Of a stretch of 64,000 nt of DNA, positions 1 to 64,000 are shown piece after piece. Under the pieces are notes generated by a model. The model was not told the origin of the DNA and ran no database searches. It was given only the letters and a program-made list of their open reading frames with translations. The DNA lies in IMG/VR virus record IMGVR_UViG_3300017917_001996, positions 1 through 64,000 of that record. The stretch is one strand, 5' to 3'. Numbering within the stretch: the stretch's first letter is position 1; each line of letters starts with the position of its first letter. Both the position numbers and the translations under genes were made by a program.

Positions 1-1
1 T

Positions 2-451
2 GAATACTGCCAAGACAACCTGAACGCTAAGGATCAGATTGAACGCATTGTGAACATTTCTACTATGTTCCGTGAATTCAACTTTGACATGCTGAAGGCT
101 CTTGTTGAAGAAATGAATCGTTACAACGAAACTCCTCAGCAAGCACTTGCTATGCTTAACGCCAAGCCTGAGTTTGATGGTGAGACTAAGTACGAAGTCA
201 AGATCGTCCATGAAGGCCAAGAGATTGACTACAATAGCGAATATCGTGGTAACCCTCTGAGCCCCGACGGTGTCGAGATTGGATTTGATCCGGCTCCTGA
301 TGACGACGAAGCCGATTACATTCACAAGGTCTTCACTGCAAGCACTCTTGTAACTGTTAAGAACGGTCAGTTTGTGTTTGAGGACAAAGGCACTCGTATT
401 ATGCTAACTCGCATCGTTGAGAAGAAGCCCAATTACTGGGATGCCTTTTAA
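2..451 (+). CDS. Partial CDS (5' truncated), possibly the C-terminal part of a phage AAA-family ATPase
   Basis: Frame is open from base 2 (EYCQDNLN...FNFDMLKALVEEMNRY); no Walker motif in the window, so the family call is tentative. Confidence 0.45.
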   Translation, partial: EYCQDNLNAKDQIERIVNISTMFREFNFDMLKALVEEMNRYNETPQQALAMLNAKPEFDGETKYEVKIVHEGQEIDYNSEYRGNPLSPDGVEIGFDPAPDDDEADYIHKVFTASTLVTVKNGQFVFEDKGTRIMLTRIVEKKPNYWDAF

Positions 452-474
452 AAAAGCCCCGAAAGGGGCTTTTT
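450..474. terminator. Bidirectional intrinsic terminator
   Basis: AAAAAAGCCCC-GAAA-GGGGCTTTTT between convergent genes. Confidence 0.9.
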
Positions 475-1228
475 ATTTGAGTACAATATCAAAGATCCAA
501 GCCTCAAAGACTTCAGACCTTGCATAGTCGTAGGGTATCCAGAAGTAACCATTTTCGCCCCAGTCAGGACCAAAACTGTTCTTGGCTAACAGTTGTTTCT
601 TGTCTTGATTGTAGCCAACAAGAAAGACAGCGTGTTCACCATAGAAATCCTCAAATCTATTTTTAGGCATCTCTACAACAGGATTAGTTTTGTCAATTCC
701 AAAGAATTGAGTGTATACACTCATACCGATTACTACTGGTCGATTATTGTTTATGGCTGCAATGATCTCGGGTATACCATATAAACGTCGATAATTTTCA
801 AGTGTGCGTTTCTTAGCATCGGCATAGGCTTCCGGACTAGGACGCACATCAAATTTTTTAATGTCGTAGGGCCAAAGATCTTCTGAGCAGATACCATAAT
901 CAACTATACCTTCAATGGCAGCGCGAATGGTAGTGCCCGCATCTAGTTCTACTAGGTCTTCCTTAAAACGGCCGTTGTAGTAAACAAACAGCGAACTCAA
1001 CTCGGTGAAGTTTTTAGGATAATTACGCCTTAGCATCATTTCATATGCGCCAGCTAGAGCTTGTCCAACACAACTACCTAAAGTTGTTTGATCTTCAACT
1101 CGTGTATCCCATTCCCTCAGGTCCACTACATTTCTAGTAGGAATACGAGCAACCTGGTAAACCCAATCTCTATGATCAGGTCTACTAGGTCTGCATGAAT
1201 GCCTGTTACGGCTGATTAGATTATCCAC
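473..1228 (-). CDS. Papain-like (C1A) cysteine peptidase
   Basis: DQTTLGSCVGQA (oxyanion Q, catalytic C), GEHAV (H), KNSFGPDWGENGYFW (N). Confidence 0.9.
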   Translation of the reverse strand: MDNLISRNRHSCRPSRPDHRDWVYQVARIPTRNVVDLREWDTRVEDQTTLGSCVGQALAGAYEMMLRRNYPKNFTELSSLFVYYNGRFKEDLVELDAGTTIRAAIEGIVDYGICSEDLWPYDIKKFDVRPSPEAYADAKKRTLENYRRLYGIPEIIAAINNNRPVVIGMSVYTQFFGIDKTNPVVEMPKNRFEDFYGEHAVFLVGYNQDKKQLLAKNSFGPDWGENGYFWIPYDYARSEVFEAWIFDIVLK

Positions 1229-1845
1229 CAGCCGGTGCTCCTAAAAACTACGCCAACACTTTGATTGGGTACACTAATGATGTAAGTAGCTTTGCCATCA
1301 ATTAGCTGACCAGCTTGAGGTTGTATAGTAATCTTACCAGAACCTTGGCCGTATTCATCTTTGATTGTGTACACACGACCATTGATGCCTGCAGGCAAGG
1401 TAATAGTTACTGCATTGGCACTAAAAACACCGATATATTCATCATTTAATGCGGCTGTATAACTTGTTGTGGTACCGTAAACATTAATTAAATCAGCACC
1501 ATAACTACTAATGGTAATATTACCGGTAGTTCCTGTTATAGTAATACCTGGGCCAGCTGCCAGACTGGTAACACCAGTGTTATAGATTTCGAATTTAGCA
1601 TTGGGTCCAGACGTAACTACATTGGTCAATGCAATCCCATTACCAGCAGTAGGAGTAACACTGGTAACAACCTGTGCGCCATTGGAAGTTAAATTACCAG
1701 TAACAGTAATCGAATTGAAGGTTACATTGGCATTAGGGTGCAGGTTTTGTGCAACAGATATAACACCATCAATAACATCAATATTGCCGCCTATCTGTAC
1801 AACACCATATTCCAGGGTTGATGCGGCTGAACTTAAATATGACAT
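1216..1845 (-). CDS. Beta-rich structural/fibre-like protein
   Basis: GVTSLAAGPGITIT repeats; C-terminal domain (DEYIGV...VTITLP...LIDG...WWII) is paralogous to the C-terminus of 2193-2804. Confidence 0.6.
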   Translation of the reverse strand: MSYLSSAASTLEYGVVQIGGNIDVIDGVISVAQNLHPNANVTFNSITVTGNLTSNGAQVVTSVTPTAGNGIALTNVVTSGPNAKFEIYNTGVTSLAAGPGITITGTTGNITISSYGADLINVYGTTTSYTAALNDEYIGVFSANAVTITLPAGINGRVYTIKDEYGQGSGKITIQPQAGQLIDGKATYIISVPNQSVGVVFRSTGWWII

Positions 1846-1848
1846 TTA

Positions 1849-2181
1849 TTATGCTCCTGCTGAACCGCAGTAACCGGCTGCGCTTTGGGAACCTGTGTAT
1901 CCCCAACCTTCTTTGTTTTCCATTTCTCTTTGTGCTTGTTTCATACCAGCACGAAATCCTCTGGCAAAGTCATCTTTGGCTGTATCGTATCTGCCAAAGT
2001 CATAGTAATAATCATATAAGTCTGTGTCGTCATAGTCATAGTAATCATAGTCAGGATAATCCCAATACCAATAATGATATGGATGATACCAATAATGTCT
2101 ATTCCAATAATGTCCTGGACGTTGTGGTCCGTGAGGTGCTTGTGGTGCTGCTTGTGGTCTGCGTGGTGGTCTTCTATTCAT
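1849..2181 (-). CDS. Tyr/His/Trp/Asp-rich low-complexity protein
   Basis: RBS AAGGAG upstream; HYWNRHYWYHPYHYWYWDYPDYDYYDY; fills the gap in the operon. Confidence 0.7.
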   Translation of the reverse strand: MNRRPPRRPQAAPQAPHGPQRPGHYWNRHYWYHPYHYWYWDYPDYDYYDYDDTDLYDYYYDFGRYDTAKDDFARGFRAGMKQAQREMENKEGWGYTGSQSAAGYCGSAGA

Positions 2182-2192
2182 GATTTACTCCT

Positions 2193-2804
2193 TTAAATTA
2201 TATGCCATTCGCCGCCGCGACATAACATACTAACTGATTCGTAAGGTACTTCCATAACATAAGAAGTACTACCATCGATAAGGCCACTATTTGCAACCAC
2301 AAGCGTAACCTTACGGTTACCAATTGGCGGGCCCATTTCTATTTTTACAATAATTTGCTGACAATCTTCGCAATCTCCGGGAAGTGTGATAGTAACCGGT
2401 CCAGTACTATTAACACCAATGTAATAATCATCCATCGTAGCACTGTAGTCTTGTGATACCACTCTTGCCGAGCACTTGCAACTACAGTTTCCAGTCGCAC
2501 CAGTAGCTCCGATAGGGCCAGGTTCTCCTTGAGCGCCCGTTGCTCCAGTAGCACCAATCGGTCCTTGAGGTCCTGTAGCTCCGATGCATTCCGGCGGGCA
2601 AGGCGGGGGGTTGGGTCCTGTTGCACCATTTACTCCTTGTTGTAATACTGTTGATGATAATCCCGCAGGAATAAATTGACCGGACACTGTTTGTCTGATC
2701 AACTCAAGATGGTTATGAGTGAGATCATTTCGATTCTTATTAATCTGTGCGATTATTTCGTTGAGCTCAATTAATCTTTGTTCATTGGGATTCATTTTTT
2801 CCAT
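2193..2804 (-). CDS. Short collagen-like protein with Cys motifs and a C-terminal beta domain
   Basis: GATGPQGPIGATGATG repeats flanked by CPPEC and CSCKC. Confidence 0.8.
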   Translation of the reverse strand: MEKMNPNEQRLIELNEIIAQINKNRNDLTHNHLELIRQTVSGQFIPAGLSSTVLQQGVNGATGPNPPPCPPECIGATGPQGPIGATGATGAQGEPGPIGATGATGNCSCKCSARVVSQDYSATMDDYYIGVNSTGPVTITLPGDCEDCQQIIVKIEMGPPIGNRKVTLVVANSGLIDGSTSYVMEVPYESVSMLCRGGEWHII

Positions 2805-3162
2805 CCTTAGAAAAGAATTGGAATAATTTTCCGCTGATAGTTGATTTTTCTTCTTTAACCGGTTCGGGCTCGGTTACTTCAATGTTGGGCTCTTGTTTAA
2901 TTTCTTCTATAGCCTGCTCGGCAGACTCTTTTATTGTGTCTTGCTCGTTGTCACAATCAACAACGGTGTTTTCTACTTTTTCTATATTAATATTAATATC
3001 TGTGTCGCTATCTGAGGTTTTGACTCCAGCAAACAGCGTCTGTTTAAAATCATCAAGGTTAAAAGGCTTTCCGCCTATGCTTGGTAACTCGCCAGTGAGT
3101 CTATACCTCGAAATTACATGACTTAAAGCTATTAATTCGTACTCGCGGGGATCCATTGCCAT
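2782..3162 (-). CDS. Hypothetical acidic protein
   Basis: RBS GAGG; N-terminus (DPREYELIALSHVI) resembles the N-terminus of 2193-2804 (NPNEQRLIELNEII). Confidence 0.6.
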   Translation of the reverse strand: MAMDPREYELIALSHVISRYRLTGELPSIGGKPFNLDDFKQTLFAGVKTSDSDTDININIEKVENTVVDCDNEQDTIKESAEQAIEEIKQEPNIEVTEPEPVKEEKSTISGKLFQFFSKDGKNESQ

Positions 3163-3176
3163 ACCTCAACATCCTT

Positions 3177-3210
3177 TTAAAATGGCGAACCCTTGTGAGG
3201 TTCGCCAGTT
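3177..3210 (-). terminator. Intrinsic terminator after the 3230-3853 gene
   Basis: TGGCGAACC/GGTTCGCCA stem followed by a T-run on the minus strand. Confidence 0.75.
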
Positions 3211-3229
3211 TTACTACTCAACGTTGAAA

Positions 3230-3853
3230 TTAACGAACGTTGTTGCTGGTGCTGGTTTGACCAACGCCGGCCATTGTGCCAAAGTTAACCATACCTTGGC
3301 GAGTCTCTTGTAGTTGACTCTGGAAGGCATTTAATTGGCTAGTTAGAGCAGCCCACTGACTGTTGTCAGCGTGACGGTGCCAGTGACGTCCATCATCAAG
3401 AGCAGCAACTAGTTCAGTGTTGCGCTCAATTAGACGACGACCATAGTCATCTTCACGTAGGCGATTAATTAGAGCAACAGTTTTCTCGTTTCCCGAATCG
3501 ATCTTGTCACTTAGATAAGTTGTCTGCTTGGCTAGTTCAACTTGTGTCTTTAGTGCATTGATTTCTGCATCCTTGCTTGCACCCAAGAATCCAGCAACTA
3601 CTTGTTGCTGTTGTGCTACGATCTGAGCACGGATATCGGCTAGGTCACGACCAGTGTCAAAGAAACGACTGTCGATGCCGCGGGCTGTATCGCTTACTCT
3701 TTGATTGATATCAAAACGTGCGTCTTTGATAGCGCCTTGTGTGTTATAGTCGCCTTTTAGACCTTCTTTAACGATTTCGTTAGTGTGCTCCGATGCTTCA
3801 CGACGGATGTCGCTGTGTTGACCGGCTAACATCATTGTATCTACTTCTGCCAT
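3230..3853 (-). CDS. Long helical/coiled-coil protein of unknown function
   Basis: Strong RBS AAGGAG, its own terminator, heptad-like helical composition. Confidence 0.75.
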   Translation of the reverse strand: MAEVDTMMLAGQHSDIRREASEHTNEIVKEGLKGDYNTQGAIKDARFDINQRVSDTARGIDSRFFDTGRDLADIRAQIVAQQQQVVAGFLGASKDAEINALKTQVELAKQTTYLSDKIDSGNEKTVALINRLREDDYGRRLIERNTELVAALDDGRHWHRHADNSQWAALTSQLNAFQSQLQETRQGMVNFGTMAGVGQTSTSNNVR

Positions 3854-3958
3854 TTTATTCTCCTTTATAAGTTATAACGGCTTGTACAGGAATACTTCCT
3901 GCAATGTACCCTGAATGTTTGATCAGGTGTTATAATTACTTAGGTAAAAATTGTGGTC

Positions 3959-3986
3959 AAAAAAATAGGCCTTGGTCTAAGGCCTA
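3959..3986 (-). terminator. Terminator of the luxR-family gene, overlapping a candidate operator
   Basis: TAGGCCTT-GGTCT-AAGGCCTA followed by a T-run on the minus strand. Confidence 0.65.
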
Positions 3987-4006
3987 CTTCAGTGTATGTG
4001 CTATAA

Positions 4007-4699
4007 TTACTTCTTGGCAAACACAGCCAGTTGTGTTCTGTTCTTAACACCGTATTTCTTAAAAATGTGACCAAGATGAAGTTTAACTGTACTTTCACTA
4101 ATGTTCAGTGAACGTGCAATAACTTTGTTACTGGATCCTCGTTCAAGTACAATATTGAGAATTTGATTCTGACGAGGTGTAAGTTTAATTTCTTTCAAAG
4201 AACCCAATTCGGGTTTAGATTTTGAACCTGGTAATTGATCGATAATGTGTTTAGGCCAGTACGGAATGCCTGCCCATTGAGCAAGTACACCTTTTTCGCA
4301 TTCATCCCAACCATAGTCTCGAGAGTTTGGAATTATACCAATGATTCCACTTTTTTGTAGATCTTTTATTAGGGCAACATCAGCGCCACTGAAAATAGAA
4401 ACAGAAACGGAAATTTCATAGTCTAATTCAATTAGCTTGGAAAGAGTTCTTACCATGTTAACTACCTCAATGGCTGTTGTGTTATCTAGTTCGGCTTGAT
4501 GTATTGAAATGCTTTTAACTTTTTTAGACTTTAAATGTTCTGTTAAAGAATCCCAATTTGAGCAAAAGATAATTTCTTTTACATCGGATTTTTTATACAG
4601 CTCATCTAAATCATCTCTTATCGGTTCGATAAACCGATCAAATGTCTCATCGGTGAATGCTTTACTAAAAAATAAATGTACAGTTTTTTCAGTTGTCAT
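4007..4699 (-). CDS. LuxR/NarL-family (GerE HTH) transcription regulator with a degenerate receiver-like N-terminus
   Basis: LTPRQNQIL...SNKVIARSLNISESTVKLHLGHIFKKYGVKNRTQL; start moved to ATG 4699, which has a GGAGAG RBS. Confidence 0.9.
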   Translation of the reverse strand: MTTEKTVHLFFSKAFTDETFDRFIEPIRDDLDELYKKSDVKEIIFCSNWDSLTEHLKSKKVKSISIHQAELDNTTAIEVVNMVRTLSKLIELDYEISVSVSIFSGADVALIKDLQKSGIIGIIPNSRDYGWDECEKGVLAQWAGIPYWPKHIIDQLPGSKSKPELGSLKEIKLTPRQNQILNIVLERGSSNKVIARSLNISESTVKLHLGHIFKKYGVKNRTQLAVFAKK

Positions 4700-4770
4700 T
4701 TGTTCTCTCCACGGTGTATACAAATACTTACGTTTGTCTACACATCTGTTTAACATACCATGGTACGCCT

Positions 4771-4787
4771 TAGACATGAGTCTAGGT
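4771..4787. promoter_or_regulatory. Palindromic candidate operator TAGAC-N4-GTCTA(GGT), with further copies at 5125-5141 and 3966-3979
   Basis: Three copies flank the luxR gene, all intergenic or at gene ends. Confidence 0.5.
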
Positions 4788-4878
4788 CTTCCTTCTATTA
4801 CTACGACTATTATAAATAAAAGACCCGATTGATATCAAATTAAACAGTAGTACTTTTAACACTGGACTTACATCTCTT

Positions 4879-5127
4879 ATGAGCAATCTCACCAATTATT
4901 TTAACAACATTTGCTATAAACCTCTTTACAACATAGGCGACCGCGTCTACGGCCGCTGGAACAAAATTCCTTTCGTTGGTACAGTAGGTAACGATACCTT
5001 GATTAACGAACAAGAGGGTCCTCGCATCAGCATACATCTTGACTTGCCTATACGTGTCAATGATTACAATCATACAATAATATTTGTCAAGCATCGAGAC
5101 ATTAAACGTCTTGTTGAATTTAACTAG
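4879..5127 (+). CDS. Small hypothetical protein (SH3/KOW-like)
   Basis: YNIGDRVYGRWNKIPFVGTV pattern. Confidence 0.55.
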   Translation: MSNLTNYFNNICYKPLYNIGDRVYGRWNKIPFVGTVGNDTLINEQEGPRISIHLDLPIRVNDYNHTIIFVKHRDIKRLVEFN

Positions 5128-5171
5128 ACTTTAGTCTAGGTTTTTGCCGTGTAGAAGTTTTAAATATCTGC

Positions 5172-6077
5172 ATGTGCATTATCATTGGCAAATATTTTGA
5201 CGACCTAGGCTGGGTTGCAGTTAAAAATCGAGACCGCAATTACATTCCTGAAATTTCTTTTCGTAAAAAAACTGCCAGCGGAGTTGAAGTCTTATACTTC
5301 TGGGATGATATAACACAGTATTGCGAAGGTTTTAATTCAGCCGGGGTAGGTATTCTCAGTGCTAGCTTGATGGTCTTAGACGACGAAAAAGAGATAGAGA
5401 AGCGCACTCGCACACCGAGTCGCGATGGTGCTAGAATAAAGAAAGCCTTGATGCTGCCTAATGTCAAGGCAGCGGCCATGCAATTGATCAATGATAAACT
5501 AACAGGAAATACCTTGGTGTTCAACAAGGATCATATGTTTCTAATCGAAGCTGCTCAAAATAACGGAAGGTATCGTTACAAGGTACGCGAGATTCCCCGA
5601 GACCAAACGGTAGTTAGGACCAATCACGGAATCTGGTTACCTTGGGCTGGCTATCAACGCGGTGTAGATCAAGCCGAGACTCTAAGTAGGATCAGTTCAG
5701 AAAGTAGAAAACTGATTGCCGATCAGGTAACCGAGCAATCACAGGACCCAGAAGATATCTTGGATGGACTAACCTTAGACTATACCAGCAACGGTCAATT
5801 AAATGCACTACGCACTACAACTGAAAAAAAGAAAATGCGTACCACAAGTCAAATCATGATCATACCCAAAGAGAGAACCATGTATGTACGCCCGGTGCAG
5901 AGCAATATGATTTTTAATTTTTGGGAATTGAACAAGCCCAATCAGCAGACCTGGATCGAAATTCTAAGCAATCGAGTTTTATACATGAACCTTAAGGACA
6001 TTGACCCTGGTAACGATCCACCATTTGATCACAGCCTAAGTCACGACTTGGACGAGCAAGAAGTCCAAATTACTTGA
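5172..6077 (+). CDS. N-terminal nucleophile (Ntn) hydrolase-like protein
   Basis: MC start, KNRD motif and RTNH resemble NRDE/C45-type Ntn hydrolases. Confidence 0.6.
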   Translation: MCIIIGKYFDDLGWVAVKNRDRNYIPEISFRKKTASGVEVLYFWDDITQYCEGFNSAGVGILSASLMVLDDEKEIEKRTRTPSRDGARIKKALMLPNVKAAAMQLINDKLTGNTLVFNKDHMFLIEAAQNNGRYRYKVREIPRDQTVVRTNHGIWLPWAGYQRGVDQAETLSRISSESRKLIADQVTEQSQDPEDILDGLTLDYTSNGQLNALRTTTEKKKMRTTSQIMIIPKERTMYVRPVQSNMIFNFWELNKPNQQTWIEILSNRVLYMNLKDIDPGNDPPFDHSLSHDLDEQEVQIT

Positions 6078-6102
6078 TTTAACCGTTCTGTGCGTATATA
6101 AT
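6074..6102 (+). promoter_or_regulatory. Sigma70-like promoter
   Basis: TTGATT-N17-TATAAT with TG upstream. Confidence 0.65.
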
Positions 6103-6152
6103 TAGTGGAACAATACCACTAAGTATTACAAAGTGCTTTACACAGAGGTTTT

Positions 6153-6509
6153 ATGGGTTCAGGAAATTATTGCTTCACTTGTTTAAATTGCGGTCGACAA
6201 AATCCAGTTAAGAGCAGTGGCATTATATCTAAGTATTGTAATAACAAATGCCAGGCAGAACACCGCAGTCGTTCTCTTGTAAAAGAATGGAAAGACAACG
6301 AAACTACAACCGCTTGGCGTCAAGTTCCCGAATATGTCAAAAAATACTTGATATCTAGTCGAGGCCATAAATGTGAAATCTGTGGCGGCACTGAGTGGCA
6401 AGGAGAAGAGATTCCGTTAGTTGTAGATCATTGGGATCGTAACACTCATAATAACGAAGAGTCAAATTTAGCAATTATATGTCCTAACTGTAGGTCACAA
6501 CGTAAGTAA
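6153..6509 (+). CDS. HNH endonuclease with Zn-finger
   Basis: CxxC pairs; VDHWDRNTHNNEESNLAIICPNC. Confidence 0.8.
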   Translation: MGSGNYCFTCLNCGRQNPVKSSGIISKYCNNKCQAEHRSRSLVKEWKDNETTTAWRQVPEYVKKYLISSRGHKCEICGGTEWQGEEIPLVVDHWDRNTHNNEESNLAIICPNCRSQRK

Positions 6510-6537
6510 TTCATTTAACACACAAGGAGAAACACAA

Positions 6538-7083
6538 ATGAAAACAATCGGCGATAAAATTACAAGTTTTGCAGTTACTGGCGTCAAGCCTGGCGCACTT
6601 TCTCCAGAGGGTGCGTTCGAAACTATTACTGACAAAAGCTTCGAAGGAAAATGGAAAGTTATTGTCTACTATCCTAAGGACTTCACTTTCGTATGTCCTA
6701 CTGAGATTGTTGCTTATGACAAGCTCAATGGTGACTTTGCTGACCGTGATGCAGTTCTATTGATCGGCAGCACAGACAATGAGTTCTGCAAGCTGGCATG
6801 GCGTAACGCACACGAAGATCTAAAGAAGACAAATTCTTGGAGCTTCGCTGATGTTGCTCGGGACGAAAACAGCCTAGCCGACCAACTTGGTATCTTCTAC
6901 GGCCCTGCTGGTGCTGCACTTCGCGCTACATTCATTGTTGACCCTGATAACGTTATTCAGCACGTTACAGTAAACAACTTAGACGTTGGTCGTAACCCAG
7001 ACGAAACATTGCGTGTTCTAGACGCACTGCAAACTGGCGAACTATGCCCATGCAGCCGTCCTGTCGGTGGTGAGACACTGTAA
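6538..7083 (+). CDS. ahpC: Peroxiredoxin AhpC
   Basis: YYPKDFTFVCPTE, GRNPDE, GELCPC. Confidence 0.95.
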   Translation: MKTIGDKITSFAVTGVKPGALSPEGAFETITDKSFEGKWKVIVYYPKDFTFVCPTEIVAYDKLNGDFADRDAVLLIGSTDNEFCKLAWRNAHEDLKKTNSWSFADVARDENSLADQLGIFYGPAGAALRATFIVDPDNVIQHVTVNNLDVGRNPDETLRVLDALQTGELCPCSRPVGGETL

Positions 7084-7430
7084 TGCACTATCACGCACAC
7101 ATCTACTGGCAAAATGAAGCCCAGAGGTTTGAAGCGTTACACCTAAGACAGCCCCTTCAAGAATTGGGCTGTCAATTGGGTAGCATACACGACGAACCGA
7201 TTGGTCCTCATCCGTCGCCTATGTATCAAGTAAACTACAACAGCAACATTGCTGACGAAGTTGAAGAATTGTTATATAAGGCTAAGTTGCATATCTTATT
7301 ACACGAAGATACCGGTAATGATGTGCGTAACCATACTGAAGGCGTAAGATGGATTGGAAGGCCTCTAACACTGAATATCGATTGGTTAAGGAATTATGCT
7401 AAAGGAGTAAAAAATGACACATTGGGTTGA
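7083..7430 (+). CDS. DOPA 4,5-dioxygenase family protein
   Basis: YHAHIY, IGPHP, LLHEDTG..NHT..WIGRPL.L motifs. Confidence 0.8.
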   Translation: MHYHAHIYWQNEAQRFEALHLRQPLQELGCQLGSIHDEPIGPHPSPMYQVNYNSNIADEVEELLYKAKLHILLHEDTGNDVRNHTEGVRWIGRPLTLNIDWLRNYAKGVKNDTLG

Positions 7431-7932
7431 TGCATTAAAAGAAAACAGCATACCTGATTATGCCAAGGATACCAAGCTAAACATGGACGCTGTAATCAAG
7501 CGTAGCTCGCTGCCTGCAGAAGAAGCAGAAGCCGTTGCACTAGCAGCCGCATTTGCCACAGGTAACAGCAAACTATGGACTTGGATGGAAAGTCAGATTG
7601 CTAACAAGACAGAGACACAGGCTGCACTAACAGCAGCAGCACTAATGGCACAAAACAACGTATGGTATCCTTACGTTGAAATGGCCGACGATGAGCAGCT
7701 CAAAGGTTTGCCTGCACAGTTGCGTATGAATGCCATTGCCACACACGGCGGCACAACCAAAGAGCGCTTTGAGGCATACAGTTTAGCCGCTAGCATTGTT
7801 GGTAAATGCCATTTCTGTGTAAAGGCACACTACGAAGGCCTAAAGAAAATGGGCTATACAGTTGAGCAATTACGTGACATTGGACGTATTTCCGCAGTGA
7901 TTACTAGTGTATCAAAAGTGGTAGCAAACTAA
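7414..7932 (+). CDS. ahpD: Alkyl hydroperoxide reductase AhpD
   Basis: PDYAKDTKLN, MAQNNVWY, LRMN, CHFCVKAH. Confidence 0.93.
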   Translation: MTHWVDALKENSIPDYAKDTKLNMDAVIKRSSLPAEEAEAVALAAAFATGNSKLWTWMESQIANKTETQAALTAAALMAQNNVWYPYVEMADDEQLKGLPAQLRMNAIATHGGTTKERFEAYSLAASIVGKCHFCVKAHYEGLKKMGYTVEQLRDIGRISAVITSVSKVVAN

Positions 7933-8348
7933 TGATTGAATGTATTGTATTAGGTGATTCTATTGCTGTAGGTACACACCTTCAACGCCATGAGTGTGTG
8001 TCCTATAGCAAAGGCGGTATTAATACTTGGCAATGGAACAAGATGTATAGCGACAAAGACCTAACTGCCGGTACAGTTATTATTAGTCTTGGCACCAACG
8101 ACCACAAAGGTGTAAAAACCGAAAAAGAGTTGTTAGCTATGCGATCTCGGGTCAAAGCAGCCCGAGTGTTTTGGATTATGCCTCCTTGTAATGATAAGTT
8201 TTGTAAGCAGGACGTCAATGACATTGTCAAGATGATTGCCGAAGCAAACGGAGATATAATTATCGGAACCAATCGTGTGCAAGCAGATGCTATTCACCCA
8301 AGTTGGGCCGGGTATAGAGAATTAGCAACACAAACAAAAGCACCGTAA
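7932..8348 (+). CDS. SGNH/GDSL hydrolase
   Basis: GDSIAVG, SLGTND, DAIHPSWAGY. Confidence 0.85.
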   Translation: MIECIVLGDSIAVGTHLQRHECVSYSKGGINTWQWNKMYSDKDLTAGTVIISLGTNDHKGVKTEKELLAMRSRVKAARVFWIMPPCNDKFCKQDVNDIVKMIAEANGDIIIGTNRVQADAIHPSWAGYRELATQTKAP

Positions 8349-8359
8349 GGTGCTTTTTT
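8336..8359 (+). terminator. Intrinsic terminator
   Basis: AAAAGCACC-GTAA-GGTGCTTTTTT. Confidence 0.9.
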
Positions 8360-8455
8360 ATTGGGTTTTTAAGTTATAGTAGCAGTTTGTTTTTTAGCCC
8401 GAAATGTTAAATAAGTTTATACTGTACTAAAGTATAGGTTGCAGGAGGAAAATAC

Positions 8456-8929
8456 GTGAAGAAAATAGTTACGATTTTGCTTTTTGTGCCCGTGCTAGCG
8501 CAAGCTGAACTAGTTCAACAATTCAAAAATCCTGCTTTTAGCGGCATTGGTTGGTCAAGCCATGCACTAACGGTAGACAGTATCGAAAAAAGTCGTAGAG
8601 ACACTATAGAAGCAGACAAAAAAGCCGCTATTGCCAAAGCCGAAGCAGATTTATTAAATACGCCGTTAAATAGGTTCATGAGCCTATTCCAGAGTCAAGT
8701 TTATGCACAACTTGCTACTCAATTAAGTAATAACTTATTCCAAAACAAATGTGCAGCCGCAGATGGCGGTAGTATTCCTGGTTGTGTAAATCCAACTACA
8801 GGAACATTTAATTTGGATGGAAATACCGTCACTTGGACAAAAGCCAATGACAAAGTTACATTAACTGTAGTTGATGCTAAAGGGTCAGTGACTACAGTCG
8901 TGGTACCAATTGCAAGTTTTGGATTCTAA
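8456..8929 (+). CDS. csgF: Curli assembly protein CsgF
   Basis: Signal peptide then AELVQQFKNPAFSG (CsgF N-terminal motif); adjacent to csgG. Confidence 0.8.
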   Translation: MKKIVTILLFVPVLAQAELVQQFKNPAFSGIGWSSHALTVDSIEKSRRDTIEADKKAAIAKAEADLLNTPLNRFMSLFQSQVYAQLATQLSNNLFQNKCAAADGGSIPGCVNPTTGTFNLDGNTVTWTKANDKVTLTVVDAKGSVTTVVVPIASFGF

Positions 8930-8937
8930 GGAGTACT

Positions 8938-9807
8938 ATGAAAGCATTTAAATTAAGTATTGTATCCTTAGCCATGCTAGCATTGGTAGGGTGTTCTACA
9001 GTGCGTCCATTGGGCAGCACAGATATCAGTAAAGAAGCCAAAGTATCAGAAACTATTAACAAAACGTTTTCTGTAGTTCCTACGCCAGCTGGGCCTCCAG
9101 TTGTAGTAGCGGTCTATGGTTTTACTGATAAAACTGGACAACGTAAGCCTAGTAATACATTAAGTTTGTTTAGCACTGCGGTAACACAAGGCGCAGAAAG
9201 TTATTTGATTAAGAGCCTACAAGAAGTGGGCAACGGATCTTGGTTTACTGTTGTTGAGCGTGTAGGCTTAGATAACCTACTCAAAGAGCGTCAAATGATC
9301 AAACAAACTCGCGAGATCTATGACGGAGACAAGGCCAAAATATTGCCTCCGCTAACATTAGCTGGTGTTATACTAGAAGGTGCTATTGTTGATTATAACA
9401 GCAATACATTAACTGGCGGCACTGGTGCTCGTTGGTTAGGCATTGGTCCTTATACACAGTATACTCAAGATTTAGTTGTTATTAGTCTAAGATTAATTAG
9501 TGTACAGTCTGGTGAAGTACTAACTACTGTTACAGTTGAGAAAAACCTACTAAGCACCTCTGATGGTGTCACTGCATTGAAATTCTTCAATCAATCGACT
9601 CGTGCGTTTGAGTTTGACAGCAGTCAAACATATAACGAACCTGCTAACTATGCACTTCGATCAGCAGTTGAAACAGCAATTGTAGAATTGATACGCAAAG
9701 GTGAGCGTCAAGGGCTTTGGAAGTTCAAGGAGAAACCAAATGAGCTGGTACAAAAGAACACCCAAGTTGAAGGAGCCGCCCAAGCATCTCCCGCATCACA
9801 GAAATAG
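8938..9807 (+). CDS. csgG: Curli secretion channel CsgG (lipoprotein)
   Basis: Lipobox LVGC; VAVYGFTDKTGQRKP, FSTAVTQG, WFTVVERVGLDNLLKERQMI, GGTGARWLGIG. Confidence 0.95.
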   Translation: MKAFKLSIVSLAMLALVGCSTVRPLGSTDISKEAKVSETINKTFSVVPTPAGPPVVVAVYGFTDKTGQRKPSNTLSLFSTAVTQGAESYLIKSLQEVGNGSWFTVVERVGLDNLLKERQMIKQTREIYDGDKAKILPPLTLAGVILEGAIVDYNSNTLTGGTGARWLGIGPYTQYTQDLVVISLRLISVQSGEVLTTVTVEKNLLSTSDGVTALKFFNQSTRAFEFDSSQTYNEPANYALRSAVETAIVELIRKGERQGLWKFKEKPNELVQKNTQVEGAAQASPASQK

Positions 9808-9898
9808 TCCAATAGCAGAAAAAATTAAAGAGGAAACACAAAATAAAGTAAGAGCATCAAGTAATAGCTCGGGCCCTAAAAAGAAACCTAAGGGGTAA
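9740..9898 (+). CDS. Small basic protein overlapping the csgG 3' end
   Basis: AAGGAG RBS before ATG 9740; fills the gap to 9904. Confidence 0.5.
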   Translation: MSWYKRTPKLKEPPKHLPHHRNSPIAEKIKEETQNKVRASSNSSGPKKKPKG

Positions 9899-9903
9899 AG
9901 AAA

Positions 9904-10716
9904 ATGAAAAAGACAATTTTAGCATTAATGTTAGGAGCAGTATTTCCAGCATTTGCACAAACTGCGGTGCAGTCACCTGCTAACCCTACCATTCCAACTA
10001 TGGTAACAGTAAGTCCAAATGCAACCGCAGCCTTGGCAAATACTACAACTAACCGTATTTTTATCGACCAAAGCGGCGATAATCCTAATGTCAATATGAC
10101 GCAAGACGGTAGCGGTAACAAGGCAGGCAGTGCTGCCCGCCCAATTTATCTACGTGGTATCAACCAAACAGTTGTTACACGTCAAATTGGCGTAACCAAT
10201 GAAATTAATTTAGAAGTAGTTAACCCAACAGTAGCCGATACTACACCAAATGTAGTAACTGGTGCTACTGTTACTATTCAACAAATCGGCGACAGTAACA
10301 AAGTTGACGCAGCCTGCGGTTATGGCACATTAAGCAATGGTACCACAAGCATTGCTGGGGGAACCGGTTGTAAAGCCTTGGATGTTAACTGGAAATTTAC
10401 CGGCGATAGCAATGAAATTCAATTCCGTGGAAACGGAACAGATATCAAGAGTGCAATCGATGTTCAAGGTGATACCAATAAGTTCTACATTGATGTAATG
10501 GGTGACAAGCACACACAAACCATCAAGGTAGTTGGCGACACTAACACCTTCCATATTAACCAAGCAAGCACTGGTTCTAGTGGTAGTAGCATTTGGGTCG
10601 ATCTTGCTGGCAACAGCAACAACTTGAATATTAGCCAAATTGGTACAGTTGATAATGTGCTAAACATTAAGAGTGTATCTAACAGCGGTACGTTTAATAT
10701 TACACAGAAAAACTAA
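9904..10716 (+). CDS. Curlin-repeat (CsgA/CsgB-like) secreted protein
   Basis: Signal peptide; repeated xIxQxGxxN units (IDQSGDN, TQDGSGN, RQIGVTN, QQIGDSN, SQIGTVDN). Confidence 0.8.
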   Translation: MKKTILALMLGAVFPAFAQTAVQSPANPTIPTMVTVSPNATAALANTTTNRIFIDQSGDNPNVNMTQDGSGNKAGSAARPIYLRGINQTVVTRQIGVTNEINLEVVNPTVADTTPNVVTGATVTIQQIGDSNKVDAACGYGTLSNGTTSIAGGTGCKALDVNWKFTGDSNEIQFRGNGTDIKSAIDVQGDTNKFYIDVMGDKHTQTIKVVGDTNTFHINQASTGSSGSSIWVDLAGNSNNLNISQIGTVDNVLNIKSVSNSGTFNITQKN

Positions 10717-10727
10717 GAGGGTATACC

Positions 10728-11831
10728 ATGAGGTTACCCCTCTTAGTCGCTGGACTATTCCTTTCAATATCGGCGTGGGCTGGAATAGGCTCTGTTACCG
10801 ATTTAACTGGTGCCGCTCAAATTAAGCGCGGTAAGGAAACTATTACGGTTTCAAAGGGCACCGCTATTGAAATGAATGACAAAGTTGAGACTAAAAACGG
10901 TAAATTAACTATCGTTTTTAAAGACGAAACAAATGTCAAGGTCAGCGAACATAGCAGTTTAGTGATTGACGATTTTGTCTACGATCCTAAAAGCGGCAAA
11001 GGTTCTTTAGCAATGAAAGCAGCCGGCGGTGCTGTGCGTTATACATCTGGCGCACTGGCCAAAGACCCTAAGCAAGTTAAAATAAACACACCTACTGCGG
11101 CTATTGCTGTGCGCGGCACAGATTTTGTTATGGCCGTTAACGAAGTAGGATCTAGCGTCATAGTACTGATGCCCACTTGCGATTGGGAAACTAGTTCGGT
11201 CAAGGGTGTTACCTGCGGTAGCAGTGGACGCATTGATGTTGAAAGTGGAACAAAAACTATTACATTAGATAAGGCATACGAAGCCACGGTAGTTGAAACA
11301 CTCGGAGCTCCACCGAGTCCTCCAATGATTGTTAGTATGAGTCAAGGTAATATAGGAACAAACTTATTAGTCAGCGAACCAAAAACTGCCAGTGGACGAT
11401 CAGTGGTTGCTGCTGCTAGGGCTGCAATGGATAAAACTGACGATAGTAAAAAAGATGATGCAGCCAAAGAAGAACAAAAGGTTGCTAGTAAAAGCACTGA
11501 TGAATCCAACAAACGATCTGCAGGCAGTGAAGACACATCTACAGTTAAAGTTGTTGTTGATACCACAAAGTTAGGTATAGATGTTGGCGATAGTACCAAA
11601 GAAAACCCATATGTACATAAGATATGGAAGGACAAAAGTGAGACGCAACAAATCGGCTGGCAATACGAAAGTTTGAGTCAGAACGGGAACAATTATACAA
11701 ACATTACTCTGCCTTTAGACACTAAGGTTTTGGTTATTGTAACGCAAGACAGAATTACAGATGCTTATAACTTTAACACGCAGAGCACTAAATCCTACGG
11801 ACAAATTGTTATTAATCAAACATACAGATGA
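10728..11831 (+). CDS. FecR-domain periplasmic protein
   Basis: Signal peptide; IEMNDKVET, VKINTPTAAIAVRGTDF. Confidence 0.85.
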   Translation: MRLPLLVAGLFLSISAWAGIGSVTDLTGAAQIKRGKETITVSKGTAIEMNDKVETKNGKLTIVFKDETNVKVSEHSSLVIDDFVYDPKSGKGSLAMKAAGGAVRYTSGALAKDPKQVKINTPTAAIAVRGTDFVMAVNEVGSSVIVLMPTCDWETSSVKGVTCGSSGRIDVESGTKTITLDKAYEATVVETLGAPPSPPMIVSMSQGNIGTNLLVSEPKTASGRSVVAAARAAMDKTDDSKKDDAAKEEQKVASKSTDESNKRSAGSEDTSTVKVVVDTTKLGIDVGDSTKENPYVHKIWKDKSETQQIGWQYESLSQNGNNYTNITLPLDTKVLVIVTQDRITDAYNFNTQSTKSYGQIVINQTYR

Positions 11832-13384
11832 TAAAAATATTATTTTCATTGTTATTATTGTTTAGCGGTATCGCCCATTCACAGAACATAGGGTTCGAAT
11901 CCGGTAATCTTTCAAACTGGACCACTTCGGGAACAGATGCAACAGTTAGCACCGGACTAAACAATGCCTCCTACGGTGGTGGTCTAACATGGACCATTAA
12001 GCCATATGGAACATACATGGCTCAGCTATATCCTAGCGGCAGCGTACAGTTCGACGGCGCTACCAGTAGCCTAGGTCTTACTAGCGCAGACAATACTGCC
12101 ATTAGAAATTTCATGACTGCCAACGCAGGTGGCGGCAGCCCTACTCCAACAAATGCAACCTGGATCAAAAGAACTGTAACGTTACAGGCAGGAACTACCT
12201 ACAGTTTTGCTTGGAACTATCTGTCTACAGATTATACACCATTTAACGACGGTTCAATGATCACCTTGGTACACACCACAGATGCCACCAAGATACCAAC
12301 ATTAAACAATGAGCAGAAAAGATATGCCTTACTAGGATTTACTAACCCTGGCACAGGAAACTATTCCACAGGCAGCTATGGTAGCACCGGTTGGCAGTTA
12401 GCAGTGTTTACTGTGCCAGTAACCGGCGACTACGTACTTGGATTTGCTACTTTTAACCTAGGCGATACTGCTCTAAGCCCTATGTTGTTCATTGATGAAC
12501 TACAAGGTGTTACAGAATTAAACGGACAGACTTTTGCTCCTATCGCTCCTAACGCAGGTAGTAGCGCACCAGTCACCGGAGGTGGCAGTAGCGAACCTAC
12601 GTACACATCTGACATAACTCCAGCACAAACATTGATTCTCAACAATGCAAGAACTAGACAAAATGCTATCACTTCAGGTAACAGAATTGACTTGTACAGC
12701 GATGGTTCTGGCAACAGCGTTACTATAGAGCAAGTAGGAAGTTATAACAGAATAAAAGGCCTTGGTACTGCACAAAATGCACACGTAGCAGGCTTTGGTA
12801 CCGCTGTAGACATCAAACAAGGCGAAGTTGGTGCTACCAGGAATCTAATAGAATTGTATGTACAAGGTAATGGCAACAACGTAACTTTAAGTCAAGCCCG
12901 AAATACTTCAACAGGTCTGGTCGATGGTGCAGAAAGTGGAGGGCATTATATGGGGTTGTCTCTAACTGGTGACATCAACTCAATAACCATTCGCCAGGGT
13001 AACGACGGTGGCAGTAACAGCGGTCACTTTACCTTACAAACTATCACAGGCAATTTTAACAACAGCACATTAAATCAAAGTAACAACGGCGAAAAACAAG
13101 CATTTATTAGTATAGACGGTAGCAGTAACAACAGCACCGTAATACAAAGTGGTACTGGTAATCATTATTTAGATTTAACCCTGACAGGAAACGGTAATAG
13201 TGCCAGTGTTACACAAAAAGATTCGGGTAGCCATAAGGCCACAATCAACTTATCTAATGTAGGTGGGCCAAGTTCGGCAACCGTAGTACAACAAGGTAGC
13301 ACCAATCAAGTCTACAATATTAGTCAACAATGTGCTACACTATCAGGGTGTTCTGTTAGTGTTACTCAAGGAACCGGGCCATGA
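11828..13384 (+). CDS. Secreted protein with an N-terminal beta-sandwich-like domain and C-terminal curlin repeats
   Basis: Signal peptide; GFESGNLSNW; many QxGxxN/H repeats in the C-terminal half. Confidence 0.8.
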   Translation: MIKILFSLLLLFSGIAHSQNIGFESGNLSNWTTSGTDATVSTGLNNASYGGGLTWTIKPYGTYMAQLYPSGSVQFDGATSSLGLTSADNTAIRNFMTANAGGGSPTPTNATWIKRTVTLQAGTTYSFAWNYLSTDYTPFNDGSMITLVHTTDATKIPTLNNEQKRYALLGFTNPGTGNYSTGSYGSTGWQLAVFTVPVTGDYVLGFATFNLGDTALSPMLFIDELQGVTELNGQTFAPIAPNAGSSAPVTGGGSSEPTYTSDITPAQTLILNNARTRQNAITSGNRIDLYSDGSGNSVTIEQVGSYNRIKGLGTAQNAHVAGFGTAVDIKQGEVGATRNLIELYVQGNGNNVTLSQARNTSTGLVDGAESGGHYMGLSLTGDINSITIRQGNDGGSNSGHFTLQTITGNFNNSTLNQSNNGEKQAFISIDGSSNNSTVIQSGTGNHYLDLTLTGNGNSASVTQKDSGSHKATINLSNVGGPSSATVVQQGSTNQVYNISQQCATLSGCSVSVTQGTGP

Positions 13385-13605
13385 TTGACTGGTCATTGTC
13401 TGCAGATTTGCAAACAAAATACAATGACATTCTAGAACGAAATAGAAAACTCCAACTTGAGTTGGGCATAGTTCCTAGAACATTAGAACAACGTGCTCAA
13501 GATTACGAAAAGAAAAAACTAGAACGAGAACAGGCTGCACAGGAGTTAGCTAGATTAAAAGCACTAACTGCCAATAGAAGACCACCGCCACGCTGGAAAG
13601 TGTAA
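13381..13605 (+). CDS. Hypothetical coiled-coil protein
   Basis: ORF overlaps the upstream stop (ATGA). Confidence 0.55.
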   Translation: MIDWSLSADLQTKYNDILERNRKLQLELGIVPRTLEQRAQDYEKKKLEREQAAQELARLKALTANRRPPPRWKV

Positions 13606-13627
13606 ATACTATTTTAAGGAGAACACC

Positions 13628-13918
13628 ATGCGCCAATTACTTTTAGGTGTTCTACTATTACCCGCTATCGCATTTGCTGAGCCTGTAACCGTAGAAAAAC
13701 CTGTAGTCTGCGAAAAAACAAAAATTCTAATAGAAGTGTTATCTGGTAGTGATTATAAAGAAGTACCGGTCTGGACAGGTCGCGACGACACCAGCAGGTA
13801 CAGCATCTTTGCCAATGAAAAGACCGGGTCCTGGACCATTATACAATTTAATGCAAATATTGCTTGCGTTTTAGGATCAGGTGAAGGACACAACTTCGTA
13901 AAGAAAACCAGAGTTTAA
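13628..13918 (+). CDS. Small secreted protein with two Cys
   Basis: AAGGAG RBS, signal peptide. Confidence 0.7.
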   Translation: MRQLLLGVLLLPAIAFAEPVTVEKPVVCEKTKILIEVLSGSDYKEVPVWTGRDDTSRYSIFANEKTGSWTIIQFNANIACVLGSGEGHNFVKKTRV

Positions 13919-13946
13919 GCAGTTTTTCATAGCTAAATATTAGACT

Positions 13947-16007
13947 ATGAAAAAAATCTTGCTAAATCCGTGGACAGCATTAGTTACCCTAATTGTTGTT
14001 GCACTAATTCGTTTCTTTGATCCTGCATTTGTTGAATCGGTAAGACTACGTTATTTTGACCAGCTCGTTGTAGGACAACCTGCTACGGAAATTCCTGTAG
14101 ACGTCGTTAACATTGACGAAGCCACCTTAGACAAATACGGACAGTTTCCTTTTCCTCGGGACATATACGCAAAAATAATACAGGATTTATACAAACGCAA
14201 TGCTGGCTTGGTTGTGTTTAACGTAATGATGCCTGAAGCAGATCGTTTTAAACAAGATCCTGTACTGGCACAAACACTAAATCAATATCCAGTTGTTTTA
14301 CCTAAGTTAGCACATACCAAGCAAAAGAATAAAGACCTAGGTAGTGCAGTACAATTATTAGGACAAGATCCCAGTGGGCGCATAGTAGAGTACCCTGGGC
14401 TAATCAACAACGTTCCTGCACTCGAAGAGATTGCTGCCGGAGTCGGTATCGTAAACACATTCCCAGAAATCGACGGCGTTCTACGTCGTATGCCATTAGT
14501 TGTTATGACCGGTAACGGTAATGTACATCCTGCTATCGCCCTTGAAGCATTGCGAGTGGCAGCAGGTGATGATAAGGTGCAGGTTAAGATCGGGGATGTT
14601 GGTGTCGAAGCTTTACGTGTTCCAAAATTTGGACGCCTTGACACAGATAACCTAAGTCGCATCTGGATTGATTGGAGTAAAAAGCCTGCTGAATACAGTC
14701 TAATGAATTTACCTGCAAGTTTTGATAACAAGATTGTTATTGTTGGACTAAGCGCACAAGGACTAGTAAATCCGATTGCTACTGCTCGCGGCGAAGTTTG
14801 GCCTCATAACATGCAAGCCAGCGTTATGGGTACACTGTTAACCAACACCAACATACAAAGACCAGGTTATGCCGACAACTTAGAACTAGCGTCAATTGTA
14901 ATTGCTGGTATTATTTTAATCTTTTTAATGAGGTGGACTTATGTTGGTATCGCTGCCACTGTGGTTACGATTGGTGGTGTTATTGCTGGTAGCATGTATG
15001 CTTACAGTAATTACTTATTCTTATTCGATAGCACTGCCTTTGCAGTTGGCGTGGGCCTGGTCGCTCTGCACGCCTACATGGTAAAGTTTGTTAGTGAGTT
15101 CTTACAGAAGCAACAGATTAGAAAACAATTCCAAAGCTATCTAAGTCCTGACTTGGTTGCTAAACTAATCAAAGATCCTAGCCTATTAAAACTAGGCGGC
15201 GAAGAAAAAGAATTAAGTATCATGTTCACAGACGTTCGTGGCTTTACCAGCATCAGCGAACACTACGGTAAAGACGTACAGGGTCTAACAAGCATCATGA
15301 ACAGATACATGACTGCTATGACTCGTACCATTTTAGAAACAGGCGGTACACTAGACAAGTATATCGGTGATGCACAGATGGCTTTCTGGAACGCACCATT
15401 GGATGAAACAAAGCACTGTAAAGATGCTGTTGAAGCAGCATTACAAATGTTAGGAAGTTTAGATGGATTTAATAAGAGCATTAGTGATGAAGGTGTTCCT
15501 CCCTTTGGGATGGGCATTGGTATTAATACCGGCGTTGTTGTTGTTGGGAATATGGGCAGCGAGCAACGTTTTGATTATACTTGCCTCGGCGATGCTGTCA
15601 ATCTCGCTTCGAGGCTTGAAGGCCAAAGCAAGAACTATGGCGTACTCATTGTCTTGGGACCGATCACAGCAGAAAGACTAGGCGACGAATACTTTACCCT
15701 CGAACTCGACTGTATTGCTGTTAAGGGTAAGAAAGATGGTGTAAACATTTTTACAGTATTCTACAACCCAGATAACGAAGTTGAAATGGTTAAATGGAAG
15801 ACTGCCAGAGAATTACACGACTTAATGTTAGCGCACTATCGCCGTCAAGAATGGGATAAAGCCGTTGCTCTGTGCAATGAGTTAAAAGGTGAATTCAATG
15901 GTGGCATGGACCACTATTACGAGCTATGGCTAGAAAGAATCGAGGGGATGCAAAATGCAGGTTTACCGGCTGATTGGGATGGAATTTTTAGGGCGCAATC
16001 GAAGTAA
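13947..16007 (+). CDS. CHASE2-domain class III adenylate cyclase
   Basis: CHASE2 (VNIDEATLDKYGQFPFPR, DGVLRRMPL), 3 TM helices, FTDVRGFT, DKYIGDA, DYTCLGDAVNLASRLEG; the K and D/T residues fit ATP specificity. Confidence 0.93.
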   Translation: MKKILLNPWTALVTLIVVALIRFFDPAFVESVRLRYFDQLVVGQPATEIPVDVVNIDEATLDKYGQFPFPRDIYAKIIQDLYKRNAGLVVFNVMMPEADRFKQDPVLAQTLNQYPVVLPKLAHTKQKNKDLGSAVQLLGQDPSGRIVEYPGLINNVPALEEIAAGVGIVNTFPEIDGVLRRMPLVVMTGNGNVHPAIALEALRVAAGDDKVQVKIGDVGVEALRVPKFGRLDTDNLSRIWIDWSKKPAEYSLMNLPASFDNKIVIVGLSAQGLVNPIATARGEVWPHNMQASVMGTLLTNTNIQRPGYADNLELASIVIAGIILIFLMRWTYVGIAATVVTIGGVIAGSMYAYSNYLFLFDSTAFAVGVGLVALHAYMVKFVSEFLQKQQIRKQFQSYLSPDLVAKLIKDPSLLKLGGEEKELSIMFTDVRGFTSISEHYGKDVQGLTSIMNRYMTAMTRTILETGGTLDKYIGDAQMAFWNAPLDETKHCKDAVEAALQMLGSLDGFNKSISDEGVPPFGMGIGINTGVVVVGNMGSEQRFDYTCLGDAVNLASRLEGQSKNYGVLIVLGPITAERLGDEYFTLELDCIAVKGKKDGVNIFTVFYNPDNEVEMVKWKTARELHDLMLAHYRRQEWDKAVALCNELKGEFNGGMDHYYELWLERIEGMQNAGLPADWDGIFRAQSK

Positions 16008-16033
16008 TTTCTGCGCTACTACTAAATAAGAGT

Positions 16034-16585
16034 ATGAAACATACTCACCACATTATACCGAGACATATGGGCGGATCTGACGACCCATCGAATTTAGTAG
16101 AATTAACCATCGAAGAACATGCAGAAGCACATCGTTTGCTCTATGAACAACATGGCCATTGGCAAGATAAAGTTGCTTGGCGCGGATTGTTAGGGCTAAT
16201 AGGACACGAAGATATTATGCGAGAAATGTATGATGCCAGAAAAGGCAAAGGCAATGTTATGTATAGAAAACCTTGTTTTTACAAAATGACAGATGAAGAA
16301 AAAGAACGCTGGAAAGACAATTTAAGCAAAGCCAAAAAAGGCAAAAAGAAACCGGATGGGTTTAAAGAAAAATTAAGTAAAAGAAATTCCGGAGAAGGTA
16401 ATCCTATGTACGGAAAAGAGCCCTGGAACAAAGGAAAACAAATTGGTCCACAATCTGCCGAATCAAGACGAAAAAAAGGAAAACCCCTGATTTACAAAGG
16501 CATTGAGTACAATAGTATCAACGAAGCAGAAAAATTAACAGGCATTAGTGCTTATAAAATAACCAAAGACTGCAAATTTATTTAA
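16034..16585 (+). mobile_element. HNH homing endonuclease with NUMOD3-like repeats
   Basis: HHIIPRHMGGSDDPSNLVELTIEEHAEAH; GEGNPMYGK; CTAAATA promoter at 16022. Confidence 0.85.
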
Positions 16586-16857
16586 TGAAATACTTATTAC
16601 TAATTCCAACTATTCTCCTAGTAGGGTGCGCTTCGTCAAGTAAAATTGAAATACTTGAACACGAAAACAGGATCCTTAAAGAACAACTAGAGCAGCAGCA
16701 ACAAAAACGCATCTACCATTACATAGAAAAAATTGAAAAGATTCCAGAAAAACCATTCAAGGTTTGCCCGGAACAACCCAAGGACGATGATTATCCTTGT
16801 ATTAAAATGGGCCCGACTAAAACATTGGGCGTACAAGGTTTGCTTATTTTACGTTAA
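16585..16857 (+). CDS. Small lipoprotein
   Basis: Lipobox LVGC. Confidence 0.6.
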   Translation: MKYLLLIPTILLVGCASSSKIEILEHENRILKEQLEQQQQKRIYHYIEKIEKIPEKPFKVCPEQPKDDDYPCIKMGPTKTLGVQGLLILR

Positions 16858-16978
16858 TCTGGTAAAGTTAGATTTGATTTCTGCTAGTACTGGAACTTAT
16901 AATAGTTGTAAGTTCTTGTAGTACCATGGAAGGGGCTAATAAATAATTTATATCCTTTTCGAATTTTAGGATTTATCA

Positions 16979-17356
16979 ATGGTTGAAACCTTAATTTTAT
17001 TTTTTGTTTTACAGGTCAAGCACTATGTGGCTGATTTTGTAATTCAAACATACGCTCAGACAGTTCGTAAAGGAATTTATAGAGATCCTGTAGGCATAAG
17101 CCACAGTGCAGATCATGTTATAGGCAGCTTGGTTGCACTGTTGATTGCCAGCTTCTTTGTGCCAATGTCTATGCCATTTATAATTCTACTGTGTTTTATA
17201 GAAGGCATCTTACACTACCACATTGATTGGACCAAAGTACATTTTGGTTGTAAGGATATAACAAAACCTTTGTTCTGGAACCAATTTGGTATTGACCAAC
17301 TGGCGCACCAGTTTACTTATTTAGGTATGGTTCTGTTACTATTGACGTATCGTTAA
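16979..17356 (+). CDS. DUF3307-like membrane protein
   Basis: KHYVADF, HYHIDWTK, GIDQLAH. Confidence 0.75.
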   Translation: MVETLILFFVLQVKHYVADFVIQTYAQTVRKGIYRDPVGISHSADHVIGSLVALLIASFFVPMSMPFIILLCFIEGILHYHIDWTKVHFGCKDITKPLFWNQFGIDQLAHQFTYLGMVLLLLTYR

Positions 17357-17754
17357 TCGTCGCCGGAAGCGTCTTTAATTTCCTGAGCTGTAGCTTTACG
17401 TTTACCAATTGGTTGCTCTGCTTTTGCCGCTTCGGCTTTCTTAGCTTCTTCTTCACGTCGCTTCTTATAAGGATCAACGTTAATATCAGCTTCAGCAATC
17501 ATGCGTTCCTTTTCAATTGTTTTGCCACGCAATTGCAAAACAACTTCGACCTTTTGATTCAGCCTGATAAGATCATTGTCAAGCATACGAATACGATCAA
17601 TAAGAGCGATAAGAGTTCCATTGGCTTGTCCTATAACAGGTTTGATTTCGGTAGTGACCCAAGTCCAGACATAGTAGATAAAGCCCCCCATTCCTGCGGC
17701 AGCTATAATAGGGAAACCATATTTTGCTATTAGATCTGGTAAGTTACTTTCCAT
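17353..17754 (-). CDS. Single-TM coiled-coil protein (YvrJ-like GFPI motif)
   Basis: KYGFPIIAA TM, then LIDRIRMLDNDLIRL; paralogous to 18298-18579. Confidence 0.7.
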   Translation of the reverse strand: MESNLPDLIAKYGFPIIAAAGMGGFIYYVWTWVTTEIKPVIGQANGTLIALIDRIRMLDNDLIRLNQKVEVVLQLRGKTIEKERMIAEADINVDPYKKRREEEAKKAEAAKAEQPIGKRKATAQEIKDASGDD

Positions 17755-18259
17755 TTAAATTCCTCTTACATTTTTCAAAATGATATCTTGTCATATTTGC
17801 GCCTTTGCCTGTAACCCCGCAATGCGGGCAACTTCTATTAGGCTGTCTTGCTTGAGCATCTTTTAGTTTTTGTTTCCACTCAGAAGAAAACGGTTCTCTA
17901 ACCTTTCCTTTGTGAGCTTCGGATATTTTTCTTTTATGTTCTTCACTTTTGCTTTTACCAGCAAGGGCAGCAGCATTTTTATTTCCCTTTAACCAAGGTT
18001 TAGATTTTCCTTTATGAGCTTCGGATATTTTTCTTTTATGCTCTTCGCTTTTCGGTTGGGTTAGAATATCTTTTATTATTTCTGCACCAGTTATCATTTT
18101 TGCCAGGCCCATCCAAGCTCTTTTATCTTCAATTCGACCAAATTGTTCATACAACAGTCGATGAGCCTCTGCGTGTTCCTCAACAGTTAGTTCTATTAGA
18201 TTAGATGGGTCGTCGGTACCGCCCATATGCCTTGGTATGATGTGATGAGTATGTTTCAT
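17744..18259 (-). mobile_element. HNH homing endonuclease with NUMOD3 repeats
   Basis: HHIIPRHMGGTDDPSNL; KSEEHKRKISEAHKGK twice; probable ATG at 18259. Confidence 0.85.
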
Positions 18260-18297
18260 AGTAAATTTATTTATCTTATTTACTATGTTTGGCACCA

Positions 18298-18579
18298 TCA
18301 GTCTCTCCTTTGATCTGATTGCTCTGCTCGACTGATACGATAGTAATCCGGTTGCAATCCTAGTGCATGACTAATCTTAACATCAACCCGTTGTAGGTCG
18401 TTGGTCATAGTGTCTACACGAGCATCTAGGCCTTTGATGATTCCTGCCATGCCGTTAACGCTAGAAGTAACGCCAGCTAAAATAAACTTTAGTGTCAAAA
18501 ACACAAAGTACCCTGCCGCTAGTGCGGCTGCAATTGGGAAGCCTACATCGGCTACGAGTTTTAAGAAGTCCATAAACAT
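18298..18579 (-). CDS. Single-TM coiled-coil protein (YvrJ-like GFPI motif)
   Basis: DVGFPIAAA TM, then LDARVDTMTNDLQRV. Confidence 0.7.
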   Translation of the reverse strand: MFMDFLKLVADVGFPIAAALAAGYFVFLTLKFILAGVTSSVNGMAGIIKGLDARVDTMTNDLQRVDVKISHALGLQPDYYRISRAEQSDQRRD

Positions 18580-18612
18580 ATTTATTTCGGACAGTAATAA
18601 ATTAGTATTACA

Positions 18613-18641
18613 TTGCTCTAGATTAAGAGTTATGCTATAAT
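18613..18641 (+). promoter_or_regulatory. Sigma70-like promoter with extended -10
   Basis: TTGCTC-N17-TATAAT, TGC before the -10. Confidence 0.65.
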
Positions 18642-18666
18642 ATGGTTTTCAACCACGGAGTTTCTG

Positions 18667-19062
18667 ATGAGTATGCACCTGCACCACCCTAGTCTTAGCC
18701 TCAATGGTAAAAAGAAGGGCAAGGTTAAATTCCGTAATGCAGACGAAGCAAGAAAGGCACGCGAATTGGATAAAGAATGGAAAGAGCTACAAGCTAAATG
18801 GGGTGTAGAAGCAGAAGACCGCAAGCGTCGACGTGCTATGTCTGCTGAGCCACTTGACTATAAACTGAGCACTCCTGCAGGTCGTACAACCACTAATCAT
18901 ATTCCTAGCAAAGATACAGGTATCGGTGTTGCTGCCGCGGCACCGACTAAAGTTTACACAGGTACAAAAATGTTGGGCATTGGCACTATGCACAAGTCAA
19001 ACAGCGTTCCTATTTTTAGCGACGAAGAAGCGGTAGCAATATCAACTATGCGCCGCAACTAA
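18667..19062 (+). CDS. Basic phage hypothetical protein
   Basis: GGAG RBS, own promoter and terminator; GTMHKSNSVP motif. Confidence 0.75.
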   Translation: MSMHLHHPSLSLNGKKKGKVKFRNADEARKARELDKEWKELQAKWGVEAEDRKRRRAMSAEPLDYKLSTPAGRTTTNHIPSKDTGIGVAAAAPTKVYTGTKMLGIGTMHKSNSVPIFSDEEAVAISTMRRN

Positions 19063-19066
19063 ACTG

Positions 19067-19090
19067 ACCCGCTTCGGCGGGTTTCTTTTT
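19067..19090 (+). terminator. Intrinsic terminator (UUCG loop)
   Basis: ACCCGC-TTCG-GCGGGT-TTCTTTTT. Confidence 0.9.
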
Positions 19091-19093
19091 CCC

Positions 19094-19101
19094 TATAAAT
19101 A
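19094..19101 (+). promoter_or_regulatory. T4-like late promoter TATAAATA (also 4811, 27915, 57853, 61319; CTAAATA variants at 13933, 16022, 31984, 53351, 59799, 61181)
   Basis: Exact T4 late consensus upstream of the structural operon; recurs before gene starts. Confidence 0.75.
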
Positions 19102-19124
19102 TACTATTATGGGGAAATTCTATA

Positions 19125-21119
19125 ATGGCTGCACCAATATGGACTACTAATAGCAGTCTTGGTATCGTAAAACACCTAAGCCCTTGCAATAAATCATTAG
19201 ACGCTACAGGAGCAAATAGTTACAGTTTAGTATCTGGACAATTGCCTCCGGGACTAAGCGTGGCCTCAAACGGATTAATTTCAGGCACCCCGCGATTAGA
19301 TGACATTATTGCCAATACACAAGGTACAACTTTTACATTTACAGTAAGGGCCATTAACAACAGCGGATTCTCTAATAGAACATTTACCTTAGATGTTGTT
19401 GTCAACGATCTTTATGTACCCGAAAACTTTACAATGCCACGTTGTCGCATTGGATCAAATTTTTTGCAGTATCAGATACCCCGAGGTGATACAAGTATAT
19501 CAGCTAATAGAATTTGGAGAGTAAGCGAAGGAAATTTACCTCCGGGTACTACACTTAATCCAATTGGTACTCTTGAAATGTTACCCGGATATAACATATA
19601 TCCTTTTAAACGAGAACAATTCATTAAATCAACTGTTGATGCTAATGGTATTCCTAGTTTAAGTCAAGCGTCGTGGGATACCTGGATGGCAGAATTCTTG
19701 TCTACAGTTAAAGAAAAAGATTACCAATTTCGCTTAACATTATCAGACAATGTTAATCCTGCTACATTATCTATTACATGTAGAGTACTGATAGTGCCGC
19801 CACCAGTTTCGTCTGAATGGTTTCAAACTAATGCCGCATATTTAAACTTACCAATTGGGCAAGAATACATCTTCTTTGCTATCTCTGATATGGATTATAT
19901 CTATTGGAATACTGATAGTAACCTAGGAAGTGTATATAACGGATCATTAAGTGAATTAGGAATTAGTGCTACTTGCAATACCGACAAGGAATTACTCTAC
20001 AGCATTAAACCGTCGGTTACCAGTAAGCTACCACAGCAATTAACTTTATTAGATAATGGACTAATCACTGGGCGTGTTAGCTTTAGATGTTATCAAGACG
20101 ACCCAGTGAGTGTTCCACCTAATGATAATTATACATTTACTATACGTGCGTCAACAGCGGATAGATTTACCTATACAGAAAAAACATTTAATCTTCATGT
20201 TATAAGGTACCACGACAAACCTTATAACAATATTTGGTCAAGATCATTTCCTACGCCAAACCAACGCACCAGGTTCGACACATTGATCAAAGACCCAACG
20301 TTCTTTCCTGATAAGTTTTTATACAGAGCTGCCGACAAGTATTTTGGCAAAGCTAGACATCTTAGATTTTTATTAGCTGCCGGTGTTCCTCCTGCAACCA
20401 CTGAAGAGTACTATTCTCTAATTGTAAACAACCACTACAATAAAGTTGTTCTATTCGGTGACGTTAAAACAGCAATTTCATACGATGAAAACTTTAACGT
20501 CAAATACGAAGTGGTATATGTGCCACTAATAGATTTTTCTCAAATTACTAACCTTAAAACAAATAGTGTTATATCTCAGCCCAACATTATCGACCTTAGA
20601 AATTATGTAAGAAATTTTTATTACAAAGATGAGCAGATATATTACGAGTTTGAACCCAACGGTATCGAAAATATGCGTCGGGCTATCGGTTACAGTGGGT
20701 ATTCCGACACAGGTATATTACCGAGTTGGATGACTAGTATTCAACCTATACCAAACCTAATCGGACAGTTTAACAGTCCACCAGGCTTTGTGGCGTGTGT
20801 GGTGTTAGCGTACACTATACCAGGTTCTAGTGCTGCTATCGCTTACAGGCTTAAACAAGCAGGTATGAATTTTAACGAATTCAAATTTGAATTTGACAGA
20901 TACGAGCTGGATGACAACATGTCACGCAGTTACGATCTAACTACTAGTAGTTTTTTATCTCCTGGCACTGAAACCATTTTTGACAACGGAACAACTATAT
21001 TCGAAACAGGAGCTACTCGATTCAACCAAAACCTAGACTACAGTACTGAAATTAGCGATCGCGATCCAGATTTTGGCACTAAATATCTAAAGTTCCCAAA
21101 AACCGGAGTATTCGTTTAA
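19125..21119 (+). CDS. Virion structural protein with putative Ig (He_PIG) domains
   Basis: YSLVSGQLPPGLSVASNGLISGTP...FTFTVRA repeats. Confidence 0.75.
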   Translation: MAAPIWTTNSSLGIVKHLSPCNKSLDATGANSYSLVSGQLPPGLSVASNGLISGTPRLDDIIANTQGTTFTFTVRAINNSGFSNRTFTLDVVVNDLYVPENFTMPRCRIGSNFLQYQIPRGDTSISANRIWRVSEGNLPPGTTLNPIGTLEMLPGYNIYPFKREQFIKSTVDANGIPSLSQASWDTWMAEFLSTVKEKDYQFRLTLSDNVNPATLSITCRVLIVPPPVSSEWFQTNAAYLNLPIGQEYIFFAISDMDYIYWNTDSNLGSVYNGSLSELGISATCNTDKELLYSIKPSVTSKLPQQLTLLDNGLITGRVSFRCYQDDPVSVPPNDNYTFTIRASTADRFTYTEKTFNLHVIRYHDKPYNNIWSRSFPTPNQRTRFDTLIKDPTFFPDKFLYRAADKYFGKARHLRFLLAAGVPPATTEEYYSLIVNNHYNKVVLFGDVKTAISYDENFNVKYEVVYVPLIDFSQITNLKTNSVISQPNIIDLRNYVRNFYYKDEQIYYEFEPNGIENMRRAIGYSGYSDTGILPSWMTSIQPIPNLIGQFNSPPGFVACVVLAYTIPGSSAAIAYRLKQAGMNFNEFKFEFDRYELDDNMSRSYDLTTSSFLSPGTETIFDNGTTIFETGATRFNQNLDYSTEISDRDPDFGTKYLKFPKTGVFV

Positions 21120-21120
21120 C

Positions 21121-23316
21121 ATGGCCAGTAGCATTGACAGTTCAAGAATTGACGCGACCTTTCCTCGCGCTGGCCAAAATAATGATAGTCAAGGATTCAG
21201 AGATAACTTTGCTAACATTAAGGCGGCGATCAGCACCACTAATAATGAAATAACTGAACTACAAGAAAAAGCAGTTCTAAAAAGTCCCCTAACTGGCAGT
21301 ACCGGTGTTGACAACAACATGAACTGGCAAGACATAACTCGCCTACAGTTAAAAGCCTTTAGTGAAACGTATGTAGATGTCGGAGTAGTGTCAGACTATT
21401 ATGAAGTAAATTATGTCGATGGCACACTACAGCGTTTAAAACTTACACAGGATTTATTGCTTGATTTTTCGAACTTTCCTCCGGTTGGACAGTTTGGACG
21501 TTTAAAAATTTGGTTTGCCGTAGACAATAAGAACTACAGAGTTATACTCCCAGAATCGGTAATTTACGGAACAAACAATTTACAGATTGTTAACCAAAGA
21601 ATCATTTTCCCTGAAGTTGGCGATTTTTTACTTGAAATAGGATCAGTGGACCATGGCATGACGTTCTGGTTCATTGATTTTGCCAACCTCGGAGGATCAG
21701 GCGGTGGAAGGCTAGGAGCAACTGGTGCCACCGGTCCTATAGGTCCAACTGGTCCACAGGGTCCAACTGGTCAATTTGGCGGCTTAACACTAGCTTATCG
21801 TTACAGAAACATAACTGCTAATGCATGGCCCGGTGATGGTTACATTGCATTTAACGAAGAAAACATTTCTACTGCTACAGAAATGTATGTTAGTGACAAA
21901 GACATTGATGCAAACATTGTTGAGATGTTTTTAAGAACTATCGACGACAGCACAAATCCAATTAAAGGTCACTTTAAGATTACTCGTAAACTAGACGAAA
22001 GCGCCTATGCTGTCTTTACCATAAATGCAATTAACCAAGAGAACTCAAATTACTTTGCTATATCGTGTAGCTATGTAGATGGATACTCTACCATTGACAA
22101 TACCGACGAAGTATTTGTTACTTTTGCTAGAACAGGCGACGTAGGCCCTATAGGGTCAACTGGTGCTACTGGTCCACAAGGTATCCCGGGAACAGCAGTT
22201 TATCGTGGTGCCACCGGAGCAACAGGTCCTCTTGGTGCTACCGGATTGACTGGGCCTGTTGGACCTGTTGGTGCCACTGGCGTACAAGGTATTCCAGGGC
22301 CAATGGGTTTTGAAGGATATACAGGTAGTCGAGGCTTTACAGGTAGCCAAGGTGAAACAGGTTACGTTGGCAGTCAAGGACTAGATGGTGCTGCCGCAGC
22401 AGTTGGATATGTTGGCAGCGAAGGCGCTACAGGACCGTACGGATACACTGGTAGCCAGGGTATCCCCGGAGTTGCTGCATGGCGTGGCGCAACTGGTGCT
22501 ACAGGTATACGCGGTTCAACTGGTCCAATTGGTGCCACTGGCCCACAAGGTGCACCTGGCGGCTATACTGGTAGTCAAGGCGACTTTGGTTATACTGGTA
22601 GCATTGGCACAGGATATACCGGTAGCGTAGGCGAAAGTTCCTTTACATGGGGACCAACACCGCCCGAGGATCCAGCAATAGGTGACCGCTGGTACGATAG
22701 TATTACCGGAGCAGAAGTAGTCTGGACCAGCGACGGGAATACACAACAATGGGTTGAAATTTCAGCATCAGGCTTCTTGGGCAGACCGGGTTATACTGGT
22801 AGTCGTGGTGTATTAGGATTTACAGGTAGTCAAGGCAATACAGGTTTTACTGGCCCAATTGGTTATACTGGTAGCCAAGGCATTCCGGGTCAATATGCTG
22901 CTTTAGGCTATACAGGTAGCCAAGGTAGTTTCCCTAATAGGGTAGTTGTTACCGGTATAACACCTTTATTACCCGCTGACACCAATGATACAATTAACAT
23001 CACCGGTTTCAAAGGCTATATGTTATATAAAGTCACTGTAATTGGTGCACCTGCATGGGTGCAGATCTATAACAACGATTCTAATAGAATTGCCGATGCA
23101 CAAAGGCCAAATTGGACAGCACCTCAACCAAATATAGGCTTAATAACCGAGGTAACAACAACACAAGCAAACCAAACAGTGTCGTTTACACCTGCGCTAT
23201 TTGGTTACAACGATGAAACTCCAGTTACCACTAATATTCCATTGCGTGTAACAAACAGAGGTTCGTCGCCTGCAACTATTACAGTTGCACTAACTTTAGT
23301 TAAAGCAGAAGCATAA
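21121..23316 (+). CDS. Collagen-like tail fibre protein
   Basis: NDSQGFRDNF N-terminus; long GATG/GYTGSQG Gly-X-Y repeats. Confidence 0.8.
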   Translation: MASSIDSSRIDATFPRAGQNNDSQGFRDNFANIKAAISTTNNEITELQEKAVLKSPLTGSTGVDNNMNWQDITRLQLKAFSETYVDVGVVSDYYEVNYVDGTLQRLKLTQDLLLDFSNFPPVGQFGRLKIWFAVDNKNYRVILPESVIYGTNNLQIVNQRIIFPEVGDFLLEIGSVDHGMTFWFIDFANLGGSGGGRLGATGATGPIGPTGPQGPTGQFGGLTLAYRYRNITANAWPGDGYIAFNEENISTATEMYVSDKDIDANIVEMFLRTIDDSTNPIKGHFKITRKLDESAYAVFTINAINQENSNYFAISCSYVDGYSTIDNTDEVFVTFARTGDVGPIGSTGATGPQGIPGTAVYRGATGATGPLGATGLTGPVGPVGATGVQGIPGPMGFEGYTGSRGFTGSQGETGYVGSQGLDGAAAAVGYVGSEGATGPYGYTGSQGIPGVAAWRGATGATGIRGSTGPIGATGPQGAPGGYTGSQGDFGYTGSIGTGYTGSVGESSFTWGPTPPEDPAIGDRWYDSITGAEVVWTSDGNTQQWVEISASGFLGRPGYTGSRGVLGFTGSQGNTGFTGPIGYTGSQGIPGQYAALGYTGSQGSFPNRVVVTGITPLLPADTNDTINITGFKGYMLYKVTVIGAPAWVQIYNNDSNRIADAQRPNWTAPQPNIGLITEVTTTQANQTVSFTPALFGYNDETPVTTNIPLRVTNRGSSPATITVALTLVKAEA

Positions 23317-23328
23317 CCAGGATAACAT

Positions 23329-24435
23329 ATGTCTGTTAATTTTCCAGTAAACCCTCTAATGAATCAAGTCTATACAAACCTTGATAGGTCTTGGACGTGG
23401 AACGGACGGTTCTGGCAAGCTACTAGCACAACAGTTGGATACTCTGGTAGTCAAGGCAATATAGGTTACACAGGCAGCGAGGGTATCCAAGGCAATATAG
23501 GTTATACGGGCAGCGAGGGTATCCAAGGCAATATAGGTTATACGGGCAGTCAAGGTGTAGGTTACACTGGCAGTCGCGGTCCTATAGGATATACAGGTAG
23601 TGCAGTAGATACCAGCGGGTTTATTAAATATGATCCCGACGGCGACGGAATATGTGTATCCTACAGCGATCAGAACCCAACGATTAACGGCATATCATGT
23701 AACGGTGGTTGGATTTTTGGTGCCGATGGCAACTTTAATTCTGGTATGCTCGAAGCCAAGATTATTAATGCTAGAAATGGAAGTATTAACAGTTCTGGTG
23801 GTTATTACGTTGGAACTATAAATCCTTTAGAGGATCCCAATGCAGGAACCTACACTAGTAAACAAGTAATCTCTGCAGATGGATTGATAATGCCATCCGC
23901 TGGCAATGCTGCTACCAATGGAATTAAGTTTCCTAACGATCCTGGCACCGGAACCGGTGACACTGCTTGGATAAGATATTATGCTTTTTCCGGAGAGAAC
24001 ACTAATTTAGAAATTGGTATTTCTGACGACGGTGACGATAGCATTAATTTTGTTACCCCACGTGGTGTAGGAATTAACAGACAAAACCCGTCCGAAGCAT
24101 TGCATGTTACAGGAAATATCTTAGCTACTGGAACTATTAATTCTTCTAGCGATGCTAGACTAAAAACCAATGTAAGAACTATCGACAATCCCTTAAAGAT
24201 AGTTACTAATCTAAGAGGTGTGTTGTACACTACTTTGGACAATAGAGATGGTACCGGTGTTATTGCACAAGAAGTTGAGCAGGTTATGCCATGTCTTGTA
24301 AGCACCGATCGAGACGGAATGAAAAATGTCAGTTACGGAAACTTTGCTGGCATATTGATTGAAAGCATAAAAGAGCTTACTAGCCAAATCGAAGAGCTAC
24401 GGGCCGAAGTAAATCGACTAAAAGGTAATAGTTGA
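23329..24435 (+). CDS. Tail fibre with C-terminal intramolecular chaperone (peptidase S74)
   Basis: SSDARLKTNV...GVIAQEVE...coiled-coil end; GYTGS repeats. Confidence 0.85.
   Translation: MSVNFPVNPLMNQVYTNLDRSWTWNGRFWQATSTTVGYSGSQGNIGYTGSEGIQGNIGYTGSEGIQGNIGYTGSQGVGYTGSRGPIGYTGSAVDTSGFIKYDPDGDGICVSYSDQNPTINGISCNGGWIFGADGNFNSGMLEAKIINARNGSINSSGGYYVGTINPLEDPNAGTYTSKQVISADGLIMPSAGNAATNGIKFPNDPGTGTGDTAWIRYYAFSGENTNLEIGISDDGDDSINFVTPRGVGINRQNPSEALHVTGNILATGTINSSSDARLKTNVRTIDNPLKIVTNLRGVLYTTLDNRDGTGVIAQEVEQVMPCLVSTDRDGMKNVSYGNFAGILIESIKELTSQIEELRAEVNRLKGNS
23452..23549 (+). repeat. 36-bp in-frame tandem repeat, about 2.7 copies (QGNIGYTGSEGI)
   Basis: CAAGGCAATATAGGTTAYACRGGCAGCGAGGGTATC at 23452, 23488 and 23524. 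Confidence 0.9.
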
Positions 24436-24460
24436 CTTTGCCGTTTTGATCCTCTATAAT
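24432..24460 (+). promoter_or_regulatory. Sigma70-like promoter
   Basis: TTGACT-N17-TATAAT. Confidence 0.8.
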
Positions 24461-24479
24461 CCTTGATAAGGAGTTATAC

Positions 24480-24914
24480 ATGCAGATCGATCTAAACAAA
24501 TATCAAGAATTCGTAAAAGTAGTTACTAGCAAGCCAAGTAACGATTTAACCACATTTATGAGCCGCTTAGACGAGCTCGATGGCAATTTTGATTCTGAAA
24601 AGAACGAACACGGACCAGACATTAATGTACCATTGCTATTAACAGCAGCACTAGGATTAGCAGCCGAAACTGGTGAGTTCTGCGAAATCCCAAAGAAGAT
24701 GTTTTTTCAAGGGAAACCTTTGAACAGTGAAAACGTCTTTCATATGAAACGTGAACTCGGTGATGTTATGTGGTACTGGATTAACGCATGTCGTGCATTA
24801 GATCTAGATCCTAACGACGTCATTGCCGAAAATGTTAAAAAACTAGAAGCACGTTACCCAGGCGGTAGCTTTGATCCATATTACAGCGAAAATCGAAAAG
24901 AAGGTGACTTATGA
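24480..24914 (+). CDS. MazG-like nucleotide pyrophosphohydrolase
   Basis: GLAAETGEFCEIPKK...ELGDVMWY...NVKKLEARYP. Confidence 0.9.
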   Translation: MQIDLNKYQEFVKVVTSKPSNDLTTFMSRLDELDGNFDSEKNEHGPDINVPLLLTAALGLAAETGEFCEIPKKMFFQGKPLNSENVFHMKRELGDVMWYWINACRALDLDPNDVIAENVKKLEARYPGGSFDPYYSENRKEGDL

Positions 24915-25060
24915 AATTACCATTTATAGGACTAATGGGTGTAGACAGCAACAATGTACTCTACACACCCAGCGGTGAAAGACTGTTTAGAGTACCCGAG
25001 TGGGCTGCTTGGCGTATTCAACACATCCAACACTGGATTGCACAAAAAACCTGGAGGTGA
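24911..25060 (+). CDS. 49-aa hypothetical protein (absent from the ORF track)
   Basis: ATGA overlap with the upstream gene; MKLPFIGLMG...QKTWR; ends 1 nt before the next ATG. Confidence 0.6.
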   Translation: MKLPFIGLMGVDSNNVLYTPSGERLFRVPEWAAWRIQHIQHWIAQKTWR

Positions 25061-25061
25061 T

Positions 25062-25301
25062 ATGCATCCGTTAACACAAGATTTATCTGGACTATCGATG
25101 GAAGAGTTGCAAAACAAATACAACGATCTCTCTAAGAAATATGCACAGGCTTGGCGCATGGGCACTCATAGTGTTCTAGGACAAATGCAAATGGTTATGG
25201 AAGATTATAAACAAGAACTTGCCCGTAGACATCAAGCATTGCTTGACGAAGCTAGCAGTAAAAGTAATAATTTCAAGAATCTAATCGATATTAAAAAATG
25301 A
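25062..25301 (+). CDS. Hypothetical helical protein
   Basis: GGAGG RBS before ATG 25062. Confidence 0.65.
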   Translation: MHPLTQDLSGLSMEELQNKYNDLSKKYAQAWRMGTHSVLGQMQMVMEDYKQELARRHQALLDEASSKSNNFKNLIDIKK

Positions 25302-25819
25302 AGTATGACCAATTAGGTAGGCCATTTGTTAACGAAGACGAACTTTGTGATATGCTATATCACAATGCAGACCTACCTTTGGATAACTTCCTAGTTGTTG
25401 ATCCGGAACAGTATAATCAAAGCGTTAAGACACTATTTGCTGACTTACCAAGTCTACAAAAATATCAAGAACTTGATGTCGATATCGAAGAATTCGACAA
25501 CCTAAACCAAGACCATTGGTCAATGCCAGAAGAATATAAAAACTTTGATATTGCACAATGGATACTTGATCAATGTAAAACTGAGCACGAGCTACAGCGA
25601 GTTGGTCAAGAGTTATTGCTATTCCAAGAGAAAAATCTATTTTCTCTGCTACAGTACCTTAAATATCTAGTAGACACCATGCGCCAGCACAATATAGTAT
25701 GGGGTGTAGGCCGTGGTAGTAGTGTAGCCAGTTATGTACTATATTTGATTGGTGTGCACCACATTGATTCGATTTATTACGATTTACCCATAGAAGAATT
25801 TTTAAAGGAAACAAAATGA
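25298..25819 (+). CDS. Stand-alone fragment of a DNA polymerase III alpha (DnaE)-like protein
   Basis: YLVDTMRQHNIVWGVGRGSSVASYVLYLIGVHHID...FL matches the DnaE GRGS segment. Confidence 0.8.
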   Translation: MKYDQLGRPFVNEDELCDMLYHNADLPLDNFLVVDPEQYNQSVKTLFADLPSLQKYQELDVDIEEFDNLNQDHWSMPEEYKNFDIAQWILDQCKTEHELQRVGQELLLFQEKNLFSLLQYLKYLVDTMRQHNIVWGVGRGSSVASYVLYLIGVHHIDSIYYDLPIEEFLKETK

Positions 25820-26133
25820 GTAAAGCATATAGAACTGCACGTGGTGTAGTTATTGATATGGACCAACTTCGTCTGAACAACGAAGAATCTATTGCAGTCG
25901 GGAACATGAAAGTCAATGCTCGAGGCGACGAGCTTGGCCCAGGCGGTGAAGTAATTCGCACACGCAACGAAGTTATGAATGATTACTATAACTTAAATAC
26001 TCCCGTAGCAACTTCTGCTCCACGTATCGTTGCCGACGAAACTGAATTAGAACCAAAGCCAGCGCCTGCGCCCGAACCTGGAGCATTGCGTGGTAGCCTA
26101 GCAGATTTAGTTTCTAAAACCGAAAAGAAATAA
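25816..26133 (+). CDS. Phage hypothetical protein
   Basis: AVGNMKVNARGDELGPGG motif; translationally coupled ORF. Confidence 0.65.
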   Translation: MSKAYRTARGVVIDMDQLRLNNEESIAVGNMKVNARGDELGPGGEVIRTRNEVMNDYYNLNTPVATSAPRIVADETELEPKPAPAPEPGALRGSLADLVSKTEKK

Positions 26134-26136
26134 TAT

Positions 26137-26511
26137 ATGTCAGTACCTGTAAGACACAAAGTTTCAACCCTACGCCCCTTAACTGACACTGTTCTTGTGT
26201 CAGATATGAACTTCAAAGAGCGCTTTACTAGCAGTGGTATTGTACTACTAGGTGACGATGGTAAAACATCGGGTATCAGACCACGTTGGGGACGAGTATT
26301 TGCTATCGGGCCAGAACAAAAAGATGTTCGAGTCGGCGACTGGGTTTTTATAGCACACGGACGTTGGACACGTGGGTTAGAAATCGAAACCGATGAAGGA
26401 CAATTTACTATTCGAAAAGTAGATCCAAACGACATTATGTTAATTTCAGACGAACAGCCAGCCGATGACACAATAAGCACTGCCATCCAAGCCGAGCAAA
26501 AAACCCTTTGA
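26137..26511 (+). CDS. groES: GroES-like co-chaperonin
   Basis: LRPLTDTVLV...TSSGIVL...VFAIGP...VRVGDWV. Confidence 0.8.
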   Translation: MSVPVRHKVSTLRPLTDTVLVSDMNFKERFTSSGIVLLGDDGKTSGIRPRWGRVFAIGPEQKDVRVGDWVFIAHGRWTRGLEIETDEGQFTIRKVDPNDIMLISDEQPADDTISTAIQAEQKTL

Positions 26512-26567
26512 TCTTTATCTACAATTTGTGTTATCATACAGCATAACACTTTCAAGGACACACTCAC

Positions 26568-27503
26568 ATGCTAATGAATCAACTTTGGGTTGAGAAGTAT
26601 CGACCAAGCACTGTTGACGGTTATGTGTTTACAGACGAACACGTACAAGAACAAGTTGAACACTGGATTAAAACAGGAACCGTTCCACATCTATTGCTGC
26701 ACGGACCTGCGGGCACAGGCAAGACCACACTAGCCAAGATTCTAATTAACAACCTAGGTGTTGATGAATCTGATGTTATGTTTGCTAACGGTAGTAAGGA
26801 AGGTCGTCGCATTGAATGGGTTGACCGGCTAATTGGCTTTTGTCAAACTATGCCGTTTGGTCCATTTAAGATTGTCTTAATTGATGAAGCAGACTATTTG
26901 AACAAAGAATCTGTGCAGCCAGCTATGCGTAACTTGATGGAAGAATACGCAGACAATGTTAGGTTTATCTTAACTTGTAACTATGTTAACAAGATCATTC
27001 CACCGCTGAAAAGTCGCTGTCACGAAATCCACATTTCTAAAACAAATCAAACAGAATTCACTGCACGAGCTGCTACAGTACTAGTCGAAGAAGGCATTGA
27101 ATTTGATTTGGACACCCTTGACAGTTATGTTAAAGCAACTTATCCAGATTTGCGTAAGTGCTTGAACTTGCTACAAACAAACAGCGTATCTGGCAAGCTA
27201 AACCAGCCAAGAGAAACTGGTGGTGTTGCTGGCGACTTTAAACTAGATGCCGTTAACTTGTTTAAGTCGGGTCGCTTCCGTCAAGCTCGCGAACTAATTT
27301 GCAATCAAGTTGATCCTGGAGAAATGGACGAAGTATATCGTTGGATGTACGACAATCTAGACTTATGGAGTTCAACGCAAGAAGGCCAAGACGAAGCAAT
27401 CATTATCATACGCCGCGGACTAGTTAATCATTCAATCTGTGCTGATGCAGAAATTAATCTCAGCGCCACAATAACAGAACTCATTTCACTCAATAAGGAA
27501 TAA
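26568..27503 (+). CDS. Clamp loader AAA+ subunit (RFC / T4 gp44-like)
   Basis: WVEKYRP, GPAGTGKT, LIDEAD, FILTCNY, SRC. Confidence 0.92.
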   Translation: MLMNQLWVEKYRPSTVDGYVFTDEHVQEQVEHWIKTGTVPHLLLHGPAGTGKTTLAKILINNLGVDESDVMFANGSKEGRRIEWVDRLIGFCQTMPFGPFKIVLIDEADYLNKESVQPAMRNLMEEYADNVRFILTCNYVNKIIPPLKSRCHEIHISKTNQTEFTARAATVLVEEGIEFDLDTLDSYVKATYPDLRKCLNLLQTNSVSGKLNQPRETGGVAGDFKLDAVNLFKSGRFRQARELICNQVDPGEMDEVYRWMYDNLDLWSSTQEGQDEAIIIIRRGLVNHSICADAEINLSATITELISLNKE

Positions 27504-27505
27504 AA

Positions 27506-27919
27506 ATGTCATCAAAAAGTATCTATCTGGTTGCTACCTACTACATGAAACCCCGCAGTCGGGTAAACACACAACTTAAAGGTTGGATGAATGATCAAGA
27601 AAATATTGCCTATGACGAAAAAGTCGACATTACCCGAAATCTTAAAAAGTCAGATCTGAGCACAGCCAAGGTTATTTTAGACCTTAAAAAGAAATCTGTT
27701 GTGCGTAATGGATGGAACAACGATTTAGACTTTGATAAGATCTTTGAATACTTCCACAACGGGTATCCTCAATATACTAATTCTGTCATGGGCGAATTAG
27801 ATCCTGAGTACCTAAAGAAATTTGAAAAGCCGGCTACGGCTAATTCTGAGTTATCTATTTCTGCGCCCGACTCTGAAGTAGTCGAAATAGACACTAGCAC
27901 AGAAGCCAAGGTTCTATAA
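27506..27919 (+). CDS. Hypothetical protein
   Basis: Tightly packed ORF. Confidence 0.65.
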   Translation: MSSKSIYLVATYYMKPRSRVNTQLKGWMNDQENIAYDEKVDITRNLKKSDLSTAKVILDLKKKSVVRNGWNNDLDFDKIFEYFHNGYPQYTNSVMGELDPEYLKKFEKPATANSELSISAPDSEVVEIDTSTEAKVL

Positions 27920-27926
27920 ATACTGC

Positions 27927-28172
27927 ATGAATCCACTATTTCTTAAGAAACTTGCAGCCAAGAAAAAGCGTGAGCGAGACCCAAACGCTCCGCCTCCTCC
28001 TACACTACTAGGACAGGTTAAAGAGCTTCGTTTAACTCGCGAAGAAACTCAACGTATTAATCTTGAGTTGCAAGTTCTTAGGCAAAGGATTGAGCAGTTA
28101 GAATCAAAAAATAGAAGACTCGAGATGTATATGGATACCGTTCGAGGTTGGGTCAACAAACTGCGAAAATAA
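27927..28172 (+). CDS. Hypothetical coiled-coil protein
   Basis: TATAAATA just upstream; heptad pattern. Confidence 0.6.
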   Translation: MNPLFLKKLAAKKKRERDPNAPPPPTLLGQVKELRLTREETQRINLELQVLRQRIEQLESKNRRLEMYMDTVRGWVNKLRK

Positions 28173-28175
28173 TTA

Positions 28176-28766
28176 ATGAAAAGCAAAATAATACTTACCG
28201 ATTGTGACGGTGTTATATTAGACTGGGAATATGCGTTCGACATCTGGATGCGACAGCACGGTTTCCGTAAAACCGAAGATGGGCACTTAAAATATAATAT
28301 CGGCCGTCGTTACGGTATCGATGCAGAACAAGGCAAAAAGCTAATTAAAATCTTTAACGAGTCTGCATCAATTGGATTCTTGCCAGCGTTGCGTGATGCA
28401 ATGTATTACGTTAAACGTTTACACGAAGAACACGGTTACGTATTTCATGCAATTACCAGCCTTAGCGAAGACGAAAACGCACAAGAACTGCGCCGCATGA
28501 ATGTCAGAAAACTGTTTGGCAACACAGCCTTTGAAAAGTTTATTATTCTAGACACAGGCGCAGATAAAGATCGGGCACTAAGCTACTACAAGGACACTGG
28601 CTACTATTGGGTCGAGGATAAGATCGATAATGCTTGTGTAGGCCATGAACTAGGCCTGCGTAGTCTGCTCATGGAACACGGTCACAATATGGACTACGAG
28701 CATCCAGAAATTCCCCGTGTAAAAAACTGGGCAGAAATATACAAAATAATTACAGAAAATAACTAA
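28176..28766 (+). CDS. HAD-family 5'(3')-deoxyribonucleotidase-like phosphatase
   Basis: LTDCDGVILDW, ITS, WVEDK. Confidence 0.85.
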   Translation: MKSKIILTDCDGVILDWEYAFDIWMRQHGFRKTEDGHLKYNIGRRYGIDAEQGKKLIKIFNESASIGFLPALRDAMYYVKRLHEEHGYVFHAITSLSEDENAQELRRMNVRKLFGNTAFEKFIILDTGADKDRALSYYKDTGYYWVEDKIDNACVGHELGLRSLLMEHGHNMDYEHPEIPRVKNWAEIYKIITENN

Positions 28767-28773
28767 AAACTGG

Positions 28774-28802
28774 TTGACAACCACCTAAAATGGTTGTATA
28801 AT
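28774..28802 (+). promoter_or_regulatory. Perfect-consensus sigma70 promoter
   Basis: TTGACA-N17-TATAAT. Confidence 0.9.
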
Positions 28803-28857
28803 TAGTACTGTTTATTAACCCAATCCCGCATTGTGTCGGGTAACGAAAGGAAGCAAA

Positions 28858-29913
28858 ATGGCAAAACGCCTCACACGTAAACTTACGGATGTAATTGCTG
28901 AAGTCATCACTCAGCTCAAAGCTCATTACGGTATCACGGATGAACAAATCAAGGCTTGGCAGAATCGTGTCAAAGCCGAAGGTTACGATTTTCCTGACAG
29001 TACTCAAGTTGACATCGACGATCTTTGGATCGACTACGAAGTACAGCGTGATGTAATTCACAAACACATTATCAATATTGCCAAGAAGTGGGATCCTCGA
29101 ATCTGTTCCCCTGGTTCAGCATGTCGTACTCCTGGCGGCAAACAAATCTTTCTCTATGATGCACAGCATAGAACTATTTCGGCTGGCATTCTTGGGTACA
29201 AGTCTATTCCTTGTGCAGTAGTCGAAACAACCGATCCTAATTTTGCAAGTTACGCATTTGAAATGCTTAACGACACAGGCGTTAAACGTCTAACCCCTGG
29301 TGACCTGCATCGTAATGCTCTAGTGCGTTTTAAAAACGGTAGCAAAGATAAAAAGGTTATTTCTGCTCGCACAATGCAAGACCAATTTGACAAGTTGGGT
29401 ATCGACTTGCAGGACAAAGGCAGTCGTAACAGCGACAACCTGCGTGGTGACAATGATTACTTCTTCAGTCACTTCAAGTATGCACAAAAGGGCATCGAAG
29501 TCGACGAAAGCGGAAAGATCTTGTACAACATTCTTGATGCTATCAAGTCAGCATTTCCTCTGCAAGAAGAAATCGATCAAGGTGTTTATATTGGCTTGTA
29601 CGAGTTGCACCGCATCTCTAAGACCAGTCCTAACATTAAATTGCCTGCGGACTGGATGAAGACTTTGCTAGACAGCGTTAAGCCTACATTTAAAAGTTCA
29701 GCGCTGGTACATGCCAAAGCTAAGATCCAATGGGAACATGTTAATCCGGGTGCTACCTGGAGTGCTCCTAGTGCAATGGCTAACTTCTTGCGTGAACTAC
29801 ATATTCGCAACAGCGGTAAACTTAACTTGCCTTATCACGGCGAAGGTAGTAAGATGGGAATTGAGTCTGGCAATATTGCTCCGGGTTTGTTCCCTGATGG
29901 GAGACAATCATGA
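28858..29913 (+). CDS. ParB/Srx-fold domain protein
   Basis: IDIDDLWIDYEVQR...LYDAQHRT...F..LN pattern of ParB-like (DGQHR) domains. Confidence 0.65.
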   Translation: MAKRLTRKLTDVIAEVITQLKAHYGITDEQIKAWQNRVKAEGYDFPDSTQVDIDDLWIDYEVQRDVIHKHIINIAKKWDPRICSPGSACRTPGGKQIFLYDAQHRTISAGILGYKSIPCAVVETTDPNFASYAFEMLNDTGVKRLTPGDLHRNALVRFKNGSKDKKVISARTMQDQFDKLGIDLQDKGSRNSDNLRGDNDYFFSHFKYAQKGIEVDESGKILYNILDAIKSAFPLQEEIDQGVYIGLYELHRISKTSPNIKLPADWMKTLLDSVKPTFKSSALVHAKAKIQWEHVNPGATWSAPSAMANFLRELHIRNSGKLNLPYHGEGSKMGIESGNIAPGLFPDGRQS

Positions 29914-30467
29914 ATAACTACTCAATTATTTCGATAACACCTTATCCTTGTTACAAAATCGAATTAAAAGATTTGAATAACCCAATTGATGTTAGTGCCA
30001 TATGCGCTAAACTAGGTGTAGAGGATTATGTCTACGAAGTCAAATTCGAGGATTGTATCCTAAAGTACGGACTCAGTTTTGGAACAAGTAAATCCATGTC
30101 ATGGACTCCCGGGGAGCGGATTTATCGACAATGTGGACATTTACCTGGTTGGAATAAACCTTTGCTAGGTCCAAGCGGTAGCGACATGCTAGAAATTACT
30201 CGTATGTACTTTAAAAAATCTGGTAAGCTAGTAGATCGTAATGGCGTAACTGTTACGATCCACGATCTAACAAATGTAAAAAGTCCAAGTATAGTTGAGC
30301 CATATCTTCATGTTAAACAATTAGAAAGTAAGTTAATTAACGACTACAAAAACAAATACGGTCAGACACCAATCGGAAATATCAAAGACGAATCCTACGT
30401 AGGTCGTATTAGATATACGCCAGATGAAGTTTTTAATTCATTATTTGAATTCGATGGAAACTCTTAA
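29910..30467 (+). CDS. Possible GIY-YIG-like nuclease
   Basis: YVYEV...LKYGLS...RIYRQ...LESKLI...PIGN. Confidence 0.45.
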   Translation: MNNYSIISITPYPCYKIELKDLNNPIDVSAICAKLGVEDYVYEVKFEDCILKYGLSFGTSKSMSWTPGERIYRQCGHLPGWNKPLLGPSGSDMLEITRMYFKKSGKLVDRNGVTVTIHDLTNVKSPSIVEPYLHVKQLESKLINDYKNKYGQTPIGNIKDESYVGRIRYTPDEVFNSLFEFDGNS

Positions 30468-31023
30468 AGAATCACTTGAACAGTTTGTAGCGCCTGTCTA
30501 CGGTAAAACCAAACGTACCAAGGACACTTACAAAACTGTAGCCAGCCATTGCAGTTTGCATATTACTCGTTTAGTCGACGAGTATCATGCGGTGCAAAAC
30601 GATCAACAGCTATTACGAGAAATTCGTGACGACATTGATTACTACCTGCGTCGTTATCACGAATACTGCATTAAGCAACGTGACGGAATGGGTGCTCATT
30701 ATTGGGAAATCGGTGCAGACGAGGACACTGATTTTGAACACCTAATTCCTGCGGCACGTATTCGTGATCTTCTACTTGCAAACACTATTACAGTAGAGCA
30801 AGCCCTTAATGCTCCTACAGTAAAGCTCAGTAGAACAAAACATGCCATGTTAAAAGAAGCAGGTTGGGCTAGCCATACTCCCGACATGTGGTTCCCATTC
30901 AAGCGTTACACACAGGTATTCACAGCACAATACCAAACACACGACGGAACTGCTATAGATCCAGACACCTGGACTCTAGAGCAACACTACGAGTATTTTA
31001 AACACTTGAAGATCGAAGCATGA
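30454..31023 (+). CDS. Hypothetical protein with a possible His-Me/HNH-like EHxIP motif
   Basis: DFEHLIP. Confidence 0.5.
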   Translation: METLKESLEQFVAPVYGKTKRTKDTYKTVASHCSLHITRLVDEYHAVQNDQQLLREIRDDIDYYLRRYHEYCIKQRDGMGAHYWEIGADEDTDFEHLIPAARIRDLLLANTITVEQALNAPTVKLSRTKHAMLKEAGWASHTPDMWFPFKRYTQVFTAQYQTHDGTAIDPDTWTLEQHYEYFKHLKIEA

Positions 31024-31024
31024 T

Positions 31025-31052
31025 GAATAGGGCCGCAAGGCCCTATTCTTTT
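31025..31052. terminator. Intrinsic terminator between convergent units
   Basis: GAATAGGGCC-GCAA-GGCCCTATTC-TTTT. Confidence 0.9.
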
Positions 31053-31061
31053 CTTCAAAAT

Positions 31062-31808
31062 TTATTCGTCGCCGTATAGTTTTAATACCTCCGCTACTAC
31101 TGGATTACGTTGTACATCTTTTCTAGCAAAGTTGACAACGGATATAGTTGAACTACCAGATCTCTCTAGACGTTCAATGAAATCTCTTAGACCATTTTCA
31201 TCATTATTGAATTTGCGGTCCATTTGATTTAAGTCCCCTGTGACTACCATCTTACTCCTATCGCCTAAACGGGTCAGCAACATTTTTAACTGATTTTTTG
31301 TAGCGTTCTGCATCTCATCGGCAATTATATACGCATTTTTAAATGTTCGCCCCCGCATGAATGCTAGTGGAGATATCTCTAGCACTTTTTCGTCTAACAT
31401 TCGTGCGATTTCTCGAGTATTATAGTACTCACCAATAACATCAAAAATGGGCCGGGTCCACGGTTCCATCTTTGTGTTCAGGTCTCCGGGTAGGAAACCG
31501 TGCTCCTCCTCCTCGACTCCTACTGCGGGTCGAGTAATAATAATCTTGTTAATCTTTCCTTCCTTATATGCTTTGATTGCGGCCATGACCGCTAGCATTG
31601 TTTTACCTGTGCCTGCTGGGCCTGTGGCAAAAACTATTGATTTTTTAGGGTTTACTAGTAAATCGATATATTCTTCCTGTTTTAATGTCTTTGGTAATAA
31701 TGTCACGGGCTTTTTTTGCTGTACAAATTGATTGATTCCGATAACATTATCTGCTTGCTCGAAATTTTGAGCGCGGCGGCTCGCTTGAGTTTTGCGTTTT
31801 GCTGACAA
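31062..31808 (-). CDS. phoH: PhoH-family ATPase
   Basis: GPAGTGKT, HGFLPGD, FMRGRTF, DEMQN, GDLNQ; TTG start at 31808 with an AGGAG RBS. Confidence 0.95.
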   Translation of the reverse strand: MSAKRKTQASRRAQNFEQADNVIGINQFVQQKKPVTLLPKTLKQEEYIDLLVNPKKSIVFATGPAGTGKTMLAVMAAIKAYKEGKINKIIITRPAVGVEEEEHGFLPGDLNTKMEPWTRPIFDVIGEYYNTREIARMLDEKVLEISPLAFMRGRTFKNAYIIADEMQNATKNQLKMLLTRLGDRSKMVVTGDLNQMDRKFNNDENGLRDFIERLERSGSSTISVVNFARKDVQRNPVVAEVLKLYGDE

Positions 31809-31998
31809 ATGATTTCTCCTAAAATTTATTAACATGATTTGAGCTTTGTCTGTATGCCTTGGCATACAATCGTATTTACAGGCCTGTTACCACGGTTTTT
31901 ACTAGCAGATTAATTTTTTTAAATTATGCTAAGTATAATTCTGTCCTCAAATCTACCATAGTAAAGCTAAATATCAAAAACAGCTAAATATTATTACT

Positions 31999-32580
31999 AT
32001 GACTACTCACGTTAAAGATATCATTGACAACACCAAGAACATTTACATGAGTGAAAGCTCCTTAGAGAGCCTTATGGATTTTGAGCGTGTGTTAGATGAA
32101 TTAGACACCTATGTTTTCCAGAACTGGGAGAAAGGCGAACTAGTTGAGGGTCCATTATACGACAAGTATTTTGTTACCTGTACATTTATGTGGCCACACA
32201 AACTAATGCCAGACCCACGTGGCGGAGAAAGATTATTAGACTACAAATGCGAAGTTAGCTATCGTAGAGAAACTCTAGAATACCCTGTGGAAGTTAAAAG
32301 TCCTGACGATTTTAGACCCGGAACCAAGGTTCCTAAGCTAGCACAAAAACCAGTCTGGCTAGTAACTATTACCATGCCCAAGCAACTGATGCATGACATC
32401 CATCAAGGTAGCTTGGACCTCGAAGCAGAAACTGTAAATATCGAAGACATCGAACAAGCCTACGAAGTTGGTTTAGATGATGACGTTTACAAAGACGAAG
32501 AACAACAAATGCAGTCAGCTGGAGCAATGCCAGGTGCAATGCCTCCACCAGTCCAACAGCCAGGAGCACCAATTGTCTAA
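31999..32580 (+). CDS. Phage hypothetical protein
   Basis: CTAAATA upstream; long ORF. Confidence 0.7.
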   Translation: MTTHVKDIIDNTKNIYMSESSLESLMDFERVLDELDTYVFQNWEKGELVEGPLYDKYFVTCTFMWPHKLMPDPRGGERLLDYKCEVSYRRETLEYPVEVKSPDDFRPGTKVPKLAQKPVWLVTITMPKQLMHDIHQGSLDLEAETVNIEDIEQAYEVGLDDDVYKDEEQQMQSAGAMPGAMPPPVQQPGAPIV

Positions 32581-33124
32581 ACTACATGAAGGTCTCGAAA
32601 GACACGACTTAAAAAGATTAGTTTCTACTCGTGTAACTATCGACGAATACAAAAGCAAAATCGGTTCCGACGAAGAAATTGTAGTTATCAGTTTCCAAGT
32701 TGACTCTAAAGAGCCTGCGCTAGATTTAGTCAGCTTTGTAGAAAAAAGTTACGAATGGGTAGTTGACGCAGACACCAGTTCAGGAGAAATCTCCGACGGA
32801 TCTTATATCGTGTTTGTGGAAACTGAACGGACTCCAGAGGTCGCTGAAAACATCTTGCGGTTGTTTGAAGACTTAGAAAACTTAACAGATATAAAACATG
32901 ACGAGTGGCAAATAGAATACTATAAACCGCAAAAACATGTTAATCTAGATTTAGAGTCATTGCAGGCTGCTATTCCTACTAGCCCCGAAGAATACAGAAT
33001 GTTGTACAAAAATAAAAAAGACGACATTGATAAACTTAAGGCAGCAGCCGGTGTCGAAGTTAACACCAAGGCACCCAAAAACGATTTTACTGAAAGTTTA
33101 CGAGTAATGGCTGGTATTCGTTAA
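32573..33124 (+). CDS. Phage hypothetical protein
   Basis: TTG start with AGGAG RBS. Confidence 0.65.
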   Translation: MSKLHEGLERHDLKRLVSTRVTIDEYKSKIGSDEEIVVISFQVDSKEPALDLVSFVEKSYEWVVDADTSSGEISDGSYIVFVETERTPEVAENILRLFEDLENLTDIKHDEWQIEYYKPQKHVNLDLESLQAAIPTSPEEYRMLYKNKKDDIDKLKAAAGVEVNTKAPKNDFTESLRVMAGIR

Positions 33125-33164
33125 TTCGATCGATTACTCAGGCTAATTTTATCAAGGATCAAAA

Positions 33165-33791
33165 ATGAGCGATTTTATTCTTACCGAAGAACAACTAAAA
33201 GAACTGATACCCGGTAACCCCTACGTCAGTTACTGGTACAGTGCACTATCAAGATGTCTTCCAGACTACGATATCAACACTCCGCAACGAGTAGCAGCTT
33301 TTATAGCGCAGTGTGCTCATGAATCCGGTGGATTCAAATTCCTTAAAGAAAACTTAAATTATCGTGCAGAAAGTTTAGTGCGGGTTTGGCCTAAGTACTT
33401 TCCTAATTTGGACGTTGCACGACAATATGCACAGAAGCAAGAAAAGATCGCCAACCGAGCGTATGCCAACCGTATGGGCAACGGAGACGAATCCAGTGGC
33501 GACGGTTGGAGGTTCTGCGGCCGAGGATTAATTCAATTAACTGGACGAAACAACTATCAAGCATTTGCTGATAGTATTGAAACAGACATCAATGACATTC
33601 CTGAATACTTACAAACATTTGAAGGTGCCGTGCAAAGTGCCTGCTGGTTCTGGGAATCCAACAACCTAAACAAATGGGCTGACCTAGGCGACATTTTAAC
33701 GTTAACTAAAAAAATTAACGGAGGCACATTAGGTCTCGACGATCGTGTTAAACATTACAACCATGCACTGCATGTTCTAGGAGCACACTAA
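33165..33791 (+). CDS. Glycoside hydrolase family 19 endolysin
   Basis: AFIAQCAHESGG, GDGWRFCGRGLIQLTGRNNY, INGGTLGLDDR. Confidence 0.92.
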   Translation: MSDFILTEEQLKELIPGNPYVSYWYSALSRCLPDYDINTPQRVAAFIAQCAHESGGFKFLKENLNYRAESLVRVWPKYFPNLDVARQYAQKQEKIANRAYANRMGNGDESSGDGWRFCGRGLIQLTGRNNYQAFADSIETDINDIPEYLQTFEGAVQSACWFWESNNLNKWADLGDILTLTKKINGGTLGLDDRVKHYNHALHVLGAH

Positions 33792-34336
33792 TGTGGCAAA
33801 TTTCATGGATGCTTAGTCTACTACCCGATTGGTTCTGGACATTAGTATTGATTGCTGGTATCCTTGGAATTATAGTCGCATGGGTTTTGAAATTTATTCC
33901 GTGGGTGTCTAGATACAAACTACCTATTCAAGTTTTTAGTGTTTTATTCTTACTAGTCGGTGTTTACTTTCAAGGCGTAATAGCCAATGAAGAAAAATAT
34001 AAAGCTGAACATGCAAGATTAGAAAAAGAAATTGCTGAGAAGAACGAAAACTCTAAACGTCTTAACGATGAATTAACTAAAGTGCAAGCTGAAAGAGATG
34101 CTGCTATAGCTAACAAAGGTAAGACCGTAATTAAAACAATTGATCGTTACGTCAAGGGGGATCCAGTAGAAATAGTCAAAGAAATTACCAAAGAGAAAAA
34201 CCTCAGTGACGAGGAACGTAAAAAATTAGAGTCACAAATCGAAGAATTACAAAAAGCTGAAAAAGAATGTCGTGTTCCTAGATTATTAATCGATCAACTT
34301 AACTCAATTACAACTAACCCAGGAGTTAAACAATGA
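33791..34336 (+). CDS. Putative i-spanin (Rz-like)
   Basis: N-terminal TM helices plus coiled coil, directly after the lysin. Confidence 0.6.
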   Translation: MWQISWMLSLLPDWFWTLVLIAGILGIIVAWVLKFIPWVSRYKLPIQVFSVLFLLVGVYFQGVIANEEKYKAEHARLEKEIAEKNENSKRLNDELTKVQAERDAAIANKGKTVIKTIDRYVKGDPVEIVKEITKEKNLSDEERKKLESQIEELQKAEKECRVPRLLIDQLNSITTNPGVKQ

Positions 34337-34623
34337 AGGCATTTAACTTGATTCTTGTTATACCCTTTTTTGTTTCTGGATGCAGTCTAGCACCAAAGTT
34401 AACTTCAGCTAAACCAGATTTCCCTGCACCTTACACCGACGAAGCTACAAAAAGCATGCCGCAGTGTAGTGAGCTAAAATCTATTCCGCCCGATGTAAAC
34501 AATTTATCATCGGTGTTTAAAATAATTGCCGAAAATTATACCAGTTACTGGCAATGCTCAAACAAAGTTGACGGATGGAACAACTGGTACAATGTTCAAA
34601 AACGTAATTACGAAAGTAAATAA
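34333..34623 (+). CDS. Putative o-spanin (Rz1-like lipoprotein)
   Basis: Lipobox VSGC, Pro-rich, Cys pair. Confidence 0.65.
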   Translation: MKAFNLILVIPFFVSGCSLAPKLTSAKPDFPAPYTDEATKSMPQCSELKSIPPDVNNLSSVFKIIAENYTSYWQCSNKVDGWNNWYNVQKRNYESK

Positions 34624-34638
34624 TCAAAAGGAAACATC

Positions 34639-35514
34639 ATGAAACTAGCACTATCAATCGTCGGTTTAGCAGTTTTTCTAACAGGTTGTGCTGCGAGTAA
34701 GGAGTACGTGCTGTATGCGGAAACCCAAAAGGCAATCGCACAAGCAAATGCACAAGCTCATGCTATGACAGAATCTGCCAGATATGCTGCACTAGCCGAA
34801 ATAGCAAAGAATGGAGACGCTACTGCCAGAGTAGCCGCAGCAATGAGTTTAAGCCTAGGTAGTGGCGGAGGCCAACAGGGCAATCGTCAACCAGCAATGC
34901 CAAACGTTAATCCTCCTAAGTCATTCGGCGATACAGCCTTACAGTGGACCAGTGTGTTGCTACCAAGCCTGACACAATTTTACGGTATTAACGCCAACCG
35001 TCAAATTGCTATTACACAAAGTAATAACCAAGCTGCTGTGGCAACAAGTACAAATAACACATTTGCTACAATGAGCAACAACATGGCCAAGAGCAATACT
35101 GATATTGCCAATGCAGGATTTACCGCAGCAACAGCTATTTCTAATAGTGGCTTGACTGCTACAACCAGCGTTGCTAACAGCGGACTTACTGCTACACAAA
35201 ATGTTGCTACAGCCGGAATCACTGGCGTGGTTACATCCGGAGCAAACGGATTAACTGCTACACAAAATGTTGCTACAGCCGGAATCACTGGCGTGGTTAC
35301 ATCCGGAGCAAACGGATTAACTGCTCTAACTGCTGTAAATGCAAGTTCTAATACTGCTATTACCAATGTTAGCAATGCTGCTAACACTAGTATCCAAACA
35401 TTAGCTAACCAGATTCCTAATCTACAACCTAATGTAACAAATACTACAACAACCACAAATAATAATTTAACCTGCCCAGTAGGTCAGACACTAGTTGCTG
35501 GTAGTTGCCAATAA
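34639..35514 (+). CDS. Lipoprotein with 11-residue Ala/Thr/Gly repeats
   Basis: Lipobox LTGC; GLTATQNVATA-type hendecads. Confidence 0.75.
   Translation: MKLALSIVGLAVFLTGCAASKEYVLYAETQKAIAQANAQAHAMTESARYAALAEIAKNGDATARVAAAMSLSLGSGGGQQGNRQPAMPNVNPPKSFGDTALQWTSVLLPSLTQFYGINANRQIAITQSNNQAAVATSTNNTFATMSNNMAKSNTDIANAGFTAATAISNSGLTATTSVANSGLTATQNVATAGITGVVTSGANGLTATQNVATAGITGVVTSGANGLTALTAVNASSNTAITNVSNAANTSIQTLANQIPNLQPNVTNTTTTTNNNLTCPVGQTLVAGSCQ
35188..35325 (+). repeat. Perfect 66-bp tandem duplication (22 aa)
   Basis: 35188-35253 is identical to 35254-35319. Confidence 0.9.
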
Positions 35515-35530
35515 TTTTAAAGGAAAGTAA

Positions 35531-36052
35531 ATGACGCAAGAAGTTAAGCCTCTTTCAAGAAGCGAGCGCGAAGCAAAGATCAAGGACAAGGCAGGGTTTG
35601 TAATTGTTATCCTTGCTGCCATTTTAGCAATCAACACTATGATCGGTGGCCAGAATAGCAGTAAGATTATGAACAATACCATTGCAGCAAACAATCAATG
35701 GGCTTGGTATCAAGCCAAAAATGTACGCCAAGTTTTATACGAAACTGCTGCTGTAGAAAGCAAAATTCCATCAAACAAAGAAAAGTTTGAATCGGAAGCA
35801 AAACGCATGGAAGCAGACAAAAAAGAAATCATGGAAAAAGCCAAGGCTCTAGAAGCCGAACGCGAAGTAGCTCGTAAGAAAAGCCCATGGTTTACTTGGG
35901 GCGGTAGTATACTACAGATTGCCATTGTTCTGCTAACTGCTAGCATTCTTGCTGTCAGTATGCCTATGTTCTGGGTTAGTCTCGTAGTAGGAGCTTTTGG
36001 CAGTCTTTTTGTAAGCCAAGCATTATGGCTTTGGTTACCTTTTGCACTATAA
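35531..36052 (+). CDS. DUF4337-like membrane protein
   Basis: NNQWAWYQAKNVRQ, LQIAIVL. Confidence 0.75.
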   Translation: MTQEVKPLSRSEREAKIKDKAGFVIVILAAILAINTMIGGQNSSKIMNNTIAANNQWAWYQAKNVRQVLYETAAVESKIPSNKEKFESEAKRMEADKKEIMEKAKALEAEREVARKKSPWFTWGGSILQIAIVLLTASILAVSMPMFWVSLVVGAFGSLFVSQALWLWLPFAL

Positions 36053-36061
36053 GGATCAATC

Positions 36062-36589
36062 ATGACAGCTAAAGAATACGATAAGATGAGCGACAGTGAA
36101 AAGAAAAAAGAAGACTGGATGAACAGCAAGTGGCGCCCGATGATGGGTTGGACTTACATGATAACCTGTTTGGCCGACTTTGTTCTGTTTCCAATTTTGT
36201 GGTCCGTACTACAGGCACTTAGCAAAGGACAAGTTAATGTCCAGTGGCAACCTATTACACTACAAGGTGCAGGGTTGTTCCACATTGCTATGGGTGCTGT
36301 GTTAGGTATTGCAGCATATGGTCGCACACAAGAAAAAATGAACGGTGCAAACAACGGTGGATTACAACTACCATCAAATGTCGGGACCACCTACACCCCG
36401 CCGGCTCCTGTAAATAATCAACCATCGGGCGGATTTGGTGCTCCATCGTCGATGACTGTGACACAAACGTTTGGAAACCCTGCGCCTGCAACTGGTGGGT
36501 TTGGTTCATCGGCAGGAGGCTTCGGTCAGGTAACAACAGGATTCGGTGGCAAACCGGCTCCTATTCAACCGCCAGATCCAGTTCTTTAA
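36062..36589 (+). CDS. 3TM holin-like protein
   Basis: WRPMMGWTY...LGIAAYGRTQEK resembles GTA-type 3TM holins. Confidence 0.7.
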   Translation: MTAKEYDKMSDSEKKKEDWMNSKWRPMMGWTYMITCLADFVLFPILWSVLQALSKGQVNVQWQPITLQGAGLFHIAMGAVLGIAAYGRTQEKMNGANNGGLQLPSNVGTTYTPPAPVNNQPSGGFGAPSSMTVTQTFGNPAPATGGFGSSAGGFGQVTTGFGGKPAPIQPPDPVL

Positions 36590-36598
36590 GGAGATAAC

Positions 36599-36835
36599 AT
36601 GAAAAATTTATTTTGGACATTATGTGTTGTTGCAGGATTCGCTTTTCCAGCTTATAATGCACATGCCAGCGACGATACTGCTGGTAAGGGAGAGATGAAA
36701 GAAGTCTGTCATCCAAAAAAAGATAAAGCAGGCAAAGAAGTAATTGGCAAAGACGGAAAACCAGTTCAGGAATGCAAAAAAATCAAAGTTCGAAAGAAAC
36801 TAGAAGGAACAGAAATTCCTCCTGCCAAGAAATAA
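36599..36835 (+). CDS. Small secreted basic protein
   Basis: Signal peptide, AAGGAG RBS, two Cys. Confidence 0.7.
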   Translation: MKNLFWTLCVVAGFAFPAYNAHASDDTAGKGEMKEVCHPKKDKAGKEVIGKDGKPVQECKKIKVRKKLEGTEIPPAKK

Positions 36836-36839
36836 TCTC

Positions 36840-36884
36840 TTGACAATCCACAAAAGGTATAGTATTATTAGTGCTATACCTTTT
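36840..36884 (+). promoter_or_regulatory. Sigma70-like promoter overlapped by an inverted repeat
   Basis: TTGACA-N17-TATTAT; AAAAGGTATAG/CTATACCTTTT stem. Confidence 0.7.
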
Positions 36885-36903
36885 CTCTTTTGTAAATACA
36901 ATA

Positions 36904-37737
36904 ATGAAAGACTATTTTAATACCTTAGGAGTCAACGCTAACGCCAGCGACGACGAGATTAAAAAAGCATACAAACGATTAGCCATGAAACACCACCCAG
37001 ACCGTGGAGGTGATCAAGCTAAGTTTCAGGAAATCCAAGAAGCATACGATGTGCTGAGCACACCACAACGTCGTGCACAATGGGAACAAGAACGCCAATT
37101 TGGTCAAGGCGGACCCGGTGGGTTCCAATTTAACTTTGGTTTTGGTCCTCAAGGGTTTGAAGATATATTTCAACATTTCCAGGGCGGGCATCCTTTTAGT
37201 TTTAGACAACCTGCAAAAAACAGAGACCTGCGTGTTAGGTTGGAAATTGATCTTCAAGCAACACTAGAAAAACAAAGCCAACAAATTAACATCAGACAAA
37301 ACAATGGTGTTAACAAAACAGTTGACATAGAGATTCCACGTGGTGTAATGACAGGTATGCAAATGCGTTGTCAAGGGATCGGTGATCACTCAAATACTAA
37401 TTTACCGCCGGGTGATCTTTATGTTGAATTTTTTGTTCGACCGCACCCTGATTTCCAAGTCAACGGAATACATTTGACTAGGTCATTAAAAATAAACTGT
37501 CTAGATGCAATTCTAGGTACAACAGAAAACATCAACGGACTTGACGGTAAAGTTTTTGAAATCAATATTCCGCCCGGTACACAGCCAAATACTAAATTCA
37601 GACTTGCTTCGCAAGGCCTATGGGATGTCAATCAACCAATCAGAGGAGATTTATTTGTAGAAATAATATTACAAGTACCAACTGCACTAACTGCAGAACA
37701 ACTTAATAAATTGCAACAACTTGTTAATAGGAATTAA
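36904..37737 (+). CDS. DnaJ/CbpA-like co-chaperone without a Zn finger
   Basis: J-domain with HPD, G/F region, C-terminal domain. Confidence 0.92.
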   Translation: MKDYFNTLGVNANASDDEIKKAYKRLAMKHHPDRGGDQAKFQEIQEAYDVLSTPQRRAQWEQERQFGQGGPGGFQFNFGFGPQGFEDIFQHFQGGHPFSFRQPAKNRDLRVRLEIDLQATLEKQSQQINIRQNNGVNKTVDIEIPRGVMTGMQMRCQGIGDHSNTNLPPGDLYVEFFVRPHPDFQVNGIHLTRSLKINCLDAILGTTENINGLDGKVFEINIPPGTQPNTKFRLASQGLWDVNQPIRGDLFVEIILQVPTALTAEQLNKLQQLVNRN

Positions 37738-37739
37738 AA

Positions 37740-40061
37740 ATGTCTCTTATGCAACCAAATAACGAAATCGAAGAAATCATCCTCAAGGCAGGCGAAGCTG
37801 CTAGAAGATATGGCCATGAATATGTAACTCTAGAACACCTGAGCTGGGCCATTTTTCAATATTCACCATTTAACGAAATTTTAAAGAAGCTAAAATTCGA
37901 TGTCGACGGTTTGGTTAACGATATTGAAGAATACTTGGTGAACCAAGATACAATTGGTGCCAATGATCAAAATGCTCCTCGCAAAACACAAACACTAGAG
38001 CGTGTGTTTAATCGAGCCCTTACGCAAGTACTTTTTCACGGACACAATCGTATTAAGATTGTAGACTTGCTATTGAGCATCAGTTTAGAAACCAACAGCT
38101 ATGCTTCATATTTCATGATCAAATACGGCCTCGACCGTAACACCATTATTAGTCTTTATAAGAAATTCAACACCGAAGCAGATTCTAAGGCACTAAATTC
38201 CAATGGATCCAGTTCTGCCGACGACATCCTTGATGAGTTTTGCACTAATTTAAATGCTCTAGCCGAGAAAGGTGATATTGATCCAATTATCGGAAGAGAA
38301 ATAGAACTCGACGATATGACCCAAATCCTAGCTAAACGTAACAAAGCTAACGTATTGCTAGTTGGCGACCCTGGTGTTGGTAAAACAATGCTAGCAGAAG
38401 GATTAGCCAAGAATATTGTTGAAGGCAACGTTCCAGACTACCTAAAAGGATTTACTGTTTATAACTTAGATATTGGCACATTGTTGGCTGGTAGTAAATA
38501 TCGAGGCGAGTTCGAAGAAAAGTTCCAACAAGTTATCAAAGCTCTTGTTACTAAAACAAAAACAATTTTGTTTATTGACGAAGCGCACCAAATGCGTGGC
38601 GCCGGTTCTAATAGTTCCAGTAGTGTTGACTTTAGCAACATGATTAAGCCTGCACTAACTAAAGGTCGTATTAAAGTTATCGCTAGTACAACCTGGGAAG
38701 AATATACACAGAGCTTTGAAAAGGATCGAGCACTAATGCGCCGATTCCAACGTCTAGTTGTTGATGAACCTAGTCCTGCAGAAGCTAAATTAATTCTTAT
38801 GGGAATTAAGAAGCAATTCGAAAAGTTCCATGGTGCTTACATCACCGACGAAGCTATTGAAGCTGCTGTAGACTACAGTGTTAAGTATCAAACAGATAAG
38901 AAGTTGCCCGACAAGGCCATTGATCTTATTGACTCTGCGTGTGCTAAACAAAAGATTTTCTACAATAAAGATCCTGAATCGGGTTCTGAATTTATCTTGT
39001 CCAAGAGTCATATTATTGAAATTCTAAGCAAGGCAACAAAGATTCCAGTGGACCAAATTGGCGCAAGTTCTGAATCCAATAACTTAGTTAACTTAGAAGA
39101 AACTATTCAGCAAAACTTGTACGGTCAAGAATCTGCAATCAAGACAGTACTAGAGAAGATTTATGTCAGCAAGGCAGGCATGAAGCCTCTAAACAAGCCT
39201 ATTGGTAGTTTCTTGTTCTTGGGTCCAACTGGTACAGGTAAGACTGAACTAGCCAAGCTGATTGCAGAAAATTTAAACATGAAGCTACTGCGCTATGATA
39301 TGAGTGAGTACCAAGAGAAGCACAGTCTTGCTAAACTTATTGGTGCGCCTCCAGGCTATGTTGGCTATGATGACGGTAACCTAGGTGGTGGTTTGTTAAT
39401 CAGCGCAATCGAACAAAATCCTAACGCAATCATTTTGTTTGACGAAGTTGAAAAGGCACACCCAGATGTTAGTAACCTCTTGCTACAGTTTATGGACGAG
39501 GGTTTTATTACATCTAGCAATGGCAAAAAAGCCGATGCACGTAATACTATCTTAGTTATGACCAGTAACCTAGGTGCTGCCGACAGCGAACGTAACACAA
39601 TTGGTTTTGGTGAAAGTCTACAGAGGACGGGCGAAGACGATAAGGCAGTTAAAGATTTCTTTAAACCAGAATTCCGAAATCGTATTGACGCAATTTGTAA
39701 GTTCAATTACCTAGATCAAATGAGTATGCGTAAGATTGTGGCTAAGTTCATTAACGAACTCAACGAATTGTTGTCCGATCGTCGTATTAAGATTAGACTC
39801 ACAGAAGCTGCTGTAGATCATTTAATTAATAAAGGCTTCGACAAAAAGATGGGCGCACGACCGCTGGGCCGTACAATTAACGATTTAATTAAAGTGCCAA
39901 TTAGTAAGAAAATCTTATTCGAGAATATGATGAATGGAAGTATTATTACTGTTGATTATGCCAACGAATCGTTGACATTTAATATTGAGACCAGTAATAT
40001 GTTCATTACATTAGAAGGAACTTCAACAGTTGACAAAGACGGCTACATTCGATTGGAATAA
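37740..40061 (+). CDS. clpA: ClpA-like AAA+ chaperone
   Basis: Clp N-domain, GDPGVGKT, GPTGTGKTE, LIGAPPGYVG; no ClpB middle domain. Confidence 0.92.
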   Translation: MSLMQPNNEIEEIILKAGEAARRYGHEYVTLEHLSWAIFQYSPFNEILKKLKFDVDGLVNDIEEYLVNQDTIGANDQNAPRKTQTLERVFNRALTQVLFHGHNRIKIVDLLLSISLETNSYASYFMIKYGLDRNTIISLYKKFNTEADSKALNSNGSSSADDILDEFCTNLNALAEKGDIDPIIGREIELDDMTQILAKRNKANVLLVGDPGVGKTMLAEGLAKNIVEGNVPDYLKGFTVYNLDIGTLLAGSKYRGEFEEKFQQVIKALVTKTKTILFIDEAHQMRGAGSNSSSSVDFSNMIKPALTKGRIKVIASTTWEEYTQSFEKDRALMRRFQRLVVDEPSPAEAKLILMGIKKQFEKFHGAYITDEAIEAAVDYSVKYQTDKKLPDKAIDLIDSACAKQKIFYNKDPESGSEFILSKSHIIEILSKATKIPVDQIGASSESNNLVNLEETIQQNLYGQESAIKTVLEKIYVSKAGMKPLNKPIGSFLFLGPTGTGKTELAKLIAENLNMKLLRYDMSEYQEKHSLAKLIGAPPGYVGYDDGNLGGGLLISAIEQNPNAIILFDEVEKAHPDVSNLLLQFMDEGFITSSNGKKADARNTILVMTSNLGAADSERNTIGFGESLQRTGEDDKAVKDFFKPEFRNRIDAICKFNYLDQMSMRKIVAKFINELNELLSDRRIKIRLTEAAVDHLINKGFDKKMGARPLGRTINDLIKVPISKKILFENMMNGSIITVDYANESLTFNIETSNMFITLEGTSTVDKDGYIRLE

Positions 40062-40761
40062 GTTAAATCCTAAAATTAAATTTTCTTTTACTAAAAAGAA
40101 ATTCTTTAACGAGTGTTATTTTAGGCTTAACTATAATCTGCCTGGTGCTAGATTAATGACCTATTACCAGGCAGATCACGACATCTCTTTATTTGACAAG
40201 AGGGTAGAAAACCACAATAAAAATTTGTATAAGGGGCGACGACAATCTTATATAAGATTTCGTTATGCTGACATTAGACAGCTAGTACCCTTTGCTAACG
40301 TTTATCATGGTGATTACAAAACTTGTCAAGTCAGATTTAGAATTGAATCTGACATACTAAGCATCTACTCTGATTCAGAAGAGTTCTTATACAATCTAGC
40401 CAGCAAAGATTTAGCAAACTGGACTACAGATATAATATCATTTAGTTCGCCCGAAAATCAAGCATCGTTGTCGCTGCTAGATCAAGGTTTTGTAATTGTT
40501 AGCAAACCACAGACACACCCATACAAGGTCAAACTAAAGGAAACTTTTGGATTAAATGCTGAAAGAAAATTCCTGGCAACCTATTTACAAGGCCTAGGCA
40601 CAGATGTTAAAGTAACGAAATATATATTGGAGCACTTATCCCGTGAACATAAATATTTTCCTGCTGGTTATATCTATGTTAACGATGTAAGACTAGTAGA
40701 TATGTTACGTTTAGTATCACCTAATCTTGTTGGGTCAGTCCAACAGCTAGTTACTCAATAA
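40030..40761 (+). CDS. Hypothetical protein
   Basis: Long ORF in the operon. Confidence 0.65.
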   Translation: MTKTATFDWNKLNPKIKFSFTKKKFFNECYFRLNYNLPGARLMTYYQADHDISLFDKRVENHNKNLYKGRRQSYIRFRYADIRQLVPFANVYHGDYKTCQVRFRIESDILSIYSDSEEFLYNLASKDLANWTTDIISFSSPENQASLSLLDQGFVIVSKPQTHPYKVKLKETFGLNAERKFLATYLQGLGTDVKVTKYILEHLSREHKYFPAGYIYVNDVRLVDMLRLVSPNLVGSVQQLVTQ

Positions 40762-40783
40762 TTTTATTCAAAAAGAAAGCAAC

Positions 40784-41659
40784 ATGGAAAATCAAAATAA
40801 ACCCACAACAGATCTCGAATTGCCCGGTCAGACTGCAACTGAAGTTGTTTCAAAGATTACAGATTTTATGAAACAGCGTCAAACAAATACTCAGCAGAGT
40901 CAAAAACAAGGAACACCATACGATTTTAGTAAGCTGCACTTACACATCGGTATTCCATGTTATGGTGGTATGATGAGTGAACCCACTGTTACCAGTTTGT
41001 TAAAATTTGTTCTCATGGCCCAGCGTGTTGGACTTAATTGGAGTCTAGACACTATGGTTAACGAAAGTCTTATTACCCGTGGACGTAACAACCTAATGGC
41101 CAAGATGATGACTAATACTGCTGCTACACATTTTATGTTTATTGACGCAGACATTCGTTTCGAAGCAGAAAGTATTTTCCAAATGCTGGTTTACGAAAAA
41201 GACGTCATTGGTGGTTTATACCCAAAGAAAAGCATACCTACTAATTATGTTATTAATTTGCTGCCACAGACACAGATTCAAGGAGATGTGTTTACCGTAG
41301 ATACCATGGGTACAGGCTTCTTAATTTTTAAACGCAATGTTTACGAACGTCTAATTGCTGCACACCCAGAAACCAAATACGTCGACGATGTTGGCTTGGG
41401 CAAACAATATGAACCTCATATGTATGCAATTTTCGACACAGAAATTGATCACAAAGGTCACTATCTTAGCGAAGATTGGTTGTTCTGCCGCCGATGGCAA
41501 GCAATTGGTGGTACTATTTGGGCACATAGCAAAGTGTTGCTCAATCACGTCGGACATTACGAATATAAAGGTAACTTGGATCTTATGCCAGAGTTTACCA
41601 AGAAAGTACCGCAAGCGGTGCCGCAAACTGCACAGCCCGCCGAAGCTACACCAGCTTAA
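40784..41659 (+). CDS. GT-A fold glycosyltransferase-like protein
   Basis: IGIPCYGG, ESLITRGRN, FIDAD, SEDWLFCRRW. Confidence 0.75.
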   Translation: MENQNKPTTDLELPGQTATEVVSKITDFMKQRQTNTQQSQKQGTPYDFSKLHLHIGIPCYGGMMSEPTVTSLLKFVLMAQRVGLNWSLDTMVNESLITRGRNNLMAKMMTNTAATHFMFIDADIRFEAESIFQMLVYEKDVIGGLYPKKSIPTNYVINLLPQTQIQGDVFTVDTMGTGFLIFKRNVYERLIAAHPETKYVDDVGLGKQYEPHMYAIFDTEIDHKGHYLSEDWLFCRRWQAIGGTIWAHSKVLLNHVGHYEYKGNLDLMPEFTKKVPQAVPQTAQPAEATPA

Positions 41660-41675
41660 CAGTGATTTACTCAAT

Positions 41676-41703
41676 AAAAAGACTGCTCAGGCAGTCTTTT
41701 TTT
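41676..41703 (+). terminator. Intrinsic terminator
   Basis: AAAAAGACTGC-TCAG-GCAGTCTTTTTTT. Confidence 0.88.
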
Positions 41704-41709
41704 ACGAAC

Positions 41710-41738
41710 TTGTATTTGCCAAAAACAATAAATATAAT
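41710..41738 (+). promoter_or_regulatory. Sigma70-like promoter with a nested TAAATA late motif
   Basis: TTGTAT-N17-TATAAT; ATAAATA overlaps the spacer and -10. Confidence 0.6.
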
Positions 41739-41741
41739 ACT

Positions 41742-43667
41742 ATGTTTCTTAACGACTTATACGAAAACGTTGAAACCATGGACACTTTAGTGGTGTACCC
41801 TGGTAGATTCCAACCCTGGCACAGAGGACACCACGAAGTTTACAATTATTTGGTTAAAAACTTTGGACGTGATAGGGTATTCATTGCAACCAGCAACAAA
41901 GTAGAACCTCCTCGCAGTCCATTTAGTTTTGCAGAAAAAGTGCAGTTTATGCACTTTACTGGCATACCCAATGATGTAATTGTTGAGGCTAGGGATCCTT
42001 ATAAAGCAGTAGAACTAACTAGCAAATACAATCCTAAAACTACAAGATTAATTTTTGCTGTTAGCCAAAAGGACATGGACGAAGATCCACGGTTTACGTT
42101 TGGTTACAAAAAAGATGGTTCTCCAACTTACCTCCAAGATATGCCCAAGAATGCATATCAAATGCAGAGCCTAGAGTCACATGCATATATAATGGTTGTG
42201 CCCACATTTCCGTTTAAGATATTAGGGAAAGATGTTGAAGGCGCAACAGACATTCGTAGAATGTTTTCAGAAGGCGACGAGCAAACACAACAACAAATCA
42301 TTATAGATTTATTTGGTAGATACAGTCCCGATATCCATGCTTTAATGAAGAACAAGATTACATTAAATGAATCGATGCAATCCGACAAGTCGCAGGATAT
42401 GTTGATGCGAATTAAAAAGCAAATCGACCAGAATCGTGCAGCAACTGCTGCCCAACGTCAAGCAGAGTTAGCCCAATGGGAACAAGATTTTAAGCAAAAC
42501 ATGGCGTCTAGGTACAGAACAGTAAGGCAGCCCGAGTTAACACAAACTCCAACACAAATTGCTGCACCTATAGAAAAACATTCTGTATTACAGACTAGAA
42601 TGGCTAACCTTAATAAGGCTATCGAAAAAACAAATATCCTCAATGCACTAATCTCCAAGGCAGAGCAAAGAGGTTTAATGACCCCAGGATTACGTGCAGA
42701 CACAGATATTTCTTTGTACGTTAGTAATGCTGCTCAAGACAACTATGTAGGACTAAACCAAAAGTTAGATAAGTCAATTGAATTAGTTAAACAAGCGTGG
42801 AATGCTAAAAAATTAGCCTACTCTAAGCCAAAGAGCAACATGCGCGAACAGGAATTAGATGAAGGCCTTGGTGATTACTTTAATAAATTAAAATCATTTG
42901 TGCTAAAAGTCTTAGGCAAAAAAGTTAGTAAGACACCACAGGATGCAGCCGCATTCCAACGAATGATGAGCAAAATTACTGCTCCAGTTGATACTGCACA
43001 ATACGGAAGACTTTGGCAGGAATATAAATCTAATTCACAATATAATGTTCCTATTCCGAGGCCCGAAGATCTTGATAATCCTCAAGTAATGTATCTATGG
43101 TCTAACAGTATAGTCCAGTTTGTCATGAACAAGTTTCCGGACACACCAGTAGACGTACTTAAACAAACAGTAATCGGATTGTCTATGTTTGCAGTTAATG
43201 AATATAGAGCAAAATACCGTAACAACGACATCAGCGAGGAAAACGATTCCTATAGACCACCGGGCGCTAGTCGATCACAAACTGCGGCAGTAATGAACAA
43301 AATGCACCCTGCTGAAAAATTTGTTTGGAAACGACCAAACCAAATTGGAGGTAGTTTTAGCGAGCAAGAGCTATTGGCAAAAGGATTTAAAAAATCACAA
43401 TATAATAGCTGGGGCGGTACACCCACAATGTGGCGGAACCTACTAGGTGTAAAAGAAACCGTACTAAATCAACCTACACCTACACTTAGAGATTTAATTA
43501 AAAAATACCCTAATGTGCCCTTAGAAAAACTGCGCCACGAACTTCAAATAGGTGTGCGTGTAGAATATGAGCATACTAAAAATGCTCGGACTGCCACAGA
43601 AATAGCACTAGATCATTTAAATGAAAGGCCAGACTACTATACAGTCTTAGCCAAAGTAGGCCTATAA
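41742..43667 (+). CDS. Multidomain protein: HIGH-motif cytidyltransferase-like domain, further modules, and a C-terminal DUF5661-like domain
   Basis: PGRFQPWHRGH; GVRVEYEH...IALDHLNERPDYY; start moved to 41742 (after the terminator and promoter). Confidence 0.75.
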   Translation: MFLNDLYENVETMDTLVVYPGRFQPWHRGHHEVYNYLVKNFGRDRVFIATSNKVEPPRSPFSFAEKVQFMHFTGIPNDVIVEARDPYKAVELTSKYNPKTTRLIFAVSQKDMDEDPRFTFGYKKDGSPTYLQDMPKNAYQMQSLESHAYIMVVPTFPFKILGKDVEGATDIRRMFSEGDEQTQQQIIIDLFGRYSPDIHALMKNKITLNESMQSDKSQDMLMRIKKQIDQNRAATAAQRQAELAQWEQDFKQNMASRYRTVRQPELTQTPTQIAAPIEKHSVLQTRMANLNKAIEKTNILNALISKAEQRGLMTPGLRADTDISLYVSNAAQDNYVGLNQKLDKSIELVKQAWNAKKLAYSKPKSNMREQELDEGLGDYFNKLKSFVLKVLGKKVSKTPQDAAAFQRMMSKITAPVDTAQYGRLWQEYKSNSQYNVPIPRPEDLDNPQVMYLWSNSIVQFVMNKFPDTPVDVLKQTVIGLSMFAVNEYRAKYRNNDISEENDSYRPPGASRSQTAAVMNKMHPAEKFVWKRPNQIGGSFSEQELLAKGFKKSQYNSWGGTPTMWRNLLGVKETVLNQPTPTLRDLIKKYPNVPLEKLRHELQIGVRVEYEHTKNARTATEIALDHLNERPDYYTVLAKVGL

Positions 43668-43705
43668 TTTAAAATTAATAAATACTAATTATATCGGATT
43701 ACACC

Positions 43706-44110
43706 ATGAAACCAACAGATTTTATCCCAGAAAAGCACCATATTGGCCAAGCTGCTATGGATATGCATGTCGATCATGAAATACAAATGGCTAGAGAAAA
43801 CTGCTACAATGCAGCTACTAACGCCATTGAATTACATCGTATGCTTAAAAAGGTAAGCGAACAAGAGGGACTAGACGCATGGGCTAGTGAAAAACTCAGT
43901 CTAGCCAACGATTATCTGCGTACAGTAAAAGAGTGGCTAGAGTATGAAATCATGAGTAAGATGGAGACGCAAATGGCCGAAGAAACTTTTGATGCACAAG
44001 TTGTCGAATTTGCTTCAGCCGGTGCAGGTGCAGTTGGAGGTGTTGCCACAGCGCCAGGCACCGCCGGAGAACTGTTTGGTGGTAAAAAGAAAAAGGCAAA
44101 AACAAAATGA
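43706..44110 (+). CDS. Probable internal virion protein
   Basis: TAAATA upstream; MKPTDFIPE leader. Confidence 0.6.
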   Translation: MKPTDFIPEKHHIGQAAMDMHVDHEIQMARENCYNAATNAIELHRMLKKVSEQEGLDAWASEKLSLANDYLRTVKEWLEYEIMSKMETQMAEETFDAQVVEFASAGAGAVGGVATAPGTAGELFGGKKKKAKTK

Positions 44111-44544
44111 AATCTACTAGCTTTTTATACGAAGGCGCACGCCTAGTTGCACAACAAAATTTCGGAAATCGTGCTGTTAAAATCTACCGCGATGTAGAAT
44201 GGAACGAGTTTATTGTTAAATTTTTTCTAAACGGTGAACATCAAATTGAAGCCGATTATCATACTAACGAAAAAGATGATGCGCTTTCAACCGCACAAGG
44301 TTGGTTAAGAAAAGGTTCTGATGTTAGCGGTCCGGCTACTGAATCAGAGTTAGAAGAAGTTGTAATTCCTCCAACACCCGGGGGTACTGCTGCTGCACCT
44401 ACAGCCAATGCTGCACCAACATCGCAGGGTGCAGTACAATCTAAACCAATAACACCACAAGGAGTTGATGCACTGGCACAGATTATAAAGAGTGCTGGTT
44501 TAAATCCTAGTCAGTTAAACACTGTTCTTTCCAAAGCAAAATAA
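44107..44544 (+). CDS. Probable internal virion protein
   Basis: MKSTSFLYEG leader. Confidence 0.6.
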   Translation: MKSTSFLYEGARLVAQQNFGNRAVKIYRDVEWNEFIVKFFLNGEHQIEADYHTNEKDDALSTAQGWLRKGSDVSGPATESELEEVVIPPTPGGTAAAPTANAAPTSQGAVQSKPITPQGVDALAQIIKSAGLNPSQLNTVLSKAK

Positions 44545-44555
44545 TAAGGCTTACT

Positions 44556-47500
44556 ATGTTTGTATTTGATTTATTTAATAAAAAAGTTTCTGAAGCCGAG
44601 CGACGTCCTGAGCCTGAACAAGAAATCATTGATGCCACACGTCGTGCCAGACAACAACAAGAACGCGAACCAGCTGGCAGTGAAAAGATTGACGCAATGT
44701 TGGCGCAACAACATGCACAGCGCCAGGAATACGAAAGAACTGGTAATTTCTGGCTAAAGACCAAAGTTGAACAACGTCATATCCAAGGTCCTTTTGTAGG
44801 CAAGGCTGCTGCTAATACTGCGGCTTTGGAATTATTAAAACAGGCGCCAGAGCTAAAAGGAAACCTATTAATTACTGCCTACGGCCCAGGAGAACAGCAA
44901 AATGAAAATATCGACGAAGGCAGTTTAGTTGCCTTTGAAAAAGATCCTTTTGAGCGTTGGAAAAAAACTGTAGCTATGGTCAATCCTAACATAGGAAAAA
45001 ATTTGACTTTCGTTTCTAAAGAGAATGGAAGAAAAGTTGTTGCTATGGATCGTTTTTCAAGAATTGTCTACGGCGAATTTAATACTCAAACCATGAAGGG
45101 TCAAGTCTTTGATGTTACCGACGGCGACCTAGCCGAGGAAAAAGTTCGCTTAGATCCTAGCTGCTGGAAGAACAAAAAGATCGGCAATCCCAAGACCAAG
45201 ATGAAGGGCGGTGTTAGGGTTAATAATTGTGTGCCTGCAGAAAGTGTAACAGAAGGTTTTGACAATTATCTAGATAACGCTATATACGATCTAGGTATGA
45301 GCAAACCAGGTATGGATCAAGAAACTTTCCTTGACGATCTTTATTCCTACTTAGATGCTGAATATGGTAAAAATGTAGCAGATCGAGTATTCTATCGCGA
45401 AGACGAAAATGAATATGCTGAGTGGTACGACAAATATCAAAGTCTAGATGAAGGTGTAGCGGAAGGATTGGGCAAAGACCTAAAGCGTTTGGCTACAGGA
45501 AAAGATGTAAAAAGTCGTTCTGGACAGGAGATTGCTAAAGCACAGCAAGCCAGTATGACAGGTGATAACAAAACCGCACACAAGCACTTCAAGCGTTATG
45601 ACAAGTTAGACAAGTTGGCAAATAAAGAGCAAGGTGTGGCTGAAGGCTATCCTAAACATCAAGACCTAAGTGCTATACCTACAGAAAAATTGATGGCATT
45701 TCTTGAAAAACATGCAGGTGGAGGTGTCCCAACATTTGGTCAAGGGGCACAAGTTCGCCGTGTTTATGCAGAACTAAAGCGTAGACAGCAAGGTGTGGCG
45801 GAAGGTGGCTATCAAGATGATAGTAAAGAGAGTGAAGAAAATTTAAGATACGCCCGCACTCGCAATCCTGTTGCCGATGTGATTCGCAAGAAATTAAATC
45901 CTAATCAGAAACCAGAAAAAGAGCAAGGTGTGGCGGAAGGCTTGAGCAAGCGTGACCAACAGGATGTGGCTGCTATCCGTGCTGCTATTGCGAGATTAGA
46001 GGCACAACTAAATCACCCTAATGCTGATCGTGATGCTATCCTGCAAAGTATTGCCCACGAGAAGAAGCGTCTAGCATTGTACGGACAGGATGTGGTGGAA
46101 GGCTCTGATCCCTTTACAGATGGATACAATGCTTGGCAGCAGTACCTAAATGGTAAAACAAATCGTCGCCCTACAAATCCTTACCCAGCCGGACATGGTA
46201 TGGGTCAATGGGAAGCAGGAGCGGCCAAGGCTGCCGAAGGACACGACTTTGGCCAAGATGATAGTAGGTATGATGTGGCTGAAGACCAAATCAACGAATC
46301 TCCTACTATTGATTTCATCAGAGGGTTGATCTCTGAATTCAATAAACAAATGAGCGGTAGCCCATACTATCCAATGGATTATAAAAATCCCGGCATGAGA
46401 ATGTGGACTCGCGGTGATGGATCTAAATATAAAGATCCTGGATATATTTTTATTGACCGTGATTTGAAGCCAGAAGATATACCCAAGTGGCAAAAAGCAG
46501 GTGCAGTGGAAAAGTTTTGGAAGTTCTTAGAGTCCAAAGGTGCTCGTAAGATAGGTGATGTTTCTGGCGAGTTTGGCTCAGACCCACACAGTCCTGCTAT
46601 AGTATTGAACAAGTTGATTTTTGTATTCAACGGTCGTAGCATTGCCTGGGGGTCAACCAGCAGACTAAAGAACTCCAATGTGTGGCGTCAGAAACAGCAA
46701 GGTGTGGCGGAAGCAGGCGTGAAACAATTGCCTACTCAAGGTGCAGATTATAGCAAATACGATACTGACCATTTGAAAATGATGTTGCGACCAGGTATCT
46801 TACATCGCAATGAAGCAAGATTCAAATCACTAATTCGTAAAGAATTACAGAAGCGTGAACAGCAAAGTCAACAAGGTGTGGCGGAAGTCTCGGAACAAAA
46901 ATATGTCGTTACTATTGACGCCATCGACCATGGCGTATTAGGAGCAATAACGGTTACTGCTAGTAGCCCAGAAGAAGCAAAAAGAAAAGTTGTTGCTGGT
47001 GTTAAGTCATCAATGTTAAAGCGCGGATATGAATTGATGGTACGCAGTGTGAGTGTAAAACCAGTGGAAGATGTAGCGGAAGAAGACAAAAGTCAAGTAG
47101 AAAAACTAAGAATGCAAGATTATTTAGATCGTGCTGATCGTTTACACGACGAAATAATGACCCTACAACGCTCCGGAAATCTTGAGGCACTAAAGCATTT
47201 AAAACAACAATATTATGAACTAGAAGCACAAGCAAGAAAGGGATTAGTTCCAGAAGAATCTGTTACTGAAGCAGGTACCCCAGCAGATCAACCACGTATT
47301 CGTAAGTATTCTAAGATACGTGCAGATGGATCCAAAGCCGAACGATACGAAGTACTTGACTACCAAGGTCGTCGAGTTGCCGGTCAAGGATCAGAAGGCT
47401 TTGACGATCTCAAAAATGCCAAAGAGTTCTTCAGAAGAAACTACAGTCGTTTAATTAACCCAATCGACGAGGAAGTCTTAAAGACTAAAGAAAAGAAAAA

Positions 47501-47615
47501 AGAACGAGATGATCCTGCACATCCTGGTAAGAAGATGTTAGAGTCTAAGAAGCGTTATTGGTGTTCAACCGAGAAACGTTGGAAAGAGATGGAAGAAAAC
47601 AAGGAGAGCAACTGA
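44556..47615 (+). CDS. Modular polyprotein with QGVAE(G) linkers (probable processed internal head protein)
   Basis: Nine xxVxE-type linkers (mostly QGVAE) separate unrelated 45-143 aa modules. Confidence 0.8.
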   Translation: MFVFDLFNKKVSEAERRPEPEQEIIDATRRARQQQEREPAGSEKIDAMLAQQHAQRQEYERTGNFWLKTKVEQRHIQGPFVGKAAANTAALELLKQAPELKGNLLITAYGPGEQQNENIDEGSLVAFEKDPFERWKKTVAMVNPNIGKNLTFVSKENGRKVVAMDRFSRIVYGEFNTQTMKGQVFDVTDGDLAEEKVRLDPSCWKNKKIGNPKTKMKGGVRVNNCVPAESVTEGFDNYLDNAIYDLGMSKPGMDQETFLDDLYSYLDAEYGKNVADRVFYREDENEYAEWYDKYQSLDEGVAEGLGKDLKRLATGKDVKSRSGQEIAKAQQASMTGDNKTAHKHFKRYDKLDKLANKEQGVAEGYPKHQDLSAIPTEKLMAFLEKHAGGGVPTFGQGAQVRRVYAELKRRQQGVAEGGYQDDSKESEENLRYARTRNPVADVIRKKLNPNQKPEKEQGVAEGLSKRDQQDVAAIRAAIARLEAQLNHPNADRDAILQSIAHEKKRLALYGQDVVEGSDPFTDGYNAWQQYLNGKTNRRPTNPYPAGHGMGQWEAGAAKAAEGHDFGQDDSRYDVAEDQINESPTIDFIRGLISEFNKQMSGSPYYPMDYKNPGMRMWTRGDGSKYKDPGYIFIDRDLKPEDIPKWQKAGAVEKFWKFLESKGARKIGDVSGEFGSDPHSPAIVLNKLIFVFNGRSIAWGSTSRLKNSNVWRQKQQGVAEAGVKQLPTQGADYSKYDTDHLKMMLRPGILHRNEARFKSLIRKELQKREQQSQQGVAEVSEQKYVVTIDAIDHGVLGAITVTASSPEEAKRKVVAGVKSSMLKRGYELMVRSVSVKPVEDVAEEDKSQVEKLRMQDYLDRADRLHDEIMTLQRSGNLEALKHLKQQYYELEAQARKGLVPEESVTEAGTPADQPRIRKYSKIRADGSKAERYEVLDYQGRRVAGQGSEGFDDLKNAKEFFRRNYSRLINPIDEEVLKTKEKKKERDDPAHPGKKMLESKKRYWCSTEKRWKEMEENKESN
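45450..47083 (+). repeat. Dispersed in-frame 16-17 bp repeat CAAGGTGTGGCGGAAG
   Basis: Exact at 45789, 45924, 46698 and 46872; variants at 45450, 45630, 46086, 46269 and 47067. Confidence 0.9.
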
Positions 47616-48049
47616 TGGAAGAATTACAAAAGGCAGCAAAGATTGCCTTTGCCAGCGAATTTAGTTTTTATTTAAAGGCACATCAGTTTCACTGGAATGT
47701 TGAAGGCATCAACTTCAAACAACTGCACGACTTGTTTGGCGGCATCTACGAAGAAGTATATGATAGCATTGACGACTTTGCTGAAAAGATTCGTAGCCTT
47801 GGTACCTACATGCCGGGCAGCTACACTCGTTTTAGTATGCTAAGTAAAATAGAAGACGAAACTAATATCCTTGACAGTCAAGGTATGTTAGCTGAGTTAG
47901 CCGGCGACAACGAAAAAATGATCAAAATTTTTAAAATGGTTTTTGACCTGAGCGAAGCTGCTGGCGAACACGGTTTTAGCGATTTCGTTGCTGGCCGCAT
48001 GGATGCACATCGCAAACATGGTTGGATGTTAAAAGCTAGTTTAAAATGA
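47615..48049 (+). CDS. dps: Dps / ferritin-like DNA protection protein
   Basis: KAHQFHWNVEG..F..LH...DDFAEKIR...KHGWML; TGATG coupling at 47615. Confidence 0.92.
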   Translation: MEELQKAAKIAFASEFSFYLKAHQFHWNVEGINFKQLHDLFGGIYEEVYDSIDDFAEKIRSLGTYMPGSYTRFSMLSKIEDETNILDSQGMLAELAGDNEKMIKIFKMVFDLSEAAGEHGFSDFVAGRMDAHRKHGWMLKASLK

Positions 48050-48441
48050 GAGCTAAAGAGTTTTTATACGAAGGTCGCGAGCATTACCCGCAGGTTCATG
48101 CTGCAATTAGGGACTTACTTCCTATCGCAATGGAGGAACTAGGCCTTAAAGATCTTCCTAAGATTAAAATTGAAAAATCTTTAAACTTTAGCGGGCAACC
48201 TAGCTTTGGTGCTTACACAGGCGCAGATATTCAACTAGGTATTAACGGACGTCATCCAGTAGATGTATGCCGCACTCTTGCACATGAACTAGTCCACTAC
48301 AAACAAAAACTCGATGATAAACTAAACGCAGAATCCGGTACAACTGGTAGCCCAGAAGAAAACGAAGCCAACAGCGTTGCCGGTGTTATCATGCGTAAAT
48401 TTAGCAAACAATTTCCACGTTACATAAACAATGAGAGTTAA
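48046..48441 (+). CDS. Zn metallopeptidase-like protein (HExxH)
   Basis: RTLAHELVHYKQ...ENEAN. Confidence 0.75.
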   Translation: MRAKEFLYEGREHYPQVHAAIRDLLPIAMEELGLKDLPKIKIEKSLNFSGQPSFGAYTGADIQLGINGRHPVDVCRTLAHELVHYKQKLDDKLNAESGTTGSPEENEANSVAGVIMRKFSKQFPRYINNES

Positions 48442-49126
48442 AGATTTTAAAAATGAAATCGCCTACCATAGCCAGCTTAACTCTAAAGCCTGGGCAGGTA
48501 CTCAGCTACGCCCAGAAGTTAGATACAAACTTCTACAAGCTGCAAAATTGTTTATAAGTTATCTTGATATCAAAGGTTTTCGTGTTTTGGATGTAGTGTT
48601 AGCTGGAAGTATGGCTAATTACAATTATACTGACTATTCCGATTTTGATGTTCACGTTGTTACTAGATACGCAGACTTACAGTGCGACGACTTAGCCGAA
48701 GCATTCTATCGTGCTAAGAAACAGTTATGGAACGAACAACACGATATAGTTATACGTGGGCACGAAGTAGAACTGTATGTAGAAGATGTTGAGCAACCTC
48801 CGGTTAGTGCAGGTGTTTACAGTATTCTAGATGACAAGTGGTTAACAGAACCCAAATACAATCCACCAGAAATTAACCGTCCTGCAATTAAGCTAAAGGT
48901 ACAGGACTTAATTAAACAAATCAACGACACATTATCAACTGCCGACGATCCCGCAGACATTCGTCGCATTGCTGATAAAATCGGCGACATGAGAAAATCT
49001 GGATTAGCCCGCGGCGGCGAATTCAGTGTAGAAAACTTAGCATTCAAGGTTCTAAGGAACCAAGGATATATCGATCGTTTGTACAAAGAGTTCAATCGTC
49101 AACAAGACATTGACCTTAGTATCTAA
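48431..49126 (+). CDS. Pol-beta-like nucleotidyltransferase
   Basis: LAGSMANYNYTDYSDFDVHVV (GS...DxD), VELYVE. Confidence 0.8.
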   Translation: MRVKDFKNEIAYHSQLNSKAWAGTQLRPEVRYKLLQAAKLFISYLDIKGFRVLDVVLAGSMANYNYTDYSDFDVHVVTRYADLQCDDLAEAFYRAKKQLWNEQHDIVIRGHEVELYVEDVEQPPVSAGVYSILDDKWLTEPKYNPPEINRPAIKLKVQDLIKQINDTLSTADDPADIRRIADKIGDMRKSGLARGGEFSVENLAFKVLRNQGYIDRLYKEFNRQQDIDLSI

Positions 49127-49135
49127 GAGGCTTAC

Positions 49136-49312
49136 ATGGAAAAATACATGGACGATTATGAGTCGTATAAACGATATACCGCTAATGCAAAGTGTAAATG
49201 CGGTTGCTTTGCACATTGTAACCATAGCTGCATGACCGATGATTGCGATTGCACTGACTGTATGTGTTTAGAGTGCGAAGATAAATATCTTTTTACTCGT
49301 AGTTCAAATTGA
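49136..49312 (+). CDS. 58-aa Cys-rich metallothionein-like peptide (absent from the ORF track)
   Basis: GAGG RBS; CKCGCFAHCNHSCMTDDCDCTDCMCLEC. Confidence 0.7.
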   Translation: MEKYMDDYESYKRYTANAKCKCGCFAHCNHSCMTDDCDCTDCMCLECEDKYLFTRSSN

Positions 49313-49313
49313 A

Positions 49314-49952
49314 GTGAACGATTTAGTCCTTACTACAAACACACTCGATTCTGAAGGTTATTGGACCAAACCAATTGATAAGATAACCTTTATGCCTATT
49401 CCTGCCGATGTAGCTTTGTTTGATCAAAACGGTTATGATCTAACTGACCTTGAACAACACTATGCCAATGCCAATCTTACTCCGGCCGATTTTCATAGAT
49501 ATCGTCGATCTTTAAAAAAGAGTTGGTTTACACAAGCAGAAAAGAATTGCTATGATGTTTTAAACCATAGTCTGATATTTGAGCGCAAAGGATATGCAGG
49601 TGCAGCTCGAGAGCAATTATTAAAATGGGCCAAGACAAACCCAATGGTCCACAAACTATTAGCCTTACGACCAAAATGGGGTTTAGACTTTAGTATCGAT
49701 TGGGTTGATCCAGACGGAAATGCTTTCGAAATATTTCATTGGGAATACGACGGTTTTGACTACGATGAAATACAAGTTAGAAAATTACAGGTGCAGGCCA
49801 AAATTGCAACCACTGACTGGCACCATGCAGGGCAGCAAATGTTGCAGCACAAAGATCAATGGCACCATTTAGAATTTTTCGAACAGAGTGCTTGGAAGTG
49901 TAAATACTTTGGAATACCGAACGAGCGATTCAAAATGGTCGCTTGGGAATGA
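49314..49952 (+). CDS. Phage hypothetical protein
   Basis: Long ORF; FDQNGYDL, PKWGLDFSID. Confidence 0.7.
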   Translation: MNDLVLTTNTLDSEGYWTKPIDKITFMPIPADVALFDQNGYDLTDLEQHYANANLTPADFHRYRRSLKKSWFTQAEKNCYDVLNHSLIFERKGYAGAAREQLLKWAKTNPMVHKLLALRPKWGLDFSIDWVDPDGNAFEIFHWEYDGFDYDEIQVRKLQVQAKIATTDWHHAGQQMLQHKDQWHHLEFFEQSAWKCKYFGIPNERFKMVAWE

Positions 49953-50055
49953 ACCCCACCTTAGGGCCGTTTGTCGCTACGGAAAAAGGCGTCAAAACAG
50001 GCGGCTGCTGCCTGGGGTCCAGTATTACGCCAGATACTGCTCAAAGTGAGCATTT
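49953..50055 (+). ncRNA. Candidate structured non-coding RNA
   Basis: GC-rich intergenic stretch with four potential hairpins and a possible GGCGT/ACGCC pseudoknot; strand assumed. Confidence 0.45.
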
Positions 50056-50072
50056 CCTCTCAACCTAAACTG

Positions 50073-50101
50073 TTGCATTATTATTGCACAGTGTCTATAA
50101 T
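50073..50101 (+). promoter_or_regulatory. Sigma70-like promoter for the replication operon
   Basis: TTGCAT-N17-TATAAT. Confidence 0.7.
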
Positions 50102-50125
50102 ACATACTTTCTATTAGGAGATCAC

Positions 50126-50386
50126 ATGAGCTCACGCACATTCAACGGCGATGCAAAAATCAAACTTACACAACTTATCAACGAAGGCATGCAGGTCATG
50201 AACGAAATTGATACTCTTAGCGAAGGACTTAACGATACAGTTAAAGCAGTAGCCGAAGAACTAGAAATTAAACCAGGTATTCTGAAGAAAGCAATTAAAA
50301 TTGCACACAAAGCTAAACTCGGCGAAACTAACCGAGACCACGAAGACCTTAACACTATTCTGGAAACTGTAGGTAAGACCCTTTGA
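50126..50386 (+). CDS. dsDNA-binding protein (T4 DsbA/GapR-like)
   Basis: AGGAG RBS; LNDTVKAVAEELEIKPGILKKAIKIAHK. Confidence 0.65.
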   Translation: MSSRTFNGDAKIKLTQLINEGMQVMNEIDTLSEGLNDTVKAVAEELEIKPGILKKAIKIAHKAKLGETNRDHEDLNTILETVGKTL

Positions 50387-50673
50387 CTAATTTAATTAAA
50401 AATACATTTTCTTGGATTAAGGATGACTGGGCATCTCACCGTTTACGTTTTATTGTTGAGTTGCTTGCCTGGGGCATTAGTATCGGCTGTAGTATCACTA
50501 TGGCTCTCACGGTTCCTAATCCACCCCTACTTGCGCTTTATCCTATCTGGATCGCTGGGTGTGCTATGTATGCTTGGGCTGCTTGGACTAGGAAGTCTTT
50601 TGGCATGCTGGCTAACTACATCTTGCTCACCACCATCGACAGTATTGGGCTAATAAGGATGTTAATTAATTGA
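50383..50673 (+). CDS. Small multi-TM membrane protein
   Basis: Three hydrophobic segments. Confidence 0.65.
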   Translation: MTNLIKNTFSWIKDDWASHRLRFIVELLAWGISIGCSITMALTVPNPPLLALYPIWIAGCAMYAWAAWTRKSFGMLANYILLTTIDSIGLIRMLIN

Positions 50674-53327
50674 GTTACGTTGACGCATTATTTTCCAAAG
50701 ACGAAGACCGCATCTACGTAGTCGAACGTGTAGATGGAAAGAGACTCTACAAGGAGTTTCCGGCCAATTATATTTTTTATTACGATGATCCTCGCGGTAA
50801 ATTCCGTACTATTTACGACACACCAGTTAGTAGATTCAGTACTCGCAGTGGCAAGGAATTTTTTAAAGAACTAAAAATGCACCCAAAAAACAAAGTTTGG
50901 GAAAGTGACGTTAAGCCATTGGTGCGATGCCTAGAAGAAAACTATCTAGGCAAAGATGCCCCAAAGCTAAACGTAGCATTTTTCGATATTGAGGTCGACT
51001 TTGATCCTGTACGTGGATTTAGTCGACCTGAAGATCCTTTTAACCCTGTCACTGCTATCAGTATCTACCTCGATTGGTTAGATAAACTAATTACCTTGGT
51101 GATTGCACCTAAGAGTTATAGTCGAGAATCTGCACAGGAGATTGTTAATAAATTCGACGACTGTTATTTGTTTGATACAGAACAAGATATGATTAACACA
51201 TTCTTGGAACTGATCGACGATGCAGATATCTTAAGCGGTTGGAACTCAGAAGGTTTCGATATTCCGTATATGGTTATGCGGACCACACAGATTCTAAGTA
51301 AAGACGACACACGTCGTTATTGTTTGTGGAATCAATTTCCTAAGAAGCGCACATTCGAACGATTCGGTGCAGAGAACATTACATTCGACCTAATCGGTCG
51401 TGTGCACATGGACTATATGCAACTGTATCGCAAGTACACTTATGAAGAACGTCACAGCTATAGTCTAGACGCCATTGGCGAATATGAACTAGACGAACGC
51501 AAGACGCAGTATGAAGGTACACTAGATCAGCTATACAACAAAGACTTTCCTAAGTTTATTGAATATAACAGACAGGATACTTTGCTGTTAGCCAAGCTAG
51601 ATAAGAAGTTAAGATTCATTGACCTAGCCAACGAACTGGCACATGATAACACTGTGCTGTTGCCCACTGTTATGGGTGCTGTGGCTGTTACCGAGCAGGC
51701 AATTATCAATGAAGCGCATCAAAGAGGTTTAGTTGTTCAAAATAGGAGTAGTTCAGATGACCAAGACACGCAAGCGGCAGGTGCCTACGTTGCTTATCCC
51801 AAAAGAGGCATGCACGAATACATCGGAGCAATTGACATCAACTCGCTCTATCCCTCGGCTATTCGTGCCCTTAACATGGCACCAGAAACAATCGTCGGAC
51901 AACTCAGACCAACGCTCACTGACCACTACATAAATGAAAAGATGGCCAATGGCTCCAGCTTTGCTGATGCCTGGGAAAACATGTTTGGCAGTTTAGAATA
52001 TACTGCTGTTATGAACATGGAGCCAGGCACCGAATTAACTGTAGACTGGGAAGGCGGTGGGTCAGATACAATGAGTGCCAAAGACATTTGGCATTTAATC
52101 TTTGAAGGGAACCAACCTTGGATTCTTAGTGCCAATGGTACTATTTTTAAATATGATGCTAAAGGTGTAGTACCAGGATTATTGGAGCGTTGGTATGCAG
52201 AACGTAAAGAACTTCAGGCTAAAAAGAAAGATGCTACAACTGCTGAAGAAAAGGCCTTTTGGGACAAGCGACAGTTGGTTAAGAAAATTAACCTTAATTC
52301 ACTGTATGGCGCTATTCTTAATCCTGGATGTCGTTTTTTTGATAAGCGTATTGGTCAAAGTACAACCTTAACAGGTCGTGTTATTGCACGTCATATGGAT
52401 GCATTTGTTAATGAATGCATTACAGGCGTTTATGATCACGTTGGTGAAGCTGTTATCTATGGCGACACTGACTCTGTTTATTTCAGTGCATGGCCTGCTG
52501 TTAAAGATGATGTCGAAGCTGGGCGTATGCCTTGGAACAAAGACATTTGCGTACAACTTTACGATCAGATTGCTGAACAGGTAAACGATAGCTTTCCTGC
52601 GTTTATGGAACGTGCATTTCGTTGTCCAAGACCAATGGGCAGTCTTATCAAAGGTGGTCGTGAATTGGTTGCAGAGAAAGGCCTGTTCATTAAGAAAAAG
52701 CGTTATGCTGTATTGATTTACGATCTAGAAGGTAATCGTCTAGACAAAGATGGCAAGCCAGGCAAGGTCAAGGCTATGGGTCTAGATCTTAAAAGGAGTG
52801 ATACACCTAAGGTTGTGCAAGACTTCTTAAGTGACTTGCTCTTAAAGGTACTCACTGGTTCGCCCAAAGAAGTTGTCTATGAGCAGGTTAAAGAATTTAA
52901 GATCTTATTCCAAGATCGACCTGCTTGGGAGAAAGGCACACCTAAGCGTGTTAACAATTTGACTAAGTTTAGTGAAGCCGAAGCGAGGCAAGGTCGTGCT
53001 AACATGCCAGGTCATGTTCGAGCAGCTATCAATTGGAATACATTGAAGCGTATGCACAGTGACAACTATAGCATGGCTATTGTAGACGGTATGAAAACGG
53101 TTGTGTGTAAACTCAAGCCTAATCCACTAGGCTTTACCAGCGTGGGTTATCCTACAGACGAAACACACATACCAGACTGGTTCAAGGAATTGCCATTCGA
53201 CGACGGCTTAATGGAAACAACTATTGTAGACCAGAAAGTCGAAAACCTATTAGGTGTGCTAGACTGGAATATCAGCGAGCACACTGAAACTAAAAACACA
53301 TTCAATGACTTGTTTAGCTTTGATTAA
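50670..53327 (+). CDS. Family B DNA polymerase (T4 gp43-like)
   Basis: Exonuclease FDIEV and WNSEGFD; polymerase DINSLYPS, KINLNSLYG, YGDTDS, KKRY. Confidence 0.97.
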   Translation: MSYVDALFSKDEDRIYVVERVDGKRLYKEFPANYIFYYDDPRGKFRTIYDTPVSRFSTRSGKEFFKELKMHPKNKVWESDVKPLVRCLEENYLGKDAPKLNVAFFDIEVDFDPVRGFSRPEDPFNPVTAISIYLDWLDKLITLVIAPKSYSRESAQEIVNKFDDCYLFDTEQDMINTFLELIDDADILSGWNSEGFDIPYMVMRTTQILSKDDTRRYCLWNQFPKKRTFERFGAENITFDLIGRVHMDYMQLYRKYTYEERHSYSLDAIGEYELDERKTQYEGTLDQLYNKDFPKFIEYNRQDTLLLAKLDKKLRFIDLANELAHDNTVLLPTVMGAVAVTEQAIINEAHQRGLVVQNRSSSDDQDTQAAGAYVAYPKRGMHEYIGAIDINSLYPSAIRALNMAPETIVGQLRPTLTDHYINEKMANGSSFADAWENMFGSLEYTAVMNMEPGTELTVDWEGGGSDTMSAKDIWHLIFEGNQPWILSANGTIFKYDAKGVVPGLLERWYAERKELQAKKKDATTAEEKAFWDKRQLVKKINLNSLYGAILNPGCRFFDKRIGQSTTLTGRVIARHMDAFVNECITGVYDHVGEAVIYGDTDSVYFSAWPAVKDDVEAGRMPWNKDICVQLYDQIAEQVNDSFPAFMERAFRCPRPMGSLIKGGRELVAEKGLFIKKKRYAVLIYDLEGNRLDKDGKPGKVKAMGLDLKRSDTPKVVQDFLSDLLLKVLTGSPKEVVYEQVKEFKILFQDRPAWEKGTPKRVNNLTKFSEAEARQGRANMPGHVRAAINWNTLKRMHSDNYSMAIVDGMKTVVCKLKPNPLGFTSVGYPTDETHIPDWFKELPFDDGLMETTIVDQKVENLLGVLDWNISEHTETKNTFNDLFSFD

Positions 53328-53341
53328 TTTTACCATTGGCA

Positions 53342-53370
53342 TTGAAAAATCTAAATAATTCAAGTATTAT
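53342..53370 (+). promoter_or_regulatory. Sigma70-like promoter with nested CTAAATA
   Basis: TTGAAA-N17-TATTAT; CTAAATA at 53351. Confidence 0.6.
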
Positions 53371-53393
53371 ATCAACAACTATAAAGGAAACCT

Positions 53394-54128
53394 ATGAAAG
53401 ACCATCTTATGGACATCGTTCAACACACCCATGCACTAGGTGTGATTGATCTTATTAAAATCTCTGGAACTGCACAAGAAACTTCTATTAACGCAGTGGC
53501 TGAAGACCGTACTGTAGTGCTAGACGCTACCTTCCACGGTCCTGTTGCTGAGTTTATTGGTACATTTGGTATGCCCAACCTAGGCAAGCTAAACACCATT
53601 TTGAATATTCCCGAGTACAAGGAAGATGCAGTATTTACTATTACCCGCCAAAAGGACGACGCCGGTGATATGGTTCCTGCAGGTATCCATTTTGAAAACA
53701 AGGTCGGCGACTTTAAGAACGACTACCGTTTCATGGCAGCTAAGATTGTCAACGACAAAGTTAAGAACGTAAAGTTCAAAGGCGTTAAGTGGGGTGTAGA
53801 GTTTGAACCTACTGCGTTGGGTATTCAGCGTTTTGCTTTCCAAAGTCAAGCCAACAGTGAAGAAAGTACTTTTATTGCCAAGACTGAAGGGTCGGATCTA
53901 AAGTTCTTCTTTGGTGATACTAGCAGTCATGCAGGTAACTTTGTGTTTGCCAGCAACATCAGTGGTTCGGTTACCAAAGGTTGGTTGTGGCCAGTTGCAG
54001 TAGTTAAGAGCATTCTTAGCCTGCCTGGAGACAAGGTCATGCGTTTTAGTGACGAAGGTGCTGCACAGATTACTGTCGACAGTGGTATTGCAGTTTATAA
54101 CTATACATTACCTGCACAGCAGAAATGA
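53394..54128 (+). CDS. Probable DNA sliding clamp (gp45/PCNA-like)
   Basis: 244-aa beta-rich protein directly after the polymerase, ending YNYTLPA; a clamp loader is present in the window. Confidence 0.6.
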   Translation: MKDHLMDIVQHTHALGVIDLIKISGTAQETSINAVAEDRTVVLDATFHGPVAEFIGTFGMPNLGKLNTILNIPEYKEDAVFTITRQKDDAGDMVPAGIHFENKVGDFKNDYRFMAAKIVNDKVKNVKFKGVKWGVEFEPTALGIQRFAFQSQANSEESTFIAKTEGSDLKFFFGDTSSHAGNFVFASNISGSVTKGWLWPVAVVKSILSLPGDKVMRFSDEGAAQITVDSGIAVYNYTLPAQQK

Positions 54129-54466
54129 TTAAACATATAGTAGCAGGACCCGGTGTTAGTGTAACCGGGTCCTTTAGTACTCCATATATTAGTCCAGGCT
54201 CGCAGAGCGCTGGTATGATAAGGTACAATACTAGCTCACAGAACACAGAAGTCTACGACGGTAACAGTTGGCTCACAATGAGTTCTAATCCTAGCATTTC
54301 CTTAAGCAACGACACCATGGAAGTTTTAGACTGGGCAAGAAAAAAGATGCAGGAAGAAAAGCAGCTCGAAGACTTAATGAACCAGCACCCTGGGCTTCGA
54401 GACCTACACGAAAAGTTTGAACTAATGCGGGCATTATGCCAGACAGACAAAGAGAATGCAAGATAA
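54125..54466 (+). CDS. Hypothetical protein
   Basis: Translationally coupled ORF. Confidence 0.65.
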   Translation: MIKHIVAGPGVSVTGSFSTPYISPGSQSAGMIRYNTSSQNTEVYDGNSWLTMSSNPSISLSNDTMEVLDWARKKMQEEKQLEDLMNQHPGLRDLHEKFELMRALCQTDKENAR

Positions 54467-56015
54467 TTTAACTAGCAAACAAAACGATTACGCTGTATTT
54501 CTTCCGGCTATCAGCGGATTCTATGCTACCTTTATAGGCAAGCAACGCAACGAACAGTATGTAGATCCTGCACGATTTCCGCAGGGTCTGACAGATATGG
54601 AACAACTCAATTGGTTGAACAGTTCCAAAGGTTTGTTTACATATCGTTGGAGTCTATATTCAGGTGGTCATGCTAACTTGGATCTCGCTAAACAAGATTG
54701 GAGCGAGGATATGGTGCGTAACCGTGAGCCAGGTACATTTATCCTAGGCGACTCTGGTGGATTCCAGATTGCCAAAGGTCTGTGGGAAGGTGACTGGAAA
54801 GCTAACAGTGGTTGCCCTCGGGCGCAAAAGAAGCGAGAGCTTATTCTAAACTGGTTAGACAATGTTGCTGACTACGGAATGATCCTTGATATTCCTACCT
54901 GGGTTATTCACGATAAGAAAGCCAGTAAGGCTTGCCAAATTACTACACTGCAAGAAGCTGTAGATGCCACTAAGTTTAACAACGAGTACTTTATGAAACA
55001 CCGTAAGGGTGTAAAGAATGGTGGTGCTCGTTTCTTAAATGTGTTGCAAGGTGACAATCATACCAGTGCTGAAGAATGGTATCAGACCATGAAGCACTAT
55101 TGCGATCCTAACCTGTATCCAGACACACATTTTGATGGTTGGGCCATGGGCGGTCAGAACATGTGTGATGTACACTTGGTTCTCAAGCGTCTAGTGGCCT
55201 TGCGCTATGACAACTTGTTACAAGAAGGAAAACATGATTGGATGCACTTCTTAGGCACAAGTAAACTAGAGTGGGCAGTTCTATTAACTGTTATTCAACG
55301 AGCTGTAAGAAAATATGTCAACCCGAATTTTACTATTAGTTTTGATTGTGCAAGCCCTTTCTTGGCCACAGCTAATGGCCAAGTCTACCACCACATCGAC
55401 TTACCACATCAAGAAAAGTGGTGCTATAGAATGAGTCCTAGCGTTGACGATAAAAAATACGCCACTGACACACGAAAGTATAGTGACGTAATTGTTAACG
55501 ACGGCTATGTTAAGCACTTTGATGAAAGTCCTATTAGTCAACTGCTCAAGGTCAAAGATATTTGTATCTACAAGCCCGGAGATCTAAATAAGATTGGTAA
55601 AGAAGGTAAGACTTCCTGGGATAGTTTCAGTTATGCACTGTTAATGGGTCATAATGTTTGGACACACATCGAAGCTGTGCAACGTGCTAACAGAGAGTTT
55701 GACGCAGGTACGTGGCCTTACATGATGCAACACGATGGCAGCGATCACGAATTCTTTGCTGACATTGTAGATCGTATTTTTGCTGCGCCAACTCGTGAAG
55801 CTGCCATGGAGATCATTGATAGTCCTAAGTATGCGCGACACAATGGTTATTGGAATCAAATCATTGGCACACGAGGATTTAAAGGTAAGAACACAGTTAA
55901 TGCCAATACTATGTTTAATAACTTGTTTGAAATCTCAGATGGCAACGACGAGGACAGCGTTGACTTTAGCGAAGATGTTTTAGATAACCTAGAGCAAGAA
56001 CAAAAGGAACAATAA
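54456..56015 (+). CDS. TGT-fold 7-deazaguanine DNA transglycosylase (DpdA-like)
   Basis: LGDSGGFQ, MILDIP, VLQG, MHFLG, SFDCAS; clustered with QueD-like and folE genes. Confidence 0.8.
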   Translation: MQDNLTSKQNDYAVFLPAISGFYATFIGKQRNEQYVDPARFPQGLTDMEQLNWLNSSKGLFTYRWSLYSGGHANLDLAKQDWSEDMVRNREPGTFILGDSGGFQIAKGLWEGDWKANSGCPRAQKKRELILNWLDNVADYGMILDIPTWVIHDKKASKACQITTLQEAVDATKFNNEYFMKHRKGVKNGGARFLNVLQGDNHTSAEEWYQTMKHYCDPNLYPDTHFDGWAMGGQNMCDVHLVLKRLVALRYDNLLQEGKHDWMHFLGTSKLEWAVLLTVIQRAVRKYVNPNFTISFDCASPFLATANGQVYHHIDLPHQEKWCYRMSPSVDDKKYATDTRKYSDVIVNDGYVKHFDESPISQLLKVKDICIYKPGDLNKIGKEGKTSWDSFSYALLMGHNVWTHIEAVQRANREFDAGTWPYMMQHDGSDHEFFADIVDRIFAAPTREAAMEIIDSPKYARHNGYWNQIIGTRGFKGKNTVNANTMFNNLFEISDGNDEDSVDFSEDVLDNLEQEQKEQ

Positions 56016-56521
56016 TGGATAGAGATCCAATTAACGGTGAAAAGTTTTTCACTGGCATAGAAGTTGAACATACTCCAGCATACGGAAAGCAAACTCTGTT
56101 TGTTGTTGGTGTTCAACCAGTGGAACAAATTGCAAAGAATTTGCAAGGGTGCGAACACATCTATTTTGGTGCCAACATGAGTTTTCCTAAATTAGGTGTC
56201 AACGACGGTGGTGCATGGAGAGAGTGGGAACAGATGATTATTCCTTTCCTTAAAAAAGATTATCTGTGCACCCTAGATGTCGATATTACTTGTGTCGAAG
56301 GCCTAGTCGAAGGCGGCTTGCCCGAATATTATAATTTTATTCCGATGATTTCGGCTAAGTTACCTTACATTGGTCTACTAGGTTATAACGCTACTCTAAA
56401 ACTAGACGACAAAGGTTTCCAGGCATCCAATCCGGGTGTTTGGTGCCATAGCATTCATAGTCTGCAGGACCGACAAGTATTTACCCCGTGGAATTGTTAC
56501 GAAGAAGATAAAGGTGTATGA
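56015..56521 (+). CDS. Hypothetical protein of the modification cluster
   Basis: TAATG-coupled to the DpdA-like gene; GIEVEHTP, HIYFGANMSF. Confidence 0.65.
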   Translation: MDRDPINGEKFFTGIEVEHTPAYGKQTLFVVGVQPVEQIAKNLQGCEHIYFGANMSFPKLGVNDGGAWREWEQMIIPFLKKDYLCTLDVDITCVEGLVEGGLPEYYNFIPMISAKLPYIGLLGYNATLKLDDKGFQASNPGVWCHSIHSLQDRQVFTPWNCYEEDKGV

Positions 56522-57099
56522 TGTCTATCAAAGTTAAAAAAATCAAAACCAAACTTATCGGCCAGACTTTGCCGTTTTCCGACAACTCGAAAAATGCAAG
56601 ATACTGCGAAAGGTTTCTTATTAACGAAGGTTGGAGTATCGACCAAAATGCTAAAGGTCCAGATGTAAAAAAAGATAACCTTGTGCTCGAATTTAAGTTA
56701 AAAGATATCGAAAGTGAATCTGCGTTTACAATTGGTAAAATTACTTTTGACGCTCTTAAAAATATAAGTTACAATAAATCACACATAAAAGAAAAACTTC
56801 AACAACTTTGTATTATCGAGCACAAGGATAAGGTCGTGTTAAATGCCAACGTCTACGACTTGTCTGATTCATTTATACAAGGTTTACTCGAAGAGGCATT
56901 TGACGAAGCAAGAGAACTTATCGTTGACGGTTACGCATCAAACTATATTCCTGGAAATAGATTCGGGTATTTTGAAAGGACTGACAAGCATCCAAACATT
57001 TATGCATTCCGAATTAGAAAAAATATTATGAACACTACAATCAAGGCAATGTCTAGATCTTCTGACAACTTTAACAAACATTTCGAAATAGTAGATTAA
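56518..57099 (+). CDS. PD-(D/E)xK restriction-endonuclease-like protein
   Basis: E...GPDV...LEFKLK catalytic pattern. Confidence 0.55.
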   Translation: MMSIKVKKIKTKLIGQTLPFSDNSKNARYCERFLINEGWSIDQNAKGPDVKKDNLVLEFKLKDIESESAFTIGKITFDALKNISYNKSHIKEKLQQLCIIEHKDKVVLNANVYDLSDSFIQGLLEEAFDEARELIVDGYASNYIPGNRFGYFERTDKHPNIYAFRIRKNIMNTTIKAMSRSSDNFNKHFEIVD

Positions 57100-57100
57100 A

Positions 57101-57553
57101 ATGGACCAACATCAACAGGCTCAACAAGAAAAAAGACAGCGTATTAAAAACGCTGCACATAGAATGATTTTTGTTACCTTTCAGAAAGAAGGTATTCACA
57201 TGTACCCAGCGGCAGCTACTGACCCTGCACTAAAGACAGGCGACCAGTATGATGTTAGCTTTCTAGGAACTCCACATCGTCACATCTTTCATTTTAATGT
57301 GGCGATTGAAGTATTTCACAATGACAGAGATTTGGAATTTATACAGGTTAAACGCTGGCTAGAGAACCTCTATGCCGGTGGTACACTTGAACTGAATTAC
57401 AAGAGTTGTGAAATGATTAGCGACGACCTCTATGAAGTTATTGCTACTCGATATCCCGATCGTAATATCGAAATTACTGTGTCCGAAGATAATGAAAACG
57501 GCGCTACGATTTATTACAACACAACTGAACCTTATCAAAAACTCGCTATTTAA
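57101..57553 (+). CDS. QueD/PTPS-like T-fold enzyme
   Basis: EGIH, PHRHIFHF, SCEMIS, VSED. Confidence 0.75.
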   Translation: MDQHQQAQQEKRQRIKNAAHRMIFVTFQKEGIHMYPAAATDPALKTGDQYDVSFLGTPHRHIFHFNVAIEVFHNDRDLEFIQVKRWLENLYAGGTLELNYKSCEMISDDLYEVIATRYPDRNIEITVSEDNENGATIYYNTTEPYQKLAI

Positions 57554-57568
57554 AAGGAATTAAACAAA

Positions 57569-57805
57569 ATGGCAAAAGATTTTAAAAAGTATTTCGTTAT
57601 GAAACCCGAAGTTACTCGTATCTTTGACGAGTTGGATCGCTATCGCCAATTCTGCATAGAATTTGGCTATGTGTTTAACGAGGCTCATTTAGGTAATGAT
57701 CATAGTCCGTATAACGATTTCCAAAGATACCAACAAGGTAGGAATCCCCGTGACAATTGGGGTTGGGCTATCAAACAAGGGCGCCGTAACTACGTTGAGA
57801 ATTAA
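57569..57805 (+). CDS. Hypothetical protein
   Basis: AAGGA RBS. Confidence 0.65.
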   Translation: MAKDFKKYFVMKPEVTRIFDELDRYRQFCIEFGYVFNEAHLGNDHSPYNDFQRYQQGRNPRDNWGWAIKQGRRNYVEN

Positions 57806-57833
57806 TAATGCGTAAGTTTTGTCATTAGAACCT

Positions 57834-57881
57834 TATAAAATCCTTCTTGTAATATAAATACATTATGCGGAGGATTTTATA
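57834..57881 (+). promoter_or_regulatory. RBS-sequestering hairpin with a late promoter TATAAATA at its loop
   Basis: TATAAAATCCT/AGGATTTTATA stem covers GGAGG and the A of ATG; TATAAATA at 57853-57860. Confidence 0.8.
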
Positions 57882-58615
57882 TGGGTAAACGAACACATGG
57901 AAAAAATACTGAAATAGTTCTTGCAGAAATAAAAAAAATACACGGCGAAAAATTTCTTTACGACAAATTTCAGTATGTAAATTGCAAAACTAAAGTTAGT
58001 GTTGGTTGCAAAGTTCACGGTTATTTCGAAAAATACCCTAACGATTTGAAAAGAATCAATGGAGGTTGCCCTCGTTGCAACAATAGTTTTTTTAAAACAG
58101 ATAATGAATTTAAAGTTGAACTACTGAATAAATTTCCGAATTATATGTATGATGGAACATATAAAAATGCTAAAACAAAATTATTTTTTACATGTTTGGA
58201 ACATCAACATAGTTTTAGTTCAACACCAAATTCTATATTACTCGGACATACAGGATGCATAGATTGTTATGCAAACAAACAAATACAAACTAGAGTACTC
58301 AAAGGACAAATGACCGACCCATTATTAAAATCAGACTATGAAAATTATAGACGTGCTGTATGGAAATTTTCAAATAGGTCATTCAAAAAATATATGACTG
58401 GACAAAAAAGAGATAGACAAAATCACTTAGACCATATACTATCGATAGTAGATGGGTATAATAATAAAGTTCCTGCAGAGATTGTTGGAAGCATTCATAA
58501 CCTAAGAATTATAAGTGGTACATCCAATAGAAATAAGAGTTATAAAAGCTATATATCGGTAGAAGAATTGCTTGAAAGGTTTAATAATGAGAAAATTATT
58601 GTACATGGGGCTTGA
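57881..58615 (+). mobile_element. Zn-finger/HNH homing endonuclease
   Basis: CKVHG...CPRC, CLEH...CIDC, HLDHILS...NLRII...NRNK. Confidence 0.8.
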
Positions 58616-59798
58616 AAAATATAAGTCCCGTTACACGTATCAATTGCAAGAATGGAATCGTGCAGTGTTCGAACGTAGGGGCATCAACTACGTTATCGTC
58701 CCAGGTGAAACACTGAGTAACGATCAAGCCATTGTTACAGGACAAGTATTAGATGCACATGGCCGCACATACTTTGGTATGAGTCAGCTAATGAACCTGG
58801 TACGTATGATGAAGGCAGGAGAAGTTACCAATGAAGATGTTATCTACTTTGAAGACATGTTTCAACCCGGTATCGAAAGTCTACCTTACATATTTGATCA
58901 AATCCCTAGTAATCTACGGCCCCGTGTGTATGTTCGCTGTCTTGCTCAGTCCATTGATCCTGACGATTTTGTACATGTATGGGGTATGGCGAAGTGGATG
59001 GGACTCTACGAACAAATGGTTAATGAATTCGTGGACGGAGTTCTCGCCTCGAACGAAGAAATGGTTGCTCATATGCGTATTGCTGGATGGCGTGCTCCTA
59101 TCTACAATATTTCTGGCCTAGCATTTGGTAAGGACGAAGTTATCGGTAGGGTCGGTGGACTAGACCGCATCCAGGACTTTAGGACTCGTAGTTATCGTGT
59201 AGGCTTTGCTGCTCGCTGGGATCAAGAAAAGCAACCCGACTTTTACATGGACTTAATTGAAGCATATAATTCTCACAAGGCCCAACTCAAGCAAACACAC
59301 GAAATTACATTACCTGATGTAGAATTTGCTGTGTATAGCGGCGGTAAACTAAAGAGCAACAACGATAGTTACATGCAACGTACACGTTCTATGCAAGAGC
59401 AAGGTTTGCTTACTGTATACGAGGACTTAGAAAAAAATGACTACTATAATCTGCTTAATGATACTCGCGTGTTGTTCAATTGTGCTTTACAAGACTGGGT
59501 TAGCAACACGGTATCCGAGGCTGATGCTCTTGGGTGCAATGTACTATATCCTGCTTATCGTAGCTTCCCCGAGACTTTCAGCAACGACCCAGAGCGACTA
59601 TACGTACCCTGGAGCATACCAGATGCGTTGGACAAGTTGCTGAAACTGCTTAAAGAGCCACATAAGAACCAAGGTAAAATTAGTGATTGGACCAATGGCA
59701 CTGTTGATCGTATTTGCGATATTATGGATGGTAAAGGCGAGCAATGGCTACGTATGAGTACAGATTACCGTAAACATACAAACGAATCCAAATTTTAA
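58587..59798 (+). CDS. GT-B glycosyltransferase, possibly DNA-modifying
   Basis: FAARWDQEKQP, QDWVSNTVSEA, YRSFPE. Confidence 0.75.
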   Translation: MRKLLYMGLEKYKSRYTYQLQEWNRAVFERRGINYVIVPGETLSNDQAIVTGQVLDAHGRTYFGMSQLMNLVRMMKAGEVTNEDVIYFEDMFQPGIESLPYIFDQIPSNLRPRVYVRCLAQSIDPDDFVHVWGMAKWMGLYEQMVNEFVDGVLASNEEMVAHMRIAGWRAPIYNISGLAFGKDEVIGRVGGLDRIQDFRTRSYRVGFAARWDQEKQPDFYMDLIEAYNSHKAQLKQTHEITLPDVEFAVYSGGKLKSNNDSYMQRTRSMQEQGLLTVYEDLEKNDYYNLLNDTRVLFNCALQDWVSNTVSEADALGCNVLYPAYRSFPETFSNDPERLYVPWSIPDALDKLLKLLKEPHKNQGKISDWTNGTVDRICDIMDGKGEQWLRMSTDYRKHTNESKF

Positions 59799-59824
59799 CT
59801 AAATATAGTATATAGGTGATTAAA

Positions 59825-60130
59825 ATGAAAAGACTTGGATCAATTTTAGGTTTAGCAGTTTTAATAGCAGTACTACCTGCTTGTGCTCAACATCACCATC
59901 ATCAGCATCCTGCATATCGTCACTATAATCATAGCCATAGTCACAATAGTTGGATTGCACCTTTTATACTCGGTGCAGGTGCCACTTATATACTAACTCG
60001 CCCAGCACAACCTGCTGTTCAACCACAAATTGTTATACAGCCAGGGCAGCATATCATTTGTCAACCCGTTCAGGTATACAATTCGTACCGAGGTATGTAC
60101 GAAATCCGACAACAATGTTGGGCACAATAA
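59825..60130 (+). CDS. His-rich small exported protein
   Basis: Signal peptide, HHHHQH, hydrophobic WIAPFILG segment. Confidence 0.6.
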   Translation: MKRLGSILGLAVLIAVLPACAQHHHHQHPAYRHYNHSHSHNSWIAPFILGAGATYILTRPAQPAVQPQIVIQPGQHIICQPVQVYNSYRGMYEIRQQCWAQ

Positions 60131-60134
60131 TTAG

Positions 60135-60158
60135 AGCAACCGCAAGGTTGCTTTTTTT
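60135..60158 (+). terminator. Intrinsic terminator
   Basis: AGCAACC-GCAA-GGTTGCT-TTTTTT. Confidence 0.88.
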
Positions 60159-60182
60159 ATTCTGTCAAGCTAAAATATTTCC

Positions 60183-61163
60183 ATGAACAAACGAGTTATT
60201 ATTACCGGAGCCATGGGCTTCATTGGTAGCCATACCGCCAAAATATTTAAGGAAGCCGGTTATCACGTTATCGGTGTTGACCACGCCCAGACCATACCAC
60301 AAGCGTCAATATATATAGATCAACTGTTTACTGATGACTTTGTCAAAATTACTGCCGCGGCTGCGACAGTCAACGACGTTGATGCAATTATTCATTGCGC
60401 CGGTACAAGCCTAGTAGGCCCAAGTATTAAACATCCTCACTTATATTTTTGGAACAACGGCTGTAAAACAAACGATCTGCTCGAAGGCTTACAAAAAAAC
60501 AATTGGCATGGTAAGTTTATCTTTAGTAGCAGTGCTGCCGTCTATGGCGTACCCGAAGGTAACAGGCCATTATTTGAAACAGATCACTTAGCGCCTATTA
60601 GTCCGTACGGAAAAAGTAAATGGATCTGTGAAGAAATAATTCACGATCATTGCCATGCACACAAATTCAAAGGCATTGCTTTACGTTACTTTAATGCCAG
60701 CGGTTGCGACCCAGATGGAACATTAGGCCATGTCATTGACGATACCCACATGATTCCTAGAGTATTAAGTGCATATCGACGCGGCGAAACATTTACCCTT
60801 TATGGCAATGACTACAGCACCCGAGATGGCACTTGTGTTCGAGATTATCTACACGTTGTTGATATTGCAAGAGCACATTTAGAAGCAGTATGTCTAGCTG
60901 ATTCTATGCTCAAAGGCGAATTCCGTGCTTACAATTTAGGTACTGGCCAAGGGCATAGTAATAAAGAAATTATCTGGTCTTGTAATTGGGCTGTTAGAGA
61001 TAAGATTAATTTCGTTATCGGTCCTAGACGCATCGGCGATCCAGATTATCTAGTTGCCAACAGCGATTGTTTTCAACAAGATACAAGTTGGCGTCCGGAT
61101 AATAGCAGTATTGAAAATATTGTAACCACAGCCTGGGCTTGGGAACGTAAACATGGGTCTTAA
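60183..61163 (+). CDS. galE: UDP-glucose 4-epimerase
   Basis: TGAMGFIGSH, FSSSAAVYG, YGKSK, LRYFN, DGTCVRDYLHV. Confidence 0.9.
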   Translation: MNKRVIITGAMGFIGSHTAKIFKEAGYHVIGVDHAQTIPQASIYIDQLFTDDFVKITAAAATVNDVDAIIHCAGTSLVGPSIKHPHLYFWNNGCKTNDLLEGLQKNNWHGKFIFSSSAAVYGVPEGNRPLFETDHLAPISPYGKSKWICEEIIHDHCHAHKFKGIALRYFNASGCDPDGTLGHVIDDTHMIPRVLSAYRRGETFTLYGNDYSTRDGTCVRDYLHVVDIARAHLEAVCLADSMLKGEFRAYNLGTGQGHSNKEIIWSCNWAVRDKINFVIGPRRIGDPDYLVANSDCFQQDTSWRPDNSSIENIVTTAWAWERKHGS

Positions 61164-61167
61164 TACC

Positions 61168-61196
61168 TTGACTACGCAATCTAAATACTGTACAAT
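61168..61196 (+). promoter_or_regulatory. Sigma70-like promoter with nested CTAAATA
   Basis: TTGACT-N17-TACAAT. Confidence 0.7.
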
Positions 61197-61239
61197 TAAT
61201 ATAACGACATCCTCGTCGTAAACTCGGAGAAAAACTATA

Positions 61240-61323
61240 ATGACTGAAAAAAATCTAGCACAAGTCCTTCGCGAACGCATGAAGGCCAACGGCAAACGAT
61301 TCTGGGCCGGTGATAATGTATAA
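61240..61323 (+). pseudogene. N-terminal remnant of a displaced phage-type folE
   Basis: GGAG RBS; MTEKNLAQVLRERMKANGKRFWAGDNV*, truncated where TATAAATA begins. Confidence 0.6.
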
Positions 61324-61389
61324 ATACCATTGCTACACAAAGGTAGCAAACTTTTTAAAATTAACATCCGTGTAAGGAAGGATACAAAT

Positions 61390-62073
61390 ATGTCGTATAA
61401 CAAAACAAAAACCGACCCAGTATTGGGTAAAGCAGTACATGAGCATTTGGTAAAATGTGGTGTAGAAACTCCTACAGTTCCTAACGACATTGATCGTAAA
61501 GACAAGATTGAGCAGATCGAAAGTCACTTTACAGAAATCATGAAGATAATGGGCCTGGATCTCAACGACGACAGTTTAATCGAAACACCCAAGCGTGTGG
61601 CAAAAATGTATGTCAATGAAATCTTTTGGGGGTTGGACTACGAAGCATTTCCAAAATGCACAGCAGTAGAAAACAAAATGAAGTACGATGAAATGGTCAT
61701 TGAACGCAACGTCAATGTTCAGAGTAACTGTGAACATCACTTTGTTGTAATTGATGGACTAGCAACTGTGGCCTATATTCCTAATCAAAAGGTTTTAGGT
61801 CTTAGCAAAATCAATCGTGTAGTGGAATACTTCTCTAAGCGTCCGCAGATTCAAGAACGATTAACTGAACAGATCTATCACGCACTACAATACATTCTTG
61901 GCACAGACAATATCGCTGTAGTTGTCGATGCTCAACACTATTGTGTGAAAAGTCGAGGTGTTGAAGATGTCGGATCAAGTACAGTCACCAGCAAGTTAGG
62001 TGGTGTATTTAAATCCGATCCTGCTGTGCGTAACGAGTTTATGAACATTGTTAATGCTTGTAAAACAAAATAA
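61390..62073 (+). CDS. folE: GTP cyclohydrolase I
   Basis: ETPKRVAKMY, SNCEHH, GLSKINR, RPQIQERLT, HYCVKSRG. Confidence 0.95.
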   Translation: MSYNKTKTDPVLGKAVHEHLVKCGVETPTVPNDIDRKDKIEQIESHFTEIMKIMGLDLNDDSLIETPKRVAKMYVNEIFWGLDYEAFPKCTAVENKMKYDEMVIERNVNVQSNCEHHFVVIDGLATVAYIPNQKVLGLSKINRVVEYFSKRPQIQERLTEQIYHALQYILGTDNIAVVVDAQHYCVKSRGVEDVGSSTVTSKLGGVFKSDPAVRNEFMNIVNACKTK

Positions 62074-62074
62074 G

Positions 62075-62680
62075 TTATCTACCTAAAAACTTATAATCGT
62101 ATCTCTTTTTAAGTAGATACGGTGTAGTGTTAAAATGTCGTGATGCGGCTCCTATAGTAGGAAAGGTTATGCCTTCGACTACTATAGGGCGAACATTAGG
62201 ATTGTTATTATTTTGACTCATCCTTTTTCGCTGTGCTGGATCTTTCATTGGATTGTTTTCTACCATGCGTTTACGAACTTGTTCAATAATTTCTGGTGTA
62301 GAAAAAATGTTATCTTTCCCTCTTTTGTAAGATCCTCGGGCTTTACGAGTAGCAGACATCTTAACATACGATTCCGGAGTGCAGTATATTTGTGGGGTTG
62401 GACACTTGGAAGTATCATACTTGGCATTAAACAATTTATAGGCATACATCATTCTGTATCGGTTTGCACCCTTAACCATTTCAATTAACAGTCTATGACA
62501 TACTCTGTGTTCTTTGTAGGTAAGCACCACAAGATTACTCGGATCATCTGTGCCGCCAAATGACCGTGGAATGATGTGATGCGTTTGAAATCCATCATTT
62601 CGTTCTTTAAGGTGATTACGCTGAATAGAACGATTGATTATTCTATAATAAACCTTGGTGTATTTGTTATCTAAAAACAT
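62075..62680 (-). mobile_element. HNH homing endonuclease
   Basis: HHIIPRSFGGTDDPSNLVVLTYKEHRVCH; C-terminal DNA-binding-like repeats. Confidence 0.85.
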
Positions 62681-62741
62681 TGACTCTTCCTATATGATAT
62701 GTTAAACTTAAATATATTTATCAAAATGGATGTTGTGACAA

Positions 62742-62855
62742 ATGAATAAACTTACACAAACCACTGTACTGCACGGCGCATTCCGTACTGATCCAAGCGT
62801 TAAAAAAGAGTTTATGGACAATATTAAGCTACAGCAAGACTGGGCTCCACGTTAA
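62742..62855 (+). pseudogene. C-terminal remnant of a displaced folE
   Basis: LTQTTVLHGAFRTDPSVKKEFMDNI aligns with the FolE C-terminus STVTSKLGGVFKSDPAVRNEFMNIV. Confidence 0.8.
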
Positions 62856-62871
62856 TTAGAAAGGACTTAAC

Positions 62872-63549
62872 ATGACCGCTATTGTTTATCGAGGTGCTGC
62901 TGCTATTAACCAAGCCATGGGCCGTGTCTATGGACACATGGCTGCGGCTATTTTTACCAGCATGGTTATTAGTTATCTAGTAGGAACTTCCGCTGCATTG
63001 ATGGAATTTTTCTTTACTGGATTTACCAAGTGGGTTGTAATCTTTGCACCCTTGGCATTTATATTTTTAGTTCCTATTTTGCTCAATGCAGGACTTCCTA
63101 AAATCGGTAAGGTGCTGACCTTGCACGCCTTTGCTGGCCTTATGGGCTTGAGCTTTGCCACTATCTTTGCAGTCTACACCATGGGCAGTATTGTTAGTGC
63201 ATTTATGAGTGGTGCCGTGTTGTTTGGGGTTATGAGCTTGTATGGTTACTTTACCAAGCAGAGCCTAGACAGCCTTGGCAAGTATTTGCTAGTAGGCCTA
63301 ATTGCAATTATCATTGCCAGCATTATCAATATCTTTGTTGGCAGCACTGTAGCACAAATGGTAATCAGCGCCATTGCTATTCTTATCTTCCTGGGCCTTA
63401 CTGCCTACGATACACAACAAATTAGAGAAATGGTAATGACTGACTCCGACGACAGTGTTGAGATTTCTGGTGCGCTAACTTTGTATCTGGATTTCATTAA
63501 CTTGTTCCTGAGTCTGCTGCAACTATTCGGAAATAAAAAGGATGATTAA
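62872..63549 (+). CDS. Bax inhibitor-1/YccA family membrane protein
   Basis: 7 TM helices; TAYDTQQI, GALTLYLDFINLFLSLL. Confidence 0.92.
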   Translation: MTAIVYRGAAAINQAMGRVYGHMAAAIFTSMVISYLVGTSAALMEFFFTGFTKWVVIFAPLAFIFLVPILLNAGLPKIGKVLTLHAFAGLMGLSFATIFAVYTMGSIVSAFMSGAVLFGVMSLYGYFTKQSLDSLGKYLLVGLIAIIIASIINIFVGSTVAQMVISAIAILIFLGLTAYDTQQIREMVMTDSDDSVEISGALTLYLDFINLFLSLLQLFGNKKDD

Positions 63550-63551
63550 AA

Positions 63552-63764
63552 ATGACTAAAAATAAACCAGCGATTAACAAGATCAGCGACAAGCTAACCA
63601 AAGTTGGCGATTCATTTACAGTAACCATGTATGACAATGGTTTTATGTTTGAGATCGGCGGACGTAACGAAAACGACGACTGGTCAAATGCCCGTTTGAT
63701 TTGCTCTAACCTAGACGATCTTGTTACACTAATAATGGAAGCTATCGAAGCTGAAAGAGATTAA
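63552..63764 (+). CDS. Hypothetical protein
   Basis: Tightly packed ORF. Confidence 0.65.
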   Translation: MTKNKPAINKISDKLTKVGDSFTVTMYDNGFMFEIGGRNENDDWSNARLICSNLDDLVTLIMEAIEAERD

Positions 63765-63766
63765 CT

Positions 63767-64000
63767 ATGGCACTTTGGACTATATGCCCATCTGAAACAT
63801 ATCGAGCTGTAACCGAAATACAGCTATGGAAAAAATTTGATTACGAGTTAATCAGAGAAGAAACATACGATTGGGCTGAGTTTGAAGTTAATTCAGATAC
63901 CGAACCCATGGTTAACTTAAAAAACGATTACGGTTATAAAGTTAACCATGATCCAAACTATAGTTGGAGTTTAACACAATTAGTGCAAACAAGACCCGAA
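63767..64000 (+). CDS. Partial hypothetical protein (3' truncated)
   Basis: ATG at 63767, open to the window end. Confidence 0.55.
   Translation, partial: MALWTICPSETYRAVTEIQLWKKFDYELIREETYDWAEFEVNSDTEPMVNLKNDYGYKVNHDPNYSWSLTQLVQTRPE

Follow-up and report, generated by a model that had tools for sequence, protein, structure and literature searches.

How does a phage come to carry a complete gene for GTP cyclohydrolase I (folE) and a nuclease gene between two short open reading frames that both resemble parts of FolE? This question was raised by a region of an uncultured freshwater jumbo phage (IMG/VR record IMGVR_UViG_3300017917_001996, 250 kb), of which the first 64,000 nucleotides were analysed (the window). 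In the original prediction the 27-aa ORF at 61240-61323, with its own promoter and RBS, and the 37-aa ORF at 62742-62855 had been proposed to be the two ends of a resident folE, which was destroyed by a cassette of a different folE and an HNH homing endonuclease gene. The N-terminal assignment had been regarded as the less certain one. As described below, this observation was confirmed, while the proposed explanation was only partly supported. The features of the locus are summarized in Table 1.

Table 1. Features of the folE locus (positions in the window). L011, L216, L235 and others are loci of related phages, X2 and X7 are sequencing runs; folE-A and folE-B are the two folE types, folE-A* is the recoded folE-A.
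Position	Strand	Feature	Basis
61168-61196	+	Sigma-70-like promoter (TTGACT-17-TACAAT) of the former folE-A, now upstream of the N-terminal stub; could read into the cassette	10 of 12 matches; equivalent TTGACA-17-TACACT upstream of the stub in L216
61204-61219	+	Small hairpin in the folE-A 5' leader (ACGAC..GTCGT), followed by AACTCGGAGAAAAA (RBS)	Same leader motif precedes the folE-A stubs of L216 and L136
61240-61317	+	N-terminal remnant of resident folE-A, codons 1-26, ending ...RFWAGDN; the ORF runs on to a stop at 61321-61323 supplied by the cassette	98 of 99 nt identical to the start of an intact folE-A contig in X2
61319-61389	+	Left end of the imported module: TATAAATA (T4-late-promoter-like, 61319-61326), conserved hairpin (61330-61349), CCGTGT, RBS AAGGAAGGA (61374-61382)	Homology to more than 50 folE-B loci starts at 61313-61321; covariation in 4 of 5 stem pairs; no Rfam family
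61390-62073	+	folE-B, complete GTP cyclohydrolase I gene of the E. coli/KVP40 type (227 aa; CEHH and QHYC present)	PF01227, E 9e-63, profile positions 1-178 of 179; phrog_2197, E 2e-76; 80-91% identity to folE-B of many related jumbo-phage contigs
62075-62680	-	Free-standing Mob-like HNH homing endonuclease gene (201 aa); last ~28 nt (62075-62102) still resemble the antisense of a folE-A* tail	PF01844, E 1e-5; PHROG 655 'homing endonuclease', E 6e-23; mosaic by recombination
62681-62726	-	HNH upstream region with ATAAATA (62721-62715), ends at the conserved joint with old folE-A DNA	70 nt 89% identical to L216, including a 50-nt run without a difference; conserved across HNH loci
62103-62726		Segment missing in an HNH-deleted derivative of the same cassette in another study (DNA run X2, RNA run X7)	Joint 62102>62727 with no letters between; contig otherwise 1 difference from the window over folE-B
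62727-62738	+	TGGATGTTGTGA, first bases of the old folE-A 3' part (codons G-C-C-E of ...THGCCENRG...) and right half of the inferred HNH target	Same joint in all HNH loci; in L235 and L254 it reads on uninterrupted into ENRGIMAHSSLTQ
62739-62750	+	12-nt filler (CAAATGAATAAA) replacing 28 nt (..NRGIMAHSS); supplies the ATG of the 37-aa ORF	L216 keeps the 28 nt after a 20-nt filler
62751-62855	+	C-terminal remnant of resident folE-A (codons about 214-248 plus stop)	92% identical to L011

First, it was determined whether the two short ORFs are more than chance. In a tblastn search against 2.3 Gb of phage DNA the only hit of the 27-aa sequence was in the N-terminal part of a Rhizobium phage FolE, while the 37-aa sequence matched FolE C-termini in 64 records. 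A DNA search of the phage collection yielded only about 65-70% identity to folE of cultured phages and no close relative of the locus. As an alternative approach, the FolE of an intact syntenic relative (L011) was searched against the whole 250-kb record. It revealed the C-terminal piece with an E value of 1e-17 (89% identity, residues 212-248) and the N-terminal piece with an E value of 1e-5 (62% identity, residues 20-45), and no other copy of this type. It had been noted that the 27-aa ORF stops exactly where TATAAATA begins, and indeed its stop lies inside TATAAATA, the region at which the homology to folE-B loci starts. One correction was necessary: the old 3' part does not start with the 37-aa ORF, but already at 62727.

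Because the record is a metagenomic contig from a community that holds many related phages, with many folE-A variants in the source sample, an assembly chimera had to be considered. An independent assembly of the source run bridged 60900-62851 at depth 99 with 0 differences, and contigs of a second study bridged the left joint and the joint of folE-B to the stub. In addition, two similar loci described below, L216 and L136, came from other projects. An artefact is therefore extremely unlikely. The remnants might also have been exons of a split or spliced gene, but this was rejected because about 170 central codons, including the CSHHH catalytic motif, are absent from the record. An Rfam scan of 61100-62900 at E values up to 10 yielded only noise and no intron, riboswitch or other family, and folE-B is uninterrupted. 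The HNH gene is thus free-standing, an ORF of its own on the opposite strand.

Next, it was analysed whether the two remnants belong to a single gene. Both are ends of one FolE lineage, designated type A (CSHHH and HGCCEN motifs), which is continuous at this very position, between an epimerase gene and Bax1-I, in L011 (epimerase 76% identical) and in the related phages L004/5, L014 and L007/8/12. In an independent sample, run X2, a 652-nt contig with an intact folE-A was found whose first 99 nt differ from the window at 1 base, and a contig of run X3 reads ...GDNVSEYVDEAT past the break. In contrast, the intact folE of the window belongs to a different lineage, type B, which is 38% identical to type A and has a CEHH instead of a CSHHH motif. 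At the DNA level the region is a three-way mosaic with sharp borders at 61313-61321, about 62074 and 62746-62751. The record contains no second folE-A and no intact target site. In ten large related records exactly one FolE each was found, either A or B. Of the genes QueC, TGT/DpdA and PTPS/QueD, only a PTPS/QueD-like gene was found in the 250-kb record.

To unravel the role of the HNH gene, homologues of at least 43% identity were collected. The 27 IMG/VR loci and about 65 metagenome loci (43-51 distinct sequences) that were found all abut the 3' end of a folE, as far as enough flank was present. However, the usual partner is not folE-B. About 50 distinct loci have the HNH gene convergent behind a full-length folE-A that is recoded at ...QATH|GCCEN... 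(folE-A*), and in many of them a second folE-A C-terminal piece lies beyond the HNH gene. The old sequence always resumes at TGGATGYTGYGA (window 62727). Only three contigs carry folE-B together with the HNH gene. The intact alleles described above show that the presence of the element at this fixed site is polymorphic among related genomes.

The alleles with and without the HNH gene were then compared. The pattern Q[AM][TVI]HGCCEN was present in 73 of 75 distinct HNH-less alleles, which carry ...CAAGCNACNCATGGNTGYTGYGAGAATCG... at this site, but in only 1 of 43 HNH-linked ones. The recoded alleles include the classes RMTH..CCEN and EAEH..CCTN. Along the whole gene the two groups differ strongly only at this site and at the tail that overlaps the HNH 3' end. 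The HNH-less set was drawn mostly from close relatives of the folE-A of L011, and thus the contrast is not phylogenetically independent. Also folE-B lacks the target site. This is a difference in sequence only, and the predicted resistance of the replacement to cleavage is inferred from it.

The other two contigs with folE-B and the HNH gene, L216 and L136, represent two further backbones. L216 contains a folE-A stub (aa 1-19), folE-B (89% identical), the HNH gene (84%) and a folE-A stub (aa 205-248). Its folE-B/HNH joint and its right end are the same as in the window, while its flanking genes and its left joint are different. L136 shares the left joint of L216 on yet another upstream flank, and the same folE-B/HNH joint, flanked by folE-A stubs, recurs in it. 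A 43-aa tail between the N-terminal stub and the folE-B promoter in L216 and L136 had no relative in any of the retrieved loci. A tree of HNH genes, built to reveal whether the window and L216 share one cassette ancestor, placed the window with locus L217 and not as sister to L216. A sliding-window comparison showed that the gene is a recombinant, and thus the tree cannot decide and a history as one unit is blurred. The cassette copies of the window and L216 are as diverged (78-90% at the nucleotide level) as the stubs (79%), so the transfer is not recent.

A relative without the HNH gene but with the same layout had been named beforehand as evidence against the proposed swap. Formally, such a variant was found in runs X2 and X7. 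However, it still retains the last 28 nt of the HNH ORF, and its deletion ends exactly at the inferred joint. Therefore, it is a secondary deletion and does not indicate an HNH-free origin. This variant also bears on a simpler scenario, in which folE-B was acquired by horizontal transfer, the superfluous folE-A eroded by deletions, and the HNH gene is an unrelated passenger. The alternative occurrence of folE-A and folE-B, which implies that one would decay if both were present, and the existence of an HNH-less form would fit to this view. However, the insertion lies inside the old gene and not beside it, the right border coincides to the base with the joint of about 50 distinct HNH loci, the HNH-less form has an HNH stub, and HNH relatives were found next to folE in every locus with enough flank. 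Plain redundancy decay is thus very unlikely.

A more serious alternative is that two independent steps took place. In this view the HNH element first homed into folE-A in the usual way, and later folE-A* was replaced from codon 27 to its stop with folE-B by ordinary illegitimate recombination or module shuffling between co-infecting phages, without participation of the nuclease. The overwhelming linkage of the HNH family to folE-A* is in line with this, and the tail-like bases 62075-62102 indicate that folE-B was joined to an existing folE-A*/HNH unit at some point. In addition, folE-B is native to the same variable neighbourhood (GT, epimerase, orf70, Bax1-I) in many relatives, so that donors were at hand, and recombination in this region is rampant. 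On the other hand, the shared folE-B/HNH joint in different backbones with different left joints indicates that in at least one backbone the pair arrived together and destroyed a resident folE-A. Furthermore, the missing part of folE-A ends exactly at the conserved HNH-associated joint. Two independent steps remain possible, but are regarded as unlikely. For the genome of the window itself, folE-B and the HNH gene may have entered as one unit, or folE-B may have been swapped into a locus that the HNH gene already occupied.

Taken together, the locus is best explained, with moderate confidence, as the footprint of a free-standing, T4 Mob-like HNH homing endonuclease that is specialised on the type-A folE of phages, and thus as endonuclease-driven replacement of an enzyme gene in situ. 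The inferred target is the DNA coding for the active-site stretch ...Q-A-T-H|G-C-C-E-N-R.... In the usual form of the element the original 3' 150 bp, from GCCEN onward, survives beyond the HNH gene as a dead stub. In the form of the window and the two other backbones, the protected copy would be a whole gene of another lineage with its own late-type promoter and leader, and the resident folE-A has lost codons 27 to about 197. The likely course would be a double-strand break at the target in a resident folE-A, repair on the right side using the stub as homology, and illegitimate joining on the left after resection, resulting in the lineage-specific left joint at 61317/61318, which shows no clear microhomology. 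The phage would keep GTP cyclohydrolase I activity through folE-B, which offers no target to the nuclease, and the HNH gene can later be lost. The sequence comparisons established the anatomy of the locus, the ancestral intact state, the recurrence of the cassette, the association of the HNH gene with folE, the allele differences at the site and the mutual exclusivity of folE-A and folE-B. In contrast, cleavage at that site and copying into the empty allele, immunity, the repair pathway, the order of events, and the enzymatic activity of FolE-B and its ability to stand in for FolE-A are inferred without biochemical evidence.

Homing endonucleases are usually described as neutral passengers that slip between or into genes without costing the host a function. 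Here, three stages were observed: empty alleles, alleles with a recoded 3' part plus a dead stub, and alleles in which the whole enzyme gene has been overwritten by a distant homologue. If the nuclease really drives this, selfish elements can cause non-orthologous gene displacement in viral genomes, which would be a mechanism for the patchy distribution of auxiliary metabolic genes in phages, and the stubs could be used as markers to find more cases. The allele comparison alone also predicts the nuclease's target to within about 30 bp, a prediction that can be tested directly. It is tempting to speculate further that a homing endonuclease has exchanged its usual recoded copy of the target for a whole non-orthologous isozyme gene, and uses the dead ends of the target gene as portable homology arms. 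Such a natural, phage-borne element could overwrite an enzyme gene in any phage that carries the type-A folE, whatever the neighbouring genes are. This far-reaching view is compatible with the data, but tentative and less likely than not to be true.

Free-standing endonuclease homing as such is known from the HNH Mob enzymes of T4-like phages (MobA-E; intronless homing). The HNH protein of the window has 29% identity to T4 MobD over 163 aa (E 3e-7), and 875 phage records were hit. As in the Mob elements, the free-standing gene has its own late-type promoter, lies next to the gene it presumably cuts, is present or absent among related genomes, and the donor allele differs at the presumed site. 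Classical Mob/Seg elements sit between intact genes and spread by co-conversion of homologous flanks, and are not known to leave a broken target gene. In contrast, the element described here keeps a dead 3' stub of its target, and in the window it is also linked to a complete substitute gene of another lineage, while the resident gene lost two thirds of its length. In the Schizotequatrovirus vibriophages phi-pp2, phi-ST2 and TCU-VP03-AIR1 (PMC3468402) the 3' end of an E. coli-type folE, 59% identical to folE-B of the window (FolE of Vibrio phage phi-ST2), overlaps a convergent mob-like HNH gene. That HNH protein shares only the N-terminal catalytic 82 aa (41% identity) with the enzyme of the window, no folE stubs were reported or looked for there, and KVP40 lacks the gene.

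The architecture of the folE-A*-HNH-stub relatives is exactly that of the mobile endonuclease ORFs (mORFs) of fungal mitochondria (Allomyces atp6; Glomus atp6, atp9, cox2 and nad3), in which an endonuclease ORF arrives together with a foreign C-terminal coding piece that replaces the native one in frame, and the native C-terminus stays downstream as an unexpressed stub (PMC3630166). However, those are LAGLIDADG or GIY-YIG enzymes in organelles and not an HNH enzyme in phages, and the window contains no in-frame fusion. Instead, the replacement piece has grown to a separate, whole non-orthologous gene with its own promoter, and an N-terminal stub exists too. Lastly, the logic is the same as that of the synthetic Cleave-and-Rescue (ClvR) gene drive, in which a nuclease destroys the resident copy of a needed gene and is tightly linked to a version that it cannot cut (PMC6442612), provided that the phage needs folE and that the inferred cleavage takes place. 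ClvR is engineered (Cas9 plus a recoded rescue), sits at another locus and spreads by killing non-carriers. In contrast, the phage element, as a natural counterpart to such designs, sits in the target locus and most likely spreads by being copied during break repair.

The analyzed region is the first 64 kb of a 250,289-bp IMG/VR virus record that originates from a pond metagenome and is 71% complete according to CheckV. Between an epimerase gene and a membrane protein gene it contains a complete folE gene and an antisense HNH gene, which are flanked by two very short ORFs (see Table). It was verified that the coordinates in the original prediction are correct, and the observation on which it was based is real.

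Table: Positions of the features of the folE locus and of additional features of the virus record.
Feature	Position	Strand	Remarks
HNH paralogue	16040-16579	+	same family as the HNH of the folE locus
HNH paralogue	18140-18253	-	same family as the HNH of the folE locus
HNH paralogue	217033-217152	+	same family as the HNH of the folE locus
104-aa ORF	59816-60130	+	lipoprotein-like signal (..LPAC) followed by a histidine-rich stretch (HHHHQHPAYRHYNHSHSHN)
GalE-like epimerase gene	60183-61163		
5' leader of the former folE-A	61204-61219 and 61222-61235		hairpin ACGACATCCTCGTCGT followed by AACTCGGAGAAAAA
27-aa ORF	61240-61323		N stub of folE-A
Left joint	61317/61318		
folE-B leader	61319-61389		
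folE-B	61390-62073		PF01227, E 9e-63 over the whole profile
HNH gene	62075-62680	antisense	PF01844, E 1e-5; PHROG 'homing endonuclease', 6e-23
Tail resembling a type-A folE	62075-62102		28 nt
Segment missing in the HNH-deleted derivative	62103-62726		624 nt; HNH gene minus its last 28 nt, plus its promoter
Resumption of the old folE-A	62727		codon about 198
37-aa ORF	62742-62855		C stub of folE-A
Bax1-I family membrane protein gene	62872-63549		
PTPS/QueD-like gene	66564-66977		PF01242, E 1.5e-14; just outside the 64-kb region, 3.7 kb downstream of folE

The two short ORFs were compared with 2.3 Gb of phage genomes using tblastn. The only hit of the 27-mer is inside the N-terminal extension of the FolE of Rhizobium phage RHph_I1_18 (...IRERLNNAGVRFWAGDNIS...). 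The 37-mer hits FolE C-termini in 64 records, and the best hit is to Sinorhizobium phage Phosso, whose N-terminal part also carries the ...FFSNDNIS... motif. The two ORFs are the ends of one folE that is different from the intact gene. This "type A" FolE has the motifs CSHHH and HGCCEN, where the intact gene ("type B") has CEHH and QHYCVK, and the two are 38% identical over 156 residues. Type B is 59% identical to the FolE of KVP40-like vibriophages.

To identify relatives of the locus, IMG/VR was scanned with the neighboring Bax1-I protein. Relatives with the order epimerase - intact folE-A - Bax1-I and without an HNH were found, i.e., locus L011, loci L004/L005/L014 and loci L007/L008/L012. 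In L011 the epimerase is 76% identical, the last 36 residues of FolE-A are 92% identical to the C piece, and the identity of the N piece is 64%. A search of the whole virus record with the FolE-A of L011 yielded only the two stubs (E 1e-17 for the C piece and 1e-5 for the N piece) and the distant folE-B.

At the DNA level, the locus switches partners sharply. It is L011-like up to the N stub, similar to folE-B loci from 61313-61321 to 62073, similar to HNH loci from about 62075 to 62746, and L011-like again from 62750. The left joint falls between ...GGTGATAAT and a conserved ATAAATA motif, which opens a 70-nt leader that is found upstream of folE-B in more than 50 loci (including the loci L136-L215). 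The motif is followed by a 5-7 bp hairpin with the loop ACAAAGG/ACAACGG, which exhibits covariation in four of five pairs (e.g., GCTAC/GTAGC, GTCAC/GTGAC, GTAAC/GTTAC), and the 3' part of the leader is either CCGTGTAAGGAAGGA or CCATCACAAAGGAAGG before the ATG. No Rfam family matches this leader, and it could be a translational operator or a small riboswitch-like element. The middle joint is one base between the two stop codons, and the 28 nt after it still resemble the tail of a type-A folE, read on the other strand as the HNH C-terminus.

The right joint became visible only by comparison. In every HNH locus the DNA upstream of the HNH start ends with TGGATGYTGYGA, and in the loci L235 and L254 this reads on without interruption as G-C-C-E-N-R-G-I-M-A-H-S-S-L-T-Q..., which revealed the position at which the old folE-A resumes. 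In the virus record 28 nt of it are replaced by a 12-nt filler that happens to supply the ATG of the 37-aa ORF. In a subgroup of HNH loci (L217, L223, L226, L227, L086) an extra small ORF (starting MNERIRQLAEQAGY...) is inserted right after the TGGATGYTGYGA joint, between the HNH start and the folE-A stub, which pushes the stub 240-290 bp away, and the filler CAAATGAATAAA looks like the remains of its start.

The HNH protein is a member of the T4 Mob-like group (29% identity to MobD; 875 phage records were hit). Three further paralogues of the same family are present in the virus record, with 36-66% identity over parts. The closer relatives of the protein (43-85% identity) form 27 IMG/VR loci and about 65 of the 80 metagenome loci with enough flank, and these make 43-51 distinct sequences. 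All of them lie convergent against the 3' end of a folE, which, with the exception of the folE-B cases described below, is a full-length type-A gene, and many have a second folE-A C-terminal fragment beyond the HNH.

The HNH-linked folE-A copies are distinctive at one place. The motif Q[AM][TVI]HGCCEN is present in 73 of 75 distinct HNH-less alleles, but in only 1 of 43 HNH-linked alleles. The latter read RMTHGCCEN, EAEHGCC[T/I/L/V]N, or QAQH plus a changed Arg codon. The two sets are not phylogenetically independent, and thus the counts are descriptive and do not represent a test. Along the whole gene, the two groups differ strongly only at this place and at the last six codons, which overlap the HNH 3' end. 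The place of difference is also the place where the old sequence resumes. It is therefore inferred that the recognition or cleavage site is about CAAGCNACNCAT|GGNTGYTGYGAGAATCG, and that the linked copies are immune variants.

The folE-B and HNH pair was also found elsewhere. One metagenome contig of another project (L216, 20.8 kb) has the order epimerase (only 43% identical), a 195-aa ORF, a folE-A stub of 19 codons, a 125-nt tail of an unknown ORF, ATAAATA-leader-folE-B (89% amino acid identity), HNH (84%), a folE-A stub from codon 205, and unrelated downstream genes. The folE-B/HNH joint and the right end are the same as in the virus record, including a 50-nt run without a single difference, although L216 has kept the 28 nt that are replaced by the filler in the virus record. 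In contrast, the left joint differs both in the target (codon 19 against codon 26, which is about codon 43 in L011 numbering) and in the donor (-195 against -70 from the folE-B ATG), and neither arrangement can be derived from the other by deletion. The cassette copies are old, with 78-90% nucleotide identity between the virus record and L216. A further contig, L136, shares the left joint of L216 at 96.5% identity, while its upstream flank is unrelated from 16 nt before the stub onward, and it ends 15 nt past folE-B. The 5' leader of the former folE-A is conserved in front of the folE-A stubs in all three cassette-bearing backbones. None of the 80 closest folE-B loci otherwise has the HNH or the stubs. 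Thus, the pair formed once and then came to lie in at least three backbones, each time inside the remains of a folE-A, with at least two independent left joints.

As an independent source of evidence, another assembly of the source run and contigs of a different study were analyzed. Logan's assembly of the source run bridges 60900-62851 without a difference at a depth of 99, and an artefact is regarded as unlikely. In a different study (runs X2 and X3) a 652-nt contig carries the 5' leader and the N stub with one difference in 99 nt, and it continues through a folE-A middle (82% identical to L011) into the C part. This is an intact, uninvaded allele on a near-identical 5' end. An X3 contig reads ...GDNVSEYVDEAT across the break. 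The same run has a contig bridging the left joint and also an 801-nt contig in which folE-B (one difference) is joined from 62102 directly to 62727, i.e., to the old folE-A 3' part. In this natural derivative (runs X2 and X7) the HNH gene is deleted, the deletion ends exactly at the inferred joint, and 28 nt of the HNH ORF remain. The same joint is present in the RNA run X7 (metatranscriptome) of that study. No X2/X3 contig with at least 90% likeness covers 62158-62675. This looks like the late stage of a homing endonuclease life cycle. The original prediction had named relatives with the three-piece layout but without the HNH as a refuting condition, and such a layout does exist, but it is secondary.

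To address whether type A and type B might be interchangeable, ten large related records were analyzed, five found through folE-A and five through folE-B, and five of the ten at least 95% complete. Each of them has exactly one PF01227 match, and the virus record likewise has one complete folE. In addition, it contains the PTPS/QueD-like gene, but QueC and TGT/DpdA were not found in the 71%-complete record, so that FolE could feed either a 7-deazaguanine or a pterin pathway.

Taken together, the sequence comparisons showed that the resident gene was of type A and continuous, that it now lacks codons 27 to about 197, that the gap holds a self-sufficient folE-B and a Mob-like HNH, that the HNH family is tied to one site in folE-A, and that the pair has moved. 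All of this rests on metagenomic contigs and sequence comparison, and recombination makes trees unreliable. The mechanism, including cleavage, immunity, and any need of the phage for folE, is in contrast a matter of inference. In the favored view, which is considered more likely than not, the HNH would cut HNH-less folE-A at the QATH|GCCEN codons, and the right end of the break would be repaired on the stub, which acts as a portable homology arm. When the donor has folE-B instead of a type-A body, the left end would find no homology, and it would be resected and joined illegitimately, which would give backbone-specific left joints. folE-B would restore the enzyme and offer no target. The main alternative, which is possible but clearly less likely, is that the HNH homed in first in the ordinary way and that folE-B replaced the recoded folE-A later without help from the nuclease. 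The 28-nt type-A tail after the middle joint shows that such a step happened once somewhere, but not in which backbone. Plain decay of folE-A with an incidental HNH is unlikely. The original interpretation, that a folE+HNH cassette destroyed the resident folE while supplying a cleavage-resistant replacement, is supported only in part.

A literature search, which was restricted to open-access papers, did not reveal any report of a homing endonuclease linked to a complete non-orthologous substitute of its target gene. The enzyme itself belongs with the free-standing Mob-type HNH homing endonucleases. A convergent mob-like HNH behind folE was noted in vibriophage phi-pp2 (PMC3468402), but that enzyme shares only the catalytic N-terminus. 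In the cultured Schizotequatrovirus phages Vibrio phage phi-ST2 (1422-2769) and TCU-VP03-AIR1, a mob-like HNH gene also lies convergent to folE and overlaps its 3' end. In TCU-VP03-AIR1 the folE itself is annotated as "homing endonuclease" and the HNH as "hypothetical protein", which is probably an annotation slip. The stub-leaving architecture of the HNH loci with a full-length type-A folE matches that of the endonuclease "mORFs" in fungal mitochondria, where a foreign C-terminus is fused in and the native one stays behind (PMC3630166). The inferred logic of the folE-B and HNH pair resembles that of the synthetic Cleave-and-Rescue drive (PMC6442612).
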